Virus record (IMG/VR): IMGVR_UViG_2579778554_000010 | Source: a virus | Taxonomy: Duplodnaviria > Heunggongvirae > Uroviricota > Caudoviricetes | Reading direction: 5' to 3' (one strand) | DNA length: 49,778 nucleotides | Shown: piece after piece, positions 1 through 49,778 of the stretch | Position numbering within the stretch: position 1 is the first letter of the stretch | Layout of the letters: the number at the start of each line of letters is the position of its first letter | Notes under the pieces: generated by a model | What the model was told of the DNA's origin: nothing | The model's database searches: none | Seen by the model: only the letters and a program-made list of their open reading frames with translations | Made by a program: the position numbers and the translations under genes

Positions 1-1131
1 TCAAATGACCAGTTTTTTCCATTCCTTACCGCGTGCGTCGTTGTAAATATCGGTCATTTTTTGATTCGAATGGCCCAGCAAAATTTTGGTATCAACCCCC
101 TGCTCTCTGAACAATCGCTCTGATAAAGATCTCTGCTCATGGAAAGAGGGTGGGGTGCCATTAGCACGCCAGTTGTAATCCACAGAATCCCGGGCTTTTT
201 TAAATGCAACGGTTAATGTTGCTGGCTTAACCATCCCGCCGCGCTTAGCTGTCCCTTTCGCGTGATGGTGGTGCAATAGCCACGGACTAAGAACGCAATC
301 GCGGCAGGATGACACTACATCATCCAGGGTGAGATTTAATTTATCGCAACGCAGAGCCAGAGGGATGGCAATCCGGGTTCCTGTTTTTTGCTGTTCGACA
401 TGAAGATAACCATCCCGGATATCCGAAAATTGCATTTTGCAAATATCTGAAAGGCGCTGGCCTGTCATCAGTGCCAGCAGCATACCGCGCTGTAAAAAGT
501 AACCATCCTTTTCCGCTGCGTTATAAATCATCATCCACTCATCAAAAGTCAGTCGCTGTCTTGATATCCGCACCTGCGGTTTTTTTGCCGATTCTGCAGG
601 GTTAAAGCCTGGCGGGACATCGCCCGTTTGCTGAGCTTCCCGGAAAACATCGATCAGTACTTTCCTGAAAATTTGTCCCATTCTGTTATGTCCTCTGGCC
701 TTGTACTCTTCCAGTACTGATACCACATCTTTTACGGTTATGGCATCTAACGGTCTGGTGCCAAAACGTTCATCAAATACCCTGAGAGGGGCCGCTTTCT
801 GTTTCAGCGTGTTGAGTTTGATCTCGCCGTTTTCATATCTTTCCTGTTGAATTTTTCTGTAATTATTCAGAAAAATGGTAACGGTTGATGAACCGCCGGT
901 ATCACTAATAATTTTCTCCTGCAGACTGAGCATTTGTTCCATTTGCTGCCGGGCAAGACGGCTGTTCGCTTCTGCTGCAATAGTTTCTGCCAGTTTCTGG
1001 TCAATACTGCCGAGACCGTGATTTTTGCCTGTTATGGGATGCCTGTAACGCCAGTAAACTTTGTTATTTCTTTTGTCAAAATACGGAGATAATCCCGGAA
1101 CATCGGTTTTATATTTTCGCGGGCGCGCCAT
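1..1131 (-). CDS. int: Phage integrase (tyrosine recombinase); complete, stop codon at 1-3
   Basis: 376-aa ORF at the prophage edge, followed by an overlapping excisionase gene; position and size fit a lambdoid Int. Family assignment is by architecture, not a search. Confidence 0.85.
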   Translation of the reverse strand: MARPRKYKTDVPGLSPYFDKRNNKVYWRYRHPITGKNHGLGSIDQKLAETIAAEANSRLARQQMEQMLSLQEKIISDTGGSSTVTIFLNNYRKIQQERYENGEIKLNTLKQKAAPLRVFDERFGTRPLDAITVKDVVSVLEEYKARGHNRMGQIFRKVLIDVFREAQQTGDVPPGFNPAESAKKPQVRISRQRLTFDEWMMIYNAAEKDGYFLQRGMLLALMTGQRLSDICKMQFSDIRDGYLHVEQQKTGTRIAIPLALRCDKLNLTLDDVVSSCRDCVLSPWLLHHHHAKGTAKRGGMVKPATLTVAFKKARDSVDYNWRANGTPPSFHEQRSLSERLFREQGVDTKILLGHSNQKMTDIYNDARGKEWKKLVI

Positions 1132-1357
1132 CTTCCAGTATCCTCTTCAAAGCAGGGTGATCTGTGGCGATCACCTCCGGCTTGTTTACCATTCCGACAA
1201 AGCGAGCTTGCGGATCCACTCGCCAGCGTCTTCCAACTTTTTTGGGGAGAGGAAATATCATTCCGGCTTTAGCGTATTTACTTAACGTACTCGGAGTTGG
1301 GACCGGTTCACTGAATTCCTCTTTTGCCCACTCAGTGAGCAGAATAAGTCTTGCCAT
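1109..1357 (-). CDS. xis: Excisionase
   Basis: 82-aa ORF overlapping the int start by 23 nt; contains an EW...IFPLPKKVGRRW pattern resembling the lambda Xis winged helix. Confidence 0.7.
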   Translation of the reverse strand: MARLILLTEWAKEEFSEPVPTPSTLSKYAKAGMIFPLPKKVGRRWRVDPQARFVGMVNKPEVIATDHPALKRILEDGAPAKI

Positions 1358-1421
1358 GAGCGTCGTTCGCTAATCATGGTCGCCGCCACTATAGCTGGTG
1401 GGCAACGACCGGGGTTGAACA

Positions 1422-3893
1422 TTAAAAATCAGCCTGATTCGGGATCAGTTTTTGCCAGATAACTGAAACGTATTTTGCCTGGTAACGGGCGTCATCAAGT
1501 GCATTATGGCGCTCACCTTCGAATGGAATAGCCGTTCTGGCATCGAAGTCTATGGCTTTCCCCAGCTCAACGATTGTGCGTACATCGCGATCGTTGTAGT
1601 AACGCCACGGGCAGGGGATCCCCTGCCGTTCGTATGAACGGCGCAAAATCGTGTTGTCGAAGTTGGCTCCATTTCCCCAGACCTGAACAAAAAATTCACC
1701 GGAGTTTTCGTCGATAAATTCCCGCAATTGTAACAGTGCATCATCTAACGGGATTTCATCGGTCATAATGGCAGATTGCGCTTCGCGTGATTGCTTAAGC
1801 CACCATTTAATGGTGTCCCGATCAATGACCCCGCCAGCAGTTTCCAGATCGATAGTCTTACTAAATTCCGGTCCCATATCTCCGGTTTGCGGATCGAAAA
1901 ATATTGCACCTATTGAGATGATCGGGGCATCAGGATTTTTTCCCATGGTTTCAAGGTCGATCATTAGATGGTCACACGTCCTGCTGGTGGATGTGATTTC
2001 TTGATGACCGTTCACCTTAATTGAGTGATCTGCCGTCTCGCCAGTTTCATTATCGCTATCGTGATGCTGATTGCCGCCAGTGTTCTCCTTGTGTGGATGT
2101 TCAGCGCCTTCCATTTCCTCCGGATCATCTTCCTGAACTTCAACCTGATACTCTTCATCGAATGTTTCCTGGTATGTTGCGTCGCCCATCACCGCGCCAC
2201 AATCAGGGCAGTTGCCGCCGCCGGTCTGACCGCAGGCGGTGCAGACTTTTTCCACTTCCTGTTGCGCCACTGGTTCAGGCTGTTTCGTTTCTGGCTCGTT
2301 TTGTAACGCATTTGGGCTGTTTTGTTCCGCTTTCTGGCCGTTCTGTTCCGTTTCTTGCTGGTTCTGATTCACTGAATCGCGGGTTTCAATCCCCTTCACC
2401 CATTTCGGATCATTCGGGTCGCTAATCCCTGCAACAAATTCACCACGTGATACAGCAAGCAACTTATTGGCGTCAGGCTGGCTGATATTGGCTGCCTGCA
2501 TAATTTTGTTTACTTCGTCAGCGGTAACTTTTACCGGCTCTGGTTGTGCGATCGTGTCAGATGCACCAGTATTTTGTTGTGAACCAGAGTACGTGCCGTT
2601 TTTACGTGCGAAGTATTCCTCTTTTGTGATTTCCGTAGCTCCCAGGGCCAGTGCTTTTTCCAGACCAGAAAGTTTGTTTGCGCGACCGTATTTTTCGCCG
2701 TCCTTATCGGTGAAAAGGAAGTAGAACGGTCCCTCACGCTCTACAGATGGTTCGTCTTCCACTTCGCATTCGGTTTTTTCGTTGTCCGGCATTGCCGTTT
2801 CCACTGCATCAGTTTCTGGTACTGGCGACGAGAGAGTATCAGTTGCGCTCTGATTTCTTCCTTCATCTTCAAACACGCCCTTTGTAGTCAGGTATTCAGT
2901 AATGTATTTGTTCAGTGCCACAGGGTCTTTGTGAATGTCGATCGGACGTTCACGGACAAGGCCAAAAATAGTCTGGCGGTCGTAGCGAAGGGCATCAGGC
3001 TGTTTGCGCATTGATGCCGAGATACGCTTCCAGTCTTCGCGGTCGTTGTCGATAACTTCATTTTTTGCCCAGCGATGGATGCTGCCGTCAATGTTTCCGG
3101 CATCCACATCACCAGGCCAGAGAGCGTAGGCCAGTTCGTCATCCAGTGTTTTCCATGTCTGCTTGTATTCGCGATGAATGGCAGCAATGACCGGGCTGAT
3201 TTTTCCTGTTGAATTTTCACTGTGCTGTTGATTGGTTCTGGCGCGGGCGAGATCAACAACAGACGTGTATTTTCCGGTTTCCTTGCGTTCACCTTCGCGA
3301 CGTTTTTTCCAGATGCGCATCTCTGCCTGAATTTCGGGCCATTTGGCACCAGGCTTACATTTATGCTTAACCCACCCGATGGCATGCAGCTTAAGCTCCG
3401 GATACATGGCGTTAACTTCTGGCATTTTCATCAACGCTTCAACGATATGTCCGTCGAATGTTGCCATGTCTTCCTGCAACAATTCCTGTGCGCTAATAAC
3501 CATATCAACGGTGATGTTTTCACATGTGTCGAACTTAACCATGACAGCGTTCTGTACTTCAGGGGCCAACTTGTCAAAAGTGACGTTCATCGGATCTGAT
3601 TCAGTCTCAACCGGGACAAAGGAAGCAGACTCCTCATCCCAGCGGTTTTCCTGCATATATTCAGCATCCCAGGAATCGAGGGCAGGGCGGGGTATGCCGG
3701 GTTTATCCTCACAGACAATAAATTTATAAGCGCAGTCCTGAGCAGCCGGATAATGTTCCAGGAATTGCCAGTGAAATTTTGCGCGGGCGCGACGTTCATC
3801 ACCGGCTTCAATGGCAGTGGCTACAGCGACTGCACCTTCTTCCTTTATTGCCTGTTCGTCCGGAATGGCGGCGCAAATAAAGACTTTACTCAT
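1422..3893 (-). CDS. Phage exonuclease, 823 aa, with C-terminal DEDDh-type 3'-5' exonuclease domain (full-length counterpart of the truncated Qin ydfE)
   Basis: C-terminal motifs MIDLETMG ... WGNGANFD ... HNALDDA typical of DnaQ-like exonucleases; acidic central region; sits in the early-left operon next to xis. Confidence 0.7.
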   Translation of the reverse strand: MSKVFICAAIPDEQAIKEEGAVAVATAIEAGDERRARAKFHWQFLEHYPAAQDCAYKFIVCEDKPGIPRPALDSWDAEYMQENRWDEESASFVPVETESDPMNVTFDKLAPEVQNAVMVKFDTCENITVDMVISAQELLQEDMATFDGHIVEALMKMPEVNAMYPELKLHAIGWVKHKCKPGAKWPEIQAEMRIWKKRREGERKETGKYTSVVDLARARTNQQHSENSTGKISPVIAAIHREYKQTWKTLDDELAYALWPGDVDAGNIDGSIHRWAKNEVIDNDREDWKRISASMRKQPDALRYDRQTIFGLVRERPIDIHKDPVALNKYITEYLTTKGVFEDEGRNQSATDTLSSPVPETDAVETAMPDNEKTECEVEDEPSVEREGPFYFLFTDKDGEKYGRANKLSGLEKALALGATEITKEEYFARKNGTYSGSQQNTGASDTIAQPEPVKVTADEVNKIMQAANISQPDANKLLAVSRGEFVAGISDPNDPKWVKGIETRDSVNQNQQETEQNGQKAEQNSPNALQNEPETKQPEPVAQQEVEKVCTACGQTGGGNCPDCGAVMGDATYQETFDEEYQVEVQEDDPEEMEGAEHPHKENTGGNQHHDSDNETGETADHSIKVNGHQEITSTSRTCDHLMIDLETMGKNPDAPIISIGAIFFDPQTGDMGPEFSKTIDLETAGGVIDRDTIKWWLKQSREAQSAIMTDEIPLDDALLQLREFIDENSGEFFVQVWGNGANFDNTILRRSYERQGIPCPWRYYNDRDVRTIVELGKAIDFDARTAIPFEGERHNALDDARYQAKYVSVIWQKLIPNQADF

Positions 3894-3985
3894 TTTGTTT
3901 TACCTCATTACAGATTTAAGGGTGAACAAATCCCTGCCATTGCTGGCATATAAGAATGAAACCGGATATTTATTACGGAACTGTT

Positions 3986-4177
3986 TTAAAGACCTGCCGG
4001 GATTTCGTTATTATCCTGGTGAATAACTTTATCGACCGGGTAACAGTTACCGGGAATTTTCTGTTCGGTTGCTGCAGTCACACACTCCTGCATTGTCCTG
4101 TGAACACTGACTGCAATATCAACTGGCTCTCCGGAAACAAGAAAAACTGTCAGAACAAGTGCAAATGCTGTATTCAT
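3986..4177 (-). CDS. ydfD: YdfD-like small protein with N-terminal hydrophobic segment (Qin YdfD is a reported lysis-inducing protein)
   Basis: 63-aa ORF MNTAFALVLTVFLVSG...; its ATG overlaps the dicB stop in an ATGA arrangement; same size and position as ydfD after dicB in Qin. Confidence 0.55.
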   Translation of the reverse strand: MNTAFALVLTVFLVSGEPVDIAVSVHRTMQECVTAATEQKIPGNCYPVDKVIHQDNNEIPAGL

Positions 4178-4362
4178 TGTGCACATCCTTTTTGTATCGG
4201 ACGTAAACGGGCCAGCATTGAAAGAATGCATATTTTATTTAATAACTCCCGTTCGTGTTTTCTCTTGTTAATGGCATCTTCAGTAAATACAGGGTTACTG
4301 ATAGTGACACCAATTTCAAAACAACCTTCAGACGTATTAACGTTTGGTAATAACGTTTCCAT
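4174..4362 (-). CDS. dicB: Cell division inhibitor DicB
   Basis: 62-aa product METLLPNVNTSEGCFEIGVTISNPVFTEDAINKRKHERELLNKICILSMLARLRPIQKGCAQ, near-identical to my recollection of E. coli K-12 DicB; start codon at 4362-4360. Confidence 0.85.
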   Translation of the reverse strand: METLLPNVNTSEGCFEIGVTISNPVFTEDAINKRKHERELLNKICILSMLARLRPIQKGCAQ

Positions 4363-4532
4363 TATCGCGTCCTCAACAATGAATTTTGTGATGCGGTGCC
4401 TGGTGCCTCCAGGTGACGTTAACCAGTTAACAATTAACGCCGGATACAGAGAATCCACCCATAACACTGTTTTTGGTTTTAACTGTTCCGCGTGCGCTCA
4501 GCCGCATTCACCACATCACAAAATTCACTTTA

Positions 4533-4589
4533 AAAAGGGCGGCAGAGCAGTCACGGAGTAAAACTGATACCGCCAAACGTCACCAGAAA
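4533..4589 (-). ncRNA. dicF: DicF small RNA (ftsZ-targeting sRNA)
   Basis: Minus-strand sequence UUUCUGGUGACGUUUGGCGGUAUCAGUUUUACUCCGUGACUGCUCUGCCGCCCUUUUU matches recalled DicF, including the 3' terminator hairpin; lies just upstream of dicB as in Qin. Confidence 0.7.
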
Positions 4590-4924
4590 ATTGATAACAG
4601 AGGGCGTTGCAGCGGGGTTGTCACTTAAGCGTATGGTCAACCTGACAACCCGGTGTCCTCAACGGGGGAAGGAATAACCCCGCCATACTTACCGCCGCGC
4701 CATTTCGCGGATTGCCACAACCGGAAGCGCACGGTCGACGAAAATTTAACGACAGGCTATCTATGAACCAGCTACCTCGCCGAGCGCTTTCGCGTTATGG
4801 TCTGACTTTTCAGGGAAATATCCTTTCAGTAAACTGTCAGTGCCGGATGCTCACCCGTGTCCGGCGCACGCACTCCACCTCACCCGTGGAGAACTCCTTA
4901 ATCACCAACCCTCAGGAGGGTGAA

Positions 4925-5200
4925 ATGTCGACTGAAAATGATGAAATCATTAACTCCCTGATACGCCAGATTAATAATTTTGATAAAGCATTGCAGCATG
5001 CTGCGGCGCGTAGTGATATAACTCTTTTAGCAATTTCATTTCTTGCATCTGTTATGGATAAAAATGAAGTCGTACGACAGAGTCTTGTTGATTATATCGA
5101 CTCGCTTCAACCCGGCACTTTCAATCATGAGAGCTTCAATCATGAGAAAGAGCATGTTAAGTCTGTAATTAATTCTCTTATTTTGAATCAAAAGAATTAA
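4925..5200 (+). CDS. Hypothetical protein, 91 aa, AT-rich
   Basis: ATG preceded by a strong RBS (AGGAGGGTGAA-ATG); opposite orientation to the surrounding operon; no recognisable domain. Confidence 0.45.
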   Translation: MSTENDEIINSLIRQINNFDKALQHAAARSDITLLAISFLASVMDKNEVVRQSLVDYIDSLQPGTFNHESFNHEKEHVKSVINSLILNQKN

Positions 5201-5498
5201 TGCTTTTTGTTGCAAAGTAATTTTCAAGGGGTTCTATTCGAATCCCTTTCGTTTTCATTAACAAGCCAAACCCCTTATCAATGATGTCCATTAGATCCAG
5301 GAAGTATTTTTCATGTAAATCCTGGTTATCAGAGAGCAGCTTCTCTTCGTACAGACCGATAAAGGCACGACGCACGTTACCGGATATAGTATCGATGGTT
5401 TCTTTTTCTACGGTACTCAGGTCAAGAGTCGCCAGTTGGGAACGAACTATATTCGCTGCCATTTCCTGGAATGGCATTGGTAAATCTTTAAATTCCAT
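5178..5498 (-). CDS. Hypothetical protein, 106 aa
   Basis: ATG immediately after the ydfC-like stop with a GAGG RBS; AT-rich; 3' end overlaps the convergent 4925..5200 ORF. Confidence 0.5.
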   Translation of the reverse strand: MEFKDLPMPFQEMAANIVRSQLATLDLSTVEKETIDTISGNVRRAFIGLYEEKLLSDNQDLHEKYFLDLMDIIDKGFGLLMKTKGIRIEPLENYFATKSINSFDSK

Positions 5499-5500
5499 TA

Positions 5501-5740
5501 TTAGCCTCGTTGGTTAGCTATTAACGTGGGTATGTAACCATTCTGGCAATGCTTAATGCCGCTGCTTTTTTCCAGCCTGGTGATATCCTGCTCCAGAGCG
5601 GACAGATTTTCAGCCTGCTTAGTCCTGGCTTCATTGGCCCATTTCAGATCCTGCACTGCATTAATTTTCTGGCGCATCCACTCATAAAGTTCATCATCGG
5701 TATAGTCTGGCGCGATGATGACGGGTTCTCGTTTCTGCAT
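5501..5740 (-). CDS. ydfC: YdfC-like protein
   Basis: N-terminus MQKREPVIIAPDYTDDELYEWMRQKINA... matches recalled Qin YdfC. Confidence 0.7.
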   Translation of the reverse strand: MQKREPVIIAPDYTDDELYEWMRQKINAVQDLKWANEARTKQAENLSALEQDITRLEKSSGIKHCQNGYIPTLIANQRG

Positions 5741-5769
5741 ACTGATTCCTCGCGGTGCTGTTTCGCTTA

Positions 5770-5898
5770 TCAGCCGTTAGATTTTCCCGAACTGGAAAGC
5801 GCCTGTTTAAATTCACTGAAGCTGAGAGCTTCTTCGCCTTCGGCAAGACCATCGAAGTATTCTTCGTAAGCCTTTTCCATGATTGTGTCGAAATCCAT
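5770..5898 (-). CDS. ydfB: YdfB-like small protein, 42 aa
   Basis: Hand translation MDFDTIMEKAYEEYFDGLAEGEEALSFSEFKQALSSSGKSNG; below the size cut-off of the ORF track; lies between the ydfA-like and ydfC-like genes as in Qin. Confidence 0.6.
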   Translation of the reverse strand: MDFDTIMEKAYEEYFDGLAEGEEALSFSEFKQALSSSGKSNG

Positions 5899-5899
5899 A

Positions 5900-6055
5900 T
5901 CACTCACCTGAGTTTCTTTCCAGCCAGCGACGGGCACCATTTTCGGTTTTAAACGTTTTGCTTTTGGTATACGTCATCGCGGTGAATGTGCCGTCCTGGT
6001 TGGGAAACACGCCGTACACCAGAGATTCGTTGTTGCCAAGCTCGATAGTATCCAT
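5900..6055 (-). CDS. ydfA: YdfA-like small protein, 51 aa
   Basis: Hand translation MDTIELGNNESLVYGVFPNQDGTFTAMTYTKSKTFKTENGARRWLERNSGE; first gene downstream of the repressor gene, as in Qin. Confidence 0.6.
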   Translation of the reverse strand: MDTIELGNNESLVYGVFPNQDGTFTAMTYTKSKTFKTENGARRWLERNSGE

Positions 6056-6346
6056 GCTGACCTCATTTCCCCTTAACGCCGGGTGGCGGAACTAAAACCT
6101 GCTGCATAGTTATTAAAGTTGAACCCTGCCGTCATGTTCTTACGCCTCGGGCTGGCTACTTAACCCCTGACCACTGCCTGGTAACTCGAAGTATTGCCCT
6201 GCATTCTGTAGGATGGGGTGAGGGAATGAATGAAGTTTAGAAAAACGAACTTTTCAGGTCAATGTTTTTTTATCAAAACATTTTAAGCAGGCAGCTGTTA
6301 AGCCATCACCACGATGGCATACAGTTAATCAAATAGATGAGGTTGG

Positions 6347-6985
6347 TTAAATATCTTGTTGAATTTTAAAGCATACGCCCAATATGCAAGATAGATCATC
6401 CAGCATAATTGAAGGGTAGCGAGGATTCGTGGGGACTAAAAGAATATCCGGCCCTTCTATCTCCAGTTTACGAATGACAGGTGTTGTGGTCCCTTTGGGT
6501 AAGGCAAGGACAATATTTCCTGGTTGTACGGTTCGATCGGGATCAACAAAAACTGTTGAACCATTTGGGATGGAAACTCCCCCACCAGATGTTGACATAC
6601 TGTCACTCTCTAGAACAACTGCAAAGGTATTGACCGGGATTTCTCCGACAAGCTGCACACAAGAGGTTATTGAGGAATTTTTCATATAATCACTCCAGCT
6701 TGCTGCCTGCTGAAGTGATAGTAGCGGAACCGTTTTTATCGGCGGTAAAGATAGATCAAGCGAATCACCTGTATTTAACTCTCCTCCATTAAGAAGCCAA
6801 TTTTCGTTTACTTTCAATATTTTTGCCAGTGAACTTATGTAACGCGAGGACGGCGCTCCTCCACCGTTCATCCATTGACTTACGGAGCCTTTTGATGCGC
6901 CAGTGCCATTGACAAGGTCTTTGCCTTTCAGGTTTAGCGCATGCATACGTTGGGTTATGCGTTCAGATATAGTTTGCTTGCTCAT
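6347..6985 (-). CDS. CI-type prophage repressor (N-terminal HTH, C-terminal S24 LexA-like autopeptidase domain)
   Basis: 212 aa; HTH-like N-terminus (GTGASKGSVSQWMNGGGAPSS); long C-terminal domain; divergent from a cro-like gene across an AT-rich intergenic region. Occupies the dicA position but is longer than K-12 DicA. Confidence 0.75.
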   Translation of the reverse strand: MSKQTISERITQRMHALNLKGKDLVNGTGASKGSVSQWMNGGGAPSSRYISSLAKILKVNENWLLNGGELNTGDSLDLSLPPIKTVPLLSLQQAASWSDYMKNSSITSCVQLVGEIPVNTFAVVLESDSMSTSGGGVSIPNGSTVFVDPDRTVQPGNIVLALPKGTTTPVIRKLEIEGPDILLVPTNPRYPSIMLDDLSCILGVCFKIQQDI

Positions 6986-7076
6986 GTTTTGATTTTAAAA
7001 CACAGATGGTTTTGTTTCTTGACTTTCTTTGGTTTTGATTATTAAACTTTTGACGTTCAGTTTTATGGAGCGACTC
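6986..7076. promoter_or_regulatory. Divergent immunity control region (candidate operators and promoters)
   Basis: AT-rich 91 bp between the repressor and cro-like genes, with two related 17-mers: GTTTTGATTTTAAAACA and GTTTTGATTATTAAACT. Confidence 0.45.
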
Positions 7077-7319
7077 ATGAAAAAATCAGAAGTATTAGGC
7101 TATTTTGGCGGAGTTGTTAAAACAGCCGCAGCTCTAGGAACGTCAAAAACCACAGTCAGCATGTGGGGGGAAGAGGTTCCGTGGAAATGGGCGTTGCTAA
7201 TTCAGGCAGTCACTGCCGGGGCGCTCAAATATGAGTTACACATACCGACGGTTGTCATTCCCGGTTCTGATCATAATCCGCCTTCTAACCAAGGGGGGAT
7301 TCATGAAAATCAGGCATGA
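7077..7319 (+). CDS. Cro-like small HTH regulator (DicC/YdaS position)
   Basis: 80 aa, first gene of the rightward operon opposite the repressor; start could instead be the upstream ATG at 7065. Confidence 0.6.
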   Translation: MKKSEVLGYFGGVVKTAAALGTSKTTVSMWGEEVPWKWALLIQAVTAGALKYELHIPTVVIPGSDHNPPSNQGGIHENQA

Positions 7320-7728
7320 GCACATCCGCATGGCGATGAATGCCTGGGCGCATCCGGACGGTGAAAAAGTTCCGGCAGCTGAAATAACCCGGGCTTATTT
7401 TGAGCTTGGTATGACGTTCCCGGAATTATATGACGACAGCCATCCGGAAGCCCTGGCTCGCAATACCCAGAAAATTTTCCGCTGGGTGGAGAAAGACACT
7501 CCTGATGCGGTTAAAAAAATTCAGGCGTTGTTACCAGCGATCGAAAAAGCAATGCCGCCTCTGCTGGTGGCCCGAATGCGCAGCCACAGTTCAGCTTATT
7601 TTCGGGAGCTGGTGGAGACGCGGGAACGACTGGTGAGAGACGCTGATGATTTTGTCGCAGTGGCGATCGCTGGTTTCAACCAGATGAATCGTGGTGGCCC
7701 TGCAGGAAATATTGTGGCTGTGCATTGA
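7303..7728 (+). CDS. YdaT-like protein (CII-position regulator)
   Basis: N-terminus MKIRHEHIRMAMNAW resembles recalled Rac YdaT; RBS AAGGGGGG upstream; overlaps the cro-like stop. Confidence 0.55.
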   Translation: MKIRHEHIRMAMNAWAHPDGEKVPAAEITRAYFELGMTFPELYDDSHPEALARNTQKIFRWVEKDTPDAVKKIQALLPAIEKAMPPLLVARMRSHSSAYFRELVETRERLVRDADDFVAVAIAGFNQMNRGGPAGNIVAVH

Positions 7729-7799
7729 CTCGCAATATTCATACCGGATCACTTCCGGCAATTTGTGAGTAAAAAGATTCGGTATCAGAAGAGGTGAGT

Positions 7800-8840
7800 A
7801 TGGCTAACGCCTGGCTCAGATTATGGCATGACATGCCAAATGACCCTAAGTGGCGAACAATTGCCAGGGTGTCAGGGCAGCCAATTGCAACAGTGATGGC
7901 AGTGTATATCCACCTTCTGGTGAGCGCGTCACGAAATGTCACGACATGTCACGGCGTGTCACTACGTGGTCACATTGATGTCACGACGGAAGATTTAGCA
8001 AGTGCGCTTGATGTGACGGAAGAAGTAATTGATTCAATTTTACAGGCAATGCAGGGGCGGGTACTTGATGGAGATTTAATCACCGGATGGGAAAAACGCC
8101 AGGTACTGAAAGAGGACAATGGCAACGTTTCACAAACCGCGAAATCCCCGGCAGAGCGCAAGAGAGCGCAGCGCGAGAGGGAAAAATTACGAAAACAGAA
8201 TGAGGGGTGTCACGACGAGTCACGCATATGTCACGACATGTCACGACGAGTCACGACAGATAAAGATACAGATAAAGAATTAAACCCCACACATAACGCG
8301 CACGTGCGCGAGAGTGCTCCGACCAGTGAGTCGAGTGGTACGCCGTTGCAGGCAGCAGAACCTGCATCCCTGGATGGACTGAGCGAACCCATCGGGAAAT
8401 TTCCGATGGTCGATGACTGGCATCCGTCGCCGGATTTTCGACGACGGGCTGCGTTGTGGGGGATGGCTTTGCCGGAGCCGGAATTTACACCTGCTGAACT
8501 TGCCGCTTTCCGGGACTACTGGGCAGCGGAGGGGAAAGTTTTCACGCAGGTTCAGTGGGAGCAGAAATTCGCCCGTCACGTAAATCACGTCAGGGCGCAG
8601 GTTAAGCCAGTCAGCAAGGGGGTAAACCATGCAGCAGCACCAGGTGGCACCGCATCACGGGCAGTTCAGGAAATTCGGGCAGCACGTGAGCAGTGGGAAC
8701 GTGAAAACGGATTTATCAGCGACGGAAACGGTCTGGAAGCTGTGGGAACTCATGGGGGAGGTTTATTCGAACCGCTGGACCCAGAAGAACGGGGCCGCAC
8801 CTTCGAAGCTCTGGATTGCACAGATTGGCGCGATGACTGA
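7800..8840 (+). CDS. Replication initiation protein (O-like, DnaT-like C-terminal domain) containing the origin iterons
   Basis: N-terminus MANAWLRLWHDMPNDPKWRTIA typical of prophage replication proteins; two iteron clusters inside the gene; the last ~210 nt overlap the P-like ORF in another frame, so the true 3' end is uncertain. Confidence 0.7.
   Translation: MANAWLRLWHDMPNDPKWRTIARVSGQPIATVMAVYIHLLVSASRNVTTCHGVSLRGHIDVTTEDLASALDVTEEVIDSILQAMQGRVLDGDLITGWEKRQVLKEDNGNVSQTAKSPAERKRAQREREKLRKQNEGCHDESRICHDMSRRVTTDKDTDKELNPTHNAHVRESAPTSESSGTPLQAAEPASLDGLSEPIGKFPMVDDWHPSPDFRRRAALWGMALPEPEFTPAELAAFRDYWAAEGKVFTQVQWEQKFARHVNHVRAQVKPVSKGVNHAAAPGGTASRAVQEIRAAREQWERENGFISDGNGLEAVGTHGGGLFEPLDPEERGRTFEALDCTDWRDD
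7928..7984. repeat. Iteron cluster 1: six GTCAC-core direct repeats at 10-11 bp spacing
   Basis: GTCAC at 7928, 7938, 7948, 7958, 7969 and 7980, seen directly in the sequence. Confidence 0.7.
8209..8280. repeat. Iteron cluster 2 (five GTCACGA repeats) followed by an AT-rich GATAAAGA repeat; candidate replication origin
   Basis: GTCAC at 8209, 8219, 8230, 8240 and 8250, then GATAAAGATACAGATAAAGAA. Confidence 0.7.
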
Positions 8841-9294
8841 GCAGCAAATCCGACAGGTCTGCCGCCAGTGCATGGACCGCTGCCGGGCGGGTGAAACATG
8901 GCCTCCGGACCTGGCTGAGTTTGTGGCGCTGATTTCAGAAAGCGGGGCCAATCCATTTGGCCTGACGGTGGATGCTGTGATGGAGGAGTACCGCCGCTGG
9001 CGTGATGAGTCCTGGCGATATGACGGAAGCGACAAATATCCGTGGCCTCAGCCTGTGCTGTACCACATCTGCCTCGAAATGCGTACCAGAGGGATTGAGC
9101 GCCAGATGACGCAGGGTGAGTTAAAACGACTTGCGGAACGGCAACTGACGAAATGGGCAAAGCATGTTGGTAACGGGATGAGTGTTCCGCCAGTGCGACG
9201 ACAACTGGAAGGGGCGAAACACCCGCAAGGGCCAACGCCAATTGAACGGCTGAAACAGGAATACGAACGCCGGAAGGCAGCTGGTTTTATTTGA
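8629..9294 (+). CDS. Lambda P-like replication protein (helicase loader)
   Basis: C-terminal two-thirds aligns by eye with lambda P (WPPDLAEFVALI / YPWPQPVLYHICLEMR vs lambda PSPGQFVAWC / YPWKSNAHYWLVTNLY); good RBS AAGGGGG before the ATG at 8629. Confidence 0.65.
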   Translation: MQQHQVAPHHGQFRKFGQHVSSGNVKTDLSATETVWKLWELMGEVYSNRWTQKNGAAPSKLWIAQIGAMTEQQIRQVCRQCMDRCRAGETWPPDLAEFVALISESGANPFGLTVDAVMEEYRRWRDESWRYDGSDKYPWPQPVLYHICLEMRTRGIERQMTQGELKRLAERQLTKWAKHVGNGMSVPPVRRQLEGAKHPQGPTPIERLKQEYERRKAAGFI

Positions 9295-9327
9295 ATCTGA
9301 GAAACGATTTTGTCGGAGGAAATTTTA

Positions 9328-10098
9328 ATGGAAACCGTATTTGACGCACTGAAAGCAATGGGAAAAGCCACATCGGTAGAACTGGCCGCGCGACTTGATA
9401 TCAGTCGTGAAGAGGTTCTCAACGAGCTGTGGGAACTCAAAAGAAATGGCGTCGTTGATAAAACTGGTCACACCTGGTTTCTGGCTGGCGAAGGTGAATC
9501 CCGGGTAACCGAAGAGCGGCCAGTAAAATCTGAAGCACAGGATATGCTGACCGGGGAGGTCGAACAAAAAGTTACCGCAGACATGATGATTGAGTTTATC
9601 GGTCAGGATGGTGCTAAAACGTGTGAGGAACTGGCGGGTAAGTTCGGCGTCAGTACTCGCAAGGTTGCCTCCACGCTGGCGGTGGTAACCGCAACGGGGC
9701 GGCTGGCACGCGTTAATCAGAACGGTAAATTTCGTTACTGCATGCCGGGCGATAATTTACCAGCAGAGCCGAAAGCCGCGCTGGTAACGGAAAGTGATGG
9801 TAAGGCCTTTCCTCAGCCAGCAGGTGCTGCGTTACCAGTCCGGGAAGCCGCAACACAGGAAGAAATTAAAACAGAAACTGTGGCGGACATTGTGCAGCCG
9901 TTGCCATCGTTTACCGAAACGCAAGCAGATGAGCTGATTTTTCCGTCCCTTCGCAGGGCAAACCTGGCGCTGCGCAGGGCGAAAAGTGATGTTCAGAAGT
10001 GGGAGCGAGTCTGCGCCGCGCTGCGGGAGGTGAACAAGCACCGGGATATTGTTCGACAGATTACTGATTCTTCCCGCCGTGTTGTATCGGAAAAGTGA
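9328..10098 (+). CDS. Hypothetical phage protein, 256 aa (possible winged-helix N-terminus)
   Basis: ATG with GGAGG RBS; first ORF of the nin-like region; no domain I can name with confidence. Confidence 0.55.
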
Positions 10099-10113
10099 TT
10101 GCCGGAGGCGCTT

Positions 10114-10506
10114 ATGGCAAAAGTATTTACACCAGAAGAGCGGGAAGAAGTGAAGGCGCGCATTGTGGAATTCGTGCGCCTGAGCGGACGAGAAACTTTT
10201 CGACAACTGGCAGATAAAACGGGTGTCAGTAAGACCGCTATTCGTCGTTTATCTGGTGCGCTTGCGGCCAGTGGTGATGTCTGGCTCTCTGGTTGCGGGG
10301 TATTTCCATCAGAGCAGGCGTATCGCGTATGGCGTAAGACACCGGAGAAGGCTGCTGACCCGACACTGATTCGAAAGTTACCTGACGGAGAAATACGTCG
10401 TTACAACAGACGGCAGAACATAATTTGTCGTGAGTGCCGCCAGAGCGAAGTTATGCAGCGTGTGCTGGCGTTCTATCGGGGAAACTTTCAGGAGGTGATG
10501 GAGTGA
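10114..10506 (+). CDS. Hypothetical phage protein, 130 aa
   Basis: ATG with GGAGG RBS; stop overlaps the next start. Confidence 0.5.
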   Translation: MAKVFTPEEREEVKARIVEFVRLSGRETFRQLADKTGVSKTAIRRLSGALAASGDVWLSGCGVFPSEQAYRVWRKTPEKAADPTLIRKLPDGEIRRYNRRQNIICRECRQSEVMQRVLAFYRGNFQEVME

Positions 10507-10799
10507 GGGTCAGAGTTTATATTGCCGGTCCAATGACGGGATATGAAAATTTCAACCGTGAGGCGTTTCACAAGGCGGAAGAGGAACTGAAACGGGAAGG
10601 GCATACCGTCTTAAACCCGGCAGTACTTCCGGACGGGCTGACACAGCCGCACTACATGGATATTTGCATGGCAATGATTCGTTGTGTGGATGCGATTTAC
10701 ATGCTGAATGGCTGGCAGCGGTCAGCGGGCGCTAAGGCAGAGCTGGCACTGGCGGAGAAACTGGGGCATGCAGTGATTTATCAGGAGGTGGCTCAATGA
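10503..10799 (+). CDS. DUF4406-like protein (nucleoside deoxyribosyltransferase-like fold), 98 aa
   Basis: Probable GTG start overlapping the previous stop (GTGA); N-terminus VRVYIAGPMTGYENFN is characteristic of this phage family. Confidence 0.55.
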   Translation: MRVRVYIAGPMTGYENFNREAFHKAEEELKREGHTVLNPAVLPDGLTQPHYMDICMAMIRCVDAIYMLNGWQRSAGAKAELALAEKLGHAVIYQEVAQ

Positions 10800-11257
10800 G
10801 AGAGGTTAACTATGAGGCGCTTCGTGAGGCAGCACAAAACTATCAGTCGACGCTGGCGTGGTATCAGGCTATCCCGGACAGCCCAAATGCTGAACGGGAT
10901 TGTGATGCGGCTCTTGCTGCGTTTAAGCGTCACATCCGTCATCGGGAAGCGGATATTATCGCTGATTTGCTGGATGGACTGGAAGAAGCAAAATCACAAC
11001 TCAACGAGCAGCGTGAGTATTACGAAGGCGTTATCTCTGATGGGAGCAAGCGTATTGCTGAACTGGAAGCGCGGGAAGTTCAATTACCGACTCGCTACGA
11101 CCTTCGATATGGACACCCGATAAATGCAGATGAGCGACATGTCATGATACCTAAAGAAAATGGCAGTTGGCTTTACCTGATTGACTTAGAACACGCATTA
11201 CGCGTCGCTGGCATTCGCATCAAAGGAGAGGAGCATGGAAATAAAACCAGAGGATGA
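10796..11257 (+). CDS. Hypothetical phage protein, 153 aa
   Basis: Start overlaps the previous stop; part of the tightly packed nin-like operon. Confidence 0.5.
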   Translation: MREVNYEALREAAQNYQSTLAWYQAIPDSPNAERDCDAALAAFKRHIRHREADIIADLLDGLEEAKSQLNEQREYYEGVISDGSKRIAELEAREVQLPTRYDLRYGHPINADERHVMIPKENGSWLYLIDLEHALRVAGIRIKGEEHGNKTRG

Positions 11258-11534
11258 GTTAAGCAATATCGTTTTATTTCCGGTAAAAGAGGATGACCCT
11301 CGTAATCAGGTTAATTTTCTTTATGAGCCATCGGAAAGACCATATTGTCATCACGCCTCTGTTCGGGTTGACGAAAAAGAGCGTCAGGTCCGCTGTAAAA
11401 TCTGCGGTGCAGTTGTGGAGCCGTTTGACTGGATGCTCTCTGTGGCGAAAAGAGAAACCAGACTGGCAGATGATGTAAGGCTATTGCGCCAGGAGGAACA
11501 GGAAAGGCGGAAAAATATAGAAAAGTTAATTTAG
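11235..11534 (+). CDS. Hypothetical protein, 99 aa, with CxxC pair
   Basis: ORF in the operon; contains CHH...CKIC, a possible zinc ribbon. Confidence 0.45.
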   Translation: MEIKPEDELSNIVLFPVKEDDPRNQVNFLYEPSERPYCHHASVRVDEKERQVRCKICGAVVEPFDWMLSVAKRETRLADDVRLLRQEEQERRKNIEKLI

Positions 11535-11686
11535 ATTGAGCGTAACGCGAAAGCGCGGATATGCAGGGCGACAAAATCCAGAACTGAATAATTAAATTTA
11601 GCACTGTAAATAAAATCAAATCCTTAACCGGAGGGATTTCTGCACCCTCAGAACATCAGGAGGCCGTCCGAAAGGGCGGTAGTGAA

Positions 11687-11869
11687 ATGCGAAAATTCAA
11701 AATAATTATTGAAACGGGAATAGCCGGTGGAGATTTCGAGGATGAATTCGAAGTGGATGATGATGCAACACCAGATGAAATACAGGATGAAGCTAAAGAT
11801 ATTTTCTTTAACTACTGCAATTACTCATACCACGAAATAAAAGACGAAGAGGAAGAACAAAATGGCTGA
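11687..11869 (+). CDS. Hypothetical small acidic protein, 60 aa
   Basis: ORF with AGGAGG-like RBS (CAGGAGGCC upstream). Confidence 0.4.
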   Translation: MRKFKIIIETGIAGGDFEDEFEVDDDATPDEIQDEAKDIFFNYCNYSYHEIKDEEEEQNG

Positions 11870-12038
11870 TTTTGGTTCAACTAAATATAACGCCAGTTTT
11901 GAAGAATGGCATGAACTGTTAATGGATTATGCAGAGTTACGCGGTGGAAGTGCCGCTGATGCTGAAGCATGGCGTGATGATTATGAAGCAGGGAAAACAC
12001 CGGTCGAAGCATATTGTGATGAGTGGGGCGATGAATGA
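11862..12038 (+). CDS. Hypothetical small protein, 58 aa
   Basis: Hand translation MADFGSTKYNASFEEWHELLMDYAELRGGSAADAEAWRDDYEAGKTPVEAYCDEWGDE; overlapping start and stop with both neighbours. Confidence 0.4.
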   Translation: MADFGSTKYNASFEEWHELLMDYAELRGGSAADAEAWRDDYEAGKTPVEAYCDEWGDE

Positions 12039-12394
12039 GCGAGATTAATTATCAGGAAGGGCATGAAAAGGTAGGGCAGGCAAAACCAGTGGCATGGCGA
12101 TATCGCTACGTGAAAAAAGGCGTTACAGACTTTCAGGGGAAGCAGTGGGTTGGTGACTGGAAATATGTCCCGACAAAAGAGGATTGTAACGACAGACCAA
12201 ACTATGAAATTCAGGCGTTATTCACGGCCCCGCCAGCTTCGGTGACATCAGAAGGACTGGTTAAAGCTGTGCGCTTTTATGAACAGGTACGGCGTGAGGA
12301 TCCGCCAGTTGAAACCGGAGCATGGAAAGACGCTATTGACTGGGTACTCAAGGAGGCCTGCCTGGTTGTAAACACGGGCATCAAAGGAGGCTGA
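12035..12394 (+). CDS. Hypothetical phage protein, 119 aa
   Basis: ATGA overlap with the upstream gene. Confidence 0.5.
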   Translation: MSEINYQEGHEKVGQAKPVAWRYRYVKKGVTDFQGKQWVGDWKYVPTKEDCNDRPNYEIQALFTAPPASVTSEGLVKAVRFYEQVRREDPPVETGAWKDAIDWVLKEACLVVNTGIKGG

Positions 12395-12610
12395 ATGGGT
12401 ATTGCCGCAAGTTATACCATGCATCTCTATTGTGATTGCCGCCAGTGTACGGATGGCAAATATCAGTCGCCAGATTTTGGTGAGTATATCGGTACGTCAT
12501 GGGCTGGCTGTGCAAAAGAGGCACGTAAAGATGGGTGGCGAATAAGTGCCGACAAAACGCGTGCTTTTGCGCCAGGGCATAAAATTTTGAGGAGCAACAA
12601 AGGAGAGTGA
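12395..12610 (+). CDS. Hypothetical Cys-rich small protein, 71 aa
   Basis: ORF immediately following the previous stop. Confidence 0.4.
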   Translation: MGIAASYTMHLYCDCRQCTDGKYQSPDFGEYIGTSWAGCAKEARKDGWRISADKTRAFAPGHKILRSNKGE

Positions 12611-12611
12611 T

Positions 12612-12830
12612 GTGCCTACATTATTCAGAAAAGAATATCCGCGAAAAAGTAGAGCGACAGAATTTTTGTTTCTCATTCTGTTTATCGTGTTGATGATACC
12701 GATATCCCCGTTAATTCTGGTATGGGGAATCGGAAAAATAATTGAGCCAGTTATTGAATTGTATAACGACGTGGTATGGGCTCCGTTCAACACACTGCAC
12801 AATAAAATTAATCCGTATAAGGAAAACTGA
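12612..12830 (+). CDS. Hypothetical small membrane protein, 72 aa
   Basis: GTG start after an AAAGGAGAG RBS; hydrophobic segment FLFLILFIVLMIPISPLILVWGIG. Confidence 0.4.
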   Translation: MPTLFRKEYPRKSRATEFLFLILFIVLMIPISPLILVWGIGKIIEPVIELYNDVVWAPFNTLHNKINPYKEN

Positions 12831-12831
12831 T

Positions 12832-13095
12832 ATGGCAACTTTGACAAAAAAAGAACAGGCATGGTTGAACGAATTACAGGACGTTCTTGATCGCTGTCCA
12901 TCACCGAAAAAAATTGGTTTTTACACCATTGGCGATAAAAGCATTTACCTGTATGACCTGCGCCGCATGGATGAAATCATGGAGGCTCTTGATAATCGTT
13001 CGTCAATGGATTGGTGTGTTGCTGTCCATGATATGAATGCAGGGTTTGATGAAAAGATTTTGTTCCCCTCATCAGTTGAAAGCACTGCGGGTTAA
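12832..13095 (+). CDS. Hypothetical protein, 87 aa
   Basis: Internal ATG of the longer track ORF, sited right after the previous stop. Confidence 0.45.
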   Translation: MATLTKKEQAWLNELQDVLDRCPSPKKIGFYTIGDKSIYLYDLRRMDEIMEALDNRSSMDWCVAVHDMNAGFDEKILFPSSVESTAG

Positions 13096-13105
13096 GGAGT
13101 AACAC

Positions 13106-13273
13106 ATGACCACTATTACCAAAGAACGTATTGAATTGTTCATTAAAAACCCGCTTGAAAACGGGCTTACCCGTGGTGAACAAATGGAACTGGCACGGAT
13201 TGCGCTGGCATCGCTGGAAGCAGAGCCGGTTGTGTTCTGGTTTGAAAAATATCAAGAAGGGGCTACGGCATGA
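13106..13273 (+). CDS. Hypothetical small protein, 55 aa
   Basis: Hand translation [55 protein letters not shown]; AAGGAG RBS. Confidence 0.4.
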
Positions 13274-13614
13274 CGACTTTTACCAGAGAGCAGTTAATAG
13301 CTCACGCAGAGGAGACTATTGAAGCACAGAGACTGTGCATACCGGGCACAATCGACCATGACATCATCCGCACATATAAGATGGATATTGCTGTTCTGGA
13401 AATCGCACTGGTATCGCTGGCAGCAGAGCCAGCCGGTAAATTGCATGAATACAAACCAGTGGGATATCAGCGTCTGGTCGATGAGTTAACCATGCTGGTA
13501 AAGCAGTTAACCTGGCAACTGAGGAAAGCGAAGCCAGACTGCAAATTACCGGATAAGGCGATGAGTTATCTGGAGCGGAACGGACTGATAAGCGTGGAGG
13601 ATATTTTACGATGA
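13270..13614 (+). CDS. Hypothetical phage protein, 114 aa
   Basis: ATGA overlap with the upstream gene. Confidence 0.5.
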
Positions 13615-13905
13615 CCTGGCCTGAAGCATTAACAACGGTAGGAATTGCGATGGCGGTGGCGCTGGTGGTGTATTCGATTTGCCGCTGGGGATAAAAACGG
13701 TTTGCGGGAAAAGGAGAGTTAAGTAGAATTGCAGCGGGTGCTTGAGGCTATCTGTCTCAGGCATGAACACCAAAAGGCAGATAGAGAAAAGCCCCAGTTA
13801 ACATTACGCGTCCTGCAAGACGCTTAACATTAATCTGAGGCCATATCTATGCTCTACACACGTAGGTTAGCCTCTTACGTGCCGAAAGGCAAGGAGAAGC
13901 AGGCT

Positions 13906-14061
13906 ATGAAGCAGCAAAAGGCGATGCTAATCGCCCTGATCGTCATCTGTTTAACCGTCATTGTGACGGCACTGGTAACGAGGAAAGACCTCTGCGAGGT
14001 ACGAATCCGAACCGGCCAGACGGAGGTCGCTGTCTTCACAGCTTACGAACCTGAGGAGTAA
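13906..14061 (+). CDS. hok: Hok-family type I toxin (HokD/RelF-like), 51 aa
   Basis: MKQQKAMLIALIVICLTVIVTALVTRKDLCEVRIRTGQTEVAVFTAYEPEE matches recalled Hok/RelF; an in-frame upstream extension from 13849 may be a mok-like reading frame; an antisense sok-like RNA is expected upstream but was not mapped. Confidence 0.85.
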   Translation: MKQQKAMLIALIVICLTVIVTALVTRKDLCEVRIRTGQTEVAVFTAYEPEE

Positions 14062-14130
14062 GAGACCCGGCGGGGGAGTAATCTCCCGCCACCTCTGATG
14101 TGCCAGGCATCCTCAACGCACCCGCACTTA

Positions 14131-14151
14131 ACCCGCTTCGGCGGGTTTTTG
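14131..14151 (+). terminator. Intrinsic terminator downstream of hok
   Basis: ACCCGCTTCGGCGGG hairpin followed by TTTTT. Confidence 0.7.
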
Positions 14152-14162
14152 CATTAGTCTGG

Positions 14163-14191
14163 TTGACAAAAATAGAAAAATGCGAAAATAT
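14163..14191 (+). promoter_or_regulatory. Candidate sigma70 promoter for the two-gene cassette
   Basis: TTGACA at 14163-14168, 17-bp spacer, AAATAT -10-like hexamer. Confidence 0.4.
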
Positions 14192-14226
14192 GTGGTTTAC
14201 GAATTCTAAAAAAAGCGAAACTTGAA

Positions 14227-14877
14227 ATGAATGAAAATCAGTTAGCTCCTTGTTGGGAATTTCAACCTTATCTTGCTGAAAACTATGTTCGCCACTTGTT
14301 GGCGGAGATCGCTAACGTACTTGAGCAGCTGTACTATCATAAGCACGCATTAGACAGCAACTGGTCTGAAGGTGTAAGGGCTTATGATTGGGTCAGAAAT
14401 CATCTTATTCAAAATGAAGATGCAATTCCTGGCCTTGAGATGATTTCCAAGGGGTTGGACTATGTAGTTGCTTTAAATAAAGTTCCGCTACAATTTACCA
14501 AAGATTGCATTAATAACCCCAAAAAGAAACATCGTCTGCGTCGAAATAAAGTAGAGTATGAGCAGCTCTCATTGTTTGGTGATGTTGAGGCTGAGCAAGA
14601 TATTACATGGCGAGTCATAGCTGAGCCTTTTTTATCCGAAGAGGGCGATGGTGAATTAGAGTCCACACTGCCTCGTTGGGAGGTAGCTCTTGTTGGATTT
14701 AATACTTATGGTGCTCAGATTAGTATAGTTTCTCATCAATCTACAGCATCGATGCCGCTTATGCCTCTTGATTATAACACACTCCCTGACGAAGCGGAGA
14801 TTAATAAGGTGCCTCTTCGTCGGCGTACGAAGGATAAAGATTTGGATGTGAGCAGTGATGGAACATCAGGTGAATAA
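14227..14877 (+). CDS. Hypothetical protein, 216 aa (cassette gene 1, unknown function)
   Basis: AT-rich ORF with no recognisable motif; 3' end overlaps the downstream gene by 23 nt. Confidence 0.6.
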   Translation: MNENQLAPCWEFQPYLAENYVRHLLAEIANVLEQLYYHKHALDSNWSEGVRAYDWVRNHLIQNEDAIPGLEMISKGLDYVVALNKVPLQFTKDCINNPKKKHRLRRNKVEYEQLSLFGDVEAEQDITWRVIAEPFLSEEGDGELESTLPRWEVALVGFNTYGAQISIVSHQSTASMPLMPLDYNTLPDEAEINKVPLRRRTKDKDLDVSSDGTSGE

Positions 14878-15961
14878 CTTCACTGAGTATCGGGGTGATA
14901 AGCTCAAACTAGCGAGAATGGCTGTTGGGCTTTCTTGTGAAGAGTTAGCCGAAAAAATTGGCAAGACAAAGCAATTCGTTAGCAAACTGGAGAAGGGGTG
15001 CAGGCCATCGGAGCAATGTCTTGAGTTAATATCTTCAGCGCTTATGATTAAGTCCAGTTTTCTTTTTACTGAACGAAAATACGCTCTGGAAAGTGATGTC
15101 TGCCATTTTCGGAGTAAGAAGTCCAGGACTCAAACGCTGACTAATAGTGTATTGGCCAGGGCTGAGATTCTTAATATTATAATTTCTGCTGTTGAAGGTG
15201 AAATCGAATTTCCTGACGTTAACATACCGGAGCACCCAGGGGCTGAATTACTTACTCCGAATGATATTGAGCGAGTGGCAGAAGATTGTCGCCGTGCCTG
15301 GAATTTAGGTCTTGGCCCTATATCATCAATGGTTAAATTGGCGGAGAGTTTAGGGGTAATCGTTGCGCATGTTACGGGAGTCGATGATCGTGTTGATGCT
15401 TTTACTGTTCACAATAACAGGCCTGTTATCATCAGGAACAATGTTAAAAAAAGCATATGTAGATTTCGCTCTGATTTAGGTCATGAATTAGGGCATTTAG
15501 TAATGCATGAGGGCATAACGACAGGTGATAAACTTACGGAATCACAAGCCGATCACTTTTCGAGCGCCTTATTAGTTCCCAGGTTATCTTTCATTAAAGA
15601 ATTTCCACGAATACGAGGTAAGCAATTCGACTGGAATGCTCTGGTTGAATTTAAACTTAGATGGAAAATCAGCCTTAAAATGTGTATTTATCGAGCCAGC
15701 GCATTAGGCTTATTGACCCAGGAACAGGCAAGAACTGGCTATATGCATCTTAATTCCAGAGGGTATACGAGAGTTGAACCTGGTGATGAACTTTTGCGCC
15801 CTGAAGAACCCGGCATGCTGGCCGAGGCGATTGAAATGCTGGATGATGCAACCTGGCTAAGAATTCTTATGAAAACTGGCTTGAGCCAAGATTTAATTCG
15901 TGAGTTGTTCTCCATCAACAGACCTATTACAAATCCAAGAAATATTTTCCAGATTGTTTGA
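14855..15961 (+). CDS. HTH-XRE / ImmA-IrrE-family (M78, COG2856-like) zinc metallopeptidase fusion, 368 aa
   Basis: N-terminal Cro/C1-type HTH (LSCEELAEKIGKTKQFVSKLEKG) and central HEXXH motif (HELGHLVMHE). Confidence 0.7.
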   Translation: MMEHQVNNFTEYRGDKLKLARMAVGLSCEELAEKIGKTKQFVSKLEKGCRPSEQCLELISSALMIKSSFLFTERKYALESDVCHFRSKKSRTQTLTNSVLARAEILNIIISAVEGEIEFPDVNIPEHPGAELLTPNDIERVAEDCRRAWNLGLGPISSMVKLAESLGVIVAHVTGVDDRVDAFTVHNNRPVIIRNNVKKSICRFRSDLGHELGHLVMHEGITTGDKLTESQADHFSSALLVPRLSFIKEFPRIRGKQFDWNALVEFKLRWKISLKMCIYRASALGLLTQEQARTGYMHLNSRGYTRVEPGDELLRPEEPGMLAEAIEMLDDATWLRILMKTGLSQDLIRELFSINRPITNPRNIFQIV

Positions 15962-15965
15962 GTAT

Positions 15966-15986
15966 ACCCGCTTCGGCGGGTTTTTT
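15966..15986 (+). terminator. Intrinsic terminator after the cassette (same sequence as 14131-14150)
   Basis: ACCCGCTTCGGCGGG hairpin followed by TTTTTT. Confidence 0.7.
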
Positions 15987-16121
15987 GTTTTTATTTTCAA
16001 CGTGTTTGAAGTTTTGGACGGTGCCAGAATAGAATCAAAAATACTTAAGTAGCGCGCAGGGAGAAGAGGGATGGACCCCGAACAGGGGGAGTGCTATTTA
16101 TCTGGAAGGATTCTGTTGATG

Positions 16122-16292
16122 AAAATCGAAGAATTACGTGAAATTTTTAGTGAAGATGGCCTCTATGCTGTGCGCGTTGAGAATGGGGGTATTACCTACA
16201 CAGCGTTAATTCCTGATGATCATGTAGTGTTATCTGTTGAGGCATTCATTGAATACTTGGAAAGACTCGGTTTCAAGGTAGTTCGGGAATAA
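16122..16292 (+). CDS. Hypothetical small protein, 56 aa
   Basis: Internal ATG of the 16071 track ORF with GGAAGGA upstream; no domain recognised. Confidence 0.35.
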   Translation, partial: KIEELREIFSEDGLYAVRVENGGITYTALIPDDHVVLSVEAFIEYLERLGFKVVRE

Positions 16293-16351
16293 GTTATAAT
16301 ACGTGAGCCAGCCTGAACAACTGGCAACCTGCAGCGCCATTGGAGATGACA

Positions 16352-25391: not shown

Positions 25392-26282
25392 ATGAAGAAA
25401 AAATACGAACTGGTTGTTAAAGGGATAAATAATTACCCGGATAAGATTACTGTTACTGTGGCACTGGAAGTTGGTGGGTATCCGTCACTGTTGTTGCCAG
25501 ATGTGGCGATTAGTCTTGACCGTACTGAAGGTGCCACGCTGGAGTTTTACGAAGCTGAGGCGAAAAAGCAGGCGAAGCAGTTTTTCATGGATGTTGCTGC
25601 CGGGTTATGTGAATGGAACGAACCGTTGCCGGAAAAGCGCCCCGTAATTTTAGAGGCGCAGGATGTGTTGATAACCTACAAAGGAAAGCTACCGGGAAGA
25701 ATTACTTGTTCTCTGAAGATGCCGCCGTCAACACTGCGGTCAGAAAAAGATGATGTTGAATCACGTATTGAAAAACTGGAGAGCTACGTCGTTGAGCTGA
25801 ATAAGAAATGGTCGATATTGGTGCCTTCTGGCGATGAAAAGCAGTTTGCTGCGTTTGACGATTATTGTCGGAAAGTGATGAGCAGAAATCTCGCAGAGTG
25901 TTTCAGTATTCATAATGATAATTTCAGTGACCCGGAATGGGAGTGTAACCGGCCATCCTTTGTTGTATCCGGTGATGCTGGGAAAATAACCATCTCAGAA
26001 AATGGGAAAGTAACACCTCCATCGCACCAGCACAGTGAGGAGCTCATTGAATTTGCCATTGATTACCTGAAGAACAATAAAAAGCAGGGGCTGATGAAGC
26101 GCGTTGGCCGTTGCATGGGATATCTTCAGGTAGCCGCTGAGATTGAAGCGCTGGCCAGTGGTGCTGATAAGGATGCAATTGTGCGGGAGGCTCTTCTTCG
26201 TGATTTTAATACTCCACCCTTTAAAAAAGTGCCGGCTTACTGGCTTCATCCGGGGCTGACTTATCTTAAAGTGCGTATTTAG
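25392..26282 (+). CDS. Hypothetical protein, 296 aa, inserted between holin and endolysin
   Basis: Long clean ORF, lower GC than its neighbours, starts 5 nt after the holin stop; no recognisable motif. Confidence 0.6.
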   Translation: MKKKYELVVKGINNYPDKITVTVALEVGGYPSLLLPDVAISLDRTEGATLEFYEAEAKKQAKQFFMDVAAGLCEWNEPLPEKRPVILEAQDVLITYKGKLPGRITCSLKMPPSTLRSEKDDVESRIEKLESYVVELNKKWSILVPSGDEKQFAAFDDYCRKVMSRNLAECFSIHNDNFSDPEWECNRPSFVVSGDAGKITISENGKVTPPSHQHSEELIEFAIDYLKNNKKQGLMKRVGRCMGYLQVAAEIEALASGADKDAIVREALLRDFNTPPFKKVPAYWLHPGLTYLKVRI

Positions 26283-26318
26283 TGGGCCAGGGACAGCGGC
26301 TGAATATTTAATATATCC

Positions 26319-26852
26319 ATGAACACCAAAATCAAATACGGCCTGTCGGCTGCCGTTCTGGCGCTGATTGCCGCTGGTGCGCCTGCGCCTGACATTCTCG
26401 ACCAGTTTCTGGATGAAAAGGAAGGCAACCACACCACGGCATACCGTGATGGTGCAGGTATCTGGACCATCTGCCGTGGTGCCATCATGGTGGATGGCAA
26501 ACCTGTCGTTCCGGGCATGAAGTTGTCGAAGGAAAAATGCGACCAGGTTAACGCCATTGAGCGTGATAAAGCGCTGGCGTGGGTGGAGAAAAACATCAGA
26601 GTGCCGCTGACCGAACCCCAGAAAGCGGGGATCGCGTCATTCTGTCCGTACAACATTGGTCCCGGTAAGTGTTTCCCGTCGACGTTTTACAGACGAATTA
26701 ATGCTGGTGATCGAAAAGGTGCCTGCGAAGCGATTCGCTGGTGGATTAAGGACGGTGGCAGAGACTGCCGTATTCGTTCAAACAACTGTTACGGTCAGGT
26801 ATCCCGTCGTGACCAGGAGAGCGCGCTGGCGTGCTGGGGTATCGACAGATAA
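26319..26852 (+). CDS. R: SAR-endolysin (lysozyme, R21-like)
   Basis: N-terminal signal-anchor-release segment (LSAAVLALIAAGA) and lysozyme-like body similar to phage 21 R. Confidence 0.8.
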   Translation: MNTKIKYGLSAAVLALIAAGAPAPDILDQFLDEKEGNHTTAYRDGAGIWTICRGAIMVDGKPVVPGMKLSKEKCDQVNAIERDKALAWVEKNIRVPLTEPQKAGIASFCPYNIGPGKCFPSTFYRRINAGDRKGACEAIRWWIKDGGRDCRIRSNNCYGQVSRRDQESALACWGIDR

Positions 26853-27008
26853 GCAGAATATTTTGCTGAAAAATGAGGAATGGCCACGCGGGCGGATAAC
26901 ACGAAATCCTGCGAACTGGCGAAACGTAAGTGAATAAAAGTAAAAACCCCGTTTGTTGGCACCAAGCGAGGTTTTGTGTTTCTGACCTTGAGTAAGGCAA
27001 GGGAGAAC

Positions 27009-27191
27009 ATGGCGAAGTGTAAACGAATTCTGTTGAGGTTGACTATGAAAAATGGCCTTGAACTGAAAGCGCCTGTAACTGATGACATCAGCAGAGCACT
27101 GGCTTTTGCCATTAAGTGGGTGGCGGTCGGTGTTGCTGTGTCCCCGATGCTGTATGGGCTGGCAAAACTGGTCATTGCGTTGAAATCGTGA
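27009..27191 (+). CDS. Small membrane protein, 60 aa
   Basis: ATG with AAGGCAAGGGAG RBS; C-terminal hydrophobic helix. Confidence 0.35.
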
Positions 27192-27333
27192 AGGGAGGAT
27201 TAAGCATGTCAGACAAACTCATAACGCTGGCGAAGATCCTCTGTGTAATTGTCGGCATTTCATTTTCACTAATGCTGGTTGCTCTTTTTCTTTCCATGGC
27301 CTGGATGATGTTGTCTTCGTCGGGGTTGCTGGG

Positions 27334-27807
27334 GTGAACATAAACCGAATGCTTTCCGCGTTTATCGTTATTCTGCTGGTGGCCTGTGGTGCGCTGTGGA
27401 TGGCAACAGACCATTACCGTGATAACGCGATTACCTACAAAGCGCAGCGCGATAACAAAGCCAGTGAACTGAAGCTGGCGAACGCAACCATTACTGATAT
27501 GCAGGTGCGCCAGCGCGATGTTGCTGCGCTCGATGCAAAATACTCGAGGGAATTAGCCGATGCGAGAGCTGAAAATGAAACTCTTCGCGCTGACGTTGCC
27601 GCTGGTCGTAAGCGCCTGCGGATCAACGCCACCTGTCCAGGCTCCGTGCGTGAAGCCCCCACCACCTCCGGCGTGGATAATGCAACCGGCCCCCAACTGG
27701 CAGACACCGTTACACGGGATTATTTCACCCTCAGAGAGCGGCTGATGACGATGCACAAGCAACTGGAAGGGGCACAGGACTATATCCGCACTCAGTGCCT
27801 GAAATAA
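27334..27807 (+). CDS. Rz: Spanin inner-membrane subunit Rz
   Basis: Strong similarity to lambda Rz ([15 protein letters not shown]...[18 protein letters not shown]). Confidence 0.9.
27575..27745 (+). CDS. Rz1: Spanin outer-membrane lipoprotein Rz1 (embedded in Rz, +1 frame)
   Basis: [15 protein letters not shown] lipobox followed by a proline-rich segment, nested in Rz as in lambda. Confidence 0.8.
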
Positions 27808-28117
27808 GTTTTGTTGATGCGCCGTATCGTCGCTATATTCCCTCATTAACAGAGACCGCAGCCCGACAGGGAGACTCCTCTGCGCGAGTGTGCGGGGATA
27901 ATTAAAAACGATGCACACCGGGTTTTTACCGCGTTAATGATTCGCGGGTTTATCCCGGTGCGATGGTGGAAGAAACAGGAAGCTGTATTACAGAAAGTGC
28001 TACTACTGTATCCCGATGCGATGTATGTAATGTGAGTCAGATAATGGCACAGGATGTGGTGATGTGGCAGTCTGGAACACAGGATATATTGTCAGAATAA
28101 GACCCGTAGGAATAAAA

Positions 28118-28444
28118 ATGAAAAGACGCCTTTTACTACTTTTTCTGTTATCTGTCCTGGCAGTGGGATGCTCGCAGCAAAAAGCTGATGAGCCCCGGCA
28201 ATTAGTGACGGTGTATCCACGATATCCGGAATATGCTGCAGCAAATTATATCAAGGGGCTGGTTGAGGTTAAGTTCGATATTGGTGCTGATGGGACTGTG
28301 ACACGGATCGTTTTTCTCCGCTCAGAGCCTCATAATTTGTTTCGTGATGAAGTGGTGAAGGCCATGGCGAAATGGCGATTTGAAAAGAATCGCCCCTGTC
28401 AGGGAGTGAAGAGACAATTTATCTTTACGCCGTCACGTCCTTGA
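28118..28444 (+). CDS. Lipoprotein with TonB C-terminal-domain-like fold, 108 aa
   Basis: Signal peptide plus lipobox (LSVLAVGCSQQ), then YPRYPEYAAANYIKGLVEVKFDIGADGTVTRIVFLRSEPHNLFRDEVVKAMAKWRF, which fits the TonB_C pattern. Confidence 0.55.
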   Translation: MKRRLLLLFLLSVLAVGCSQQKADEPRQLVTVYPRYPEYAAANYIKGLVEVKFDIGADGTVTRIVFLRSEPHNLFRDEVVKAMAKWRFEKNRPCQGVKRQFIFTPSRP

Positions 28445-28807
28445 TGCTTCCAGGTAGAGAGGGGCTGGACGCAGGAGAAAAATGAAAGAGCCAGCGGTTA
28501 TATTTTTGTCATGGCTGACGAGGAATGATGGAAGAAGGCGTTGTATGCCACACAACGCCTCACTGTTCATTTCTTCTTTTTCTCTGGTGGAACCCGATGA
28601 ATAAGAGTTGCACTGGTTTCCGATGAGATGGCGATATACTCGGGCAAAGTATGCTGGCAGTTTTCCAACTGGTCAAAAATACCTGCTCTCGTCTGTTGCA
28701 ATGCCTGCAGCATGCGGCGGCAATGCGCCTTGCTTTTACTAACCATCTTTCCTTCCTCTATCAGTCGCTGCGTGAACTCATCATGTAATACCAGGTAAAT
28801 GCGGATG

Positions 28808-29059
28808 TTATCGGTTTTGGCTACGCAGCATAGTACAAAACGGACAGGTGCATCCCGGGACGGGGGAGGCGTCACATGTCCCTGTGATGGTTGTTCCGGG
28901 TAATGCACTGTGTGGGGCATAAAAATGTCCGATAATTTTACTTTCTACCGCAGTTAGTTGATTCGTTGGTCCTGGTAGCACATTGGGCGAGGATTTAAAT
29001 GCCAGGCAACTGAAGGATGATGTTGCAAGGGAGATAGCGAGAATATTTCTGATTTTCAT
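28808..29059 (-). CDS. Possible small secreted Cys-rich protein, 83 aa, in the lambda bor position
   Basis: ATG with AGAGG RBS; N-terminal signal-like segment MKIRNILAISLATSSFSCLAF; a second ORF overlaps it in another frame, so the call is uncertain. Confidence 0.3.
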   Translation of the reverse strand: MKIRNILAISLATSSFSCLAFKSSPNVLPGPTNQLTAVESKIIGHFYAPHSALPGTTITGTCDASPVPGCTCPFCTMLRSQNR

Positions 29060-29207
29060 TTGATGATGCCTCTGTGTGAAATGACGGTAAACGACGCACT
29101 TGTGCCGGCACATAATAGCAAGCACCATAATAGATCAGATTCGATTCTTGCTGTAAGTGATAATTATTCTCGTTTTCGGGTCCTTTCCGTCGATCCAACA
29201 GGTTACG

Positions 29208-29219
29208 GGGCGGCGACCT
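29208..29219 (+). other. cosN cohesive-end site (lambda-type 12-nt overhang GGGCGGCGACCT)
   Basis: GGGCGGCGACCTCGCGGGTTTTCGCTATTTATGAAAATTTT matches the lambda left-end sequence; lies about 170 bp upstream of Nu1. Confidence 0.85.
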
Positions 29220-29388
29220 CGCGGGTTTTCGCTATTTATGAAAATTTTTAGGGAAAAATCAGATCCGTTTTTCTTCTTTTTAACTGATTGATTATCAATA
29301 GAATTTTAAAAATATAAAAGGATCTAACAAAGGCTGTTTTTGTTAGAAAACGCCATTTTCAGATCCTTTCTGGTTCCCGGGGGAGTGT

Positions 29389-29937
29389 ATGAACGTCAAT
29401 AAGAAAAAACTGGCCGATATTTTTGGCGTTGATGTCAGGACCATCACCGCCTGGCAGAGTCAGGGGTTACCACTAGTTTCTGGTGGAGGGAAAGGGACTG
29501 AATCAGTTTTTGATACAACTGCTGCCATTCAGTGGTATGCGCAGAGGGAAGCTGATATTAAAAACGAAAAACTCCGTAAAGAGATCGAGGATTTGAGGGC
29601 TGCCAGCGAATCAGACCTTCAGCCCGGCACCATTGATTACGAACGTTACCGACTGACGAAGGCACAGGCCGATGCACAGGAGCTGAAAAATGCTCGTGAG
29701 GAAGGCCTTGTCCTCGAGACGGAGTTATTTACCTACATCTTTCAGCGAGTGGCACAGAATATATCAGGGATCCTTGTCCGTGTCCCTCAGACACTGCAGC
29801 GTAAATACCCTGATATATCACCCGTACATCTTGATGCTGTGAAAACTGAAATCGCGAAAGCATCCGATGTGGCTTCTGAAGCCGGTGAGAATGTGCGCAG
29901 GTGGATTGATGATTTCAGACGAACTGAGGGCGGCTAA
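29389..29937 (+). CDS. nu1: Terminase small subunit
   Basis: [28 protein letters not shown]... strongly resembles lambda Nu1. Confidence 0.95.
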
Positions 29938-31837
29938 TTCTGCAGGAGCGATAGCAACCGGCCTCCTTGCGCTAAAAATTCCTGTCCCTCTGACGACAGT
30001 TCAGTGGGCAGATCGACATTATTACCTTCCGAAAGAGTCATCTTACACCCCGGGGCGGTGGGAAACACTGCCGTTTCAGGTTGCCATCATGAACAGCATG
30101 GGGAATGACCGGATCCGCACTGTTAATCTGATTAAATCTGCCCGTGTTGGTTATACAAAGATGTTGCTGGGAGTGGAGGCTTATTTTATTGAGCATAAAT
30201 CACGCAACAGCCTTCTTTTCCAGCCCACGGATTCTGCTGCTGAAGATTTTATGAAATCTCATGTGGAACCCACGATCAGGGATGTGCCGGTTTTACTCGA
30301 TCTTGCACCGTGGTTTGGGCGTAAACATCGTGATAATACCCTCACGCTGAAACGTTTTTCATCGGGCGTGGGCTTCTGGTGCCTGGGCGGGGCTGCCGCT
30401 AAAAACTACCGTGAAAAATCCGTGGACGTGGTCTGCTATGACGAACTTTCCTCGTTCGAACCGGATGTCGAAAAAGAGGGTTCGCCAACCCTGCTTGGGG
30501 ATAAACGTATTGAGGGCTCGGTATGGCCAAAATCCATTCGCGGCTCGACGCCTAAAATAAAAGGCTCCTGCCAGATCGAAAAAGCGGCCAACGAGTCGGC
30601 GCATTTCATGCGTTTTTATGTGCCCTGCCCACACTGTGGGGAGGAGCAGTATCTGAAATTTGGCGATGAATCCACGCCTTTTGGCCTTAAATGGGAGAAA
30701 GACAGCCCCGAAAGCGTTTTCTACCTCTGTGAACATCATGGCTGCGTGATCCATCAGTCTGAGCTTGACCAGAGCAACGGGCGGTGGATCTGTGAAAACA
30801 CGGGGATGTGGACCCGTGACGGTCTGACGTTTTTCAGCGCCGCGGATAATGAAATTCCGCCGCCGCGCTCCATCACGTTCCATATCTGGACGGCGTACAG
30901 TCCGTTCACCACCTGGGTACAGATAGTCTATGACTGGCTGGATGCACTGAAAGATCCCAACGGCCTGAAAACCTTTGTGAACACCACGCTGGGCGAGACC
31001 TGGGAAGAGGCCGTGGGCGAAAAACTCGATCACCAGGTACTGATGGATAAGGTCGTGCATTACACGGCGGCGGTGCCAGCCCGGGTGGTTTATCTGACGG
31101 CGGGCATTGACTCGCAGCGAAACCGTTTTGAGATGTATGTCTGGGGATGGGCACCGGGAGAGGAAGCTTTTCTGGTGGATAAAATCATCATTATGGGCCG
31201 TCCCGATGAGGAAGAGACGCTGTTACGTGTGGATGCGGCGATCAACAAAAAATACTGCCATGCAGACGGAACCGAAATGACCATTTCCCGTGTCTGCTGG
31301 GACACCGGGGGGATCGATGGTGAAATTGTCTATCAGAGGTCAAAAAAACACGGTGTTTTCCGGGTGCTGCCGGTAAAAGGTGCATCTGTTTATGGCAAGC
31401 CGGTGATCACCATGCCAAAAACCCGCAATCAGCGGGGCGTGTATCTGTGCGAAGTGGGGACGGACACCGCAAAAGAAATTCTCTATGCCCGTATGAAAGC
31501 CGATCCCACGCCTGCGGATGAAGCCACGTCGTATGCCATCCGTTTTCCTGATGATCCGGAGATTTTTTCGCAGACAGAGGCGCAGCAACTGGTGGCGGAA
31601 GAGCTTGTGGAGAAGTGGGAAAAAGGAAAGATGCGTCTGCTGTGGGATAACAAAAAGCGGCGTAACGAAGCGCTGGACTGCCTGGTGTATGCCTATGCGG
31701 CATTACGTGTGTCCGTGCAACGCTGGCAGCTTGATCTGGCTGTACTGGCAAAATCCCGGGAAGAAGAGACGACCCGGCCAACCCTTAAAGAACTGGCAGC
31801 GAAGCTGTCCGGAGGAGTGAATGGTTACAGTCGCTGA
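29909..31837 (+). CDS. A: Terminase large subunit
   Basis: Lambda gpA-like throughout ([25 protein letters not shown]); start chosen at the ATG overlapping the Nu1 end. Confidence 0.95.
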
Positions 31838-32027
31838 ACTACAGGCGCTGCGTCAGGCGCGCCTTGATTTATTAACCGGTAAACGGGTGGTGTCTGTCCA
31901 GAAAGATGGTCGCAGAATTGAATATACGGCGGCCTCTCTGGATGAGCTTAACCGTGCGATCAATGATGCTGAGTTGGTACTGGGGACAACCCGCCGTCGC
32001 CGTCGTCCGCTGGGAGTGAGGTTATGA
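31821..32027 (+). CDS. W: Head-tail joining protein W
   Basis: 68 aa, LTGKRVVSVQKDGRRIEYTAASLDEL resembles lambda gpW. Confidence 0.9.
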   Translation: MVTVAELQALRQARLDLLTGKRVVSVQKDGRRIEYTAASLDELNRAINDAELVLGTTRRRRRPLGVRL

Positions 32028-33616
32028 AACGAACGCCTGTCCTGATTGATGTGAACGGCGTTCCGCTTCGGGAGAGCCTCAGCTACAACGGGGGCGGCGC
32101 AGGATTTGGCGGGCAAATGGCGGAGTGGTTGCCACCGGCGCAGAGTGCCGATGCGGCCCTGCTGCCCGCGTTGCGTCTGGGGAATGCCCGGGCAGATGAT
32201 CTGGTGCGCAATAACGGGATAGCGGCCAATGCGGTGGCCCTGCATAAGGATCACATTGTCGGGCATATGTTTCTTATCAGCTACCGCCCGAACTGGCGCT
32301 GGCTGGGGATGCGGGAGACCGCGACAAAAAGTTTTGTCGATGAGGTGGAGGCGGCCTGGTCAGAATACGCAGAAGGGATGTTTGGTGAGATCGACGTGGA
32401 AGGGAAACGCACGTTTACGGAATTTATCCGTGAAGGTGTGGGCGTTCATGCGTTTAACGGCGAAATCTTTGTGCAGCCGGTCTGGGATACGGAGAGCACG
32501 CAACTGTTTCGTACGCGTTTTAAAGCCGTGAGTCCGAAACGGGTGGACACGCCAGGACACGGTATCGGGAACCGTTTTCTGCGGGCCGGTGTGGAGGTTG
32601 ATCGATATGGCCGTGCCGTTGCGTACCATATCTGTGAGGATGATTTTCCTCGCTCCGGGAGTGGACGATGGGAACGGATCCCGCGTGAACTTCCCACCGG
32701 GCGTCCGGCCATGCTGCATATTTTCGAGCCGGTGGAGGACGGGCAGACCCGTGGGGCCAACCAGTTTTACAGCGTCATGGAACGGCTGAAGATGCTCGAT
32801 TCCCTGCAGGCAACACAGCTTCAGTCGGCCATTGTCAAGGCGATGTATGCAGCGACAATTGAAAGTGAACTGGATACCGAAAAGGCCTTTGAATATATCG
32901 CCGGTGCGCCGCAGGGGCAGAAGGATAATCCGCTTATTAATATTCTGGAGAAGTTCTCCAGCTGGTATGACACGAATAACGTGACGCTGGGCGGTGTCAA
33001 AATTCCGCACCTTTTCCCTGGTGATGATCTGAAACTACAGACAGCGCAGGATTCAGACAATGGATTTTCTGCGCTTGAACAGGCGCTGCTGCGGTATATC
33101 GCCGCCGGTCTTGGCGTTTCCTACGAACAGTTGTCCCGTGATTACTCGAAGGTCAGTTACTCAAGTGCCCGCGCCTCCGCCAATGAGTCGTGGCGCTATT
33201 TTATGGGGCGGCGAAAATTTATTGCGTCCCGGCTGGCCACGCAGATGTTTTCCTGCTGGCTGGAAGAGGCACTTCTGCGGGGGATTATCCGTCCGCCACG
33301 GGCACGTTTTGATTTTTATCAGGCGCGTTCAGCCTGGTCACGGGCTGAGTGGATTGGTGCCGGAAGAATGGCCATTGACGGGCTCAAGGAGGTTCAGGAA
33401 TCGGTGATGCGTATTGATTCCGGACTGAGCACGTATGAGAAAGAGCTGGCGCTGATGGGCGAGGATTATCAGGACATTTTCCGCCAGCAGGTCAGGGAAT
33501 CTGCAGAGCGGGAAAAAGCCGGACTCTCACGTCCGGTGTGGATAGCGCAGGCGTATCAGCAGCAGATAGCGGAGAGTCGCAGGCCGGAAGAGGAGACAAC
33601 ACCACGTGAGACGTAA
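32024..33616 (+). CDS. B: Portal protein
   Basis: 530 aa, lambda gpB-like, positioned between W and C. Confidence 0.9.
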   Translation: MKRTPVLIDVNGVPLRESLSYNGGGAGFGGQMAEWLPPAQSADAALLPALRLGNARADDLVRNNGIAANAVALHKDHIVGHMFLISYRPNWRWLGMRETATKSFVDEVEAAWSEYAEGMFGEIDVEGKRTFTEFIREGVGVHAFNGEIFVQPVWDTESTQLFRTRFKAVSPKRVDTPGHGIGNRFLRAGVEVDRYGRAVAYHICEDDFPRSGSGRWERIPRELPTGRPAMLHIFEPVEDGQTRGANQFYSVMERLKMLDSLQATQLQSAIVKAMYAATIESELDTEKAFEYIAGAPQGQKDNPLINILEKFSSWYDTNNVTLGGVKIPHLFPGDDLKLQTAQDSDNGFSALEQALLRYIAAGLGVSYEQLSRDYSKVSYSSARASANESWRYFMGRRKFIASRLATQMFSCWLEEALLRGIIRPPRARFDFYQARSAWSRAEWIGAGRMAIDGLKEVQESVMRIDSGLSTYEKELALMGEDYQDIFRQQVRESAEREKAGLSRPVWIAQAYQQQIAESRRPEEETTPRET

Positions 33617-35111
33617 TCTTTCACACATTATTGCAGCAGCATTCAATGAACCGCTGCTTCTGGAGCCCGCCTATGCGCGGGTTTTCTTTTGCGCGCTCGG
33701 GCGCGAGATGGGGGCAGCAAGTCTTTCGGTACCGCAACAGCAGGTACAGCTTGATGCTCCCGGGATGCTGGCTGAAACGGACGAGTACATGGCCGGAGGT
33801 AAACGACCGGCCCGTGTTTACCGGGTGGTGAACGGTATTGCGGTACTGCCGGTGACCGGCACGCTGGTGCACCGGCTGGGGGGGATGCGGCCATTTTCCG
33901 GAATGACTGGCTATGACGGCATTGTCGCCTGTCTTCAGCAGGCAATGGCAGATAGCCAGGTGCGGGGCATACTGCTGGACATTGACAGTCCGGGCGGGCA
34001 GGCCGCCGGCGCGTTTGACTGCGTTGACATGATTTACCGCCTCCGGCAGCAGAAGCCGGTCTGGGCACTGTGCAATGACACGGCCTGTTCTGCAGCCATG
34101 CTGCTGGCGTCGGCCTGCTCCCGACGGCTGGTTACCCAGACATCCCGTATCGGCTCCATTGGCGTGATGATGAGCCATGTCAGCTATGCCGGTCATCTGG
34201 CGCAGGCCGGTGTGGATATCACGCTGATTTATGCCGGGGCGCACAAGGTGGATGGCAATCAGTTTGAAGCGTTGCCGGCAGAGGTTCGCCAGGACATGCA
34301 GCAGCGGATTGATGCGGCGCGCCGGATGTTTGCCGAAAAAGTGGCGATGTATACCGGTCTGTCTGTTGATGCCGTCACGGGAACAGAGGCTGCCGTTTTT
34401 GAAGGTCAGTCCGGCATTGAGGCCGGGCTGGCGGATGAATTAATCAATGCGTCGGATGCCATCAGTGTGATGGCCACGGCGCTGAACAGTAATGTCAGAG
34501 GAGGCACTATGCCGCAATTAACTGCAACGGAAGCCGCCGTGCAGGAGAACCAGCGAGTGATGGGGATCCTGACATGCCAGGAAGCGAAAGGACGTGAACA
34601 GCTTGCCACGATGCTGGCAGGGCAACAGGGCATGAGCGTTGAACAGGCCCGGGCGATTCTGGCCGCGGCGGCACCGCAGCAGCCGGTGGCATCCGCACAG
34701 AGTGAAGCCGATCGCATTATGGCGTGTGAAGAAGCGAACGGTCGTGAACAACTGGCAGCAACGCTGGCGGCGATGCCGGAGAGGACGGTGGAAAAAGCCC
34801 GCCCGATCCTGGCTGCTTCACCGCAGGCGAATGCCGGGCCCTCACTTCGTGATCAGATCATGGCACTGGATGAGGCAAAAGGGGCTGAGGCGCAGGCTGA
34901 ACAGCTGGCTGCCTGCCCGGGAATGACTGTGGAGAGCGCCCGGGCTGTGCTGGCTGCGGGATCAGGTAAGGCAGAACCGGTCTCTGCATCCACAACCGCC
35001 CTGTTTGAACATTTCATGGCGAACCATTCACCGGCTGCGGTCCAGGGGGGCGTGTCACAGGCGTCAGAAGACGGTGATGCGGACGTGAAAATGCTCATGG
35101 CCATGCCATGA
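33606..35111 (+). CDS. C: Head maturation protease / scaffold (lambda C with Nu3-like region; S49 peptidase family)
   Basis: Lambda gpC-like N-terminal protease domain; C-terminal region has three tandem ~43-aa repeats. Confidence 0.85.
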   Translation: MRRNLSHIIAAAFNEPLLLEPAYARVFFCALGREMGAASLSVPQQQVQLDAPGMLAETDEYMAGGKRPARVYRVVNGIAVLPVTGTLVHRLGGMRPFSGMTGYDGIVACLQQAMADSQVRGILLDIDSPGGQAAGAFDCVDMIYRLRQQKPVWALCNDTACSAAMLLASACSRRLVTQTSRIGSIGVMMSHVSYAGHLAQAGVDITLIYAGAHKVDGNQFEALPAEVRQDMQQRIDAARRMFAEKVAMYTGLSVDAVTGTEAAVFEGQSGIEAGLADELINASDAISVMATALNSNVRGGTMPQLTATEAAVQENQRVMGILTCQEAKGREQLATMLAGQQGMSVEQARAILAAAAPQQPVASAQSEADRIMACEEANGREQLAATLAAMPERTVEKARPILAASPQANAGPSLRDQIMALDEAKGAEAQAEQLAACPGMTVESARAVLAAGSGKAEPVSASTTALFEHFMANHSPAAVQGGVSQASEDGDADVKMLMAMP

Positions 35112-35147
35112 AGTCAGTGCTGAACATCAATACGAGGTTTTAACAAT

Positions 35148-35495
35148 ATGGTGACGAAAACCATCACTGAACAGCGTGCGGAAGTACGTATTTTTGCCGG
35201 TAATGATCCGGCTCACACCGCCACAGGCAGCAGCGGGATTTCCTCGGCAACACCGGCACTGACACCCCTGATGCTGGATGGGGCCACCGGGAAACTGGTG
35301 GTCTGGGACGGACAGAAAGCCGGTAGTGCGGTTGGCATACTGGTACTGCCGCTTGAAGGCACAGAGGCGGTGCTGACGTATTACAAGTCGGGGACCTTTG
35401 CGACGGAGGCAATCCGCTGGCCTGAAAGTGTGGATGAACACAAAAAGGCCAACGCCTTTACCGGCAGTGCCCTGAGTCACGCGGCGCTGCCGTAA
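35148..35495 (+). CDS. D: Head decoration protein D
   Basis: NDPAHTATGSSG...TPLMLD...KLVVWDG...YKSGTF resembles lambda gpD. Confidence 0.9.
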   Translation: MVTKTITEQRAEVRIFAGNDPAHTATGSSGISSATPALTPLMLDGATGKLVVWDGQKAGSAVGILVLPLEGTEAVLTYYKSGTFATEAIRWPESVDEHKKANAFTGSALSHAALP

Positions 35496-35552
35496 CACGT
35501 TATCAGGCCACCGCGTTGGCCTGACTGATTTCTTAATGAAAGGAACTGATTT

Positions 35553-36581
35553 ATGGGATTGTTTACGACCCGCCAGTTACTCGGTTATACCGAACAAAAA
35601 GTGAAATTCCGTGCGCTGTTTCTGGAGCTGTTTTTCCGCCGTACGGTGAATTTCCACACCGAAGAGGTGATGCTGGACAAAATTACCGGAAAAACGCCGG
35701 TGGCGGCCTATGTCTCCCCGATCGTTGAAGGAAAAGTGCTTCGCCATCGCGGTGGTGAAACCCGCGTGTTACGTCCGGGCTACGTCAAGCCCAAACACGA
35801 ATTTAATTACCAGCAGGCGGTTGAGCGCCTTCCTGGTGAAGATCCGGCTCAGCTGAACGACCCGGCCTACCGTCGTCTGCGTATCATTACCGATAACCTC
35901 AAACAGGAAGAGCACGCCATTGTCCAGGTGGAAGAAATGCAGGCGGTGAATGCCGTGCTGTATGGCAAATACACCATGGAAGGGGATCAGTTTGATACTG
36001 TCGAGGTGGATTTCGGGCGCTCTGAAGGAAATAACATTGAGCAGGCTGACGGTAAAAAATGGTCTGAGCAGGACCGTGATACGTTTGATCCGACGCATGA
36101 TATTGACCTCTACTGCGATCAGGCCAGCGGCCTTGTGAATATCGCCATTATGGACGGTACGGTCTGGCGTCTGCTGAATGGCTTTAAGCTGTTCCGCGAA
36201 AAACTGGATACCCGTCGCGGCTCAAATTCACAACTCGAAACGGCAGTGAAAGACCTGGGGGCGGTGGTGTCCTTCAAGGGGTATTACGGCGATCTGGCCA
36301 TTGTGGTGGCGAAAACGTCTTATGTGGCAGAGGACGGTACCGAAAAACGTTATCTGCCGGAGGGCACACTGGTCCTGGGGAATACGGCAGCAGAGGGCAT
36401 TCGTTGCTATGGTGCCATTCAGGATGCGCAGGCGTTGTCCGAAGGTGTGGTGGCCTCTTCCCGTTATCCGAAACACTGGCTGACCGTGGGCGATCCGGCC
36501 CGTGAATTCACCATGACGCAGTCCGCACCGCTGATGGTGCTGCCGGATCCGGATGAGTTTGTGGTGGTACAGGTGAAATAA
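35553..36581 (+). CDS. E: Major capsid protein E
   Basis: 342 aa, lambda gpE-like throughout (PGYVKPKHE, TGDPAREFTMTQSAPLM). Confidence 0.95.
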   Translation: MGLFTTRQLLGYTEQKVKFRALFLELFFRRTVNFHTEEVMLDKITGKTPVAAYVSPIVEGKVLRHRGGETRVLRPGYVKPKHEFNYQQAVERLPGEDPAQLNDPAYRRLRIITDNLKQEEHAIVQVEEMQAVNAVLYGKYTMEGDQFDTVEVDFGRSEGNNIEQADGKKWSEQDRDTFDPTHDIDLYCDQASGLVNIAIMDGTVWRLLNGFKLFREKLDTRRGSNSQLETAVKDLGAVVSFKGYYGDLAIVVAKTSYVAEDGTEKRYLPEGTLVLGNTAAEGIRCYGAIQDAQALSEGVVASSRYPKHWLTVGDPAREFTMTQSAPLMVLPDPDEFVVVQVK

Positions 36582-36632
36582 TCCGTGAGCGGGGGCGAAA
36601 TGCCCCCGTGTCTTTTTTCACAGGAGGCTGAG

Positions 36633-37016
36633 ATGGCAACAAAAGAAGAAAATCTGAATCGTCTTCGTCAACTGGCTGGCCTGCTGGGGCGCGAGGCGGA
36701 TATGTCGGGGAGTGCTGCGGATATTGCTCAACGTGTGTCTGAGTGGGAAGAGGAGCTTGCTGTTTCCCCGGAGGGCATTATGCACTCTGATGAGAGCGGG
36801 GCTGATCAAAATCACACAGACGATGGTGAGCAGTTGCACAACACTGATGCTACGGATGATGTTAAAGCGGTCCGTGTGCGGAAATGCCTGCATGTGATGG
36901 GGTATTGCCCGGAGACAGGCCGTCCCGTTGAACTGACGTACCGGGGCATGCGTGTTATGGTGCCATCACCACTGGCGACAGCCATGATACAGCACGGAAC
37001 GGCTGAGCATGCGTGA
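36633..37016 (+). CDS. FI: DNA packaging protein FI
   Basis: Position between E and FII; start at the internal ATG (MATKEENLNRLRQLAG) with GGAGG RBS. Confidence 0.7.
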   Translation: MATKEENLNRLRQLAGLLGREADMSGSAADIAQRVSEWEEELAVSPEGIMHSDESGADQNHTDDGEQLHNTDATDDVKAVRVRKCLHVMGYCPETGRPVELTYRGMRVMVPSPLATAMIQHGTAEHA

Positions 37017-37362
37017 TTTTCAGAATGCCTTTGATGCTGCCCTTGCCGGGGTGGACAGCACGATTGTTGAAGTGATGGGGATCCGTGCGCAGTTCACCTC
37101 CGGAGCACAACGTGGCGGCGAAGTTCAGGGGGTTTTTGACGATCCGGAGTCGCTGGGTTTTGCCGGTGGCGGGGTCCGTATTGAAGGAAGCAGCCCGTCA
37201 TTATTTGTGCGGACGGATACGGTGCGTGCCGTGCGGCGTGGTGACACGCTGACCATTAACGGCGAGATGTTCTGGGTGGATCGTGTTTCTCCGGATGACG
37301 GGGGAAGCTGTTATCTCTGGCTCAACCGTGGGCAACCACCCGCTGTTAACCGGCGACGATAA
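37009..37362 (+). CDS. FII: Head-tail connector FII
   Basis: 117 aa; C-terminus FWVDRVSPDDGGSCYLWLNRGQPPAVNRRR nearly matches lambda gpFII. Confidence 0.9.
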   Translation: MRDFQNAFDAALAGVDSTIVEVMGIRAQFTSGAQRGGEVQGVFDDPESLGFAGGGVRIEGSSPSLFVRTDTVRAVRRGDTLTINGEMFWVDRVSPDDGGSCYLWLNRGQPPAVNRRR

Positions 37363-37377
37363 ACGCAGGGTGAAATT

Positions 37378-37911
37378 ATGGCGATAAAAGGGCTTGATCA
37401 GGCGATTGATAATCTGAGCCGGGTTCGTAAAAACGCCATTCCGGCGGCTTCAGCAATGGCCATTAACCGCGTGGCCACAACGGCGATTAATCAGTCTTCA
37501 TCACAGGTTGCCCGGGAGACAAAGGTACGCCGGAAACTGGTAAAGGAACGGTCCAGACTGAAACGGGCGACGGTCAGAAATCCGAACGCAAAAATTATCG
37601 TTAACCGCGGTGATCTTCCAGTGATTAAGCTGGGGATCAGGATGCTGGGCCGTCGTCCGAACAGCATACTTAAAGCCGGTCAGCATCGGTATCAGCGGGC
37701 ATTCATTCAGCGATTAAAAAACGGTCGCTGGCATGTCATGCAGCGTGTGGCCGGGAAAAACCGTTACCCTATTGATGTGGTGAAAATCCCGATGGCGGCC
37801 CCACTGAAACAGGCGTTTGATGAGAATGTTGACCGTATCCGGCGTGAACGCCTGCCCGGAGAACTGGCATCCGCGCTGAAACAACAACTGAGGATTGCGA
37901 TAAAACGATGA
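37378..37911 (+). CDS. Z: Tail completion protein Z
   Basis: MAIKGLDQAIDNLSRV... resembles lambda gpZ. Confidence 0.9.
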   Translation: MAIKGLDQAIDNLSRVRKNAIPAASAMAINRVATTAINQSSSQVARETKVRRKLVKERSRLKRATVRNPNAKIIVNRGDLPVIKLGIRMLGRRPNSILKAGQHRYQRAFIQRLKNGRWHVMQRVAGKNRYPIDVVKIPMAAPLKQAFDENVDRIRRERLPGELASALKQQLRIAIKR

Positions 37912-38303
37912 AACACACTGACATTCGTGCCGCAGTGCTGGATGCACTCGAGCAGCATGAACACGGGGCGACGCTGTTTGATGGTCGCCCCGTTGTTTTT
38001 GACGAAGAGGATTTTCCTGCGATCGCGGTTTATCTGACGGATGCAGAGTATACCGGTGAAGAGCTGGATGCAGATACCTGGCGGGCCACGCTGCATATTG
38101 AGGTGTTTTTACCGGCACAGGTACCGGATTCAGAGCTTGATCAGTGGATGGAAAGCCGGATTTACCCGGCGATGACCGCGATCCCGGCACTGGCAGGACT
38201 GATTACCACGATGGTTACGCAGGGCTATGAGTATCGTCGTGATGACGATATGGCGTTATGGAGTTCTGCAGATCTGACTTATTCCATTACATACGAGATG
38301 TGA
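37908..38303 (+). CDS. U: Tail terminator protein U
   Basis: 131 aa, near-identical to lambda gpU ([28 protein letters not shown]). Confidence 0.95.
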
Positions 38304-38310
38304 GGACGAT

Positions 38311-39057
38311 ATGGCAACACCAAATCCCCTTGAGCCGGTAAAAGGTGCCGGTACCACTCTGTGGGTTTACAACGGCAAGGCTGATGCTTATGCAAACCCG
38401 TTGTCAGACGATGGCTGGCAGCGACTGGCTAAGGTGAAGGATCTGACGCCGGGCGAGATGACGGCTGAACCCTACGATGATAACTACCTGGATGATGAAG
38501 ACGCGGACTGGACCGCGACCGGGCAGGGACAGAAATCTGCAGGTGATACCAGTTTTACGCTGGCCTGGAAACCGGGAGAGGAAGGCCAGAAAGGGCTTAT
38601 AGGCTGGTTTGAAAGCGGCGATGTCCGGGCCTATAAAATCCGTTTTCCGAATGGCACGGTGGATGTGTTTCGTGGCTGGGTCAGCAGTATCGGTAAGGCC
38701 GTGACGGCGAAAGAAGTGATCACCCGCACGGTGAAAGTCACTAACGTGGGTAAACCTTCTGTAGCGGAAGAACGCAGCAAAATTACGCCGGTCACTGCGA
38801 TTAAGGTGACGCCGACAGGTACGGTTGAAAAAGGGAAAACAACCACCCTGACCGTTACTGTGGAACCGGAAAATGCAACGGATAAGACATTCAGGGCGAT
38901 TTCCGCCGATCCATCAAAAGCCACCATTAGCGTGAAAGATATGACGATTACTGTGGCGGGGGTTAAGGATGGAAAAGTCAGCATCCCTGTGATTTCCGGT
39001 AATGGTCAGTTTGCTGCGGTGGCTGAAATTACCGTTAATAATGTGCCGGGTGGCTAA
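38311..39057 (+). CDS. V: Major tail tube protein V
   Basis: Lambda gpV-like, including the C-terminal Ig-like region. Confidence 0.95.
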
Positions 39058-39075
39058 AGAGCTGAGAGATAAGCG

Positions 39076-39507
39076 ATGTTCCTGAAAACAGAACAATTTG
39101 AATATAACGGTGTATCCGTCACGCTTTCTGAGCTGTCTGCGCTGCAGCGTATTGAGCATCTTGCCCTCCTGAAACGGCGGGCAGAAGAGGCTGAAGCCAG
39201 CGGCAACCTGCAGGTGAGTGTGGAAGATCTTGTCAGAACCGGCGCGTTTCTGGTGGCGATGTCCCTGTGGCATAACCATCCACAGAAAACGCAGTCACCG
39301 TCAATGAATGAGGCCGTGATGAAGATAGAGCAGGAAGTGCTCACCACCTGGCCTGCCGATGCCATTGCCCGGGCGGAAGACGTGGTGTTGTGCCTGTCCG
39401 GGATGATCGAAGCTGTTCGTCCGGATACTGATATTACTGAAGTGGCGAAAAATAACACGCTGACTGATGATGATTTTTCTGCGGGAAAGTCTTCGACGGC
39501 GAGCTGA
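39076..39507 (+). CDS. G: Tail assembly chaperone G
   Basis: MFLKTEQFEYNGVSVTLSELSALQRIEHLAL resembles lambda gpG; slippery heptamer GGGAAAG at 39483-39489 near the 3' end. Confidence 0.9.
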   Translation: MFLKTEQFEYNGVSVTLSELSALQRIEHLALLKRRAEEAEASGNLQVSVEDLVRTGAFLVAMSLWHNHPQKTQSPSMNEAVMKIEQEVLTTWPADAIARAEDVVLCLSGMIEAVRPDTDITEVAKNNTLTDDDFSAGKSSTAS

Positions 39508-39947
39508 ACTTTGCCCTCAGACTGGCGCGTGAGATGGGGAGACCCGACTGGCGCGCCATGCTTGCCGGGATGACATCCACCGAATATGCCGACTGGCACC
39601 GTTTTTACCGCACGCATTATTTTCAGGATACCCAGCTGGATATGCATTTTTCCGGGCTGACGTACGCTGTACTCAGCCTGTTTTTTTGCGATCCGGATAT
39701 GCATCCCTCTGATTTCAGTCTGCTTGTCCCCCGGCATGAGGAAGAGCAGGTGGAGAGGCCGGATGAGGACAAAATGCTGATGCAGAAAGCGGCAGGACTT
39801 GCCGGAGGCGTCCGGTTCGGTGGGGACGGAGGGCGCGATATTTTATCGTCTGTGGATGTGGCGGATGTCATGGTGGATGATGCCGCATTAATGATGGCTT
39901 CAGCGGGGATTCCGGGAGGTGTGAGATATGTCCCAGCCGGTTGGTGA
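39483..39947 (+). CDS. T: T portion of the G-T fusion (made by programmed -1 frameshift at GGGAAAG)
   Basis: The -1 frame reads through from the slippery site into the 39534..39947 ORF, as in lambda G/GT. Confidence 0.8.
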   Translation, partial: GKVFDGELNFALRLAREMGRPDWRAMLAGMTSTEYADWHRFYRTHYFQDTQLDMHFSGLTYAVLSLFFCDPDMHPSDFSLLVPRHEEEQVERPDEDKMLMQKAAGLAGGVRFGGDGGRDILSSVDVADVMVDDAALMMASAGIPGGVRYVPAGW

Positions 39948-42489
39948 TCTTGTTATTGACCTGAGTCTGGATGCTGTCCGTTTCGATGAGCAGATGAGCC
40001 GGGTAAGGCGTCATTTTTCAGGTCTGGATACCGACGCCAGAAAAACCGCCAGTGCTGTTGAACAGGGCCTGAGCCGCCAGGCGCTGGCTGCACAAAAAGC
40101 CGGGATTTCCGTCGGGCAGTATAAAGCGGCCATGCGAACCCTGCCCGCACAGTTTACGGATATCGCCACGCAGCTTGCCGGTGGTCAGAATCCCTGGCTG
40201 ATCCTGCTGCAACAGGGCGGTCAGGTGAAGGACTCCTTCGGCGGGATGATCCCCATGTTCAGGGGGCTTGCCGGTGCGATCACCCTGCCGATGGTCGGGG
40301 TCACCTCGCTGGCGGTGGCGACAGGTGCGCTGGTGTACGCCTGGTACCAGGGAGATTCCACGCTTTCAGCGTTTAATAAAACCCTGGTTCTTTCCGGTAA
40401 TCAGTCCGGACTGACTGCCGATCGCATGCTGACGCTCTCCAGAGCCGGACAGGCCGCAGGGCTGACGTTTAACCAGGCGAGTGAGTCACTGGCAGCCCTG
40501 GTGAATGCCGGTGTGCGTGGTGGTGAACAGTTTGATGCCATCAACCAGAGTGTCGCGCGTTTTGCTTCTGCATCCGGTGTGGAGGTGGACAAGGTTGCAG
40601 AGGCTTTCGGAAAACTGACCACTGACCCGACGTCGGGGCTGATTGCGATGGCGAAGCAGTTCCATAACGTGACGGCGGAGCAGATTGCGTATGTTGCTCA
40701 GTTGCAGCGTTCCGGCGATGAAGCCGGGGCATTGCAGGCGGCGAACGAGGCCGCAACGAAAGGGTTTGATGACCAGACCCGACGCTTGAAAGAGAACATG
40801 GGCACGCTGGAAACCTGGGCAGACAGGACAGCACGGGCATTCAAATCCATGTGGGATGCGGTGCTGGATATTGGTCGTCCTGATACCGCGCAGGAGATGC
40901 TGATTAAGGCAGAGGCCGCGTTTAAGAAAGCGGACGATATCTGGAATCTGCGCAAGGATGATTATTTTGTTAACGATGAAGCGCGGGCGCGTTACTGGGA
41001 TGATCGTGAAAAGGCCCGTCTTGCGCTTGAAGCCGCCCGAAAGAAGGCTGAGCAGCAGAGTCAACAGGACAAAAATGCGCAGCAGCAGAGCGATACCGAA
41101 GCGTCACGGCTGAAATATACCGAAGAGGCGCAGAAGGCTTACGAACGGCTGCAGACGCCGCTGGAGAAATATACCGCCCGTCAGGAAGAACTGAACAAGG
41201 CACTGAAAGACGGGAAAATCCTGCAGGCGGATTACAACACGCTGATGGCGGCGGCGAAAAAGGATTATGAAGCGACGCTGAAAAAGCCGAAACAGTCCGG
41301 CGTGAAGGTGTCTGCGGGCGATCGTCAGGAAGACAGTGCTCATGCTGCCCTGCTGACGCTTCAGGCAGAACTCCGGACGCTGGAGAAGCATGCCGGAGCA
41401 AATGAGAAAATCAGCCAGCAGCGCCGGGATTTGTGGAAGGCGGAGAGTCAGTTCGCGGTACTGGAGGAGGCGGCGCAACGTCGCCAGCTGTCTGCACAGG
41501 AGAAATCCCTGCTGGCGCATAAAGATGAGACGCTGGAGTACAAACGCCAGCTGGCTGCACTTGGCGACAAGGTTACGTATCAGGAGCGCCTGAACGCGCT
41601 GGCGCAGCAGGCGGATAAATTCGCACAGCAGCAACGGGCAAAACGGGCCGCCATTGATGCGAAAAGCCGGGGGCTGACTGACCGGCAGGCAGAACGGGAA
41701 GCCACGGAACAGCGCCTGAAGGAACAGTATGGCGATAATCCGCTGGCGCTGAATAACGTCATGTCAGAGCAGAAAAAGACCTGGGCGGCTGAAGACCTGC
41801 TTCGCGGGAACTGGATGGCAGGCCTCAGGTCCGGCTGGAGTGAGTGGGAAGAGAGTGCCACGGACAGTATGTCGCAGGTAAAAAGTGCAGCCACGCAGAC
41901 CTTTGACGGTATTGCACAGAATATGGCAGCGATGCTGACCGGCAGCGAACAGAACTGGCGTGGTTTCACCCGTTCTGTGCTGTCCATGCTGACAGAGATT
42001 TTTCTGAAGCAGGCGATGGTGGGGATTGTCGGGAGTATCGGCAGCGCTATTGGCGGGGCTGTTGGTGGCGGCGCATCCGCGTCAGGCGGTACAGCCATTC
42101 AGGCCGCTGCGGCGAAATTCCATTTTGCAACCGGAGGATTTACGGGAACCGGCGGCAAATATGAGCCAGCGGGGATTGTTCACCGTGGTGAATTTGTCTT
42201 CACGAAGGAGGCAACCAGCCGGATTGGTGTCGGCAACCTGTATCGTCTGATGCGCGGGTATGCGGAAGGTGGTTATGTCGGCGGTGCCGGAAGTCCGGCG
42301 CAGATGCGGCGGGCCGAAGGTATTAATTTTAATCAGAACAATCACGTGGTGATTCAGAACGACGGTATCAACGGACAGGCGGGGTCGCAGCTGATGAAGG
42401 CGGTGTATGACATGGCCCGCAAGGGGGCACAGGATGAACTCCGGCTGCAGTTGCGTGATGGCGGTCTGTTATCAGGGAGCGGTCGATGA
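39928..42489 (+). CDS. H: Tail tape measure protein H
   Basis: 853 aa, same length as lambda gpH; position after G-T. Confidence 0.95.
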   Translation: MSQPVGDLVIDLSLDAVRFDEQMSRVRRHFSGLDTDARKTASAVEQGLSRQALAAQKAGISVGQYKAAMRTLPAQFTDIATQLAGGQNPWLILLQQGGQVKDSFGGMIPMFRGLAGAITLPMVGVTSLAVATGALVYAWYQGDSTLSAFNKTLVLSGNQSGLTADRMLTLSRAGQAAGLTFNQASESLAALVNAGVRGGEQFDAINQSVARFASASGVEVDKVAEAFGKLTTDPTSGLIAMAKQFHNVTAEQIAYVAQLQRSGDEAGALQAANEAATKGFDDQTRRLKENMGTLETWADRTARAFKSMWDAVLDIGRPDTAQEMLIKAEAAFKKADDIWNLRKDDYFVNDEARARYWDDREKARLALEAARKKAEQQSQQDKNAQQQSDTEASRLKYTEEAQKAYERLQTPLEKYTARQEELNKALKDGKILQADYNTLMAAAKKDYEATLKKPKQSGVKVSAGDRQEDSAHAALLTLQAELRTLEKHAGANEKISQQRRDLWKAESQFAVLEEAAQRRQLSAQEKSLLAHKDETLEYKRQLAALGDKVTYQERLNALAQQADKFAQQQRAKRAAIDAKSRGLTDRQAEREATEQRLKEQYGDNPLALNNVMSEQKKTWAAEDLLRGNWMAGLRSGWSEWEESATDSMSQVKSAATQTFDGIAQNMAAMLTGSEQNWRGFTRSVLSMLTEIFLKQAMVGIVGSIGSAIGGAVGGGASASGGTAIQAAAAKFHFATGGFTGTGGKYEPAGIVHRGEFVFTKEATSRIGVGNLYRLMRGYAEGGYVGGAGSPAQMRRAEGINFNQNNHVVIQNDGINGQAGSQLMKAVYDMARKGAQDELRLQLRDGGLLSGSGR

Positions 42490-42815
42490 AAACCTTTCGC
42501 TGGAAAGTGAAGCCGGATATGGAGGTGAACTCGCAGCCATCGGTGCGTGAAGTGCGTTTTGGTGACGGGTACTCACAGCGTATGGCGGCAGGGCTGAATG
42601 CTGACCTGAAAACATACAGGGTGACGCTTTCCGTGACCCGGGAGGAGGCCCGGCATCTGGAAGCGTTCCTGGCAGAGCACGGTGGCTGGAAGGCATTTTT
42701 GTGGAAGCCACCCTATGCATACCGGCAGATAAAGGTGACCTGTGCCGGGTGGTCTGCGCGGGTCGGGATGTTGCGCGTTGAGTTCAGCGCGGAGTTTAAG
42801 CAGGTGGTGAACTGA
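42486..42815 (+). CDS. M: Minor tail protein M
   Basis: 109 aa, lambda gpM-like. Confidence 0.9.
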   Translation: MKTFRWKVKPDMEVNSQPSVREVRFGDGYSQRMAAGLNADLKTYRVTLSVTREEARHLEAFLAEHGGWKAFLWKPPYAYRQIKVTCAGWSARVGMLRVEFSAEFKQVVN

Positions 42816-43513
42816 TGCAGGATATTCGCGAAGAAAGTCTGAACGAGTCGGTTAAGTCAGAGCAGTCACCGCGGGTGGTACTCTGGGAAATCGACCTGAC
42901 GGTACAGGGTGGTGAGCGGTATTTTTTCTGTAATGAGCTGAATGAAAAAGGGGAGCCGGTCACCTGGCAGGGGCGTAAGTATGAGGCATACCCGATTGAC
43001 GGCAGCGGCTTTGAGATGAACGGCCGGGGCAGCAGTGCCAGACCGTCGCTGACGGTGTCCAATCTGTTCGGTCTGGTCACCGGGATGGCGGAAGACCTGC
43101 AGAGTCTGGTGGGGGCCACGGTGGTCCGCCGCCGGGTGTATGCCCGTTTTCTGGATGCGGTGAATTTCGTTGCGGGCAATCCGGAGGCGGACCCGGAGCA
43201 GGAGCTGAGTGACCGCTGGGTGGTGGAGCAGATGTCGCAGCTGACAGCCATGACGGCCTCGTTTGTGCTGGCTACACCGACCGAGACGGACGGGGCGCTG
43301 TTTCCCGGTCGCATCATGCTGGCGAACACCTGTATGTGGGATTACCGGGGAGATGAATGCGGGTATAACGGTCCTGCGGTGGCGGATGAGTTCGACAACC
43401 CCACCACGGATATCCGTAAGGACAGATGCAGCAAGTGCATGCGCGGGTGTGAGATGCGCGGCATGGTGGCTAATTTTGGCGGTTTCCTTTCCATTAACAA
43501 ACTTTCGCAGTAA
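42815..43513 (+). CDS. L: Minor tail protein L
   Basis: 232 aa, lambda gpL-like. Confidence 0.9.
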   Translation: MQDIREESLNESVKSEQSPRVVLWEIDLTVQGGERYFFCNELNEKGEPVTWQGRKYEAYPIDGSGFEMNGRGSSARPSLTVSNLFGLVTGMAEDLQSLVGATVVRRRVYARFLDAVNFVAGNPEADPEQELSDRWVVEQMSQLTAMTASFVLATPTETDGALFPGRIMLANTCMWDYRGDECGYNGPAVADEFDNPTTDIRKDRCSKCMRGCEMRGMVANFGGFLSINKLSQ

Positions 43514-43518
43514 ATCCA

Positions 43519-44262
43519 ATGACACAGACAGAATCAGCGATTCTGGCGCATGCCCGGCGGTGTGTGCCTGCGGAGTCGTGCGGCTTAGTGGTGAGAACGC
43601 CGGAGGGGGAGCGGTATATCCCTTGTGTGAATATCTCTGCAGAGCCGGAGGCGTATTTTCGTATTGCACCGGAAGACTGGCTGCGGGCAGAGATGCAGGG
43701 GGAGATTGTGGCACTGGTCCACAGTCATCCCGGTGGGCTGCCCTGGCTGAGCGAGGCTGACCGGCGGCTGCAGATAAAAAGCGCACTGCCCTGGTGGCTG
43801 GTCTGCCGGGGTGACATTCACAAATTCCGCTGCGTGCCGCACCTGACGGGACGGCGCTTTGAGCACGGGGTGACGGACTGTTACACCCTGTTCCGGGATG
43901 CATACCATCTGGCGGGGACTGAAATGCCGGATTTTCATCGCGAGGATGACTGGTGGCGCAACGGTCAGAACCTTTACCTGGACAATATGGCGGTCACCGG
44001 CTTTTACCGGGTGCCCCTGTCCTCTGCACAGGCGGGCGATATTCTGCTGTGCTGCTTTGGTGCTTCGGTACCGAACCATGCCGCCATTTACTGCGGCAAC
44101 GGTGAGCTGCTTCACCATCTGCCTGAACAACTGAGTAAACGGGAGAGGTATTCCGAAAAATGGCAACGACGAACGCATTCTGTCTGGCGTCACCGCCACT
44201 GGCACGCATCTGCCTTCACGGGGATTTGCAACGATTTGGCCGCCGCCTCAGCCTGTATGTGA
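43519..44262 (+). CDS. K: Tail tip assembly protein K (NlpC/P60 and MPN-like)
   Basis: Lambda gpK-like; 3' overlap of 103 nt with I, the same overlap length as in lambda. Confidence 0.9.
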   Translation: MTQTESAILAHARRCVPAESCGLVVRTPEGERYIPCVNISAEPEAYFRIAPEDWLRAEMQGEIVALVHSHPGGLPWLSEADRRLQIKSALPWWLVCRGDIHKFRCVPHLTGRRFEHGVTDCYTLFRDAYHLAGTEMPDFHREDDWWRNGQNLYLDNMAVTGFYRVPLSSAQAGDILLCCFGASVPNHAAIYCGNGELLHHLPEQLSKRERYSEKWQRRTHSVWRHRHWHASAFTGICNDLAAASACM

Positions 44263-44840
44263 ACACGGCAGCGGAAGCCATTCGCGCCCTGTCGATGCAG
44301 ATGCCGGGCTTTCGCCGTCAGATGAACGAAGGCTGGTACCAGATACGTATTGCCGGTGATGACACGGCACCGGAGGCGGTGTATGCCCGTCTTCACGAAC
44401 AGCTGGGTGAGGGAACGGTCATCCACATTGTGCCGCGACTGGCCGGGGCCGGAAAGGGTGGACTGCAGATTGTGCTGGGGGCGGCAGCCATCGTGGGCTC
44501 TTTCTTCACGGCCGGAGGCTCGATGGCGTTATGGGGTACAGCCCTGAGTGCCGGTGGTTTTTCTGCCACCACGATGCTGTTTTCACTGGGTGCCAGCATG
44601 ATACTGGGCGGAGTGGCCCAGATGCTGGCCCCGAAGGCAAAAACACCGGATTACCGCGCAACGGATAACGGCAGACAGAACACGTACTTTTCCTCGCTGG
44701 ATAACATGATTGCCCAGGGGAACCCGATGCCGGTGCCTTACGGGGAAATGCTGGTTGGCTCCCGCCGTATATCCCAGGACATCAGTACCCGTGATGAAGG
44801 CGGGGGCGGAAAGGTCGTGGTTATCGGGCGGCAGGGGTAA
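44160..44840 (+). CDS. I: Tail tip assembly protein I
   Basis: Lambda gpI-like (ARICLHGDLQRFGRR, NTYFSSLDNMIAQGN). Confidence 0.9.
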   Translation: MATTNAFCLASPPLARICLHGDLQRFGRRLSLYVNTAAEAIRALSMQMPGFRRQMNEGWYQIRIAGDDTAPEAVYARLHEQLGEGTVIHIVPRLAGAGKGGLQIVLGAAAIVGSFFTAGGSMALWGTALSAGGFSATTMLFSLGASMILGGVAQMLAPKAKTPDYRATDNGRQNTYFSSLDNMIAQGNPMPVPYGEMLVGSRRISQDISTRDEGGGGKVVVIGRQG

Positions 44841-44857
44841 AAAGAATAAAAAAATCC

Positions 44858-44895
44858 CGCAGTGATCGCGGACAGGAACTGCGGGAGAGTTACGA
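44858..44895 (-). terminator. Minus-strand terminator-like hairpin in the I-J spacer
   Basis: CCCGCAG...CTGCGGG stem followed by a T-run on the minus strand. Confidence 0.4.
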
Positions 44896-45048
44896 AGATT
44901 AAGTGTAAGGAATTATTCTTATATCACGACAAAAAAATTAACGCAGAGAAATTATACGCGCCACAGTCAGTTTGTGAAAATGTGAAGATATTCAGAATTT
45001 TTATGCCATTACCGGTTTTAACCAACAGGATTATCGGTGGGCATGAAA

Positions 45049-45085
45049 GAAAACCCCGGTATCTGCTGATACCGGGGTTTCTCTT
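45049..45085. terminator. Perfect 12-bp hairpin flanked by T-rich runs on both strands (bidirectional terminator-like)
   Basis: AAACCCCGGTATC-TGCT-GATACCGGGGTTT followed by CTCTTT; on the minus strand followed by TTTCTTTC. Confidence 0.45.
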
Positions 45086-45183
45086 TAGCATGGCAGAAAT
45101 GTGTTTCATGCTTTTCGGGCGAAGGATATCCGACTTCTGTACGGAATGGCAAGTGGCGGTTAATTTATTCAGGGGAAGGCTGT

Positions 45184-49778: not shown

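What the first reader, a model, noticed from the sequence alone, without database searches (positions are those of the whole stretch)
4600..5500. Convergent pair of unknown genes inserted into the dicB/dicF operon between ydfC and dicF
Seen in sequence: the ydfA-ydfB-ydfC-dicF-dicB-ydfD order matches the Qin operon as I recall it, but about 0.9 kb of AT-rich DNA separates ydfC from dicF. It carries a 106-aa gene co-oriented with the operon (5178-5498, RBS directly after the ydfC stop) and a 91-aa gene on the opposite strand (4925-5200, strong AGGAGG RBS) whose 3' end overlaps it by about 23 bp. Inference: convergent transcription across dicF and dicB could modulate the cell-division inhibitor module, or the pair could be a small toxin-antitoxin or immunity module. 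That K-12 Qin lacks this insert is from memory, not checked.
Basis: partly seen in the sequence, partly recalled or inferred. Interest (0 to 1): 0.55.

Follow-up and report, generated by a model that had tools for sequence, protein, structure and literature searches.

The report
Convergent gene pair in sieB slot
Two small unnamed prophage genes facing each other just upstream of the DicF/DicB cell-division inhibitors are real, recur as a pair in E. coli and Salmonella prophages, and sit where phage lambda and Rac keep their exclusion gene sieB, so they are probably a lysogen-expressed accessory protein plus its phage-encoded partner; their function is untested.

Summary
ORF91 (4925-5200, +) and ORF106 (5178-5498, -) lie between ydfC and DicF (4537-4588, -) and overlap by 23 bp. 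K-12 Qin lacks exactly 4911-5500.

It is not one simple insert.
- ORF106 is a fusion. Its 53-aa N-terminal domain is common in early-left operons (930/5426 E. coli genomes). I call its C-terminal half the "M-domain".
- ORF91 belongs to a very narrow ~90-aa helical family: 18 clusters in 1.8 billion proteins, from Escherichia, Salmonella and Klebsiella.
- In six prophage contexts an ORF91-family gene is convergent with, and 3'-overlapped by, a minus-strand gene. These partners are linked by a chain of similarity.
- At least four unrelated small genes occupy the same site in other prophages. All start at the same Shine-Dalgarno/ATG behind a conserved structured leader.
- Lambda and Rac carry sieB at this position.

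Nothing matches Pfam, NCBIfam, PADLOC, PDB or BFVD.

Best reading (inferred): ORF91 is made in the lysogen and silenced by head-on early-left transcription, and the M-domain protein is its early partner. A toxin-antitoxin-like pair and pure transcriptional interference remain possible. ORF91 is transcribed away from dicF/dicB, not across them. Moderately interesting; uncharacterised.

The parts
4537..4588 (-). DicF sRNA gene (context; downstream target of the early-left operon)
   Evidence: Rfam RF00039, 76.7 bits against gathering score 48, full length
4589..4910 (.). Conserved 322-bp DicF leader, shared with K-12 Qin
   Evidence: Present in 4326/5426 E. coli genomes at 88-100% identity; alignment
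4807..4835 (+). Candidate sigma-70 promoter for the plus-strand cassette gene (TTTTCA-17-TAAACT); inferred only
   Evidence: 8/12 match, below the scan threshold. Salmonella L098 keeps TTTTCA-18-TAAGCT with a diverged spacer. A -10-like hexamer sits 5-7 nt before hairpin 1 in three different upstream sequences
4840..4867 (+). Leader hairpin 1 (11 bp, 3 G.U pairs on the plus strand)
   Evidence: MFE fold z=-4.0; kept in 8 contexts with A-U to G-C compensation
4873..4891 (+). Leader hairpin 2 (6 bp)
   Evidence: RNAalifold shows pairs with double compensatory changes, e.g. CUCCAC/GUGGAG versus CCCAAC/GUUGGG
4894..4919 (+). Anti-SD (CUCCU, 4894-4898) pairing with the Shine-Dalgarno AGGAG(G) (4914-4919) of ORF91
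   Evidence: Helix kept in 8 contexts. U-A to A-U compensation in 3 sequences. SD and ATG are shared by unrelated cassettes
4925..5200 (+). ORF91: 91-aa acidic soluble helical protein, founding member of a narrow ~90-aa family
   Evidence: PGAP WP_000102678.1. dN/dS 0.30. Distant homologue in class B, z=8.4. 18 clusters in 1.84e9 proteins. AF2 gives 4 helices at pLDDT 69. No TM segment, pI 5.4
5178..5200 (.). 23-bp 3' overlap of the two convergent ORFs
   Evidence: The overlap is 32 nt in the 109-aa variant and 41 nt in class B and both Salmonella contexts
5181..5339 (-). ORF106 codons 54-106: C-terminal 'M-domain', the recurrent convergent partner of ORF91-family genes
   Evidence: Residues 58-92 are 40% identical to residues 162-196 of a Salmonella 214-aa HTH protein that is the partner of P0161 (z=12.4, 0/2000 shuffles). 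dN/dS 0.32-0.62
5340..5498 (-). ORF106 codons 1-53: conserved N-terminal domain of a widespread early-left gene family
   Evidence: DNA found in 930/5426 genomes. Shared by phrog_6937, 1363, 2151, 9419 and 33007. Also in Stx2a phages at 46% identity. dN/dS 0.13-0.16
5226..5248 (+). Terminator-like hairpin plus T-run 26 nt after the ORF91 stop (weak evidence)
   Evidence: the count of such sites is not above shuffles, and the stem is also present where ORF91 is absent
5501..5740 (-). ydfC (context; C-terminus frameshifted)
   Evidence: phrog_1744 matches residues 1-60; PGAP calls it a 'frameshifted' pseudogene in identical DNA
4174..4362 (-). dicB (context; kil-type division inhibitor downstream of the slot)
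   Evidence: PF05358, E 2.2e-37

Best explanation
Window 4911-5500 is a genuine two-gene module sitting in the 'sieB slot' of a lambdoid prophage. That slot lies between the promoter-proximal small early-left genes (ydfA/B/C) and the kil-type genes (dicF/dicB), and the plus-strand gene in it is antisense to the early-left operon.

Shown:
- ORF91 is a protein-coding member of a narrow ~90-aa family of soluble helical proteins.
- It is preceded by a conserved, structured 5' leader whose Shine-Dalgarno is paired with an anti-SD.
- The same leader, SD and ATG serve at least four unrelated alternative small genes in other E. coli prophages.
- ORF106 is a fusion of a common 53-aa early-left N-domain with a C-terminal M-domain.
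- In six prophage contexts ORF91-family genes have a convergent, 3'-overlapping minus-strand partner. These partners are linked by a chain of pairwise similarities.

Inferred mechanism:
- ORF91 is made in the lysogen from a promoter in the distal DicF leader, as an accessory (moron-type) protein. By position it is most likely a superinfection-exclusion or abortive-infection factor.
- When the prophage is derepressed, early-left transcription runs head-on through ORF91. That silences it by collision and by antisense pairing over the whole mRNA.
- The same early-left transcript also produces the M-domain protein. This acts as ORF91's cognate partner, as an antidote or regulator, so the phage escapes its own factor. 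The logic resembles SieB/Esc.
For: Genes are real: PGAP calls, PHROG 9e-67, dN/dS 0.25-0.34. The class B plus gene compared between E. coli and Salmonella gives dN/dS 0.18 at dS 0.89.

The slot matches sieB:
- In lambda, sieB (34482-35036, +) abuts N (-) between pL and kil.
- In Rac, sieB (+) lies between kilR (-) and ydaF (-) with a 4-nt 3' overlap.
- The Rac kilR-sieB spacer is 77% identical to window 4377-4575, then diverges at about 4803, where the cassette-specific leader begins.

Cassette platform:
- Classes A (91 aa), C (100 aa), D (77 aa) and E (73 aa) are unrelated in sequence. Class B (92 aa) is a distant homologue of A (z 8.4).
- All start at the same SD/ATG.
- They occur in 198, 127, 65, 650 and 88 of 5426 genomes (A, B, C, D, E).

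Structured leader: z=-4.0, and 6 pairs show double compensatory changes, including in the SD/anti-SD helix.

Pair recurrence:
- Class A: 57/57 IMG/VR loci with the short ORF106 form have ORF91.
- Class B: a 133-aa and a 92-aa gene.
- Salmonella: a standalone 71-aa M-protein with a 93-aa gene.
- Salmonella: a 214-aa HTH-plus-M protein with a 92-aa gene.
- Two cI-adjacent loci have uncalled 55-58-aa partners whose differences fall at third codon positions.
- Similarity z-scores among partners are 9.5-33.

Composition: ORF91 is 35-38% GC against 47-57% in the flanks.

Literature: genes antisense to lytic genes with their own promoter are typical lysogeny-expressed accessory loci (PMC7067206).
Against: - No expression data. 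The candidate promoter matches only 8/12 consensus positions and was not picked up by the scan.
- The type-A M-domain also occurs with an unrelated 73-aa plus gene (class E) and with no plus gene at all (class F; together 23/80 IMG/VR loci).
- A Klebsiella ORF91 homologue has no overlapping partner. The pairing is therefore not obligate.
- ORF91 is not homologous to SieB and has no membrane segment.
- Part of the similarity in the partners' tails is forced by overlapping coding with the conserved C-terminus of the plus gene.
- No physical interaction has been tested. No ORF91-family member was found in 50,697 sequenced phage records.
Confidence: 0.4

Rival explanations
1. Toxin-antitoxin-like or toxin-immunity pair. 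ORF91 would be a growth-inhibiting protein, and the M-domain a C-terminal neutralising domain carried on different N-terminal modules, as in type II antitoxins.
For: - The pair recurs in six contexts.
- The M-domain is always C-terminal. It occurs alone (55-71 aa), fused to the 53-aa N-domain, or fused to an XRE-type HTH protein of 214 aa. That resembles antitoxin architecture.
- The genes are tightly linked through their 3' overlap.
Against: - The genes are convergent, not an operon.
- The presumed antidote sits in an operon that is repressed in the lysogen, so a constitutively toxic ORF91 could not be tolerated.
- Type-A M-domain genes exist without ORF91 (23/80 loci), and a Klebsiella ORF91 homologue is solitary.
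- No hit to any toxin, antitoxin or defence profile.
Confidence: 0.2
2. The act of transcription is the function. A plus-strand promoter in the leader would fire against the early-left operon. That would insulate the toxic dicF/dicB (or kil) genes from leaky read-through by collision and antisense pairing. The encoded proteins would be secondary.
For: - Head-on geometry immediately upstream of dicF/dicB.
- Unrelated coding sequences are interchangeable behind one conserved leader.
- sieB occupies the same position upstream of kil/kilR in lambda and Rac.
Against: - Protein-level purifying selection on ORF91 and its homologues (dN/dS 0.18-0.30).
- The family keeps its ~90-aa length across three genera.
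- About 80% of DicF loci carry no plus gene.
- The pair occurs in Salmonella loci with no Rfam DicF hit.
Confidence: 0.15
3. Two functionally unrelated accessory genes that are merely neighbours. Mosaic recombination at the conserved leader and at the conserved N-domain would move the DNA between them as one block.
For: - Similarity breakpoints fall at the SD/ATG and around codon 53 of ORF106, or at codon 104 for the class A/E swap.
- The same type-A M-domain sits next to ORF91, next to an unrelated 73-aa gene, or next to nothing.
- ORF91 diverges faster than ORF106 (79% versus 93% amino-acid identity in the class A2 variant).
Against: - The association survives transfer to different backbones: Rac-like, Cox/integrase-type and cI-adjacent prophages, and two genera.
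- Across those backbones the N-terminal part of the partner and the flanks differ, but the convergent overlap and the M-type C-terminus persist.
Confidence: 0.2

Closest known systems
sieB (superinfection exclusion B) of lambda, P22 and the Rac prophage, with its escape function Esc
   Same: - Same place and orientation: a plus-strand gene embedded antisense in the early-left operon. It lies between the promoter-proximal early gene(s) and kil, and is convergent with and abutting or overlapping the preceding early gene (lambda, Rac).
- The flanking backbone is homologous.
- sieB is a prophage-expressed exclusion gene in P22 (PMC10883804).
- From my own knowledge, the phage carries its own antidote, Esc. 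P22 sieB is controlled by an antisense RNA that switches translation between two sieB-encoded peptides (PMC7067206).
   Different: - No sequence similarity; no Pfam SieB hit.
- ORF91 is 91 aa, soluble and acidic, whereas SieB is about 160-190 aa (162 and 184 aa from the gene coordinates) and membrane-associated (the latter from memory); ORF91 itself has no TM segment.
- Here the presumed antidote would be a separate convergent gene, not an in-frame internal product.
Phage 'morons' (lysogeny-expressed accessory genes inserted between conserved phage genes)
   Same: - Present or absent among otherwise near-identical prophages.
- Lower GC than the flanks.
- Antisense to lytic genes, which is described as characteristic of accessory loci (PMC7067206).
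   Different: - Its own promoter and terminator are not demonstrated.
- Several unrelated cassettes share one structured 5' leader and start codon, which is not part of the moron concept.
- It has a recurrent convergent partner gene.
Type II toxin-antitoxin modules
   Same: Two small proteins in tight linkage. The partner's conserved part is C-terminal and combined with varied N-terminal modules, including an HTH.
   Different: Convergent rather than co-transcribed. Neither protein matches a TA family. The pairing is not obligate.
Type I TA loci with 3'-overlapping convergent transcripts (txpA/RatA, bsrG/SR4 of Bacillus; from memory) and 'excludon'-type antisense operon switches
   Same: Convergent transcription units overlap at their 3' ends. 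Expression of one strand is expected to antagonise the other.
   Different: Both strands encode conserved proteins here. ORF91 is not a short hydrophobic peptide. No RNA-level data exist.
dicBF operon of K-12 Qin
   Same: Same order and orthologous ydfA, ydfB, ydfC, DicF, dicB and ydfD.
   Different: K-12 lacks 4911-5500. The published description treats the ydfC-dicF interval as a long untranslated region (PMC5069750).

Membership tests
dicBF operon (Qin type) | DicF sRNA between ydfC and dicB, with ydfA/ydfB upstream and ydfD downstream, all on one strand | tested here: met
   RF00039 76.7 bits; PF05358, PF07151 and PF07358 hits; order as in K-12
PHROG 6937 (ORF106) | Full-length profile match | tested here: met
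   E 9e-67, residues 1-106 on profile positions 1-106 of 124; function of the family is unknown
SieB superinfection exclusion family | Sequence homology to SieB (Pfam SieB model) | tested here: not met
   No Pfam family for ORF91 at E<=0.1; no PHROG with a known function
SieB superinfection exclusion family | Membrane-associated protein of about 160-190 aa | tested here: not met
   ORF91 is 91 aa; maximum Kyte-Doolittle 19-residue mean is 1.43; GRAVY -0.31
SieB superinfection exclusion family | Position: antisense gene in the early-left operon between the first early gene(s) and kil, convergent with the preceding gene | tested here: met
   Lambda, Rac, window; homologous spacer
SieB superinfection exclusion family | Expressed from the prophage and aborts superinfecting phage | not testable with these tools
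   Needs RNA/protein data and plating assays
Type II toxin-antitoxin | Two adjacent genes co-transcribed as an operon | tested here: not met
   Genes are convergent with a 23-bp 3' overlap
Type II toxin-antitoxin | Homology of either protein to a known toxin or antitoxin family | tested here: not met
   Pfam, NCBIfam and PADLOC show nothing above noise; PDB sequence and fold searches are negative
Type II toxin-antitoxin | Obligate co-occurrence of the two genes | tested here: inconclusive
   57/57 short ORF106 forms have ORF91, and six contexts are paired. But type-A M-domain genes occur without ORF91 in 23/80 loci, and the Klebsiella homologue is solitary
Type I toxin-antitoxin (3'-overlap class) | Small hydrophobic toxin peptide and a non-coding antisense RNA | tested here: not met
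   No TM segment; the opposite strand is protein-coding under purifying selection
Moron | Extra gene present in some but not other closely related phages, with deviant base composition | tested here: met
   198/5426 genomes against 4326 with the leader; 35-38% GC against 47-57%
Moron | Own promoter and terminator; expressed in the lysogen | tested here: inconclusive
   Only an 8/12 promoter candidate; terminator-like hairpin at 5226-5248 but counts are not above shuffles; conserved structured leader; expression not testable
Known anti-phage defence systems (PADLOC 2.0) | Profile match to a component of a described system | tested here: not met
   Best E-values 0.014-0.046, short partial matches

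The most novel reading that the evidence does not exclude
ORF91-family and M-domain genes would constitute a previously undescribed two-protein exclusion/antidote (or conditional toxin/antidote) module of enterobacterial prophages.
- Its two mRNAs are convergent and 3'-overlapping, so lysogenic and lytic transcription programmes switch it reciprocally.
- The distal DicF leader would be a shared riboregulated expression platform (promoter, two hairpins, SD-sequestering helix). Prophages would swap alternative lysogeny genes, including sieB-like functions, into it.
Probability: 0.25. Interest if true: 0.65.

Novelty: new variant of a known kind. Interest (0 to 1): 0.45.

Why it matters
The dicBF locus is a textbook prophage module, and the ydfC-dicF interval has been treated as untranslated (PMC5069750). 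This analysis changes that picture in three ways:
- In roughly a fifth of E. coli genomes the interval is a cassette slot homologous in position to sieB.
- One structured leader serves several unrelated small genes.
- One of those genes (ORF91) has a conserved convergent partner across genera.

If the exclusion/antidote reading is right, it would add a compact new prophage defence-and-escape pair. It would also explain why the "DicF leader" is so strongly conserved.

If the interference reading is right, it bears on how lysogens keep the lethal DicF/DicB products silent.

Either way, it gives concrete, cheap experiments on genes present in hundreds of clinical E. coli genomes.

Tried and rejected
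- Pfam, PHROGs, PADLOC and NCBIfam on both ORFs and on all alternative cassettes found no functional family.
- AlphaFold2 models of both proteins (pLDDT 70.8 and 69.2) searched with Foldseek against PDB and BFVD gave nothing below E 0.28. The afdb50 library was unavailable.
- A PDB sequence-profile search was negative.
- An exhaustive HMMER search with an ORF91-family profile found only 18 clusters, all ~90 aa, with no fusions or annotated relatives.
- tblastn of ORF91 and its class B homologue against 50,697 phage records found no match.
- Looked for a mapped antisense TSS near MG1655 position 1,649,128 in the Cappable-seq supplement. The stored file is truncated and does not reach that coordinate.
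- Considered that ORF91 was inserted into an intact 124-aa gene. I now think the reverse polarity is at least as likely. The ORF91-family/M-domain pairing is older, being present in Salmonella, and class F is demonstrably class E minus its plus gene.
- Considered the longer 145-171-aa upstream-extended versions of ORF91 that some annotations use (P0122, P0136). I rejected them because the conserved SD/ATG at 4914-4927 and family members of 90-93 aa fit the 91-aa start.
- Rfam found no DicF in the Salmonella or other loci, or in Rac.
Full report
**1. What is there**

The dicBF-type operon lies on the minus strand of the window. In order it contains:
- a cI-like S24 repressor (6347-6985);
- ydfA/DUF1391 (5900-6055), ydfB and ydfC (5501-5740);
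- a 106-aa ORF (5178-5498);
- DicF (RF00039, 76.7 bits, 4537-4588);
- dicB (PF05358), ydfD/DUF1482, and an 823-aa exonuclease.

On the plus strand there is a 91-aa ORF (4925-5200). It has AGGAGG 5 nt upstream of its ATG and overlaps the 106-aa ORF by 23 bp.

PGAP annotates both ORFs in genomes that are 100% identical over window 1-6055. The same annotation marks ydfC as frameshifted.

**2. Comparison with K-12 and other E. coli**

- In K-12, the ydfC stop is 340 bp from DicF. Here the distance is 912 bp.
- The first 322 bp next to DicF (4589-4910) occur in 4326 of 5426 complete E. coli genomes, including K-12. The whole 912 bp occurs in only 198.
- K-12 lacks exactly 4911-5500.
- Only the ORF91 segment is AT-rich (35-38% GC). 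The leader is 52-57% GC.

**3. The two ORFs are genes**

- ORF106 matches phrog_6937 over its full length (E 9e-67).
- Against diverged alleles, ORF106 has dN/dS 0.25-0.34 in frame and about 1-3 out of frame.
- ORF91 compared with an 86%-identical allele gives dN/dS 0.30, the lowest of the six frames. Variants also carry in-frame indels.
- The class B homologue of ORF91, compared between E. coli and Salmonella, gives dN/dS 0.18 at dS 0.89.

**4. ORF106 is composite**

- Residues 1-53 are nearly invariant in a family of E. coli and Salmonella proteins of 106-135 aa with several unrelated C-termini. Five PHROG families share this part.
- The DNA for this N-domain is in 930/5426 genomes.
- A 46%-identical version lies in the early-left region of Stx2a phages, next to recT/exo/ssb, with no convergent neighbour.
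- Residues 54-106 form what I call the M-domain.

**5. A cassette slot**

At the same site, other prophages carry other convergent small genes.

| Class | Minus-strand gene | Plus-strand gene | Example | Genomes (of 5426) with the plus gene |
|---|---|---|---|---|
| A | 106/109 aa | 91 aa | this window | 198 |
| B | 133 aa | 92 aa | L092 | 127 |
| C | 122 aa | 100 aa | L097 | 65 |
| D | 135 aa | 77 aa | PPompW/Evi, O157:H7 | 650 |
| E | 124 aa | 73 aa | L063 | 88 |
| F | 124 aa | none | L003, L074 | not counted |
| G | none | none | K-12 | not counted |

- The plus-strand genes of A, C, D and E are unrelated to one another.
- All begin at the same Shine-Dalgarno and ATG at the distal end of the conserved leader.
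- In 80 IMG/VR loci, the short ORF106 forms are always with ORF91 (57/57) and the 124-aa form never is (0/23).
- Class F is class E with its plus gene, SD and about 35 nt of leader deleted.
- K-12 retains leader sequence up to 14 nt before the SD. It is therefore more plausibly a deletion derivative than the ancestral, uninserted state. This polarity is an inference.

**6. The leader is a structured plus-strand element**

- The 95 nt upstream of ORF91 fold with z = -4.0.
- Across eight contexts, RNAalifold keeps two hairpins and a helix pairing CUCCU (4894-4898) with the SD AGGAG (4914-4918). Six pairs show changes on both sides.
- Hairpin 1 contains three G.U pairs on the plus strand. These would be A.C mismatches on the minus strand.
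- A weak promoter candidate (TTTTCA-17-TAAACT, 4807-4835) sits just upstream. In Salmonella the hexamers are kept (TTTTCA-18-TAAGCT) while the spacer diverges.
- The consensus scan did not report this promoter, and I have no expression data.

**7. ORF91 has a family and a recurrent partner**

Family:
- ORF91 and the class B 92-aa protein are distant homologues (Smith-Waterman z = 8.4, 0/1000 shuffles).
- A profile search of 1.84 billion cluster representatives found only 18 clusters. The full-length members are all about 90 aa, and members come from Escherichia, Salmonella and Klebsiella.

Contexts:
- In a Rac-like Salmonella prophage, the 93-aa homologue is convergent with a standalone 71-aa gene, with a 41-nt overlap. 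That 71-aa protein is 60% identical to the C-terminal half of the class B 133-aa protein.
- In a Cox/integrase-type Salmonella prophage, the 92-aa homologue is convergent with a 214-aa HTH-containing protein, again with a 41-nt overlap. Residues 162-196 of that protein are 40-43% identical to ORF106 residues 58-92, a stretch outside the overlap (z = 12-13, 0/2000 shuffles).
- In two cI-adjacent loci, uncalled 55-58-aa minus-strand ORFs overlap the plus gene. They resemble the class B tail (z 9.5) and each other (z 12), and they differ from each other at third codon positions.

Exceptions:
- A Klebsiella homologue beside a P4-type integrase has no such partner.
- The type-A M-domain also occurs next to the unrelated class E gene, or alone.

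The pairing is therefore recurrent but not obligate.

**8. Positional analogy to sieB**

- In lambda, sieB (34482-35036, +) abuts N (35037-35438, -), between pL and ral...kil.
- In Rac, sieB (+) lies between kilR (-) and ydaF (-) with a 4-nt 3' overlap.
- The Rac kilR-sieB spacer is 77% identical over 209 nt to window 4377-4575. It then diverges near 4803, where the cassette-associated leader begins.
- ORF91 therefore occupies the sieB slot of a homologous backbone. It is not a SieB homologue: there is no Pfam hit, it is 91 aa, acidic (pI 5.4), and has no membrane segment.

**9. No functional homology**

- Pfam, NCBIfam, PADLOC and PHROG-with-function returned nothing for any class.
- AF2 predicts small four-helix proteins (pLDDT about 70).
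- Foldseek against PDB and BFVD, and a PDB profile search, gave nothing.
- No family member was found in 50,697 phage records.

**10. Interpretation**

Shown: the anatomy, the distribution, the coding status, the shared structured leader, the recurrent convergent partner, and the sieB-slot position.

Inferred: ORF91 is lysogen-expressed. Early-left transcription silences it head-on. The M-domain protein is its early partner or antidote. The general rule that antisense, independently transcribed prophage genes are accessory loci comes from PMC7067206. The SieB/Esc logic is from my own knowledge, and PMC7067206 also mentions the sas RNA switch.

Three alternatives remain open: a conditional toxin/antidote pair, pure transcriptional interference protecting against dicF/dicB leakage, and mere linkage.

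ORF91 points away from them.

The published dicBF description calls this interval a long untranslated region, and shows non-conserved neighbouring genes without analysing them (PMC5069750).

**11. Verdict**

This is a real, uncharacterised prophage accessory module, and a new variant of the sieB-type antisense accessory locus. The mechanism is plausible but untested. Interest is moderate.

Noticed in passing
window 5501-5740 (-): ydfC has an altered C-terminus (79 aa; the PHROG match covers only residues 1-60). PGAP annotates the identical sequence as a frameshifted pseudogene (5521-5740) in strains SCU-204 and MCJCHV-1.
   Followed up: partly
window 4589-4910: The 'DicF leader' is very widely and tightly conserved (4326/5426 E. 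coli genomes, 88-100% identity), even where no plus-strand gene follows, as in K-12. Why K-12-type loci keep the distal part (4803-4910) is unexplained. It may also serve DicF precursor processing on the minus strand.
   Followed up: partly
L101 (K-12 Rac) 17400-17840 versus window 4377-4575: The Rac kilR-sieB spacer is 77% identical over 209 nt to the dicB-DicF spacer. The match includes a DicF-like terminator stem with a different loop, yet Rfam finds no DicF in Rac. This may be a diverged DicF paralogue or remnant.
   Followed up: partly
window 4330-4539 (-): Sub-threshold match to the Rfam sRNA family STnc100 (38.7 bits against gathering score 47) in the DicF-dicB spacer and the start of dicB.
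   Followed up: no
window 6056-6346 and 6347-6985: Mosaic joint in the immunity region. The window is 100% identical to several human E. coli isolates from 1 to about 6055. It then carries a 212-aa S24 cI-like repressor, where those genomes have a 153-aa HTH repressor with YdaS/YdaT.
   Followed up: partly
window 5120-5150 (ORF91 codons ~66-74): Tandem FNHES-FNHE repeat in ORF91. Natural variants carry an in-frame 5-aa deletion here (P0124, P0125), consistent with slippage tolerated by the protein.
   Followed up: no
L004 (strain SW070917) 1836-2115: The class B plus-strand gene is frameshifted in this strain (27 aa + 76 aa instead of 92 aa). PGAP annotates only the downstream piece.
   Followed up: yes
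L102/L103 (Klebsiella oxytoca) 3001-3276: A solitary ORF91-family gene sits next to a P4-type integrase. A TacA-like antitoxin and an N6-methyltransferase/Eco57I-type restriction gene lie on the other side of the integrase. About 45 nt of the SD-proximal leader is retained, but no dicF-type leader.
   Followed up: partly
L105-L108 (Salmonella) 4239-4883: The 214-aa partner protein combines an unknown N-terminal domain, an XRE-type HTH and the M-domain. It follows a Cox-like gene in a prophage whose early operon otherwise resembles the Rac/Qin type (exonuclease VIII, Rv2179c-like exonuclease).
   Followed up: no
window 4712-5200 (+): The ORF91 reading frame stays open 71 codons upstream, through the GC-rich leader. 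Some database entries use these extended starts (145-171 aa), which are probably over-extensions.
   Followed up: partly

What the first reader, a model, noticed from the sequence alone, without database searches (positions are those of the whole stretch)
7925..8285. Two iteron clusters plus an AT-rich repeat inside the replication initiator gene
Seen in sequence: six GTCAC-core repeats at 10-11 bp spacing (7928-7984) and five GTCACGA repeats (8209-8254), followed by GATAAAGATACAGATAAAGAA, all within the O-like coding sequence. Established knowledge: lambdoid origins lie inside the O gene as iterons next to an AT-rich unwinding region. Two clusters about 225 bp apart are more than lambda's single four-iteron array and could reflect a bipartite origin.
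Basis: partly seen in the sequence, partly recalled or inferred. Interest (0 to 1): 0.45.

Follow-up and report, generated by a model that had tools for sequence, protein, structure and literature searches.

The report
Two-part replication origin inside initiator gene
A prophage replication-initiator gene carries two arrays of short GTCACG repeats plus an A-rich tract that are conserved as DNA (not as protein) across many bacteria, so they are most likely the phage's replication origin, built in two parts; this is an uncharacterised variant of the classic lambda design.

Summary
There are six GTCAC cores at 7928-7984 and five at 8209-8254, all on the + strand at 10-11 bp spacing. A conserved inverted core lies at 8013-8017, and a 77%-AT purine tract at 8255-8285. 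All sit in a 346-aa initiator gene (7800-8840) followed by a lambda-P-like loader. The gene is an O analogue, not an O homologue: its N-terminal winged-helix-like domain is unannotated and its C-terminal domain is DnaT-like.

Comparison of 54 loci from alpha-, beta- and gammaproteobacteria shows the following:
- Codons at the cores are frozen (Val=GTC 75/75, His=CAC 48/48), while control residues use mixed codons.
- When the iteron word changes (GTAACGC, CGAACGC, TGCAACGC), it changes in both arrays together.
- The AT-richest 30-mer of the gene follows array 2 in 48 of 54 loci.
- No neighbouring gene is constant.
- The arrays are absent when a different N-domain is fused to the same C-half.

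Best reading: array 2 plus the A-tract is the core origin, and array 1, about 280 bp upstream, is an auxiliary array for the same initiator. It sits in a disordered loop of the DNA-binding domain. No binding or replication data exist, and I found no published description. I rate it a new variant of a known kind, of moderate interest.

The parts
7800..8840 (+). Replication initiator gene (346 aa). N-terminal winged-helix-like domain (aa 1-~95), basic helix (aa ~117-134), disordered acidic linker, DnaT-like ssDNA-binding domain (aa 201-267).
   Evidence: ORF. Pfam DnaT PF17948, E=1e-17. PHROG 'replication initiation protein' families. AF2 model. Foldseek hit to DnaT 4ou6, TM 0.9, 59% identity. 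N-domain has no Pfam or PDB relative.
7928..7985 (+). Iteron array 1: six direct cores (GTCACG at 7928, 7938, 7948, 7980; GTCACT at 7958; GTCACA at 7969), one per helical turn. It encodes aa 43-62, the end of helix 29-47 plus a low-confidence loop.
   Evidence: Codons frozen across 27 loci. Loop pLDDT <50 at residues 52-57. Copy number is 4 in most relatives and 6 here, through a 21-bp (2 iterons, 7 codons) indel.
8012..8017 (-). Single inverted core (GTCACA on the - strand; GTGAC on +), 33 bp after the last direct copy of array 1. It lies in codons D71-V72-T73, the turn of the helix-turn-helix.
   Evidence: Present at the same gene position (nt 193 or 214) in most GTCAC-class loci. Val72 is GTG in 21/21 loci, while other invariant Val positions use mixed codons.
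8209..8257 (+). Iteron array 2: five direct GTCACG cores (8209, 8219, 8230, 8240, 8250). It encodes aa 137-152 in the disordered linker. Proposed core-origin initiator binding sites.
   Evidence: 51 of 54 family loci have a helically phased repeated 6-mer at this position. Codons frozen.
8255..8285 (+). A-rich, purine-strand-biased tract (ACAGATAAAGATACAGATAAAGAATTAAAC, 77% AT). Candidate DNA unwinding element, directly abutting array 2.
   Evidence: It is the AT-richest 30-mer of the gene. An equivalent tract follows array 2 in 48 of 54 loci, including hosts with 66-69% GC. The CAGATA... motif persists in a different reading frame (DKD vs QIRE).
8258..8278 (.). Mosaic (recombination) junction between the specificity module (N-domain plus both arrays) and the C-terminal DnaT-like/P-loader module.
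   Evidence: The 5' half of the gene matches Tritos/689R5/Evi-type phages and the 3' half matches Rac-SA53/PPompW-type. The alignment places the switch inside the shared A-tract.
8833..9294 (+). Lambda-P-like helicase loader gene, overlapping the initiator stop codon (ATGACTGA).
   Evidence: Pfam Phage_lambda_P PF06992, E=2.5e-15. PHROG 109 'P-like helicase loader'.

Best explanation
The region is the replication origin of this lambda-like prophage, embedded in its own initiator gene.

SHOWN by comparative evidence:
- The GTCACG cores of both arrays, the inverted copy and the A-rich tract are under selection as DNA.
- The two arrays always carry the same word.
- They travel with the N-terminal domain of this initiator and with nothing else.

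INFERRED:
- Monomers of the initiator's N-terminal DNA-binding region (winged-helix unit and/or the adjacent basic helix) bind the asymmetric cores head-to-tail, one per helical turn on one face of the DNA, and form a cooperative oligomer on each array.
- Array 2 (8209-8257) together with the abutting purine-rich A-tract (8255-8285) is the core origin. Assembly there destabilises the A-tract, the C-terminal DnaT-like domain holds the exposed single strand, and the P-like loader (8833-9294) delivers host DnaB.
- Array 1 (7928-7985, plus the inverted site at 8013) is an auxiliary array about 280 bp upstream. It most likely joins the same nucleoprotein complex by looping or wrapping the ~225-bp spacer and so strengthens or stabilises assembly.
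- Both arrays are tolerated inside the ORF because they fall in disordered segments of the protein.
- Array length can change only in in-frame steps of 21 bp (two iterons, seven codons).
For: (1) Statistics: the clusters are far beyond chance.
(2) DNA-level selection: in 27 loci from hosts of 33-69% GC, codons at the cores are fixed (Val=GTC 75/75, Gly57=GGT 25/26, His=CAC 48/48, Ser=TCA 49/52, Thr=ACG 69/77; inverted-site Val72=GTG 21/21). Equally invariant control residues use mixed codons (V32 GTG6/GTC10/GTT9/GTA2; H10 CAT15/CAC12; G86 10/11/5/1). The same word is read in all three frames (SR, VT, C/G-H).
(3) Array-array co-variation: in distant homologs the word becomes GTAACGC, CGAACGC or TGCAACGC in both arrays. 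Shared 7-mers far exceed controls, e.g. L042 20 vs 0.36, L058 15 vs 1.3, L043 15 vs 0.8. 51 of 54 loci have a phased word at array 2, and at least 37 repeat it two or more times in the array-1 loop.
(4) Link to the N-domain: both arrays are present whenever this N-domain is present, whatever the C-terminus (Tritos-type vs DnaT-type). They are absent when other N-domains are fused to the same C-half, and those carry their own repeats. No flanking gene family is constant among 25 GTCACG loci.
(5) Double-stranded recognition: conserved inverted copy; arrays inverted in L060 and L061.
(6) Unwinding element: the AT-richest 30-mer of the gene abuts array 2 in 48 of 54 loci, is purine-biased, and is conserved across reading frames.
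(7) Replication context: DnaT-like ssDNA-binding domain, P-like loader downstream, position after cI/Cro/CII-like genes, and a module boundary at the A-tract as at lambdoid origins.
(8) Protein tolerance: the arrays map to a low-pLDDT loop and linker, and a 7-aa indel falls in the loop.
Against: - There is no binding, footprinting or replication experiment for any member of this family, and I found no publication.
- Co-occurrence of the arrays with the N-domain is partly trivial, because they lie inside or next to its coding sequence.
- Array 1 is missing in several members (L045, L054, L057, L059 and others), so it is not universally required.
- Residues of the predicted winged-helix unit do not track the iteron class. 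Only the basic helix at aa 116-124 does, and that signal is confounded by phylogeny.
- The A-tract is short (~30 bp).
- The prophage may be defective. A related prophage carries IS3 insertions, although it is only a mosaic relative of the window.
- Whether array 1 acts positively or negatively cannot be decided from sequence.
Confidence: 0.72

Rival explanations
1. Array 2 plus the A-tract is the origin, but array 1 is a negative control element, not part of the origin. It would titrate initiator, pair with array 2 or with a sister copy (handcuffing), or act as a roadblock to pR transcription through the initiator/P operon (autoregulation), like the control iterons of P1 (incA) or F (incC).
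For: Array 1 carries the same word as array 2, so it binds the same protein. It is dispensable in some lineages. Its copy number varies (4, 6 or more), as expected for a tunable regulator. It lies early in the initiator ORF, where a bound array could hinder transcription. Two-array iteron control is established for plasmids (own knowledge; reviewed in PMC6090056, listed but not read).
Against: Lytic phage replicons are not generally copy-limited. In Stx phages, extra iterons are needed for efficient replication rather than inhibiting it (PMC7466680). Array 1 is kept in most of the family at a fixed distance and orientation, with a conserved inverted 'bookend' site, which fits an architectural role at least as well.
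Confidence: 0.22
2. The repeats are binding sites for a different DNA-binding protein, either a host factor or another phage protein (regulator, partition or packaging factor), and happen to lie in the initiator gene.
For: No direct evidence identifies the binder. The winged-helix residues do not co-vary with iteron class.
Against: No other gene within 1.5 kb is constant across 25 GTCACG-class loci. The word differs between related phages of the same host range, and it switches when the N-domain is swapped on an otherwise identical C-half, which argues against a host factor. The position at the domain boundary, next to an AT island and upstream of a helicase loader, is the canonical origin layout. 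There are no DnaA boxes nearby.
Confidence: 0.05
3. The DNA repeats are a by-product of selection on a repeated peptide (for example Cys/His-containing motifs CH..SR..VT), or of neutral replication slippage, or they act in the mRNA.
For: The encoded residues are invariant in the protein alignment. Cys/His-rich repeats can bind metals.
Against: Synonymous positions are frozen only at the cores. One DNA word is read in three different frames and gives three different dipeptides. The segments are predicted to be disordered. A conserved copy lies on the opposite strand, and whole arrays are inverted in L060 and L061, which an mRNA element would not tolerate. Conservation from alpha- to gammaproteobacteria excludes neutral slippage.
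Confidence: 0.01

Closest known systems
Phage lambda ori-lambda inside gene O, and Stx-phage variants with six iterons (PMC7466680)
   Same: The origin lies inside the initiator gene at the boundary between the DNA-binding N-terminal part and the C-terminal part that works with the loader. Iterons are directly followed by an A/T-rich, strand-biased tract. A P-type helicase loader gene lies immediately downstream. The location is just after the cI/cro/cII-like immunity genes. Iteron number varies between relatives through in-frame insertions that lengthen the protein. The origin acts as a recombination boundary between modules.
   Different: The initiator is not a lambda-O homologue (no PF04492; DnaT-like C-domain). 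The sites are 6-bp asymmetric cores repeated every 10-11 bp, not ~19-bp dyad-symmetric sites. There are two separated arrays instead of one contiguous array, and one of them lies within the coding region of the DNA-binding domain.
Bacillus phage SPP1 oriL within gene 38 (replisome organizer G38P) plus the distant oriR (PMC6316719)
   Same: The initiator ('replisome organizer') binds direct repeats located inside its own gene, next to an AT-rich unwinding element. A second discrete set of binding sites exists. There is remote PHROG similarity to replisome-organizer/DnaD-like families.
   Different: SPP1's second site is about 13 kb away and has its own AT-rich element. Here the second array is ~280 bp upstream in the same gene and has no AT tract of its own. 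Pfam Phage_rep_org_N is not matched at threshold. The host phylum and loader type also differ.
Satellite phage P4 ori + crr (own knowledge: Flensburg & Calendar 1987; Ziegelin et al. 1993, 1995; not retrievable in the library)
   Same: A bipartite phage origin in which two separated clusters of short (octamer) iterons are bound by the same initiator and cooperate, with DNA looping between them.
   Different: In P4 the clusters are ~4.5 kb apart and lie outside the initiator's DNA-binding-domain coding region, and the initiator is a primase-helicase (alpha protein).
Iteron plasmids with a second control array (P1 incC/incA, F incB/incC; own knowledge, reviewed in PMC6090056)
   Same: Two arrays of the same iteron are associated with the initiator gene, and copy number of the second array is variable.
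   Different: Plasmid arrays flank the rep gene rather than lying inside it. Their iterons are ~19-22 bp at two-turn spacing, the Rep proteins belong to another family, and the second array is inhibitory, which is unknown here.
DopC/DopE of Cellvibrionales/Oceanospirillales and Rac-type YdaU (PMC5509034)
   Same: The gene pair consists of an 'O-like N-terminus + DnaT C-terminal domain' protein followed by a lambda-P-like protein. The window's C-half is 93% identical in DNA to Rac-SA53 ydaU/ydaV.
   Different: DopC and YdaU have other N-terminal domains (HTH_36 / DUF1376-type). DopC was reported to lack iterons, and Rac-SA53 YdaU has different repeats.

Membership tests
Lambda-type origin (ori-lambda in gene O) | Initiator belongs to the lambda O protein family (Pfam Phage_rep_O N-terminal domain) | tested here: not met
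   The Pfam scan of the 346-aa protein finds only DnaT PF17948. The N-domain alignment hits no O family even at E<=10.
Lambda-type origin (ori-lambda in gene O) | Origin located inside the initiator gene, between the N-terminal DNA-binding part and the C-terminal part | tested here: met
   Array 2 plus the A-tract lie at aa 137-162, between the N-domain and the DnaT domain. This is also the mosaic junction.
Lambda-type origin (ori-lambda in gene O) | Iterons of ~19 bp with internal dyad symmetry (bound by O dimers) | tested here: not met
   The core is an asymmetric GTCACG every 10-11 bp. Spacers are unconserved (55 distinct among 127), and only 4 of 127 junctions are palindromic.
Lambda-type origin (ori-lambda in gene O) | A/T-rich tract directly flanking the iterons on the downstream side | tested here: met
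   8255-8285 is 77% AT and is the AT maximum of the gene. The same holds in 48 of 54 loci.
Lambda-type origin (ori-lambda in gene O) | P-type helicase loader encoded immediately downstream | tested here: met
   PF06992, E=2.5e-15, for 8833-9294. Present in 15 of 25 GTCACG-class loci.
Lambda-type origin (ori-lambda in gene O) | Initiator binds the iterons and the fragment supports replication | not testable with these tools
   Requires EMSA or footprinting and a plasmid replication assay.
SPP1-type replisome organizer origin (G38P / oriL) | Initiator has the Phage_rep_org_N domain (PF09681) | tested here: inconclusive
   Pfam gives E=0.25 in 1 of 13 members. PHROG 4880 'replisome organizer' E=4.5e-5 and PHROG 10469 'DnaD-like' E=4.8e-7. 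RefSeq names relatives 'phage replisome organizer'.
SPP1-type replisome organizer origin (G38P / oriL) | Direct repeats plus an AT-rich unwinding element inside the initiator gene | tested here: met
SPP1-type replisome organizer origin (G38P / oriL) | Second, distant binding region (oriR) elsewhere in the genome | tested here: not met
   Only one exact GTCACGAC lies outside the gene (26806, - strand), and there is no other phased cluster in the window. The second array is 280 bp away in the same gene.
Iteron-plasmid replicons with a control array (P1/F type) | Rep_3-type initiator; 19-22 bp iterons; arrays flanking the rep gene | tested here: not met
   No Rep family hit. The period is 10-11 bp. 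Both arrays are intragenic.
Iteron-plasmid replicons with a control array (P1/F type) | Second array inhibits initiation (handcuffing/titration) | not testable with these tools
   Needs copy-number or replication assays with array 1 recoded.
DnaT-like C-terminal domain phage initiators (YdaU/DopC-like) with a P-like partner | DnaT ssDNA-binding domain in the C-terminal half, followed by a lambda-P-like gene | tested here: met
   PF17948, E=1e-17. Foldseek hit to 4ou6, TM 0.9, 59% identity. PF06992 downstream. 93% DNA identity to Rac-SA53 ydaU/ydaV over the 3' half.

The most novel reading that the evidence does not exclude
Array 1 and the protein loop it encodes are functionally coupled. The iteron array inside the DNA-binding domain's coding region specifies the very segment of the initiator (aa 44-62, with R56-G57 invariant across all iteron classes) that contacts the iterons or mediates oligomerisation on them. 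Binding site and binding determinant would then be one piece of DNA that co-evolves and is exchanged as a unit. Together with looping between the two intragenic arrays, this would be a self-referential origin/initiator module that has not been described for any replicon.
Probability: 0.1. Interest if true: 0.8.

Novelty: new variant of a known kind. Interest (0 to 1): 0.52.

Why it matters
This replication module is common. It matches about 2,560 of 5,426 complete E. coli genomes at least in part, including O157:H7 prophages. Its N-domain family has 868 detectable homologs across Proteobacteria and in Pseudomonas, Aeromonas and Ralstonia phages. Even so, its origin appears never to have been mapped.

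If the model holds, it would:
- give a sequence rule for finding origins in a large class of prophages: a helically phased 6-7-mer present twice in the initiator gene and followed by a CAGATA-type purine tract;
- explain the mosaic breakpoints in these genes;
- show a clean case of overlapping DNA and protein constraints, with frozen synonymous sites and arrays that can grow only in 21-bp steps;
- provide a tractable system for asking what a second iteron array does in a lytic replicon;
- bear on replication cross-talk or incompatibility between co-resident prophages in pathogenic E. coli.

Tried and rejected
- **Literature.** Seven searches (Rac/ydaU/iterons, lambdoid+DnaT, replisome organizer+iterons, oriJ, P4 crr, the literal iteron sequences, generic phrases) found no description of this origin. 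The sequence-string hits were unrelated primers.
- **Protein-repeat explanation.** Rejected by the codon test.
- **Lambda-like dyad symmetry.** The GACATGTC palindromes seen in the window (I17) are not conserved, so this was rejected.
- **DnaA boxes.** None near the origin.
- **Second distant iteron cluster (SPP1 oriR-like).** None in the window.
- **Constant neighbouring DNA-binding gene.** None found.
- **118UI RefSeq annotation as a proxy for the window.** Abandoned for detail, because the window is only a mosaic relative of that prophage.
- **Plasmid search for an autonomous replicon.** Mostly integrated prophages on large plasmids, plus two ~51-kb circular P. aeruginosa records. Not informative.
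- **Specificity residues in the recognition helix.** None track the iteron class. Only the basic helix does, and that signal is confounded by phylogeny.
Full report
**1. Observation**

- GTCAC occurs on the + strand at 7928, 7938, 7948, 7958, 7969 and 7980 (spacing 10, 10, 10, 11, 11) and at 8209, 8219, 8230, 8240 and 8250 (spacing 10, 11, 10, 10).
- Nine of these eleven copies read GTCACG.
- Six of the seven exact GTCACGAC octamers in the whole 49.8-kb window lie here.
- Tandem Repeats Finder calls period-10 arrays at both places.
- From the window-wide GTCAC rate, six copies in 57 nt has P of about 6e-11.
- One detail needs correcting: the 8219 copy is GTCACGC, so only four of the five cluster-2 copies are GTCACGA.
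- Directly after cluster 2 comes ACAGATAAAGATACAGATAAAGAATTAAAC (8255-8285). At 77% AT it is the AT-richest 30-mer of the gene, and it is purine-rich on the coding strand.

**2. The host gene and its context**

- All of this lies in ORF 7800-8840 (+), 346 aa.
- Upstream are an S24/HTH repressor on the opposite strand, a P22-Cro-like gene and a YdaT/CII-like gene.
- Downstream, overlapping the stop codon, is a lambda-P-like helicase loader (8833-9294).
- The initiator is not a lambda O homologue. Pfam finds only a DnaT ssDNA-binding domain at aa 201-267, and Foldseek confirms it (4ou6, TM about 0.9, 59% identity).
- The N-terminal ~155 aa have no Pfam or PDB relative. They show only remote PHROG similarity to replisome-organizer/DnaD-like proteins and structural similarity to Lin1244-N/DUF1376-type phage proteins.
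- The AF2 model gives three helices, a low-confidence loop (aa 48-62), a helix-turn-helix plus beta-wing (aa 63-93), a basic helix (aa 117-134) and a disordered linker.
- Cluster 1 encodes aa 43-62, which is the loop. Cluster 2 encodes aa 137-152, which is in the linker.
- The window is a lambda-like prophage next to ompW. It is a mosaic relative of the one in E. coli 118UI.

**3. Mosaic structure**

- DNA searches split the gene at the A-tract. The 5' half (to about 8278) matches phages Tritos, Evi and 689R5, which have a different C-terminus. The 3' half (from about 8258) matches Rac-SA53 ydaU/ydaV and PPompW prophages, which have different N-termini.
- An alignment places the switch inside the shared GATAAAGATACAGAT tract.
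- Every gene with this N-domain has both GTCAC clusters.
- Genes with the same C-half but another N-domain lack them and carry their own repeats just upstream of the same tract: ACCCAAA x6 in L006, and TGTTCAA x3 plus one inverted in Rac-SA53.
- This is the modular logic known for lambdoid O genes.

**4. Family-wide test**

- The N-domain has 868 detectable homologs. I fetched 55 loci from alpha-, beta- and gammaproteobacteria.
- In about 27 of them, from hosts with 33-69% GC, GTCAC sits at the same gene positions: nt 129/139/149/160, inverted at 193, and 3-5 copies near 387-418. The common state, probably ancestral, is therefore 4 + 1 inverted + 3. The window's lineage has expanded to 6 + 1 + 5.
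- The protein residues that are invariant in this family are exactly those encoded by the cores.
- Is the selection on the peptide or on the DNA? The codon test answers this.
  - At the cores, Val is GTC in 75/75, Gly57 is GGT in 25/26, His is CAC in 48/48, Ser is TCA in 49/52, and Thr is ACG in 69/77. Val72 at the inverted site is GTG in 21/21.
  - Equally invariant control residues use freely mixed synonymous codons.
  - One DNA word is read in three frames (S-R, V-T, C/G-H).
  - The selection is therefore on the DNA.

**5. The two arrays co-vary**

- In more distant homologs GTCACG is replaced by GTAACGC, CGAACGC or TGCAACGC, and the new word appears at both positions.
- 7-mer sharing between the cluster-1 loop region and the cluster-2 region far exceeds sharing with the rest of the gene: L042 20 vs a mean of 0.36, L058 15 vs 1.3, L043 15 vs 0.8, L053 10 vs 0.6.
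- 51 of 54 loci have a helically phased repeated 6-mer at the cluster-2 position.
- At least 37 repeat the same word two or more times in the 51-120-nt loop region, while the remaining 500-800 nt of the gene (both strands) usually contain none or one.
- Some members have cluster 2 only (L045, L054, L057, L059 and others).
- Loop lengths fall in classes that differ by 21 nt (51 vs 72, 54 vs 96 nt), which is two iterons or seven codons. That is the only way an array with a ~10.5-bp period can grow in frame.
- Spacers between cores are not conserved and the junctions are not palindromic. The unit is therefore an asymmetric 6-bp core once per helical turn, unlike lambda's 19-bp dyad sites.

**6. 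The A-tract**

- The AT-richest 30-mer of the gene lies just after cluster 2 in 48 of 54 loci.
- It is purine-rich on the coding strand, and it reaches 77% AT even in hosts of 66-69% GC.
- The CAGATA(A/C)AGA motif persists even when it is read in another frame (DKDTD vs QIREE), so this tract too is constrained as DNA.
- There are no DnaA boxes nearby.

**7. Who binds?**

- Among 25 GTCACG-class loci no flanking gene family is constant. The P-like loader is present in 15 of 25, and any upstream family in 6 of 25 or fewer. The N-domain is the only constant partner.
- The conserved inverted copy, and the inverted arrays in L060 and L061, point to recognition of double-stranded DNA rather than an mRNA signal.
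- Outside the iteron-encoded codons, residues that track the iteron class lie in the basic helix (K121, R122, Q124), not in the winged helix. This is only a hint, because it is confounded by phylogeny.

**8. Interpretation**

- The best-supported reading is an origin of replication embedded in its initiator gene.
  - Array 2 plus the A-tract is the core.
  - The DnaT-like domain probably captures the opened strand, and the P-like protein loads DnaB.
  - Array 1 is an auxiliary array for the same initiator, about 280 bp upstream, most likely joined to the complex by looping or wrapping.
- What is shown: DNA-level selection, co-variation of the two arrays, the link to the N-domain, and the AT island.
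- What is inferred: binding, unwinding, looping and the sign of array 1's effect.
- The main rival is that array 1 is a negative control or autoregulatory array of the P1/F type (confidence about 0.2). Other rivals, namely another binding protein, a peptide repeat, an RNA element or chance, are poorly supported.

**9. Comparison with known systems**

- The layout parallels ori-lambda (PMC7466680) and SPP1 oriL in gene 38 (PMC6316719).
- The use of two separated clusters of short iterons recalls P4 ori/crr and the plasmid control arrays (own knowledge).
- The DnaT-C + P gene pair matches the YdaU and DopC/DopE architecture (PMC5509034), for which iterons were reported absent.
- It fails the membership tests for the lambda O family (protein family, iteron type) and for Rep_3 plasmids. 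Membership of the SPP1 organizer family is inconclusive.
- I found no publication describing this origin. The library does not include most subscription-journal papers, so absence is not proof.

**10. Verdict**

It is a new variant of a known kind: a widespread, uncharacterised initiator family with a bipartite, intragenic, helically phased iteron origin. Interest is moderate (about 0.5). The principle is classical, but three things make it worth an experiment: the strength of the dual-coding signal, the second array inside the coding region of the DNA-binding domain, and the prevalence of the module in E. coli prophages.

Noticed in passing
window 8297-8310: There is a perfect 14-bp palindrome, CGCGCACGTGCGCG, 12 bp downstream of the A-tract. 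The O157 relative (L004) has a different 12-bp palindrome, CGCGCATGCGCG, at the same spot. Rac-SA53 and L006 do not. Lambda's origin also has a palindrome to the right of its AT-rich tract.
   Followed up: partly
L006 gene nt 292-477 (locus 1312-1497); L003 (Rac-SA53 ydaU) gene nt 149-452: Other N-terminal domain types fused to the same DnaT-like C-half carry their own repeat sets just upstream of the shared A-tract: ACCCAAA x6 in L006, and TGTTCAA x3 plus one inverted in Rac-SA53. These are probably the iterons of those initiator types.
   Followed up: partly
L019 and L020 (Gilvimarinus, Cellvibrionales), genes at 1501-2457 and 1501-2466: These loci carry the GTCACG arrays, and L020 has a lambda-P-like gene downstream. 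DopC/DopE, the domesticated O/P-like pair of Cellvibrionales, was reported to lack iterons (PMC5509034). I did not determine whether these loci are prophages or relate to dopCE.
   Followed up: no
window 7800-8840, aa 116-124 and aa 56-57: Outside the iteron-encoded codons, the residues that track the iteron word class lie in the basic helix (K121, R122, Q124), not in the winged helix. R56-G57 in the array-1 loop is invariant across all iteron classes. Both are possible DNA-contact determinants.
   Followed up: partly
L052 (Serratia MAG) and L056 (Pantoea), genes at 1501-2691 and 1501-2805: The same N-domain is fused to a much longer, different C-terminus. These genes have TACGTA repeats in place of cluster 2 and no cluster 1.
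   Followed up: no
window, whole length: Matches to the DnaA box TTATCCACA with at most 1 mismatch number 20 against about 10 expected. Sixteen are on the - strand, and none is within 2.7 kb of the origin region.
   Followed up: no
E. coli genome collection: O157:H7 genomes contain 4-5 places matching this replication module, so co-resident prophages may share or cross-activate origins. Overall, 2,564 of 5,426 complete genomes match at least half of the query.
   Followed up: no
window vs NZ_CP032515.1 (L064): The window is 100% identical to strain 118UI over 7700-8900. Elsewhere it is only a block-wise mosaic of that ompW-adjacent prophage (84-99% identity, with a different immunity region at about 6100-7298). 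The 118UI copy carries two IS3 insertions.
   Followed up: partly
plasmid records CP137943.1 and CP124671.1 (P. aeruginosa, ~50.9 kb): Two circular ~51-kb 'plasmid' records encode this N-domain at 74% identity. They may be episomal or replicating phage genomes of the phi1/Marin type.
   Followed up: no

Follow-up and report, generated by a model that had tools for sequence, protein, structure and literature searches.

The two-gene cassette that we describe here, which lies in the nin region of a lambdoid prophage of Escherichia coli, is most probably a RosmerTA anti-phage defence module of the toxin-antitoxin (TA) type, carried as a moron in which two translationally coupled genes have a putative promoter and a terminator to themselves. 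On the evidence of their sequences, both genes are members of RosmerTA, the upstream one of the toxin family RmrT and the downstream one of the antitoxin family RmrA, a system that was described in 2022 and is already catalogued. The system itself is not new: both genes are picked up by models in common use for the annotation of defence systems (PADLOC). Its identification extends the list of defence systems in the prophage IMGVR_UViG_2579778554_000010 by one, and would explain a low-GC island whose products RefSeq labels 'hypothetical protein' (rmrT, WP_001004956.1) and 'helix-turn-helix domain-containing protein' (rmrA, WP_000401168.1). It also draws attention to a RosmerTA subtype, that of the toxin model PDLC03929, which is widespread in E. 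coli, and to an unusually tidy exchange site at the hok terminator. The alternation of at least four RosmerTA alleles and of other TA-like cargo at this one terminator makes it a clear case of moron turnover.

Genetic organisation of the cassette

The window, i.e. the whole stretch of 49,778 nucleotides that was analysed, is by its gene content a complete lambdoid prophage of the E. coli type, which encodes a large terminase (gpA) and a tail protein J in addition to the features in Table 1. The cassette is found between the hok/sok module and the DUF968-RusA-Q genes. The original prediction had proposed two overlapping genes on the + strand, and both open reading frames were found, the second of them spanning 14855-15961 when it is read from an alternative GTG start that gives 368 aa. 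RefSeq chooses the ATG one codon later, and the two genes then overlap by 20 nt. The claim of a segment of about 1.85 kb with low GC content was borne out as well: the GC content of the cassette is 41.5%, against a mean of 51.9% for the window, and it is the minimum among all 1815-bp segments of the window. The search with Rfam found no RNA family within the cassette. The AT-richness extends past the cassette to about position 16340, across the next small gene, which is a rem allele.

Table 1. Coordinates of the cassette and of the surrounding prophage features in the window.
Feature	Position	Strand	Basis or remark
Lambda-type integrase	1-1131	minus	
S24-type autocleaving repressor	6347-6985	minus	immunity region
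sok RNA	13736-13911		upstream of cassette; Rfam
hok			upstream of cassette; Pfam HOK_GEF
Left border, intrinsic terminator of the hok transcript, direct-repeat copy 1 (ACCCGCTTCGGCGGGTTTTT)	14131-14150	+	exact 20-mer; terminator-like call
Putative promoter/operator, direct repeats TGGTTGACAAAAATAGAAAAATGCGAAA and TGGTTTACGAATTCTAAAAAAAGCGAAA, 33 bp apart	14160-14220	+	direct-repeat family D1; putative function
rmrT, predicted toxin, 216 aa, ATG start	14227-14877	+	PADLOC RmrT PDLC03929
rmrA, predicted antitoxin/repressor, 367 aa, ATG start	14858-15961	+	PADLOC RmrA PDLC03943
Right border, terminator copy 2, end of the rmrTA operon	15966-15985	+	exact 20-mer; terminator-like call
DUF968 gene	16626-17672		downstream of cassette
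RusA	17685-18059		downstream of cassette
Antiterminator Q	18056-18877		downstream of cassette

The region between the left terminator and rmrT contains two direct repeats, the first of which includes a consensus -35 box (TTGACA, 14163-14168). The box that had been read as a promoter is present; the promoter scan did not call the site, because its -10 box is weak. A double motif resembling TGGTTGACA, with its two copies 31-33 bp apart, directly follows the terminator in every RosmerTA allele that we found in this slot. These repeats may be tandem -35 boxes, an operator for RmrA, or both.

Both genes match RosmerTA models

The product of gene 2 was identified by PADLOC as RmrA (PDLC03943, E 6e-105, positions 2-342 of the 370 of the model). 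Its predicted layout comprises an XRE helix-turn-helix (HTH), a zinc peptidase of the M78 (ImmA/IrrE) type, and a C-terminal domain; Pfam places HTH_3 at residues 17-63 and Peptidase_M78 at 177-282, with the motifs HELGH at 209-213 and ESQADHF at 228 (E228) in the numbering of the 367-aa protein. The HTH and the HELGH zinc-peptidase motif had both been recognised from the sequence, and the role that was then suggested for such a protein, that of the antitoxin or regulatory partner in a two-gene module, is the one that the RmrA assignment predicts. The protein is 29% identical over 301 aa to the verified RmrA of E. coli OLC-716 (E 2e-35). It also aligns from end to end with the NCBIfam model of the spr1629-family antitoxin (E 1.5e-45), which ties it to the Rosmer-family system RipAB of Streptococcus pneumoniae; with a score of 156 bits, far under the cut-off of 335 bits, it does not qualify as an equivalog of spr1629.

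Gene 1 had been described as a protein with no recognisable domain, and indeed it has no match in Pfam or NCBIfam; a search of its sequence against solved structures gave nothing either (best E 0.21). Its PADLOC match is to RmrT PDLC03929 (E 4.6e-25), with residues 7-209 aligned to positions 5-195 of the 198 of the model, and it matches phrog_5786 with an E of 8e-85. A word-indexed search produced 21 relatives, of which the named ones are from Enterobacterales, and an exhaustive profile search produced 69 representative relatives (clusters) of about 200 aa. All 63 of the relatives that were aligned match PDLC03929 (best E 3e-72). The suggestion that gene 1 could be a candidate new effector therefore holds in part: by sequence it belongs to the toxin family of a probable prophage defence module, but it is not new, because both genes match existing models of RmrT and RmrA and PDLC03929 is already catalogued.

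RmrT is predicted to be a soluble and acidic protein (pI 4.9) in which we found no transmembrane or hydrophobic segment (maximal Kyte-Doolittle average over 19 residues of 0.84). An AF2 model built from the alignment of 63 sequences (pLDDT 83.4, pTM 0.73), which supersedes a poor earlier one from 13 close sequences (pLDDT 62), has in this order two long helices, a mixed sheet, and a low-confidence, mostly unstructured acidic tail, the disordered C-terminus at residues ~175-216. It is conceivable, if rather doubtful, that the predicted toxins of the PDLC03929 family are soluble proteins whose fold and activity are unseen among TA and defence effectors; they could be degenerate nuclease-like enzymes (D43/E110/R129/E133) held by the protease-antitoxin with ClpXP. 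If this were true, the mechanism of RosmerTA could be approached with ease through a prophage cassette that is very common in E. coli.

The two genes travel together

The co-occurrence of relatives of gene 1 with M78 genes had been proposed as a check. We analysed the genetic context of six remote relatives, and in all six a Peptidase_M78 gene (342-384 aa) is encoded directly downstream on the same strand, mostly with an overlap. The partner gene has the HTH in every displayed copy for five of the six, and in one copy out of three for the remaining one (P0058). These pairs are found in unrelated phages and prophages and in very different settings: they adjoin a phage DNA polymerase gene, separate Mor from the lysis genes in a Mu-like prophage, stand between RecT/YqaJ and an integrase, or lie beside a cluster of DNA methylase, Vsr and HNH genes. 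Identity across the aligned relatives of gene 1 ranges from 16% to 42%, and the persistence of the pairing at such levels of divergence argues strongly for a single functional module made up of both genes. The subtypes of the two partners also appear to go together: going by the numbering of the models, our cassette combines model 1 of RmrT with model 1 of RmrA, and phage Tritos combines the two models numbered 5.

Comparison with characterised systems

In E. coli OLC-716, the RosmerTA pair confers protection from phages, and no delta-rmrA mutant could be made (Millman et al. 2022, 10.1101/2022.05.11.491447). This pair resembles our cassette in being a two-gene E. coli operon with the toxin upstream and an RmrA of ~370 aa made up of an XRE HTH, a Zn-peptidase and a C-terminal domain. 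The toxins, on the other hand, are different: the validated one has 239 aa and corresponds to PDLC03935, whereas ours has 216 aa and corresponds to PDLC03929, and we found no sequence similarity between them. RmrT proteins are diverse (PMC10440598). Since our RmrT is unlike that of OLC-716, the prediction that it is toxic and acts in defence relies on the antitoxin and the architecture that the two systems have in common.

Other characterised members of the family show the same mixture of likeness and difference. The RipA/RipB pair of S. pneumoniae (Spr1630/Spr1629) depends on ClpX to keep its toxin in check, and RipA targets the sliding clamp DnaN (PMC12795458). This is a Rosmer-family pair like ours, and the model of its antitoxin spans the whole of gene 2; a relationship between RipA and gene 1 was not detected with NCBIfam, because gene 1 has no match there. 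The pair E101_02645/E101_02644 from a prophage of E. coli E101 is a TA system in which a domainless toxin is followed by its antidote (Rousset et al. 2021, 10.1101/2020.05.25.114553); a later source cites the pair as a case of RosmerTA whose toxin makes ClpP essential. Our pair is also carried by a prophage of E. coli, and its predicted toxin, likewise without a recognised domain, precedes the predicted antidote; it is set apart by its accessions (WP_001004956.1/WP_000401168.1 vs. WP_001179380.1/WP_000481765.1). Finally, the RmrT(D5)/RmrA pair of the Gordonia phage Kita has a narrow-spectrum anti-phage activity, and its toxin, which has a predicted membrane region, depolarises the membrane (Ernits et al. 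2023, PMC10440598). The likeness lies in a RosmerTA with a protease-domain antitoxin on a phage or prophage, and the difference in the toxin, which in our case has no hydrophobic segment. The cassette is not one of the pairs already studied in E101, OLC-716 or LF82/Tritos, from which accessions or sequences distinguish it, and our literature search gave no paper in which WP_001004956 or WP_000401168 is cited.

Proposed function and alternative explanations

Where other RosmerTA systems have been studied, antitoxins of the RmrA type are essential wherever the toxin is present, and the restraint of the toxin needs ClpP in E. coli E101 and ClpX in S. pneumoniae and Pectobacteriaceae. By analogy with these systems, RmrA would repress its own operon through the HTH, with the double TGGTTGACA repeats as a possible operator, and would hold the soluble RmrT inactive, probably with the help of ClpXP. 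Infection by a sensitive phage could then disturb the control exerted by RmrA or ClpXP and free RmrT, which would arrest or kill the cell before the end of the phage cycle. Such an abortive infection would protect the population of lysogens and, with it, the prophage.

One may ask whether the cassette is instead a plain addiction or stabilisation moron, acting by post-segregational killing as hok/sok does and giving no protection against phages. It adjoins precisely such a module, in other prophages the slot holds further TA-like cargo (a Fic/Doc gene and an HTH antitoxin-like pair), and RipAB of S. pneumoniae has been described in connection with the induction of competence and not with phage defence (PMC12795458). 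Yet protection against phages was shown for two members of the family, those of OLC-716 and Kita, and the spread of the cassette over prophages and phages is typical of defence morons. We thus regard plain addiction as unlikely, while noting that addiction and defence are compatible and not mutually exclusive roles. A reversed polarity, with the HTH-M78 peptidase as the toxin and the 216-aa protein as its inhibitor, has a precedent in PD-lambda-2B/A: in this system from the E. coli pangenome, an Xre-peptidase fusion proved toxic on its own, a toxicity that the gene upstream of it relieved (Vassallo et al. 2022, PMC9519451). Our cassette also has a fusion of an Xre-HTH and a peptidase 3' of a toxin-like gene. 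PD-lambda-2 is, however, made of three genes with a HigB-like one in first position, and both the HigB-like gene and the third gene are missing here. Gene 2 fits the models of RmrA far better than PD-Lambda-2_B, which is absent from its PADLOC matches at E <= 0.1, and in pairs of the RosmerTA type it is the upstream gene that is toxic and the peptidase gene that is essential or undeletable. These differences make the reversal very improbable.

Gene 2 combines an HTH with an ImmA-type M78 peptidase, a pair of domains that it shares with ImmR and ImmA of ICEBs1, and it has weaker matches in PADLOC to CapP (E 1.6e-14) and CapH (1.5e-4). In ImmR/ImmA, as in CapH/CapP of CBASS, the HTH repressor and the M78 metallopeptidase make up a switch that responds to stress or infection. 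This raises the idea of a fused repressor-protease that governs the induction or expression of the prophage and regulates gene 1 as an accessory; we attach almost no probability to this idea. The repressor and the peptidase of these systems are separate proteins that control another operon, whereas the domains are fused here and are partnered with a predicted toxin, and the partnership with the RmrT family is kept in unrelated elements. The prophage carries its own S24 repressor, separate from the cassette. The latter lies outside the immunity and integration module, in a terminator-bracketed position of the nin region, 7 kb from the repressor and between hok and Q, and most of the otherwise collinear relatives are devoid of it. 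We therefore discarded an element-induction switch of the ImmR/ImmA type. The possibility that gene 1 is a conserved core gene of the nin region, which would have spoken against the original prediction, was also ruled out by its lack in most relatives. The reading as a RosmerTA defence module is the one that we retain.

Insertion and allele turnover at the hok terminator

The borders of the cassette record how it arrived. The 20-mer ACCCGCTTCGGCGGGTTTTT had been noticed at both ends, and it occurs exactly twice in the window, with no match in 100 shuffles. In PPompW (Stx2a phage record LC567818), a relative that lacks the cassette, a lone copy of the terminator lies between hok and the promoter region of rem, and this promoter region is collinear with the sequence located 3' of the second terminator copy in the window. 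The second copy hence re-creates the original junction between terminator and rem. As cassette-free relatives have a single terminator at this place, a unit of 1835 bp was inserted at the hok terminator, with duplication of the latter. This agrees with the earlier view of a cassette recombined in at a terminator, and the single-terminator state was seen only where both genes are missing.

The cassette is frequent and mobile. It is present, identical base for base, in 237 of 5426 complete E. coli genomes (about 4%), among which are those of E. coli 042, ABU 83972, VR50 and ML35; among the phage records of GenBank, we found none with the exact cassette at high identity. In the prophages of IMG/VR that carry it, the two proteins are 100% identical, while identity is 83-100% for hok and 78-100% for DUF968, and there are two alleles of rem. 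Identical cassette proteins amid differing flanking genes point to a recent horizontal spread among prophage backgrounds.

The same slot, with the same borders, is occupied by at least three other RosmerTA alleles. One is a close variant, whose two proteins are 94% and 97-98% identical to ours. Another, of the type of phage Tritos and E. coli LF82, has an RmrA that is only 32% identical and an RmrT that matches PDLC03933/34. A fourth type, found at locus L088, is bracketed by identical copies of the terminator and encodes an RmrT and an RmrA that are 24% and 43% identical to ours. Most of the loci with the hok terminator in a non-exhaustive sample have no insert, and the others include, besides RosmerTA, a Fic/Doc gene, an HTH antitoxin-like pair, or an antirepressor. 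We found no paper describing a hotspot at the hok terminator. This slot may be a dedicated exchange site, in which unrelated RosmerTA alleles are swapped by recombination between conserved borders, i.e. the terminator on the one hand and the double TGGTTGACA motif on the other.

A variable cargo slot behind the hok terminator

Lambdoid prophages have a slot for variable cargo immediately 3' of the hok terminator, the intrinsic terminator of the hok transcript, as seen in the window (14131-16340) and in five other loci (L001, L015, L088, L076, and L103). It holds at least four RosmerTA alleles across different prophages, and copies of the terminator flank the allele in all three cases examined at both ends, i.e., the window type, the Tritos type (phage Tritos and Escherichia coli LF82), and the fourth type, at L088. 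In other prophages the slot is occupied by a Fic/Doc gene, by an HTH antitoxin-like pair, or by an antirepressor of the ORF6N/P22_AR type, and it is empty in most prophages compared. The low GC content of the cassette extends through the downstream rem allele, which matches Rem of the cassette-free relative PPompW at the N-terminus and diverges from it at the C-terminus; at this position in E. coli 042, RefSeq annotates a partial pseudogene.

Features in and around the slot
Feature	Position	Strand	Remarks
rem allele (phrog_340)	window 16071-16292		small ORF following the cassette; ATG 16119
TGGTTGACA-like repeat pair	window 14160-14220
TGGTTGACA-like repeat pair	L001 1946-1990
TGGTTGACA-like repeat pair	L088, first 80 nt after terminator
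YdaT_toxin-domain ORF	window 7231-7728	+	165 aa; domain match E 1.5e-9
sok antitoxin RNA	window 13736-13911		Rfam, 117 bits

Every RosmerTA allele in the slot opens with two TGGTTGACA-like direct repeats spaced by 31-33 bp, which may constitute a shared operator or tandem promoters; RmrA identity between the alleles having this pair is just 32-43%. The subtypes of the predicted toxin and antitoxin seem to co-vary, as suggested by the equal rank of the best PADLOC models for RmrT (PDLC03929-03942) and RmrA (PDLC03943-03956) in both pairs tested: first and first in the window, fifth and fifth in phage Tritos.

State of the cassette and other toxin-related genes

RosmerTA is probably inactivated in E. 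coli FDAARGOS_1249 (NZ_CP069459.1), where the cassette match, otherwise identical, is split in two pieces over ~2.97 kb and an IS5-family transposase is annotated beneath it. The hok/sok module adjoining the cassette in the window looks intact, because the sok RNA match overlaps the mok/hok leader. Elsewhere in the window, the YdaT_toxin-domain ORF adjoins the immunity region on its downstream side, an arrangement shared with Rac-type prophages.

Follow-up and report, generated by a model that had tools for sequence, protein, structure and literature searches.

The open reading frame (ORF) at positions 25392-26282 (+ strand) of the window, by which we mean the whole 49,778-nt stretch of Caudoviricetes DNA analysed here, is almost certainly an intact, long-form accessory gene of the YdfR family whose product should be soluble, cytoplasmic and made along with the lysis proteins. 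It starts with ATG, ends with TAG and comprises 296 codons (891 nt). The family and even the exact protein are already catalogued; the gene is therefore not a new kind of element. In the literature and databases searched we found no description of its long architecture, in which the family's N-terminal domain (the head) is joined to an orphan C-terminal domain (the C-domain). The sources searched likewise held no description of the alternation, fusion and fission of these two modules in one slot, or of the Salmonella branch of the long form. For DUF1327, the Pfam family to which the head belongs, a passing mention was found, and the comparative papers on Stx-phage lysis cassettes that we found do not discuss the gene between holin (S) and endolysin (R).

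A YdfR-family gene in the lysis cassette

A first-pass annotation made from the sequence had reported a 296-aa gene between the holin and a SAR endolysin, and this position is confirmed by the sequence and by the Pfam matches of the neighbours. Upstream lies the gene for an S21-type class II (pin)holin of 71 aa (25172..25387, + strand; Phage_holin_2_1, E 9e-33; PHROG holin families), which, as read from the sequence, has the dual start M1/M4 (MYQMEK) typical of phage 21 S. Downstream is an R21-like SAR endolysin, a lysozyme of 177 aa (26319..26852, + strand; Phage_lysozyme, E 2.4e-24; PHROG endolysin), the N-terminus of which is on inspection Ala/Gly-rich, as is typical of SAR endolysins. Small ORFs and then Rz/Rz1 (27334-27807 and 27560-27745) are located 3′ of the lysozyme gene. 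The ORF is separated from the holin stop by 4 nt and from the endolysin ATG by 36 nt. Its lower GC content, remarked on in the first-pass annotation, was borne out: GC is 0.459 and GC3 0.461, against 0.546 and 0.681 for the holin and 0.545 and 0.601 for the endolysin gene. The ORF is compositionally foreign to its surroundings.

By our own arithmetic, the chance of 296 open sense codons is approximately (61/64)^296 = 7e-7 per start position; together with hundreds of homologues and dN/dS values below 1, the sequence comparisons mark the ORF as a real coding gene. The encoded protein is mildly acidic as a whole. In agreement with the earlier reading, it shows neither a transmembrane segment (Kyte-Doolittle, 19-residue window, maximum 1.16) nor a signal-peptide-like N-terminus, and is therefore counted as cytoplasmic.

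Residues 1-100 score 150.6 bits (E 1.4e-44) on the Pfam profile of DUF1327/YdfR (PF07041), whose gathering cut-off is 25, and span profile positions 1-88 of 93. The first-pass annotation, which had recognised no motif, was wrong on this point. PHROG 1085 is matched end to end (residues 1-296 on positions 1-296 of 296, E 6.1e-190), and all ten PHROG matches of the protein carry the category "unknown function", none "lysis". NCBI nr contains an identical protein, named "YdfR family protein" and encoded on 14 contigs, and at the DNA level the ORF shares 100% identity with a gene in a prophage of E. coli SCU-204. Outside the ORF the window does not follow this strain throughout, since the correspondence breaks down upstream of the esterase. 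Some part of the ORF was matched in 2,703 of 5,426 complete E. coli genomes and at least 80% of it in 496. Some form of the family is thus present in lysis-cassette prophages of about half of the complete E. coli genomes, including many Stx phages. What had been taken for an unknown, novel insertion is a YdfR/DUF1327 member in the canonical slot of the family, with an identical protein already named. The first-pass annotation had considered that homologues might prove to be widespread and of characterised function; they are widespread, and a characterised function did not come with them.

In at least three complete genomes, the NCBI pipeline (PGAP) reduces this allele to a pseudogene made up of its first 112 codons. 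With the 891-nt frame open, this call is an artefact of the comparison with short family members; it leaves the C-domain unannotated in those genomes and the long form under-counted.

The ORF appears to be translationally coupled to the holin gene. The last holin codons (GCG CGG GGA GAG TAA) contain the Shine-Dalgarno (SD)-like sequence GGGGAGAG at 25377-25384, 8-15 nt upstream of the ATG, and the holin TAA (25385-25387) is followed by an AGCG spacer and then by the ORF start; the junction as a whole covers 25377..25391 on the + strand. This arrangement of SD and 4-nt spacer is kept in 10 loci, including some with heads only ~47% identical and a headless variant; in the headless variants the spacer measures 3 nt. 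At the other end, the stop codon TAG and the 36-nt spacer ahead of the endolysin ATG occupy 26280..26318 (+ strand). This spacer contains no Shine-Dalgarno sequence and ends in ATATCC; it is identical in the loci L001 and L018, and ATATCC-ATG is kept in all variants. Altogether, the gene ends exactly 36 nt before the endolysin gene in 70 of the 83 C-domain loci surveyed. A sigma-70-like promoter was not detected on the + strand in 20500-29500, and a strong terminator was not found between S and R; the Q gene is located at 18056-18877 (PF03589). Given the conserved GGGGAGAG junction and the lack of an own promoter, expression with the late transcript is reasonable to assume. The ORF should, as predicted from the sequence, be made from the Q-dependent late transcript and be coupled to translation of the holin.

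Domain architecture and predicted structure

According to alignments of E. coli homologues and AlphaFold2 (AF2) models, the DUF1327 head is followed by a flexible linker, a coiled coil and, at the C-terminal end, the conserved basic C-domain. Two AF2 runs were made, one with 27 sequences (mean pLDDT 51.8) and one with 59 sequences including those from Salmonella (mean 62.5). The first module, the DUF1327/YdfR head with the PF07041 match, comprises aa 1-76 (25392..25619, + strand; pLDDT 63-87); it is modelled as three beta-strands and a long helix and is acidic (pI 5.0). It is followed by a basic linker of aa 77-117 (25620..25742, + strand) that is predicted to be disordered (pLDDT 25-35). The second module, aa 118-172 (25743..25907, + strand), is predicted to form a coiled-coil-like helical hairpin with helices at 120-146 and 149-170 (pLDDT 53-60). 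According to the alignments A1 and A2 it is the most variable part of the protein and the site of inserts in other alleles.

The third module is the C-domain of ~110 aa (aa ~189-296; 25956..26279, + strand), with pLDDT values of 71-91 up to residue 270. It is basic (pI 9.1), and the model contains three short strands and four helices. Its motifs in the window protein are H-x-H (212/214), GRCMGYLQVAAEIE, NTPPFK and W..PG..YLK.RI-COOH. As a consensus, the conserved motifs read H-x-H, GRCMGxLQxAAEIE and (D/N)xPPFK, and the tail W..PG..YLK.RI is conserved through the last residue. Nine residues are invariant over 59 sequences: H214, G239, G243, L245, Q246, A249, I251, P276 and K278.

The remote-homology searches and structure predictions that the first-pass annotation had called for thus yielded the family of the head, and neither domain gained a match in fold or function. 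Beyond DUF1327, Pfam, NCBIfam and PADLOC gave nothing for the protein: the NCBIfam scan of the whole protein returned nothing significant, and a Pfam scan of 22 C-domain sequences returned scattered matches with E above 0.005. Foldseek against viral structure models gave no match at E 0.001 or below. Profile searches of the PDB with the head (A5) and the C-domain (A4) had as their best matches a PhoU homologue (E 0.016; 4.1 as domain E-value) and 26 residues of 8tch, an entry named "pathogenicity island protein" (E 0.24), both of which we judged to be chance. The predicted topology prompted a comparison with HicB-like, dsRBD and RNase H-like beta-beta-beta-alpha folds, in which no similarity above noise was found. 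When the profiles of head and C-domain were each compared with a HicB in hhalign, the probability stayed below 1%, and this relationship was rejected. An internal duplication was rejected as well, with a probability of 0.2% for the head against the C-domain. Nor did we find structural or profile similarity to known RNase E modulators. The models are of only moderate confidence, and a new fold is no more than a possibility.

Distribution, module shuffling and selection

To place the gene in its context we surveyed the slot in an evenly spaced sample of 60 of the 369 phage records that share this holin/endolysin cassette. In ~37 of the 60 (~60%) S is directly followed by R, as in VT2-Sakai, where the span is ~850 nt; the adjacency that the first-pass annotation assumed for the prototypes is therefore right for many phages. 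About 12 of the 60 (~20%) carry a short head-only gene and few carry a long one. In the comparison of S-R junctions proposed earlier, the same gene order with the same 4-nt gap is found in K-12 Qin, mEp460, Evi and PhiR42_1. The position between holin and endolysin is the normal but optional home of the family; of the proposed late-operon insertion, the accessory gene in a facultative position stands and the novelty of the insertion does not. Since the slot is empty in most phages with the same holin and endolysin, the ORF is dispensable for lysis. Nothing places it among core lysis proteins or regulators either: it has no lysis-family homology, no transmembrane segment and no obligatory presence.

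Searching 50,697 phage records with tblastn identified the head in 100 and the C-domain in only five, corresponding to four phages. The common short form, a protein of 114 aa (e.g., in Stx2_EH2201), runs colinearly with residues 1-112 (92% identity), and neither it nor K-12 YdfR has anything that corresponds to residues 113-296. The window protein does not conform to the single-domain type of ~100 aa and belongs with the members of long architecture, such as P0016, P0023 and P0040.

Several forms of the gene occupy the slot: head-only (103-114 aa), C-domain only (185 aa), fused (296, 329 or 330 aa) and split (213 + 75 aa). Among the 83 C-domain loci, ~31 encode a fused form and ~36 a headless protein of 185 aa, made up of the coiled coil plus the C-domain, whose gene begins 3 nt past the holin; ~13 (~15%) are truncated or frameshifted. 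In the prophages with split genes the order is holin, 213-aa C-module protein, 75-aa DUF1327 protein and lysozyme, with the C-module ahead of the DUF1327 gene and hence in the reverse of the fused order. The two domains behave in these comparisons as independent, freely recombining units. That they occur alone, fused and split in one slot is a hint of the Rosetta-stone type that head and C-domain act in one process.

The family is a recombination mosaic in which other alleles insert or swap blocks of the middle region. Between the ORF and L018, dS is 1.88 in the head and ~0 in the C-domain. dN/dS ranges from 0.16 to 0.37 in the C-domain, from 0.22 to 0.6 in the head and from 0.4 to 0.9 in the middle, which indicates that purifying selection maintains head and C-domain and that the middle is relaxed or diversifying. 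With ~60% of cassettes devoid of the gene and ~15% of C-domain loci broken, any benefit must be conditional.

An exhaustive phmmer search with residues 118-296 against 1.84 billion cluster representatives gave 25 matches. A profile search collected 537 proteins, and every one with a named source comes from Escherichia, Shigella or Salmonella. In a scan of 185,579 species-representative genomes, which rested on a single short peptide pattern, three were matched. The Salmonella relatives (225-338 aa, 27-45% identity) have the head, coiled coil and C-domain in the same arrangement and are equally mosaic. Their genes lie in the order Q antiterminator, hicAB pair, family gene, holin, lysozyme and Rz. 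A relative with 28% identity also adjoins an S21-type holin cassette. The constant feature is therefore the promoter-proximal late operon beside a pinholin/lysozyme cassette; the S-R junction itself varies. A conserved partner gene was considered and rejected: the small convergent (-) ORFs that follow the gene in relatives do not resemble one another, gave no Pfam match and are absent from the window.

Possible functions and comparison with known systems

The best explanation for the gene, which we put forward tentatively and regard as possible rather than probable, is a bivalent cytoplasmic adaptor that alters RNA decay in late lytic growth. In such an adaptor the head would bind the catalytic N-terminal half of host RNase E, RNA or both, in line with what is reported for K-12 YdfR. 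Its coiled coil would serve oligomerisation, and its basic C-domain would bind a second ligand. The outcome would be a changed decay of RNA late in infection, for example protection of the long late transcript or faster turnover of host mRNA, and the adaptor would be dispensable for lysis itself. This explanation alone has experimental support, which is weak and indirect and concerns the head-only protein of K-12, to which the head of the ORF product is 47% identical over residues 1-74. K-12 YdfR came out of a bacterial two-hybrid screen (Gopel et al., RNA Biol 2026, PMC13232886). Its residues 1-72 are enough for a two-hybrid signal, and a signal with Rne 1-597 was obtained for the full-length fusion (PMC13232886). 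In purifications of Strep-YdfR, FLAG-tagged Rne 1-598 came along, as did abundant DNase-resistant nucleic acid, although by the authors' account the RNA might have stemmed from a contaminant (PMC13232886). Over-expression of K-12 YdfR altered few transcripts, and the K-12 gene is almost silent, with near-zero reads under standard growth (PMC13232886).

Several observations speak against the adaptor. The RNase E data consist of two-hybrid signals and co-purification of the K-12 head-only protein, the C-domain has no link to RNA or to RNase E, and the acidic head (pI 5.0) is atypical of RNA binders. In addition, the linkage to pinholin and SAR endolysin, which extends down to relatives with 28% identity, fits a lysis-related role at least as well. 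The many empty slots, the broken C-domain loci, the few transcripts altered by over-expression and the missing resemblance to known RNase E modulators also tell against the adaptor. If the head does modulate RNase E, the family would exemplify, for temperate lambdoid phages, a protein directed at the catalytic half of the main enzyme of mRNA decay.

A lysis-related role could be that of a modulator of timing. In this case a cytoplasmic factor would bind the basic tail of the holin or the SAR endolysin before its release and would tune the timing of membrane depolarisation; we consider this unlikely and rank it next after the adaptor. T4 RIII is a cytoplasmic antiholin and would be an analogue without homology. 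In Escherichia, no more than 3-4 nt ever separate the gene from an S21-type holin gene, and in Salmonella and in the relative with 28% identity it lies within ~1 kb upstream of a cassette of holin (Phage_holin_2_1/Phage_holin_2_3), lysozyme and Rz. Head and coiled coil are acidic, and the holin tail is strongly basic (pI 10.3). The Keio ydfR mutant was moreover among the leaky mutants in a CPRG envelope screen (supplement, PMC3879167), but polarity of the resistance cassette on the downstream lysozyme gene rrrQ could account for this leak. A role in timing also fits less well with the many phages that have the same holin and endolysin and an empty slot, with the Salmonella genes, which precede the holin instead of lying between S and R, and with the matching PHROG families, none of which is assigned to lysis. 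Should the ORF nevertheless tune lysis timing, this would bear on toxin release from Stx phages, which share this cassette.

Another reading, which we rate as unlikely and place behind a role in lysis timing, is that the gene is a moron for superinfection exclusion, abortive infection or anti-defence that resides in a recombination hotspot and diversifies by an arms race. The strong mosaicism would fit, with modules shuffled in E. coli and Salmonella alike, as would the relaxed or diversifying middle region (dN/dS up to 0.9), the foreign, GC-poor composition, the facultative presence and the narrow host range (Escherichia, Shigella and Salmonella), and the Salmonella homologues adjoin hicAB toxin-antitoxin morons. 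However, PADLOC-DB 2.0 returned no significant match, the only one being PbeC (E 0.018, 11.3 bits) on residues 119-182 of the coiled-coil region, and no search revealed a catalytic or effector-like domain. Expression in the lysogen is doubtful because no own promoter was detected, and K-12 ydfR is nearly silent under standard growth. Lowest of all we rank the view that the ORF is a functionless, decaying remnant, kept merely by being wedged between two selected lysis genes, which is improbable. The truncated or frameshifted C-domain loci, the 114-aa truncation as the commonest phage form, the scarcity of the C-domain in sequenced phage records and the PGAP pseudogene call could all be read as signs of decay. 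On the other side, the PGAP call is an artefact, the frame is intact in the window and in most surveyed loci, the coupling junction is conserved, dN/dS is low in the C-domain, and residues remain invariant across Escherichia and Salmonella at ~30% overall identity.

Likewise improbable as a whole is a further reading, in which the long YdfR proteins form a class of their own, new cytoplasmic regulators that only phages with pinholin and SAR endolysin possess. Here the head could engage RNase E or RNA and the C-domain, with its orphan fold, a second target of host or phage, and late-mRNA stability or lysis timing could thereby be coupled to host physiology. The shuffled middle modules could reflect an ongoing arms race, and the C-domain could represent a new fold family confined to prophages of Escherichia and Salmonella.

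The late operons of lambdoid phages are known to carry morons such as bor, lom, stx, nanS-p and ant, the last between R and Rz. Like the ORF, these are optional and compositionally distinct passengers in or beside the lysis cassette. Their products are known (lipoprotein, toxin, esterase and antirepressor), and several have their own promoters, whereas the ORF has no detectable one. With respect to RNA decay, T4 Srd stimulates RNase E through its N-terminal half. E. coli RapZ is an adaptor for the N-terminal domain of RNase E (PMC13232886). Both redirect RNA decay by binding the catalytic half of the enzyme, which by analogy may be the activity of the YdfR head; the resemblance is one of function only, as no similarity in sequence or fold to the ORF product was detected.

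The relatives of the gene allow a closer comparison. K-12 YdfR (b1555, UniProt P76160) from the cryptic prophage Qin has a homologous head with a PF07041 match, and the Qin order of essQ (holin), a 4-nt gap, ydfR, rrrQ (lysozyme) and rzpQ/rzoQ reproduces slot and gap of the window. It consists of the head only (103 aa), whereas the window protein adds linker, coiled coil and the 110-aa C-domain; binding data for RNase E and RNA exist for the K-12 protein only (PMC13232886). The "hypothetical proteins" of Salmonella enterica prophages (e.g., P0157, P0163 and P0182) share the plan and the invariant C-domain residues with the ORF product. In contrast to the window, their genes lie upstream of the holin (Q, hicAB, X, holin); their heads are too divergent for a PF07041 match, and some have extra C-terminal tails. 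Two long YdfR-family proteins of Stx phages, orf5/gp05 of the Stx2-converting phage 86 (268 aa) and BCI50300.1 of the Stx2a phage Stx2_95 (329 aa), share head, C-domain and slot with the ORF. Their middle regions differ from that of the ORF, by a 33-aa insert in the 329-aa form and by replacement of the coiled-coil block in the 268-aa form, and phage 86 has a small convergent ORF downstream that the window lacks. The C-domains of both phages are 82-94% identical to that of the ORF.

Annotation of the long allele and other occupants of the S-R junction

The 891 nt gene between the holin and the SAR endolysin (25392-26282, + strand) encodes a 296 aa long-form member of the YdfR family (DUF1327). 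Three complete genomes carrying this allele (SCU-204, 23AR0762 and RIVM_C037166) have it annotated in RefSeq by PGAP as a "YdfR family protein" pseudogene with the remark "missing C-terminus". The annotated part covers only the first 336 nt (local positions 9001-9336 in locus L009 and 1501-1836 in L016 and L017; window 25392-25727), though the 891 nt frame is open in all three, which leaves the C-terminal 184 codons without annotation. The pseudogene call likely derives from a comparison with the short family members of 103-114 aa.

Alternative fillings of the S-R slot are present at L005-L008 (local positions 4001-4897), L024, L029 and some 34 further IMG/VR loci. One such occupant is a headless 185 aa protein, which consists of the coiled coil and the C-domain and starts 3 nt past the holin. 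Another is a split and permuted pair, with a 213 aa C-module protein followed by a 75 aa DUF1327 protein.

Salmonella homologues and convergent small ORFs

Homologues of the whole protein are encoded in Salmonella enterica (L010-L015; local positions 3501-4403, 3501-4385 and 3501-4238). There, the antiterminator gene Q is directly followed by the hicAB toxin-antitoxin pair, the homologue and then the holin, so that the homologue lies 5′ of the holin, whereas the window gene is located between S and R. The middle regions of the Salmonella proteins are composed of short, shuffled modules.

Many relatives carry a small convergent ORF of 67-104 aa on the minus strand directly 3′ of the YdfR-family gene (for instance L002 3585-3899, L003 3352-3612, L005 4902-5189, L022 2244-2540 and L010 4349-4645). 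These ORFs have no match in Pfam and are mostly unrelated to each other, except for a short similar stretch shared by the PhiR5_1 and Salmonella versions. The window has no convergent small ORF 3′ of its YdfR-family gene.

Signals at the holin and endolysin starts

The spacer and start codon of the endolysin (26283-26321) show no Shine-Dalgarno sequence ahead of the ATG, and an ATATCC motif preceding the ATG is kept in all variants examined, regardless of the slot occupant. Together, this suggests that translation initiation of the SAR endolysin is unusual or coupled. Upstream, between the DUF826 gene and the dual start of the holin (MYQM), a 13 bp stem-loop is followed by a T-rich run (25105-25134); it may act as a read-through terminator, or alternatively as an RNA structure influencing the choice of the holin start codon.

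The late region compared with lambda and Stx phages

The prophage is a new mosaic built from familiar modules. Among the complete E. coli genomes in the collection, none covers more than 79% of the 11.5 kb late region (18000-29500) in one place, though its individual segments are each common. Just 3′ of Rz/Rz1, a small ORF (28064-28444) encodes a TonB C-terminal domain (PF03544, E 1e-12) and is also found in several related loci (L008, L018-L020); lambda has bor at this position.

The non-coding region 5′ of the NanS-p-like esterase gene contains a direct duplication (about 484 bp; 21602-21834 and 22085-22321) with matching blocks of 88 nt (80% identity), 31 nt (100%) and 28 nt (93%). At the end of both copies stands the identical terminator-like hairpin, AGCCCCTCTCCGGAGGGGCT, with a T-run after it. 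Downstream of Q, the stretch 20551-21566 comprises a tRNA cluster (three genes, with the anticodons CAT, TCG-Arg and TCT-Arg) and, after it, a TerB-domain ORF (20974-21405) and a DUF3927 ORF (21402-21566). No toxin gene was seen within 20800-22540; Stx phages of the same architecture carry the stx genes where the window has the tRNA cluster and these two ORFs.

Follow-up and report, generated by a model that had tools for sequence, protein, structure and literature searches.

The TonB box pairs with strand 226–231 of E. coli TonB, with Val10 lying adjacent to Phe230, and in free E. coli TonB an extra strand (residues 235–239) covers that pairing edge (PMC6118199). The highly conserved Arg166 of TonB has been proposed to disrupt the FhuA plug (PMC6118199). 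Iron import through TonB is inhibited when a periplasmic TonB domain is overproduced (Howard et al., 2001, as cited in PMC9841981); PMC9841981 also notes that pentapeptides corresponding to the TonB box weaken both killing by colicins and infection by phi80. Proteolytic TonB fragments are competitive inhibitors, and colicin M needs its own TonB box for TonB binding. The phage lipoproteins Cor (phi80, N15, HK022) and Llp (T5) sit in the inner leaflet of the outer membrane and from there target a TonB-dependent transporter, FhuA, at its periplasmic face. A preprint reports that the Llp fold has many Foldseek matches among small phage proteins in BFVD.

We analyzed a 49,778-nucleotide stretch of viral DNA (Caudoviricetes; IMG/VR record IMGVR_UViG_2579778554_000010), hereafter the window, which encodes a 108-aa lipoprotein with a TonB C-terminal domain (TonB_C). 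The protein is homologous to the C-terminal domain of E. coli TonB (residues 150–239; 1U07, 1XX3, 2GSK with BtuB and 2GRX with FhuA). The two share the order of secondary-structure elements, core aromatic and Gly residues, the box-pairing strand and a basic charge, and they superpose within about 1 Å. In contrast to TonB, the lipoprotein would be lipid-anchored at the opposite membrane, and it lacks the Pro-rich spacer and the coupling to ExbB/ExbD. Its likeness to Cor and Llp is that of one small phage lipoprotein to another, and beyond this it extends only to the proposed site and purpose: fold and family are unrelated, the gene follows Rz, whereas theirs lie behind J or among the early genes, and they target FhuA specifically, while the lipoprotein is predicted to target TonB boxes in general. 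Laboratory periplasmic TonB fragments (Howard et al., 2001) likewise present an energy-uncoupled TonB C-terminal domain in the periplasm. The lipoprotein differs from them in being natural, selected and lipid-anchored, with modest constitutive expression and altered surface residues, and it is a putative inhibitor.

Two further groups are comparable in general design. Bor/Iss and Lom are also small envelope proteins that are expressed from prophages and occupy lambdoid accessory slots, and Bor/Iss is likewise a lipoprotein; the proteins, however, are unrelated, and bor lies on the opposite strand. The families NF047760 (LIC_10042 TonB-like) and NF033768 (AgmX/PglI C-terminal) comprise short proteins or domains with the TonB_C fold but not the canonical TonB architecture; they come from different phyla, and the lipoprotein scores 24–25 bits against their cut-offs of 40–100. 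We found no curated NCBIfam model for the enterobacterial clade to which the lipoprotein belongs.

The lipoprotein gene and its phage slot

The original prediction had read a 108-aa ORF with a signal peptide and a lipobox at this site, downstream of Rz. The reading was exact in extent, strand and lipobox, and the gene begins 310 bp past a complete Rz/Rz1 pair (Table 1). Its start and stop are identical in RefSeq and in the phage 21 record. The latter also labels the ribosome-binding site, and the Shine-Dalgarno motif (GGGA/AGGA) is kept in an allele of 72% identity.

Table 1. Features of the lipoprotein locus, in window coordinates
Feature	Position	Strand	Basis
Rz i-spanin	27334..27807	+	ORF; the matching genome calls it a lysis protein; homologous to annotated Rz genes
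Rz1 o-spanin, embedded in Rz	27560..27745		ORF list
Conserved lambdoid junction sequence, left edge of the module with the TonB_C gene	27818..27926	.	Homology boundary
Candidate extended -10 element, TGTCAGAAT (TGTTAGAAT in the second allele)	28090..28098	+	Conserved block, flanks diverged
Shine-Dalgarno AGGA	28108..28111	+	Sequence; 6 nt before the lipoprotein ATG
TonB_C lipoprotein gene (108 aa)	28118..28444	+	ORF list, sequence; ATG at 28118, stop included by 28444
Lipoprotein signal peptide and lipobox (MKRRLLLLFLLSVLAVG-C18)	28118..28171	+	Read from sequence
TonB C-terminal domain, aa 26–103 (E. coli TonB 153–230)	28193..28426	+	Pfam, phmmer, AF2, Foldseek
Terminase small subunit, right-hand neighbor of the accessory slot	29389..29937	+	ORF; annotation of the matching genome

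The N-terminus, MKRR-LLLLFLLSVLAVG-C18-S, consists of a positively charged n-region, a hydrophobic core and a Cys-ending lipobox (LAVG-C18) that fits the PROSITE-type pattern. When the pattern was applied to 22 members of the clade, 20 matched it strictly and 2 nearly, and none had Asp at position +2. The signal peptide and lipobox persisted in homologues down to about 35–40% identity. The residue at +2 is Ser in the window protein and, because of the +2 rule, Lol sorting would be expected to deliver the lipoprotein to the outer membrane. The mature protein is basic, as the TonB C-terminal domain also is.

As a feature the gene was already known, with annotations as a TonB C-terminal domain protein in phage 21, CP-933N and RefSeq. 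Its product is 100% identical to CPT_21_73 of phage 21 ("TonB C-terminal domain protein"), to RefSeq WP_000830178.1 and to LF82_160, which is annotated as "TonB fragment" in Perceval, a prophage of strain LF82. Searches with tblastn returned 100% identity in phage 21, ev017, Perceval and PhiR phages.

In phages, the lysis cassette always precedes the gene and the terminase genes follow it, with no change of strand, and this slot was constant across at least four combinations of lysis and terminase modules from E. coli and Klebsiella-type phages. The left homology boundary of the module always fell at about 27800–27820. The two alleles are about 90% alike in the junction element that marks it. 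Lambda is among the 432 phage records containing this element, which may or may not carry the TonB_C gene; the gene itself is present in only 15. The bor/iss gene adjoins the TonB_C gene in phage 21, UTI89 and Perceval; no bor gene lies between Rz and the TonB_C gene in the window.

The C-terminus of the window's tail-tip J protein clusters with its counterparts from Stx-converting and lambda-like phages, and no cor gene is annotated in the prophage that matches the window. Self-exclusion tied to FhuA use was considered, and neither the J grouping nor the cor annotation gives any sign of it.

The TonB C-terminal domain

The resemblance to the TonB C-terminal domain, first proposed from a residue pattern, was confirmed by profile and sequence comparisons. 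Pfam PF03544 matched aa 33–99 (E=7.3e-13, 49.2 bits vs. a cut-off of 24.6), and TIGR01352 matched with E=1.8e-12 (47.4 bits vs. a cut-off of 27.1). In a phmmer search of the PDB, aa 23–103 aligned with E. coli TonB 150–230 at E of about 1e-14, and BLASTP gave 41% identity over the same 81 TonB residues. The best solved relatives were E. coli TonB C-terminal domain chains, including those of the BtuB and FhuA co-crystals. Judged by these alignments, the resemblance is far beyond chance.

AF2 run on the single sequence performed poorly (pLDDT 51), and a 28-sequence alignment was used instead, yielding a model with a pLDDT of 87 overall and >95 across the domain. The model has an alpha-beta-beta-alpha-beta order (helix 38–42, strands 47–55 and 61–70, helix 76–83, strand 94–103), so that the domain comprises alpha1, two beta strands, alpha2 and the strand equivalent to the one that pairs with the TonB box. 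Comparison of a predicted structure with solved TonB domains had been proposed as a check, and in Foldseek the model superposed on 1u07, 2gsk and 2grx with target TM scores of 0.90–0.93 and an rmsd of 0.7–1.2 Å, a match that is partly expected because the AF2 alignment included TonB sequences. All significant structural matches in the PDB were TonB or TolA-type domains, the top ones all being TonB. The model had no match among the predicted viral structures of BFVD at E<=0.001, and neither the lipoprotein nor the two flanking small ORFs had a defence-family match in PADLOC at E<=1.

The architecture of a true TonB is absent: no inner-membrane anchor and no Pro-rich region are present in the 108-aa protein. 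TonB equivalog models scored 45–69 bits against cut-offs of 265–448, with only the C-terminal 75–85 model positions matching.

The conserved core of the domain is retained in full, Y163, F180, G186, F202, W213, Y215 and F230 of TonB corresponding to Y36, F53, G59, F75, W86, F88 and F103 of the lipoprotein. In the predicted structure, strand 94–103 forms an accessible edge, in which F103 aligns with F230. The protein ends 5 residues past this position, so that TonB residues 233–239, including the 235–239 segment, have no counterpart. The basic surface residues of TonB (R158, R166, R204, K207 and R211) are not conserved in the lipoprotein clade; the Arg166 position is Tyr in 95% of its members, and the Q160 position is variable. 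These comparisons suggest that (i) the features used to bind a TonB box have been kept and those used for pulling have been lost; and (ii) the partner surface of the lipoprotein may differ from that of TonB, given the loss of the basic surface residues.

Expression, selection and distribution

In RNA-seq of a Perceval lysogen, LF82_160 stood 8-fold above the prophage background and, in each of the ten samples, read log2 5–6.6 where its neighbors Rz and terminase read 2.3–4.3 (PMC9928086). Its expression was unchanged across LB, DMEM and macrophage samples, unlike that of bor, which was strongly induced in DMEM and in macrophages (PMC9928086). In Perceval the TonB_C gene thus behaves as a moron, its transcription in the lysogen being uncoupled from that of the late and lytic genes. 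Transcription apart from the late genes fits a role in lysogenic conversion.

A promoter is placed in the upstream interval because the Perceval RNA-seq signal of the identical gene requires one. An extended -10-like sequence, TGT(C/T)AGAAT at 28090–28098, is common to both alleles and may be the exact element, in which case transcription should begin a few bases past 28098. A scan of the JLK-2012 allele called the equivalent site as ATGACC-16-TAGAAT with TG, but the sigma-70 scan of the window returned no + strand site, the element scoring below threshold there. A terminator scan found none on the + strand before 28915.

Three other features were considered in the upstream region and rejected. 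A structured RNA or sRNA at 27812–28000 had no Rfam match, and its folding z-score (-1.0) was no better than that of shuffled sequences. The small ORF at 27963–28100 (45 aa, annotated in phage 21) is reduced to 17–21 codons in the other allele and hence is not a conserved gene. The best upstream Fur-box match (11/19) was at background level, which leaves no case for Fur regulation.

The gene was carried by 1617 of the 5426 complete E. coli genomes (about 30%) and was intact, at a coverage of >=80%, in 1612 of these carriers. The window and JLK-2012 alleles gave a dN/dS of 0.12 over 108 codons with synonymous divergence saturated. This ratio between two E. coli alleles marks a genuine gene on which purifying selection acts. 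The gene is common among ExPEC/AIEC strains (UTI89, ATCC 25922, LF82), and sitABCD is co-carried in the phage 21-type prophages of such strains. That linkage was seen in a single lineage of prophages, represented by phage 21 and four prophages sampled at the icd site, and the genome closest to the window lacks it.

In a neighbor-joining tree, small lipoprotein-plus-TonB_C proteins of Enterobacterales formed a clade apart from true TonB. The viral scan with a 7-sequence alignment recovered near-identical loci only, and the Klebsiella-type clade was reached with a second alignment. A genome scan with a 7-sequence alignment yielded chromosomal homologues, and most of the homologues in the genome collection (Klebsiella, Raoultella, Serratia, Erwinia, Pantoea) lie in ordinary chromosomal neighborhoods. 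None of the chromosomal homologues examined adjoined a TonB-dependent transporter or a phage gene. They had no shared neighbors; instead, they were found next to lacZ/lacI, DUF1440, alpha/beta hydrolase, ycgN/nhaB/dsbB and amyA/yedD-type genes. The searchable literature yielded no functional study, and no binding or phenotype data, for the lipoprotein or for members of its clade.

Possible roles in the lysogen

The original prediction held that the lipoprotein binds TonB-dependent receptors and protects the lysogen from TonB-dependent phages or colicins, a plausible idea that the conserved binding features fit. The reading that we tentatively prefer, and regard as possible rather than probable, is that a lysogen-expressed, outer-membrane-tethered and energy-less mimic of TonB captures TonB boxes and so dampens TonB-dependent import. 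As the product of an accessory gene of lambdoid prophages, the lipoprotein would be held by a linker of about 10–15 residues, which would keep a monomeric TonB-type C-terminal domain at the periplasmic face of the membrane. With neither an inner-membrane anchor nor a proline-rich spacer, and uncoupled from ExbB/ExbD, the domain cannot transmit energy. Its exposed edge strand (aa 99–104, equivalent to TonB 226–231) would capture the TonB boxes of transporters by beta-strand addition, and the TonB boxes of incoming group B colicins may be captured as well. Through competition with genuine TonB, TonB-dependent import would fall, and the lysogen would become less sensitive to phages of the T1 and phi80 types, which depend on TonB, as well as to colicins, microcins and antibiotics linked to siderophores. 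The cost would be the loss of some siderophore and B12 uptake.

Several observations count against such a decoy. The basic surface residues of TonB, including Arg166, are replaced in the lipoprotein clade, and the occurrence of close homologues outside prophages argues for a cellular role that is not tied to phage exclusion. A further one is the constitutive expression of the gene in ExPEC/AIEC strains (UTI89, ATCC 25922, LF82). TonB-dependent iron uptake contributes to the fitness of ExPEC/AIEC. Since the gene is expressed in strains that need TonB, any inhibition would have to be weak, selective or compensated. A more far-reaching form of the proposal, with a natural broad-spectrum anti-TonB decoy present in about 30% of E. 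coli and in related Klebsiella-type prophages and with the TonB-independent importer SitABCD offsetting the iron cost in phage 21-type prophages, seems to us unlikely.

If TonB boxes are indeed captured, a single 108-aa prophage lipoprotein would modulate every TonB-dependent gate at once. This would represent a new mode of exclusion, directed at the shared energy-coupling step rather than at one receptor, as with Cor and Llp, and it would explain the wide retention of the gene in ExPEC/AIEC prophages alongside iss and sitABCD. Competition in the gut would be shaped by it, many colicins and microcins being TonB-dependent; the prediction of host range for phage therapy would be affected, and susceptibility to siderophore-antibiotic conjugates (e.g., cefiderocol) could shift. 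Should the decoy proposal be false, PHROGs would still be mislabelling an outer-membrane lipoprotein that is very common and expressed in lysogens.

An unlikely alternative is that the TonB_C fold has been turned to a different partner, such as peptidoglycan, a host factor or some other protein of the periplasm or outer membrane. The product would then be a lipoprotein of the envelope or of virulence with no effect on TonB-dependent transport, serving envelope robustness or in-host fitness as the neighboring morons bor/iss and lom do. The replaced basic contact residues and the chromosomal homologues, which show no transporter linkage, would be accounted for, as would the constitutive, low to moderate expression. 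The adjacent bor/iss gene (phage 21, UTI89, Perceval) and the presence of sitABCD in the same prophages point in the same direction. The TonB C-terminus is reportedly able to bind peptidoglycan, which would also favor such a partner. However, what the protein has kept is what pairing with a TonB box demands (an edge strand with the F230 equivalent, and nothing to occlude it); its gene, unlike bor, shows no transcriptional response to macrophages or DMEM; and no search suggested an alternative ligand.

Rather than hindering TonB, the lipoprotein might help it, as an outer-membrane docking factor that organizes TonB boxes or TonB itself, for example through a heterodimer with the TonB C-terminus, and that improves iron acquisition by the lysogen alongside sitABCD. 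We consider this improbable. TonB C-terminal domains can dimerize, both in crystals and in solution (PMC6118199), the iron/manganese importer sitABCD is co-carried in phage 21-type prophages, and the TonB_C gene is common among pathogens reliant on iron uptake. An energy-less domain on the TonB box should nevertheless compete, as the inhibition of transport by an overproduced periplasmic TonB domain illustrates. Moreover, the sit linkage is confined to one sampled lineage and is missing from the closest genome, no Fur box lies upstream, and expression is flat across the LB, DMEM and macrophage samples.

A role as a lysis accessory, in which a late-made outer-membrane lipoprotein modulates outer-membrane disruption or the timing of lysis, is very improbable. 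PHROG 1267, labelled "Rz-like spanin", matches the protein over its full length (E=5e-43), in many phage backbones the gene comes directly after the spanins and in their orientation, and late read-through transcription might occur by analogy with the lambda late operon. Yet the same PHROG label is attached to an unrelated small ORF of phage Stx2 II, which indicates annotation by position, and many lambdoid phages have the junction element but not the gene. A spanin identity is rejected: a real Rz/Rz1 pair is already complete upstream, the protein has the fold of TonB_C and no likeness to spanins in sequence or structure, expression in uninduced lysogens is well above that of the adjacent lysis genes, and homologues occur at non-phage chromosomal sites.

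The view that the gene is a non-functional remnant of a captured tonB, suggested by the annotations "TonB fragment" and "partial tonB-like membrane protein" (Perceval, ev017, CP-933N) and by a protein that spans only about the last third of TonB, is effectively refuted by the selection and conservation data (a dN/dS of 0.12 and an intact gene in nearly all carriers), by a dedicated and conserved lipoprotein signal peptide at the N-terminus rather than a truncation, by a clade distinct from true TonB, and by the presence of a ribosome-binding site on a gene that is transcribed.

Gene, domain and fold of the TonB_C lipoprotein

The gene of the TonB_C lipoprotein was recovered at the position and on the strand originally predicted, as 108 codons followed by a stop, and a complete lysis cassette precedes it, in agreement with its predicted location downstream of Rz. 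A longer reading from a GTG at 28064 exists; the RBS points to the ATG, which is also the start in RefSeq and in the curated annotation of phage 21. The signal peptide and lipobox of the original prediction were upheld: the N-terminus, MKRRLLLLFLLSVLAVG-C18, conforms to a lipobox pattern of the PROSITE type, and Ser occupies position +2.

The predicted TonB C-terminal domain (CTD) pattern was confirmed by matches to Pfam PF03544 (TonB_C; E=7.3e-13, 49.2 bits vs. a cut-off of 24.6) and TIGR01352 (E=1.8e-12), by phmmer against PDB sequences (E. coli TonB CTD chains at ~1e-14), and by BLASTP against E. coli TonB (41% identity, gap-free, across TonB 150-230; the TonB query was confirmed by an identical alignment to PDB chain 1u07). 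An AF2 model built with a 28-sequence alignment had a mean pLDDT of 87 (>95 across residues 25-105) and the order short strand, alpha1, beta, beta, alpha2, beta; the single-sequence model was poor (pLDDT 51). Foldseek comparison with the PDB, as had been proposed for a check of the fold, returned E. coli TonB CTD on top (1u07, 1xx3, the BtuB complex 2gsk and the FhuA complex 2grx) with target-normalised TM of 0.86-0.93 and rmsd of 0.7-1.2 Å, values to be read knowing that the AF2 alignment included TonB sequences. The structural part of the outcome named as refuting the original prediction, a model without similarity to TonB_C, did not occur. TolA domain III appeared with non-significant E-values only, and no significant structural neighbour was present in BFVD (predicted viral structures). 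By membership the product is a TonB_C-domain protein, and not TonB, a Cor/Llp family member or a spanin.

The protein is 100% identical to CPT_21_73 of coliphage 21 ("TonB C-terminal domain protein"), to gene products of phages ev017, Perceval ("TonB fragment") and several PhiR phages, and to RefSeq WP_000830178.1 ("TonB family protein") in E. coli SCU-204, the best-matching genome, whose prophage adjoins potB. All sources give only "TonB family protein" or a similar name, a full-text literature search aimed at this protein found no paper giving a function, and PADLOC has no model for it. The gene is thus already annotated, and it is already recorded as a moron (an autonomously expressed prophage accessory gene). 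New is the combination of a lipid anchor common to one distinct clade, the particular TonB residues retained and lost, the fixed phage slot and a testable decoy hypothesis.

Genomic slot, distribution and expression

Features and loci discussed in the text (window positions unless a locus handle is given; L-numbers denote homologous DNA loci)
Feature	Position	Strand	Remark
Lysozyme	26319-26852		lysis cassette, 5' of TonB_C gene
Rz	27334-27807		lysis cassette, 5' of TonB_C gene
Rz1	27560-27745		lysis cassette, embedded in Rz
Element directly 3' of Rz stop	27818-27926		~110 bp
Upstream small ORF	27963-28100		counterpart of CPT_21_72
TGT(C/T)AGAAT block	28090-28098	+	conserved; extended -10-like; called by scan in JLK-2012 allele
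Shine-Dalgarno AGGA	6 nt 5' of ATG 28118	+	
TonB_C lipoprotein gene	28118-28444	+	
Antisense promoter-like site	28272-28245	-	TTAACC-16-TATAAT with TG, 10/12
Same, JLK-2012 allele	L003 3655-3628	-	TTCACA-16-TATAAT, 11/12
Downstream small ORF	28482-28604		counterpart of CPT_21_74
Terminase genes	start 29389 and 29867		3' of TonB_C gene
ORF after bor, phage Stx2 II	L099 1493-1738		labelled "Rz-like spanin"
Paralogue/DUF1440 loci	L085, L086 (~5427-6333); L087-L089 (~5995-7301); L004 232-858		
sitABCD/TonB_C loci	L137 (OL657228 21967-24502); L138 25248-28697; L139, L140, L141		L137, phage 21; L138, UTI89

Lysis genes, TonB_C gene and terminase follow each other on one strand in the window and in phage 21. 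The order is the same in JLK-2012 despite a different lysin and an HK97-type terminase, in a Klebsiella phage, in 37 further IMG/VR loci (a second phage clade with several lysis/terminase modules), and in one locus with two spanin sets. When the window was compared by BLAST with 84 related loci, the left edge of shared sequence always fell at ~27800-27820, just past the Rz stop. The element directly 3' of the Rz stop is ~90% conserved between prophages whose TonB_C genes share only 73% identity. Phage records containing it number 432; lambda is among them, as are many Stx phages without the TonB_C gene. In phage Stx2 II an 81-aa ORF labelled "Rz-like spanin" overlaps it. The element matched no Rfam family, its folding energy was not unusual, and it may represent either a site of recombination between modules or what is left of an ORF. 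The small ORFs on either side of the TonB_C gene, counterparts of phage 21 hypotheticals, are doubtful as genes; in the other allele the upstream one keeps its first ~10 codons but has only 17-21 codons.

By blastn, the 327-bp gene was present in 1617 of 5426 complete E. coli genomes. Of these copies, 1202 were at least 99% identical and 392 were the second allele, the form usual in Stx1a phages and O157/O55 prophages (~73% identical in nucleotides and 72% in amino acids).

In the AIEC strain LF82, whose Perceval prophage carries the identical gene (LF82_160), expression was at log2 5.0-6.6 in 10 of 10 samples; the adjacent Rz gave log2 2.3-3.7, and the gene of the small terminase subunit 2.3-4.3. 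In the MB6 vs. BLB test LF82_160 did not change significantly (log2FC 0.26), and the adjoining bor was up by log2 7.1 (Misson et al., PMC9928086, supplementary table). The gene is therefore autonomously and roughly constitutively expressed in the lysogen, and its promoter must lie in the interval common to the window and Perceval, 27818-28117. A sigma-70 consensus scan upstream of the gene in the window found no + strand site, no Fur box was present upstream, and no + strand terminator was called before 28915. The proximal upstream region has diverged between the E. coli alleles except for two blocks, one of them the extended -10-like block. The strong antisense promoter-like site inside the gene has the same gene-relative position in both alleles and faces Rz, or bor where bor is present; it may be a mere by-product of the conserved N-Y-I-K-G codons.

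Perceval in LF82 expresses both sitABCD and the TonB_C gene as morons in the lysogenic state (PMC9928086). The two also occur together in phage 21 and in icd-site phage 21-like prophages of UTI89, ATCC 25922, Ecol_542 and A33, where sitABCD, a TonB-independent Fe/Mn importer, follows the side tail fibre genes; bor/iss lies directly 5' of the TonB_C gene in phage 21 and UTI89. Neither sit nor bor is present in SCU-204 (potB site), so this linkage may reflect one prophage lineage.

A clade of small lipoproteins, and selection on the gene

HMMER, run exhaustively against 1.84 billion representatives, gave 2795 matches at E<=0.001. Among the best 150, many were proteins of 107-135 aa aligned from residue 1 and bearing a lipobox (P0037, P0039, P0040, P0041, P0042, P0050, P0071, P0089, P0117 and P0129); P0059, P0085, P0097 and P0159 had a plain signal peptide. 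The Klebsiella phage homologue (41% identity) begins with the lipoprotein signal MKKGFIGTIFLCGMLLG-C-S. In a neighbour-joining tree of the domain, indicative only (78 columns, no bootstrap), the phage proteins fell inside an Enterobacterales small-lipoprotein clade, apart from the true TonB CTD clade. A strict lipobox pattern was found in 20 of the 22 clade sequences, with two near-misses and Asp at +2 in none, and the mature proteins are basic (pI 8.1-9.9), as is TonB CTD. Between the two E. coli alleles, dN was 0.18 and dS 1.50 (NG86), hence dN/dS=0.12, similarly low in signal peptide and domain. The TonB_C lipoprotein is a real gene under selection, not a fragment.

The family is not exclusively viral. 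Among 14 homologous loci on one-genome-per-species contigs (Klebsiella, Raoultella, Serratia, Erwinia, Pantoea and Pseudescherichia), a phage lysozyme lay upstream in one (Serratia, also with large ORFs downstream); the other 13 lay amid ordinary chromosomal genes (lacZ/lacI, DUF1440, alpha/beta hydrolase, ycgN/nhaB/dsbB, amyA/yedD-type), and no TonB-dependent transporter was near these loci. Klebsiella/Raoultella chromosomes carry one or two paralogues near lacZ/lacI; the neighbour is in one case a secreted protein with a glycine zipper (Rick_17kDa_Anti) and in another a membrane protein of the YagU-like DUF1440 type. The Klebsiella phage likewise encodes a DUF1440 protein just upstream of its lysis cassette.

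P0139, of 152 aa, combines a lipobox (LALAG-C-S) and a longer linker with a C-terminal domain that shares 63% identity with E. coli TonB (SAQPANIFEREV...). This protein grouped with the true TonB CTDs and not with the small-lipoprotein clade, which suggests that a lipoprotein signal has become joined to a TonB CTD more than once.

Kept and lost TonB residues and possible function

The transporter TonB box is added as a parallel strand to TonB 226-231, with Val10 beside Phe230; in free E. coli TonB (1XX3) an extra strand (235-239) covers this edge and must be exchanged, highly conserved Arg166 is a proposed disruptor of the FhuA plug via Glu56, and suppressors of TonB-box mutations map to the Q160 region for FhuA and colicin M alike (PMC6118199, PMC11658791). 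Lipoprotein residues Y36, F53, G59, F75, W86, F88 and F103 correspond to TonB Y163, F180, G186, F202, W213, Y215 and F230, and the core and pairing strand are kept. The protein ends 5 residues past the F230 equivalent and so has nothing to cover the edge strand. In the small-lipoprotein clade the Arg166 position is Tyr in 95% of members, there is no conservation of R158, R204, K207 and R211, and the residue at Q160 varies. The substitutions that separate the E. coli alleles are concentrated at residues 31-38, 73-78 and 99-100, the counterparts of the Q160 region, helix 2 start and pairing-strand start; residues 51-64 and 79-90 are identical. From these residues we infer a domain that may be built for holding the TonB box rather than pulling on it.

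Our leading, still tentative, proposal is a putative outer-membrane-tethered, energy-less TonB mimic that would (i) compete with TonB for transporter TonB boxes, and (ii) perhaps compete for those of incoming group B colicins or bind the C-terminus of TonB. As precedents, excess TonB fragments are known competitive inhibitors. As summarised in PMC9841981, a periplasmic TonB domain made in excess inhibits iron import that depends on TonB (Howard, 2001), and TonB-box peptides lower colicin killing and phi80 infection (Tuckman, 1992). Such laboratory dominant-negative fragments are closest by proposed working principle. The phage lipoproteins Cor and Llp, a separate family, are closest in proposed biological purpose, and work on FhuA from its periplasmic side, in the same membrane leaflet as proposed here. 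An exclusion factor directed at TonB, both widespread and broad in spectrum, that affects colicin, phage and siderophore-antibiotic susceptibility is conceivable, if somewhat doubtful. No sign of self-exclusion was seen; the annotation of the matching prophage contains no cor gene, and by its C-terminus the window's J belongs with the J proteins of Stx-converting and lambda-like phages.

Confidence in the TonB-mimic mechanism is limited by the altered surface residues, the non-phage paralogues and the constitutive expression in ExPEC/AIEC, strains to whose fitness TonB-dependent iron uptake contributes. Loss of the basic TonB surface residues can equally mean another partner, and an envelope or virulence lipoprotein with a different ligand is an unlikely but serious rival. 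That the protein is a positive helper of TonB-dependent uptake we consider improbable. A lysis accessory protein is very improbable: PHROG 1267, the family of this lipoprotein (matched over its full length, E=5e-43), carries the label "Rz-like spanin", but a complete Rz/Rz1 pair is already present, the fold is TonB_C, the gene is expressed in lysogens, chromosomal paralogues exist, and the unrelated small ORF of phage Stx2 II bears the same label. Both labels look like annotation by position beside lysis genes. A dead TonB fragment is hardly credible and was rejected on the evidence of selection (dN/dS 0.12) and the lipoprotein architecture.

Both E. coli alleles have one extra Cys in the mature domain (NRPC94QG; codon at 28397-28399), in the loop preceding the last strand, where Tyr, Ser, Thr or Val stands in the rest of the clade. 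If unpaired in the periplasm, Cys94 could allow disulfide bonding, either with a partner or within a dimer.
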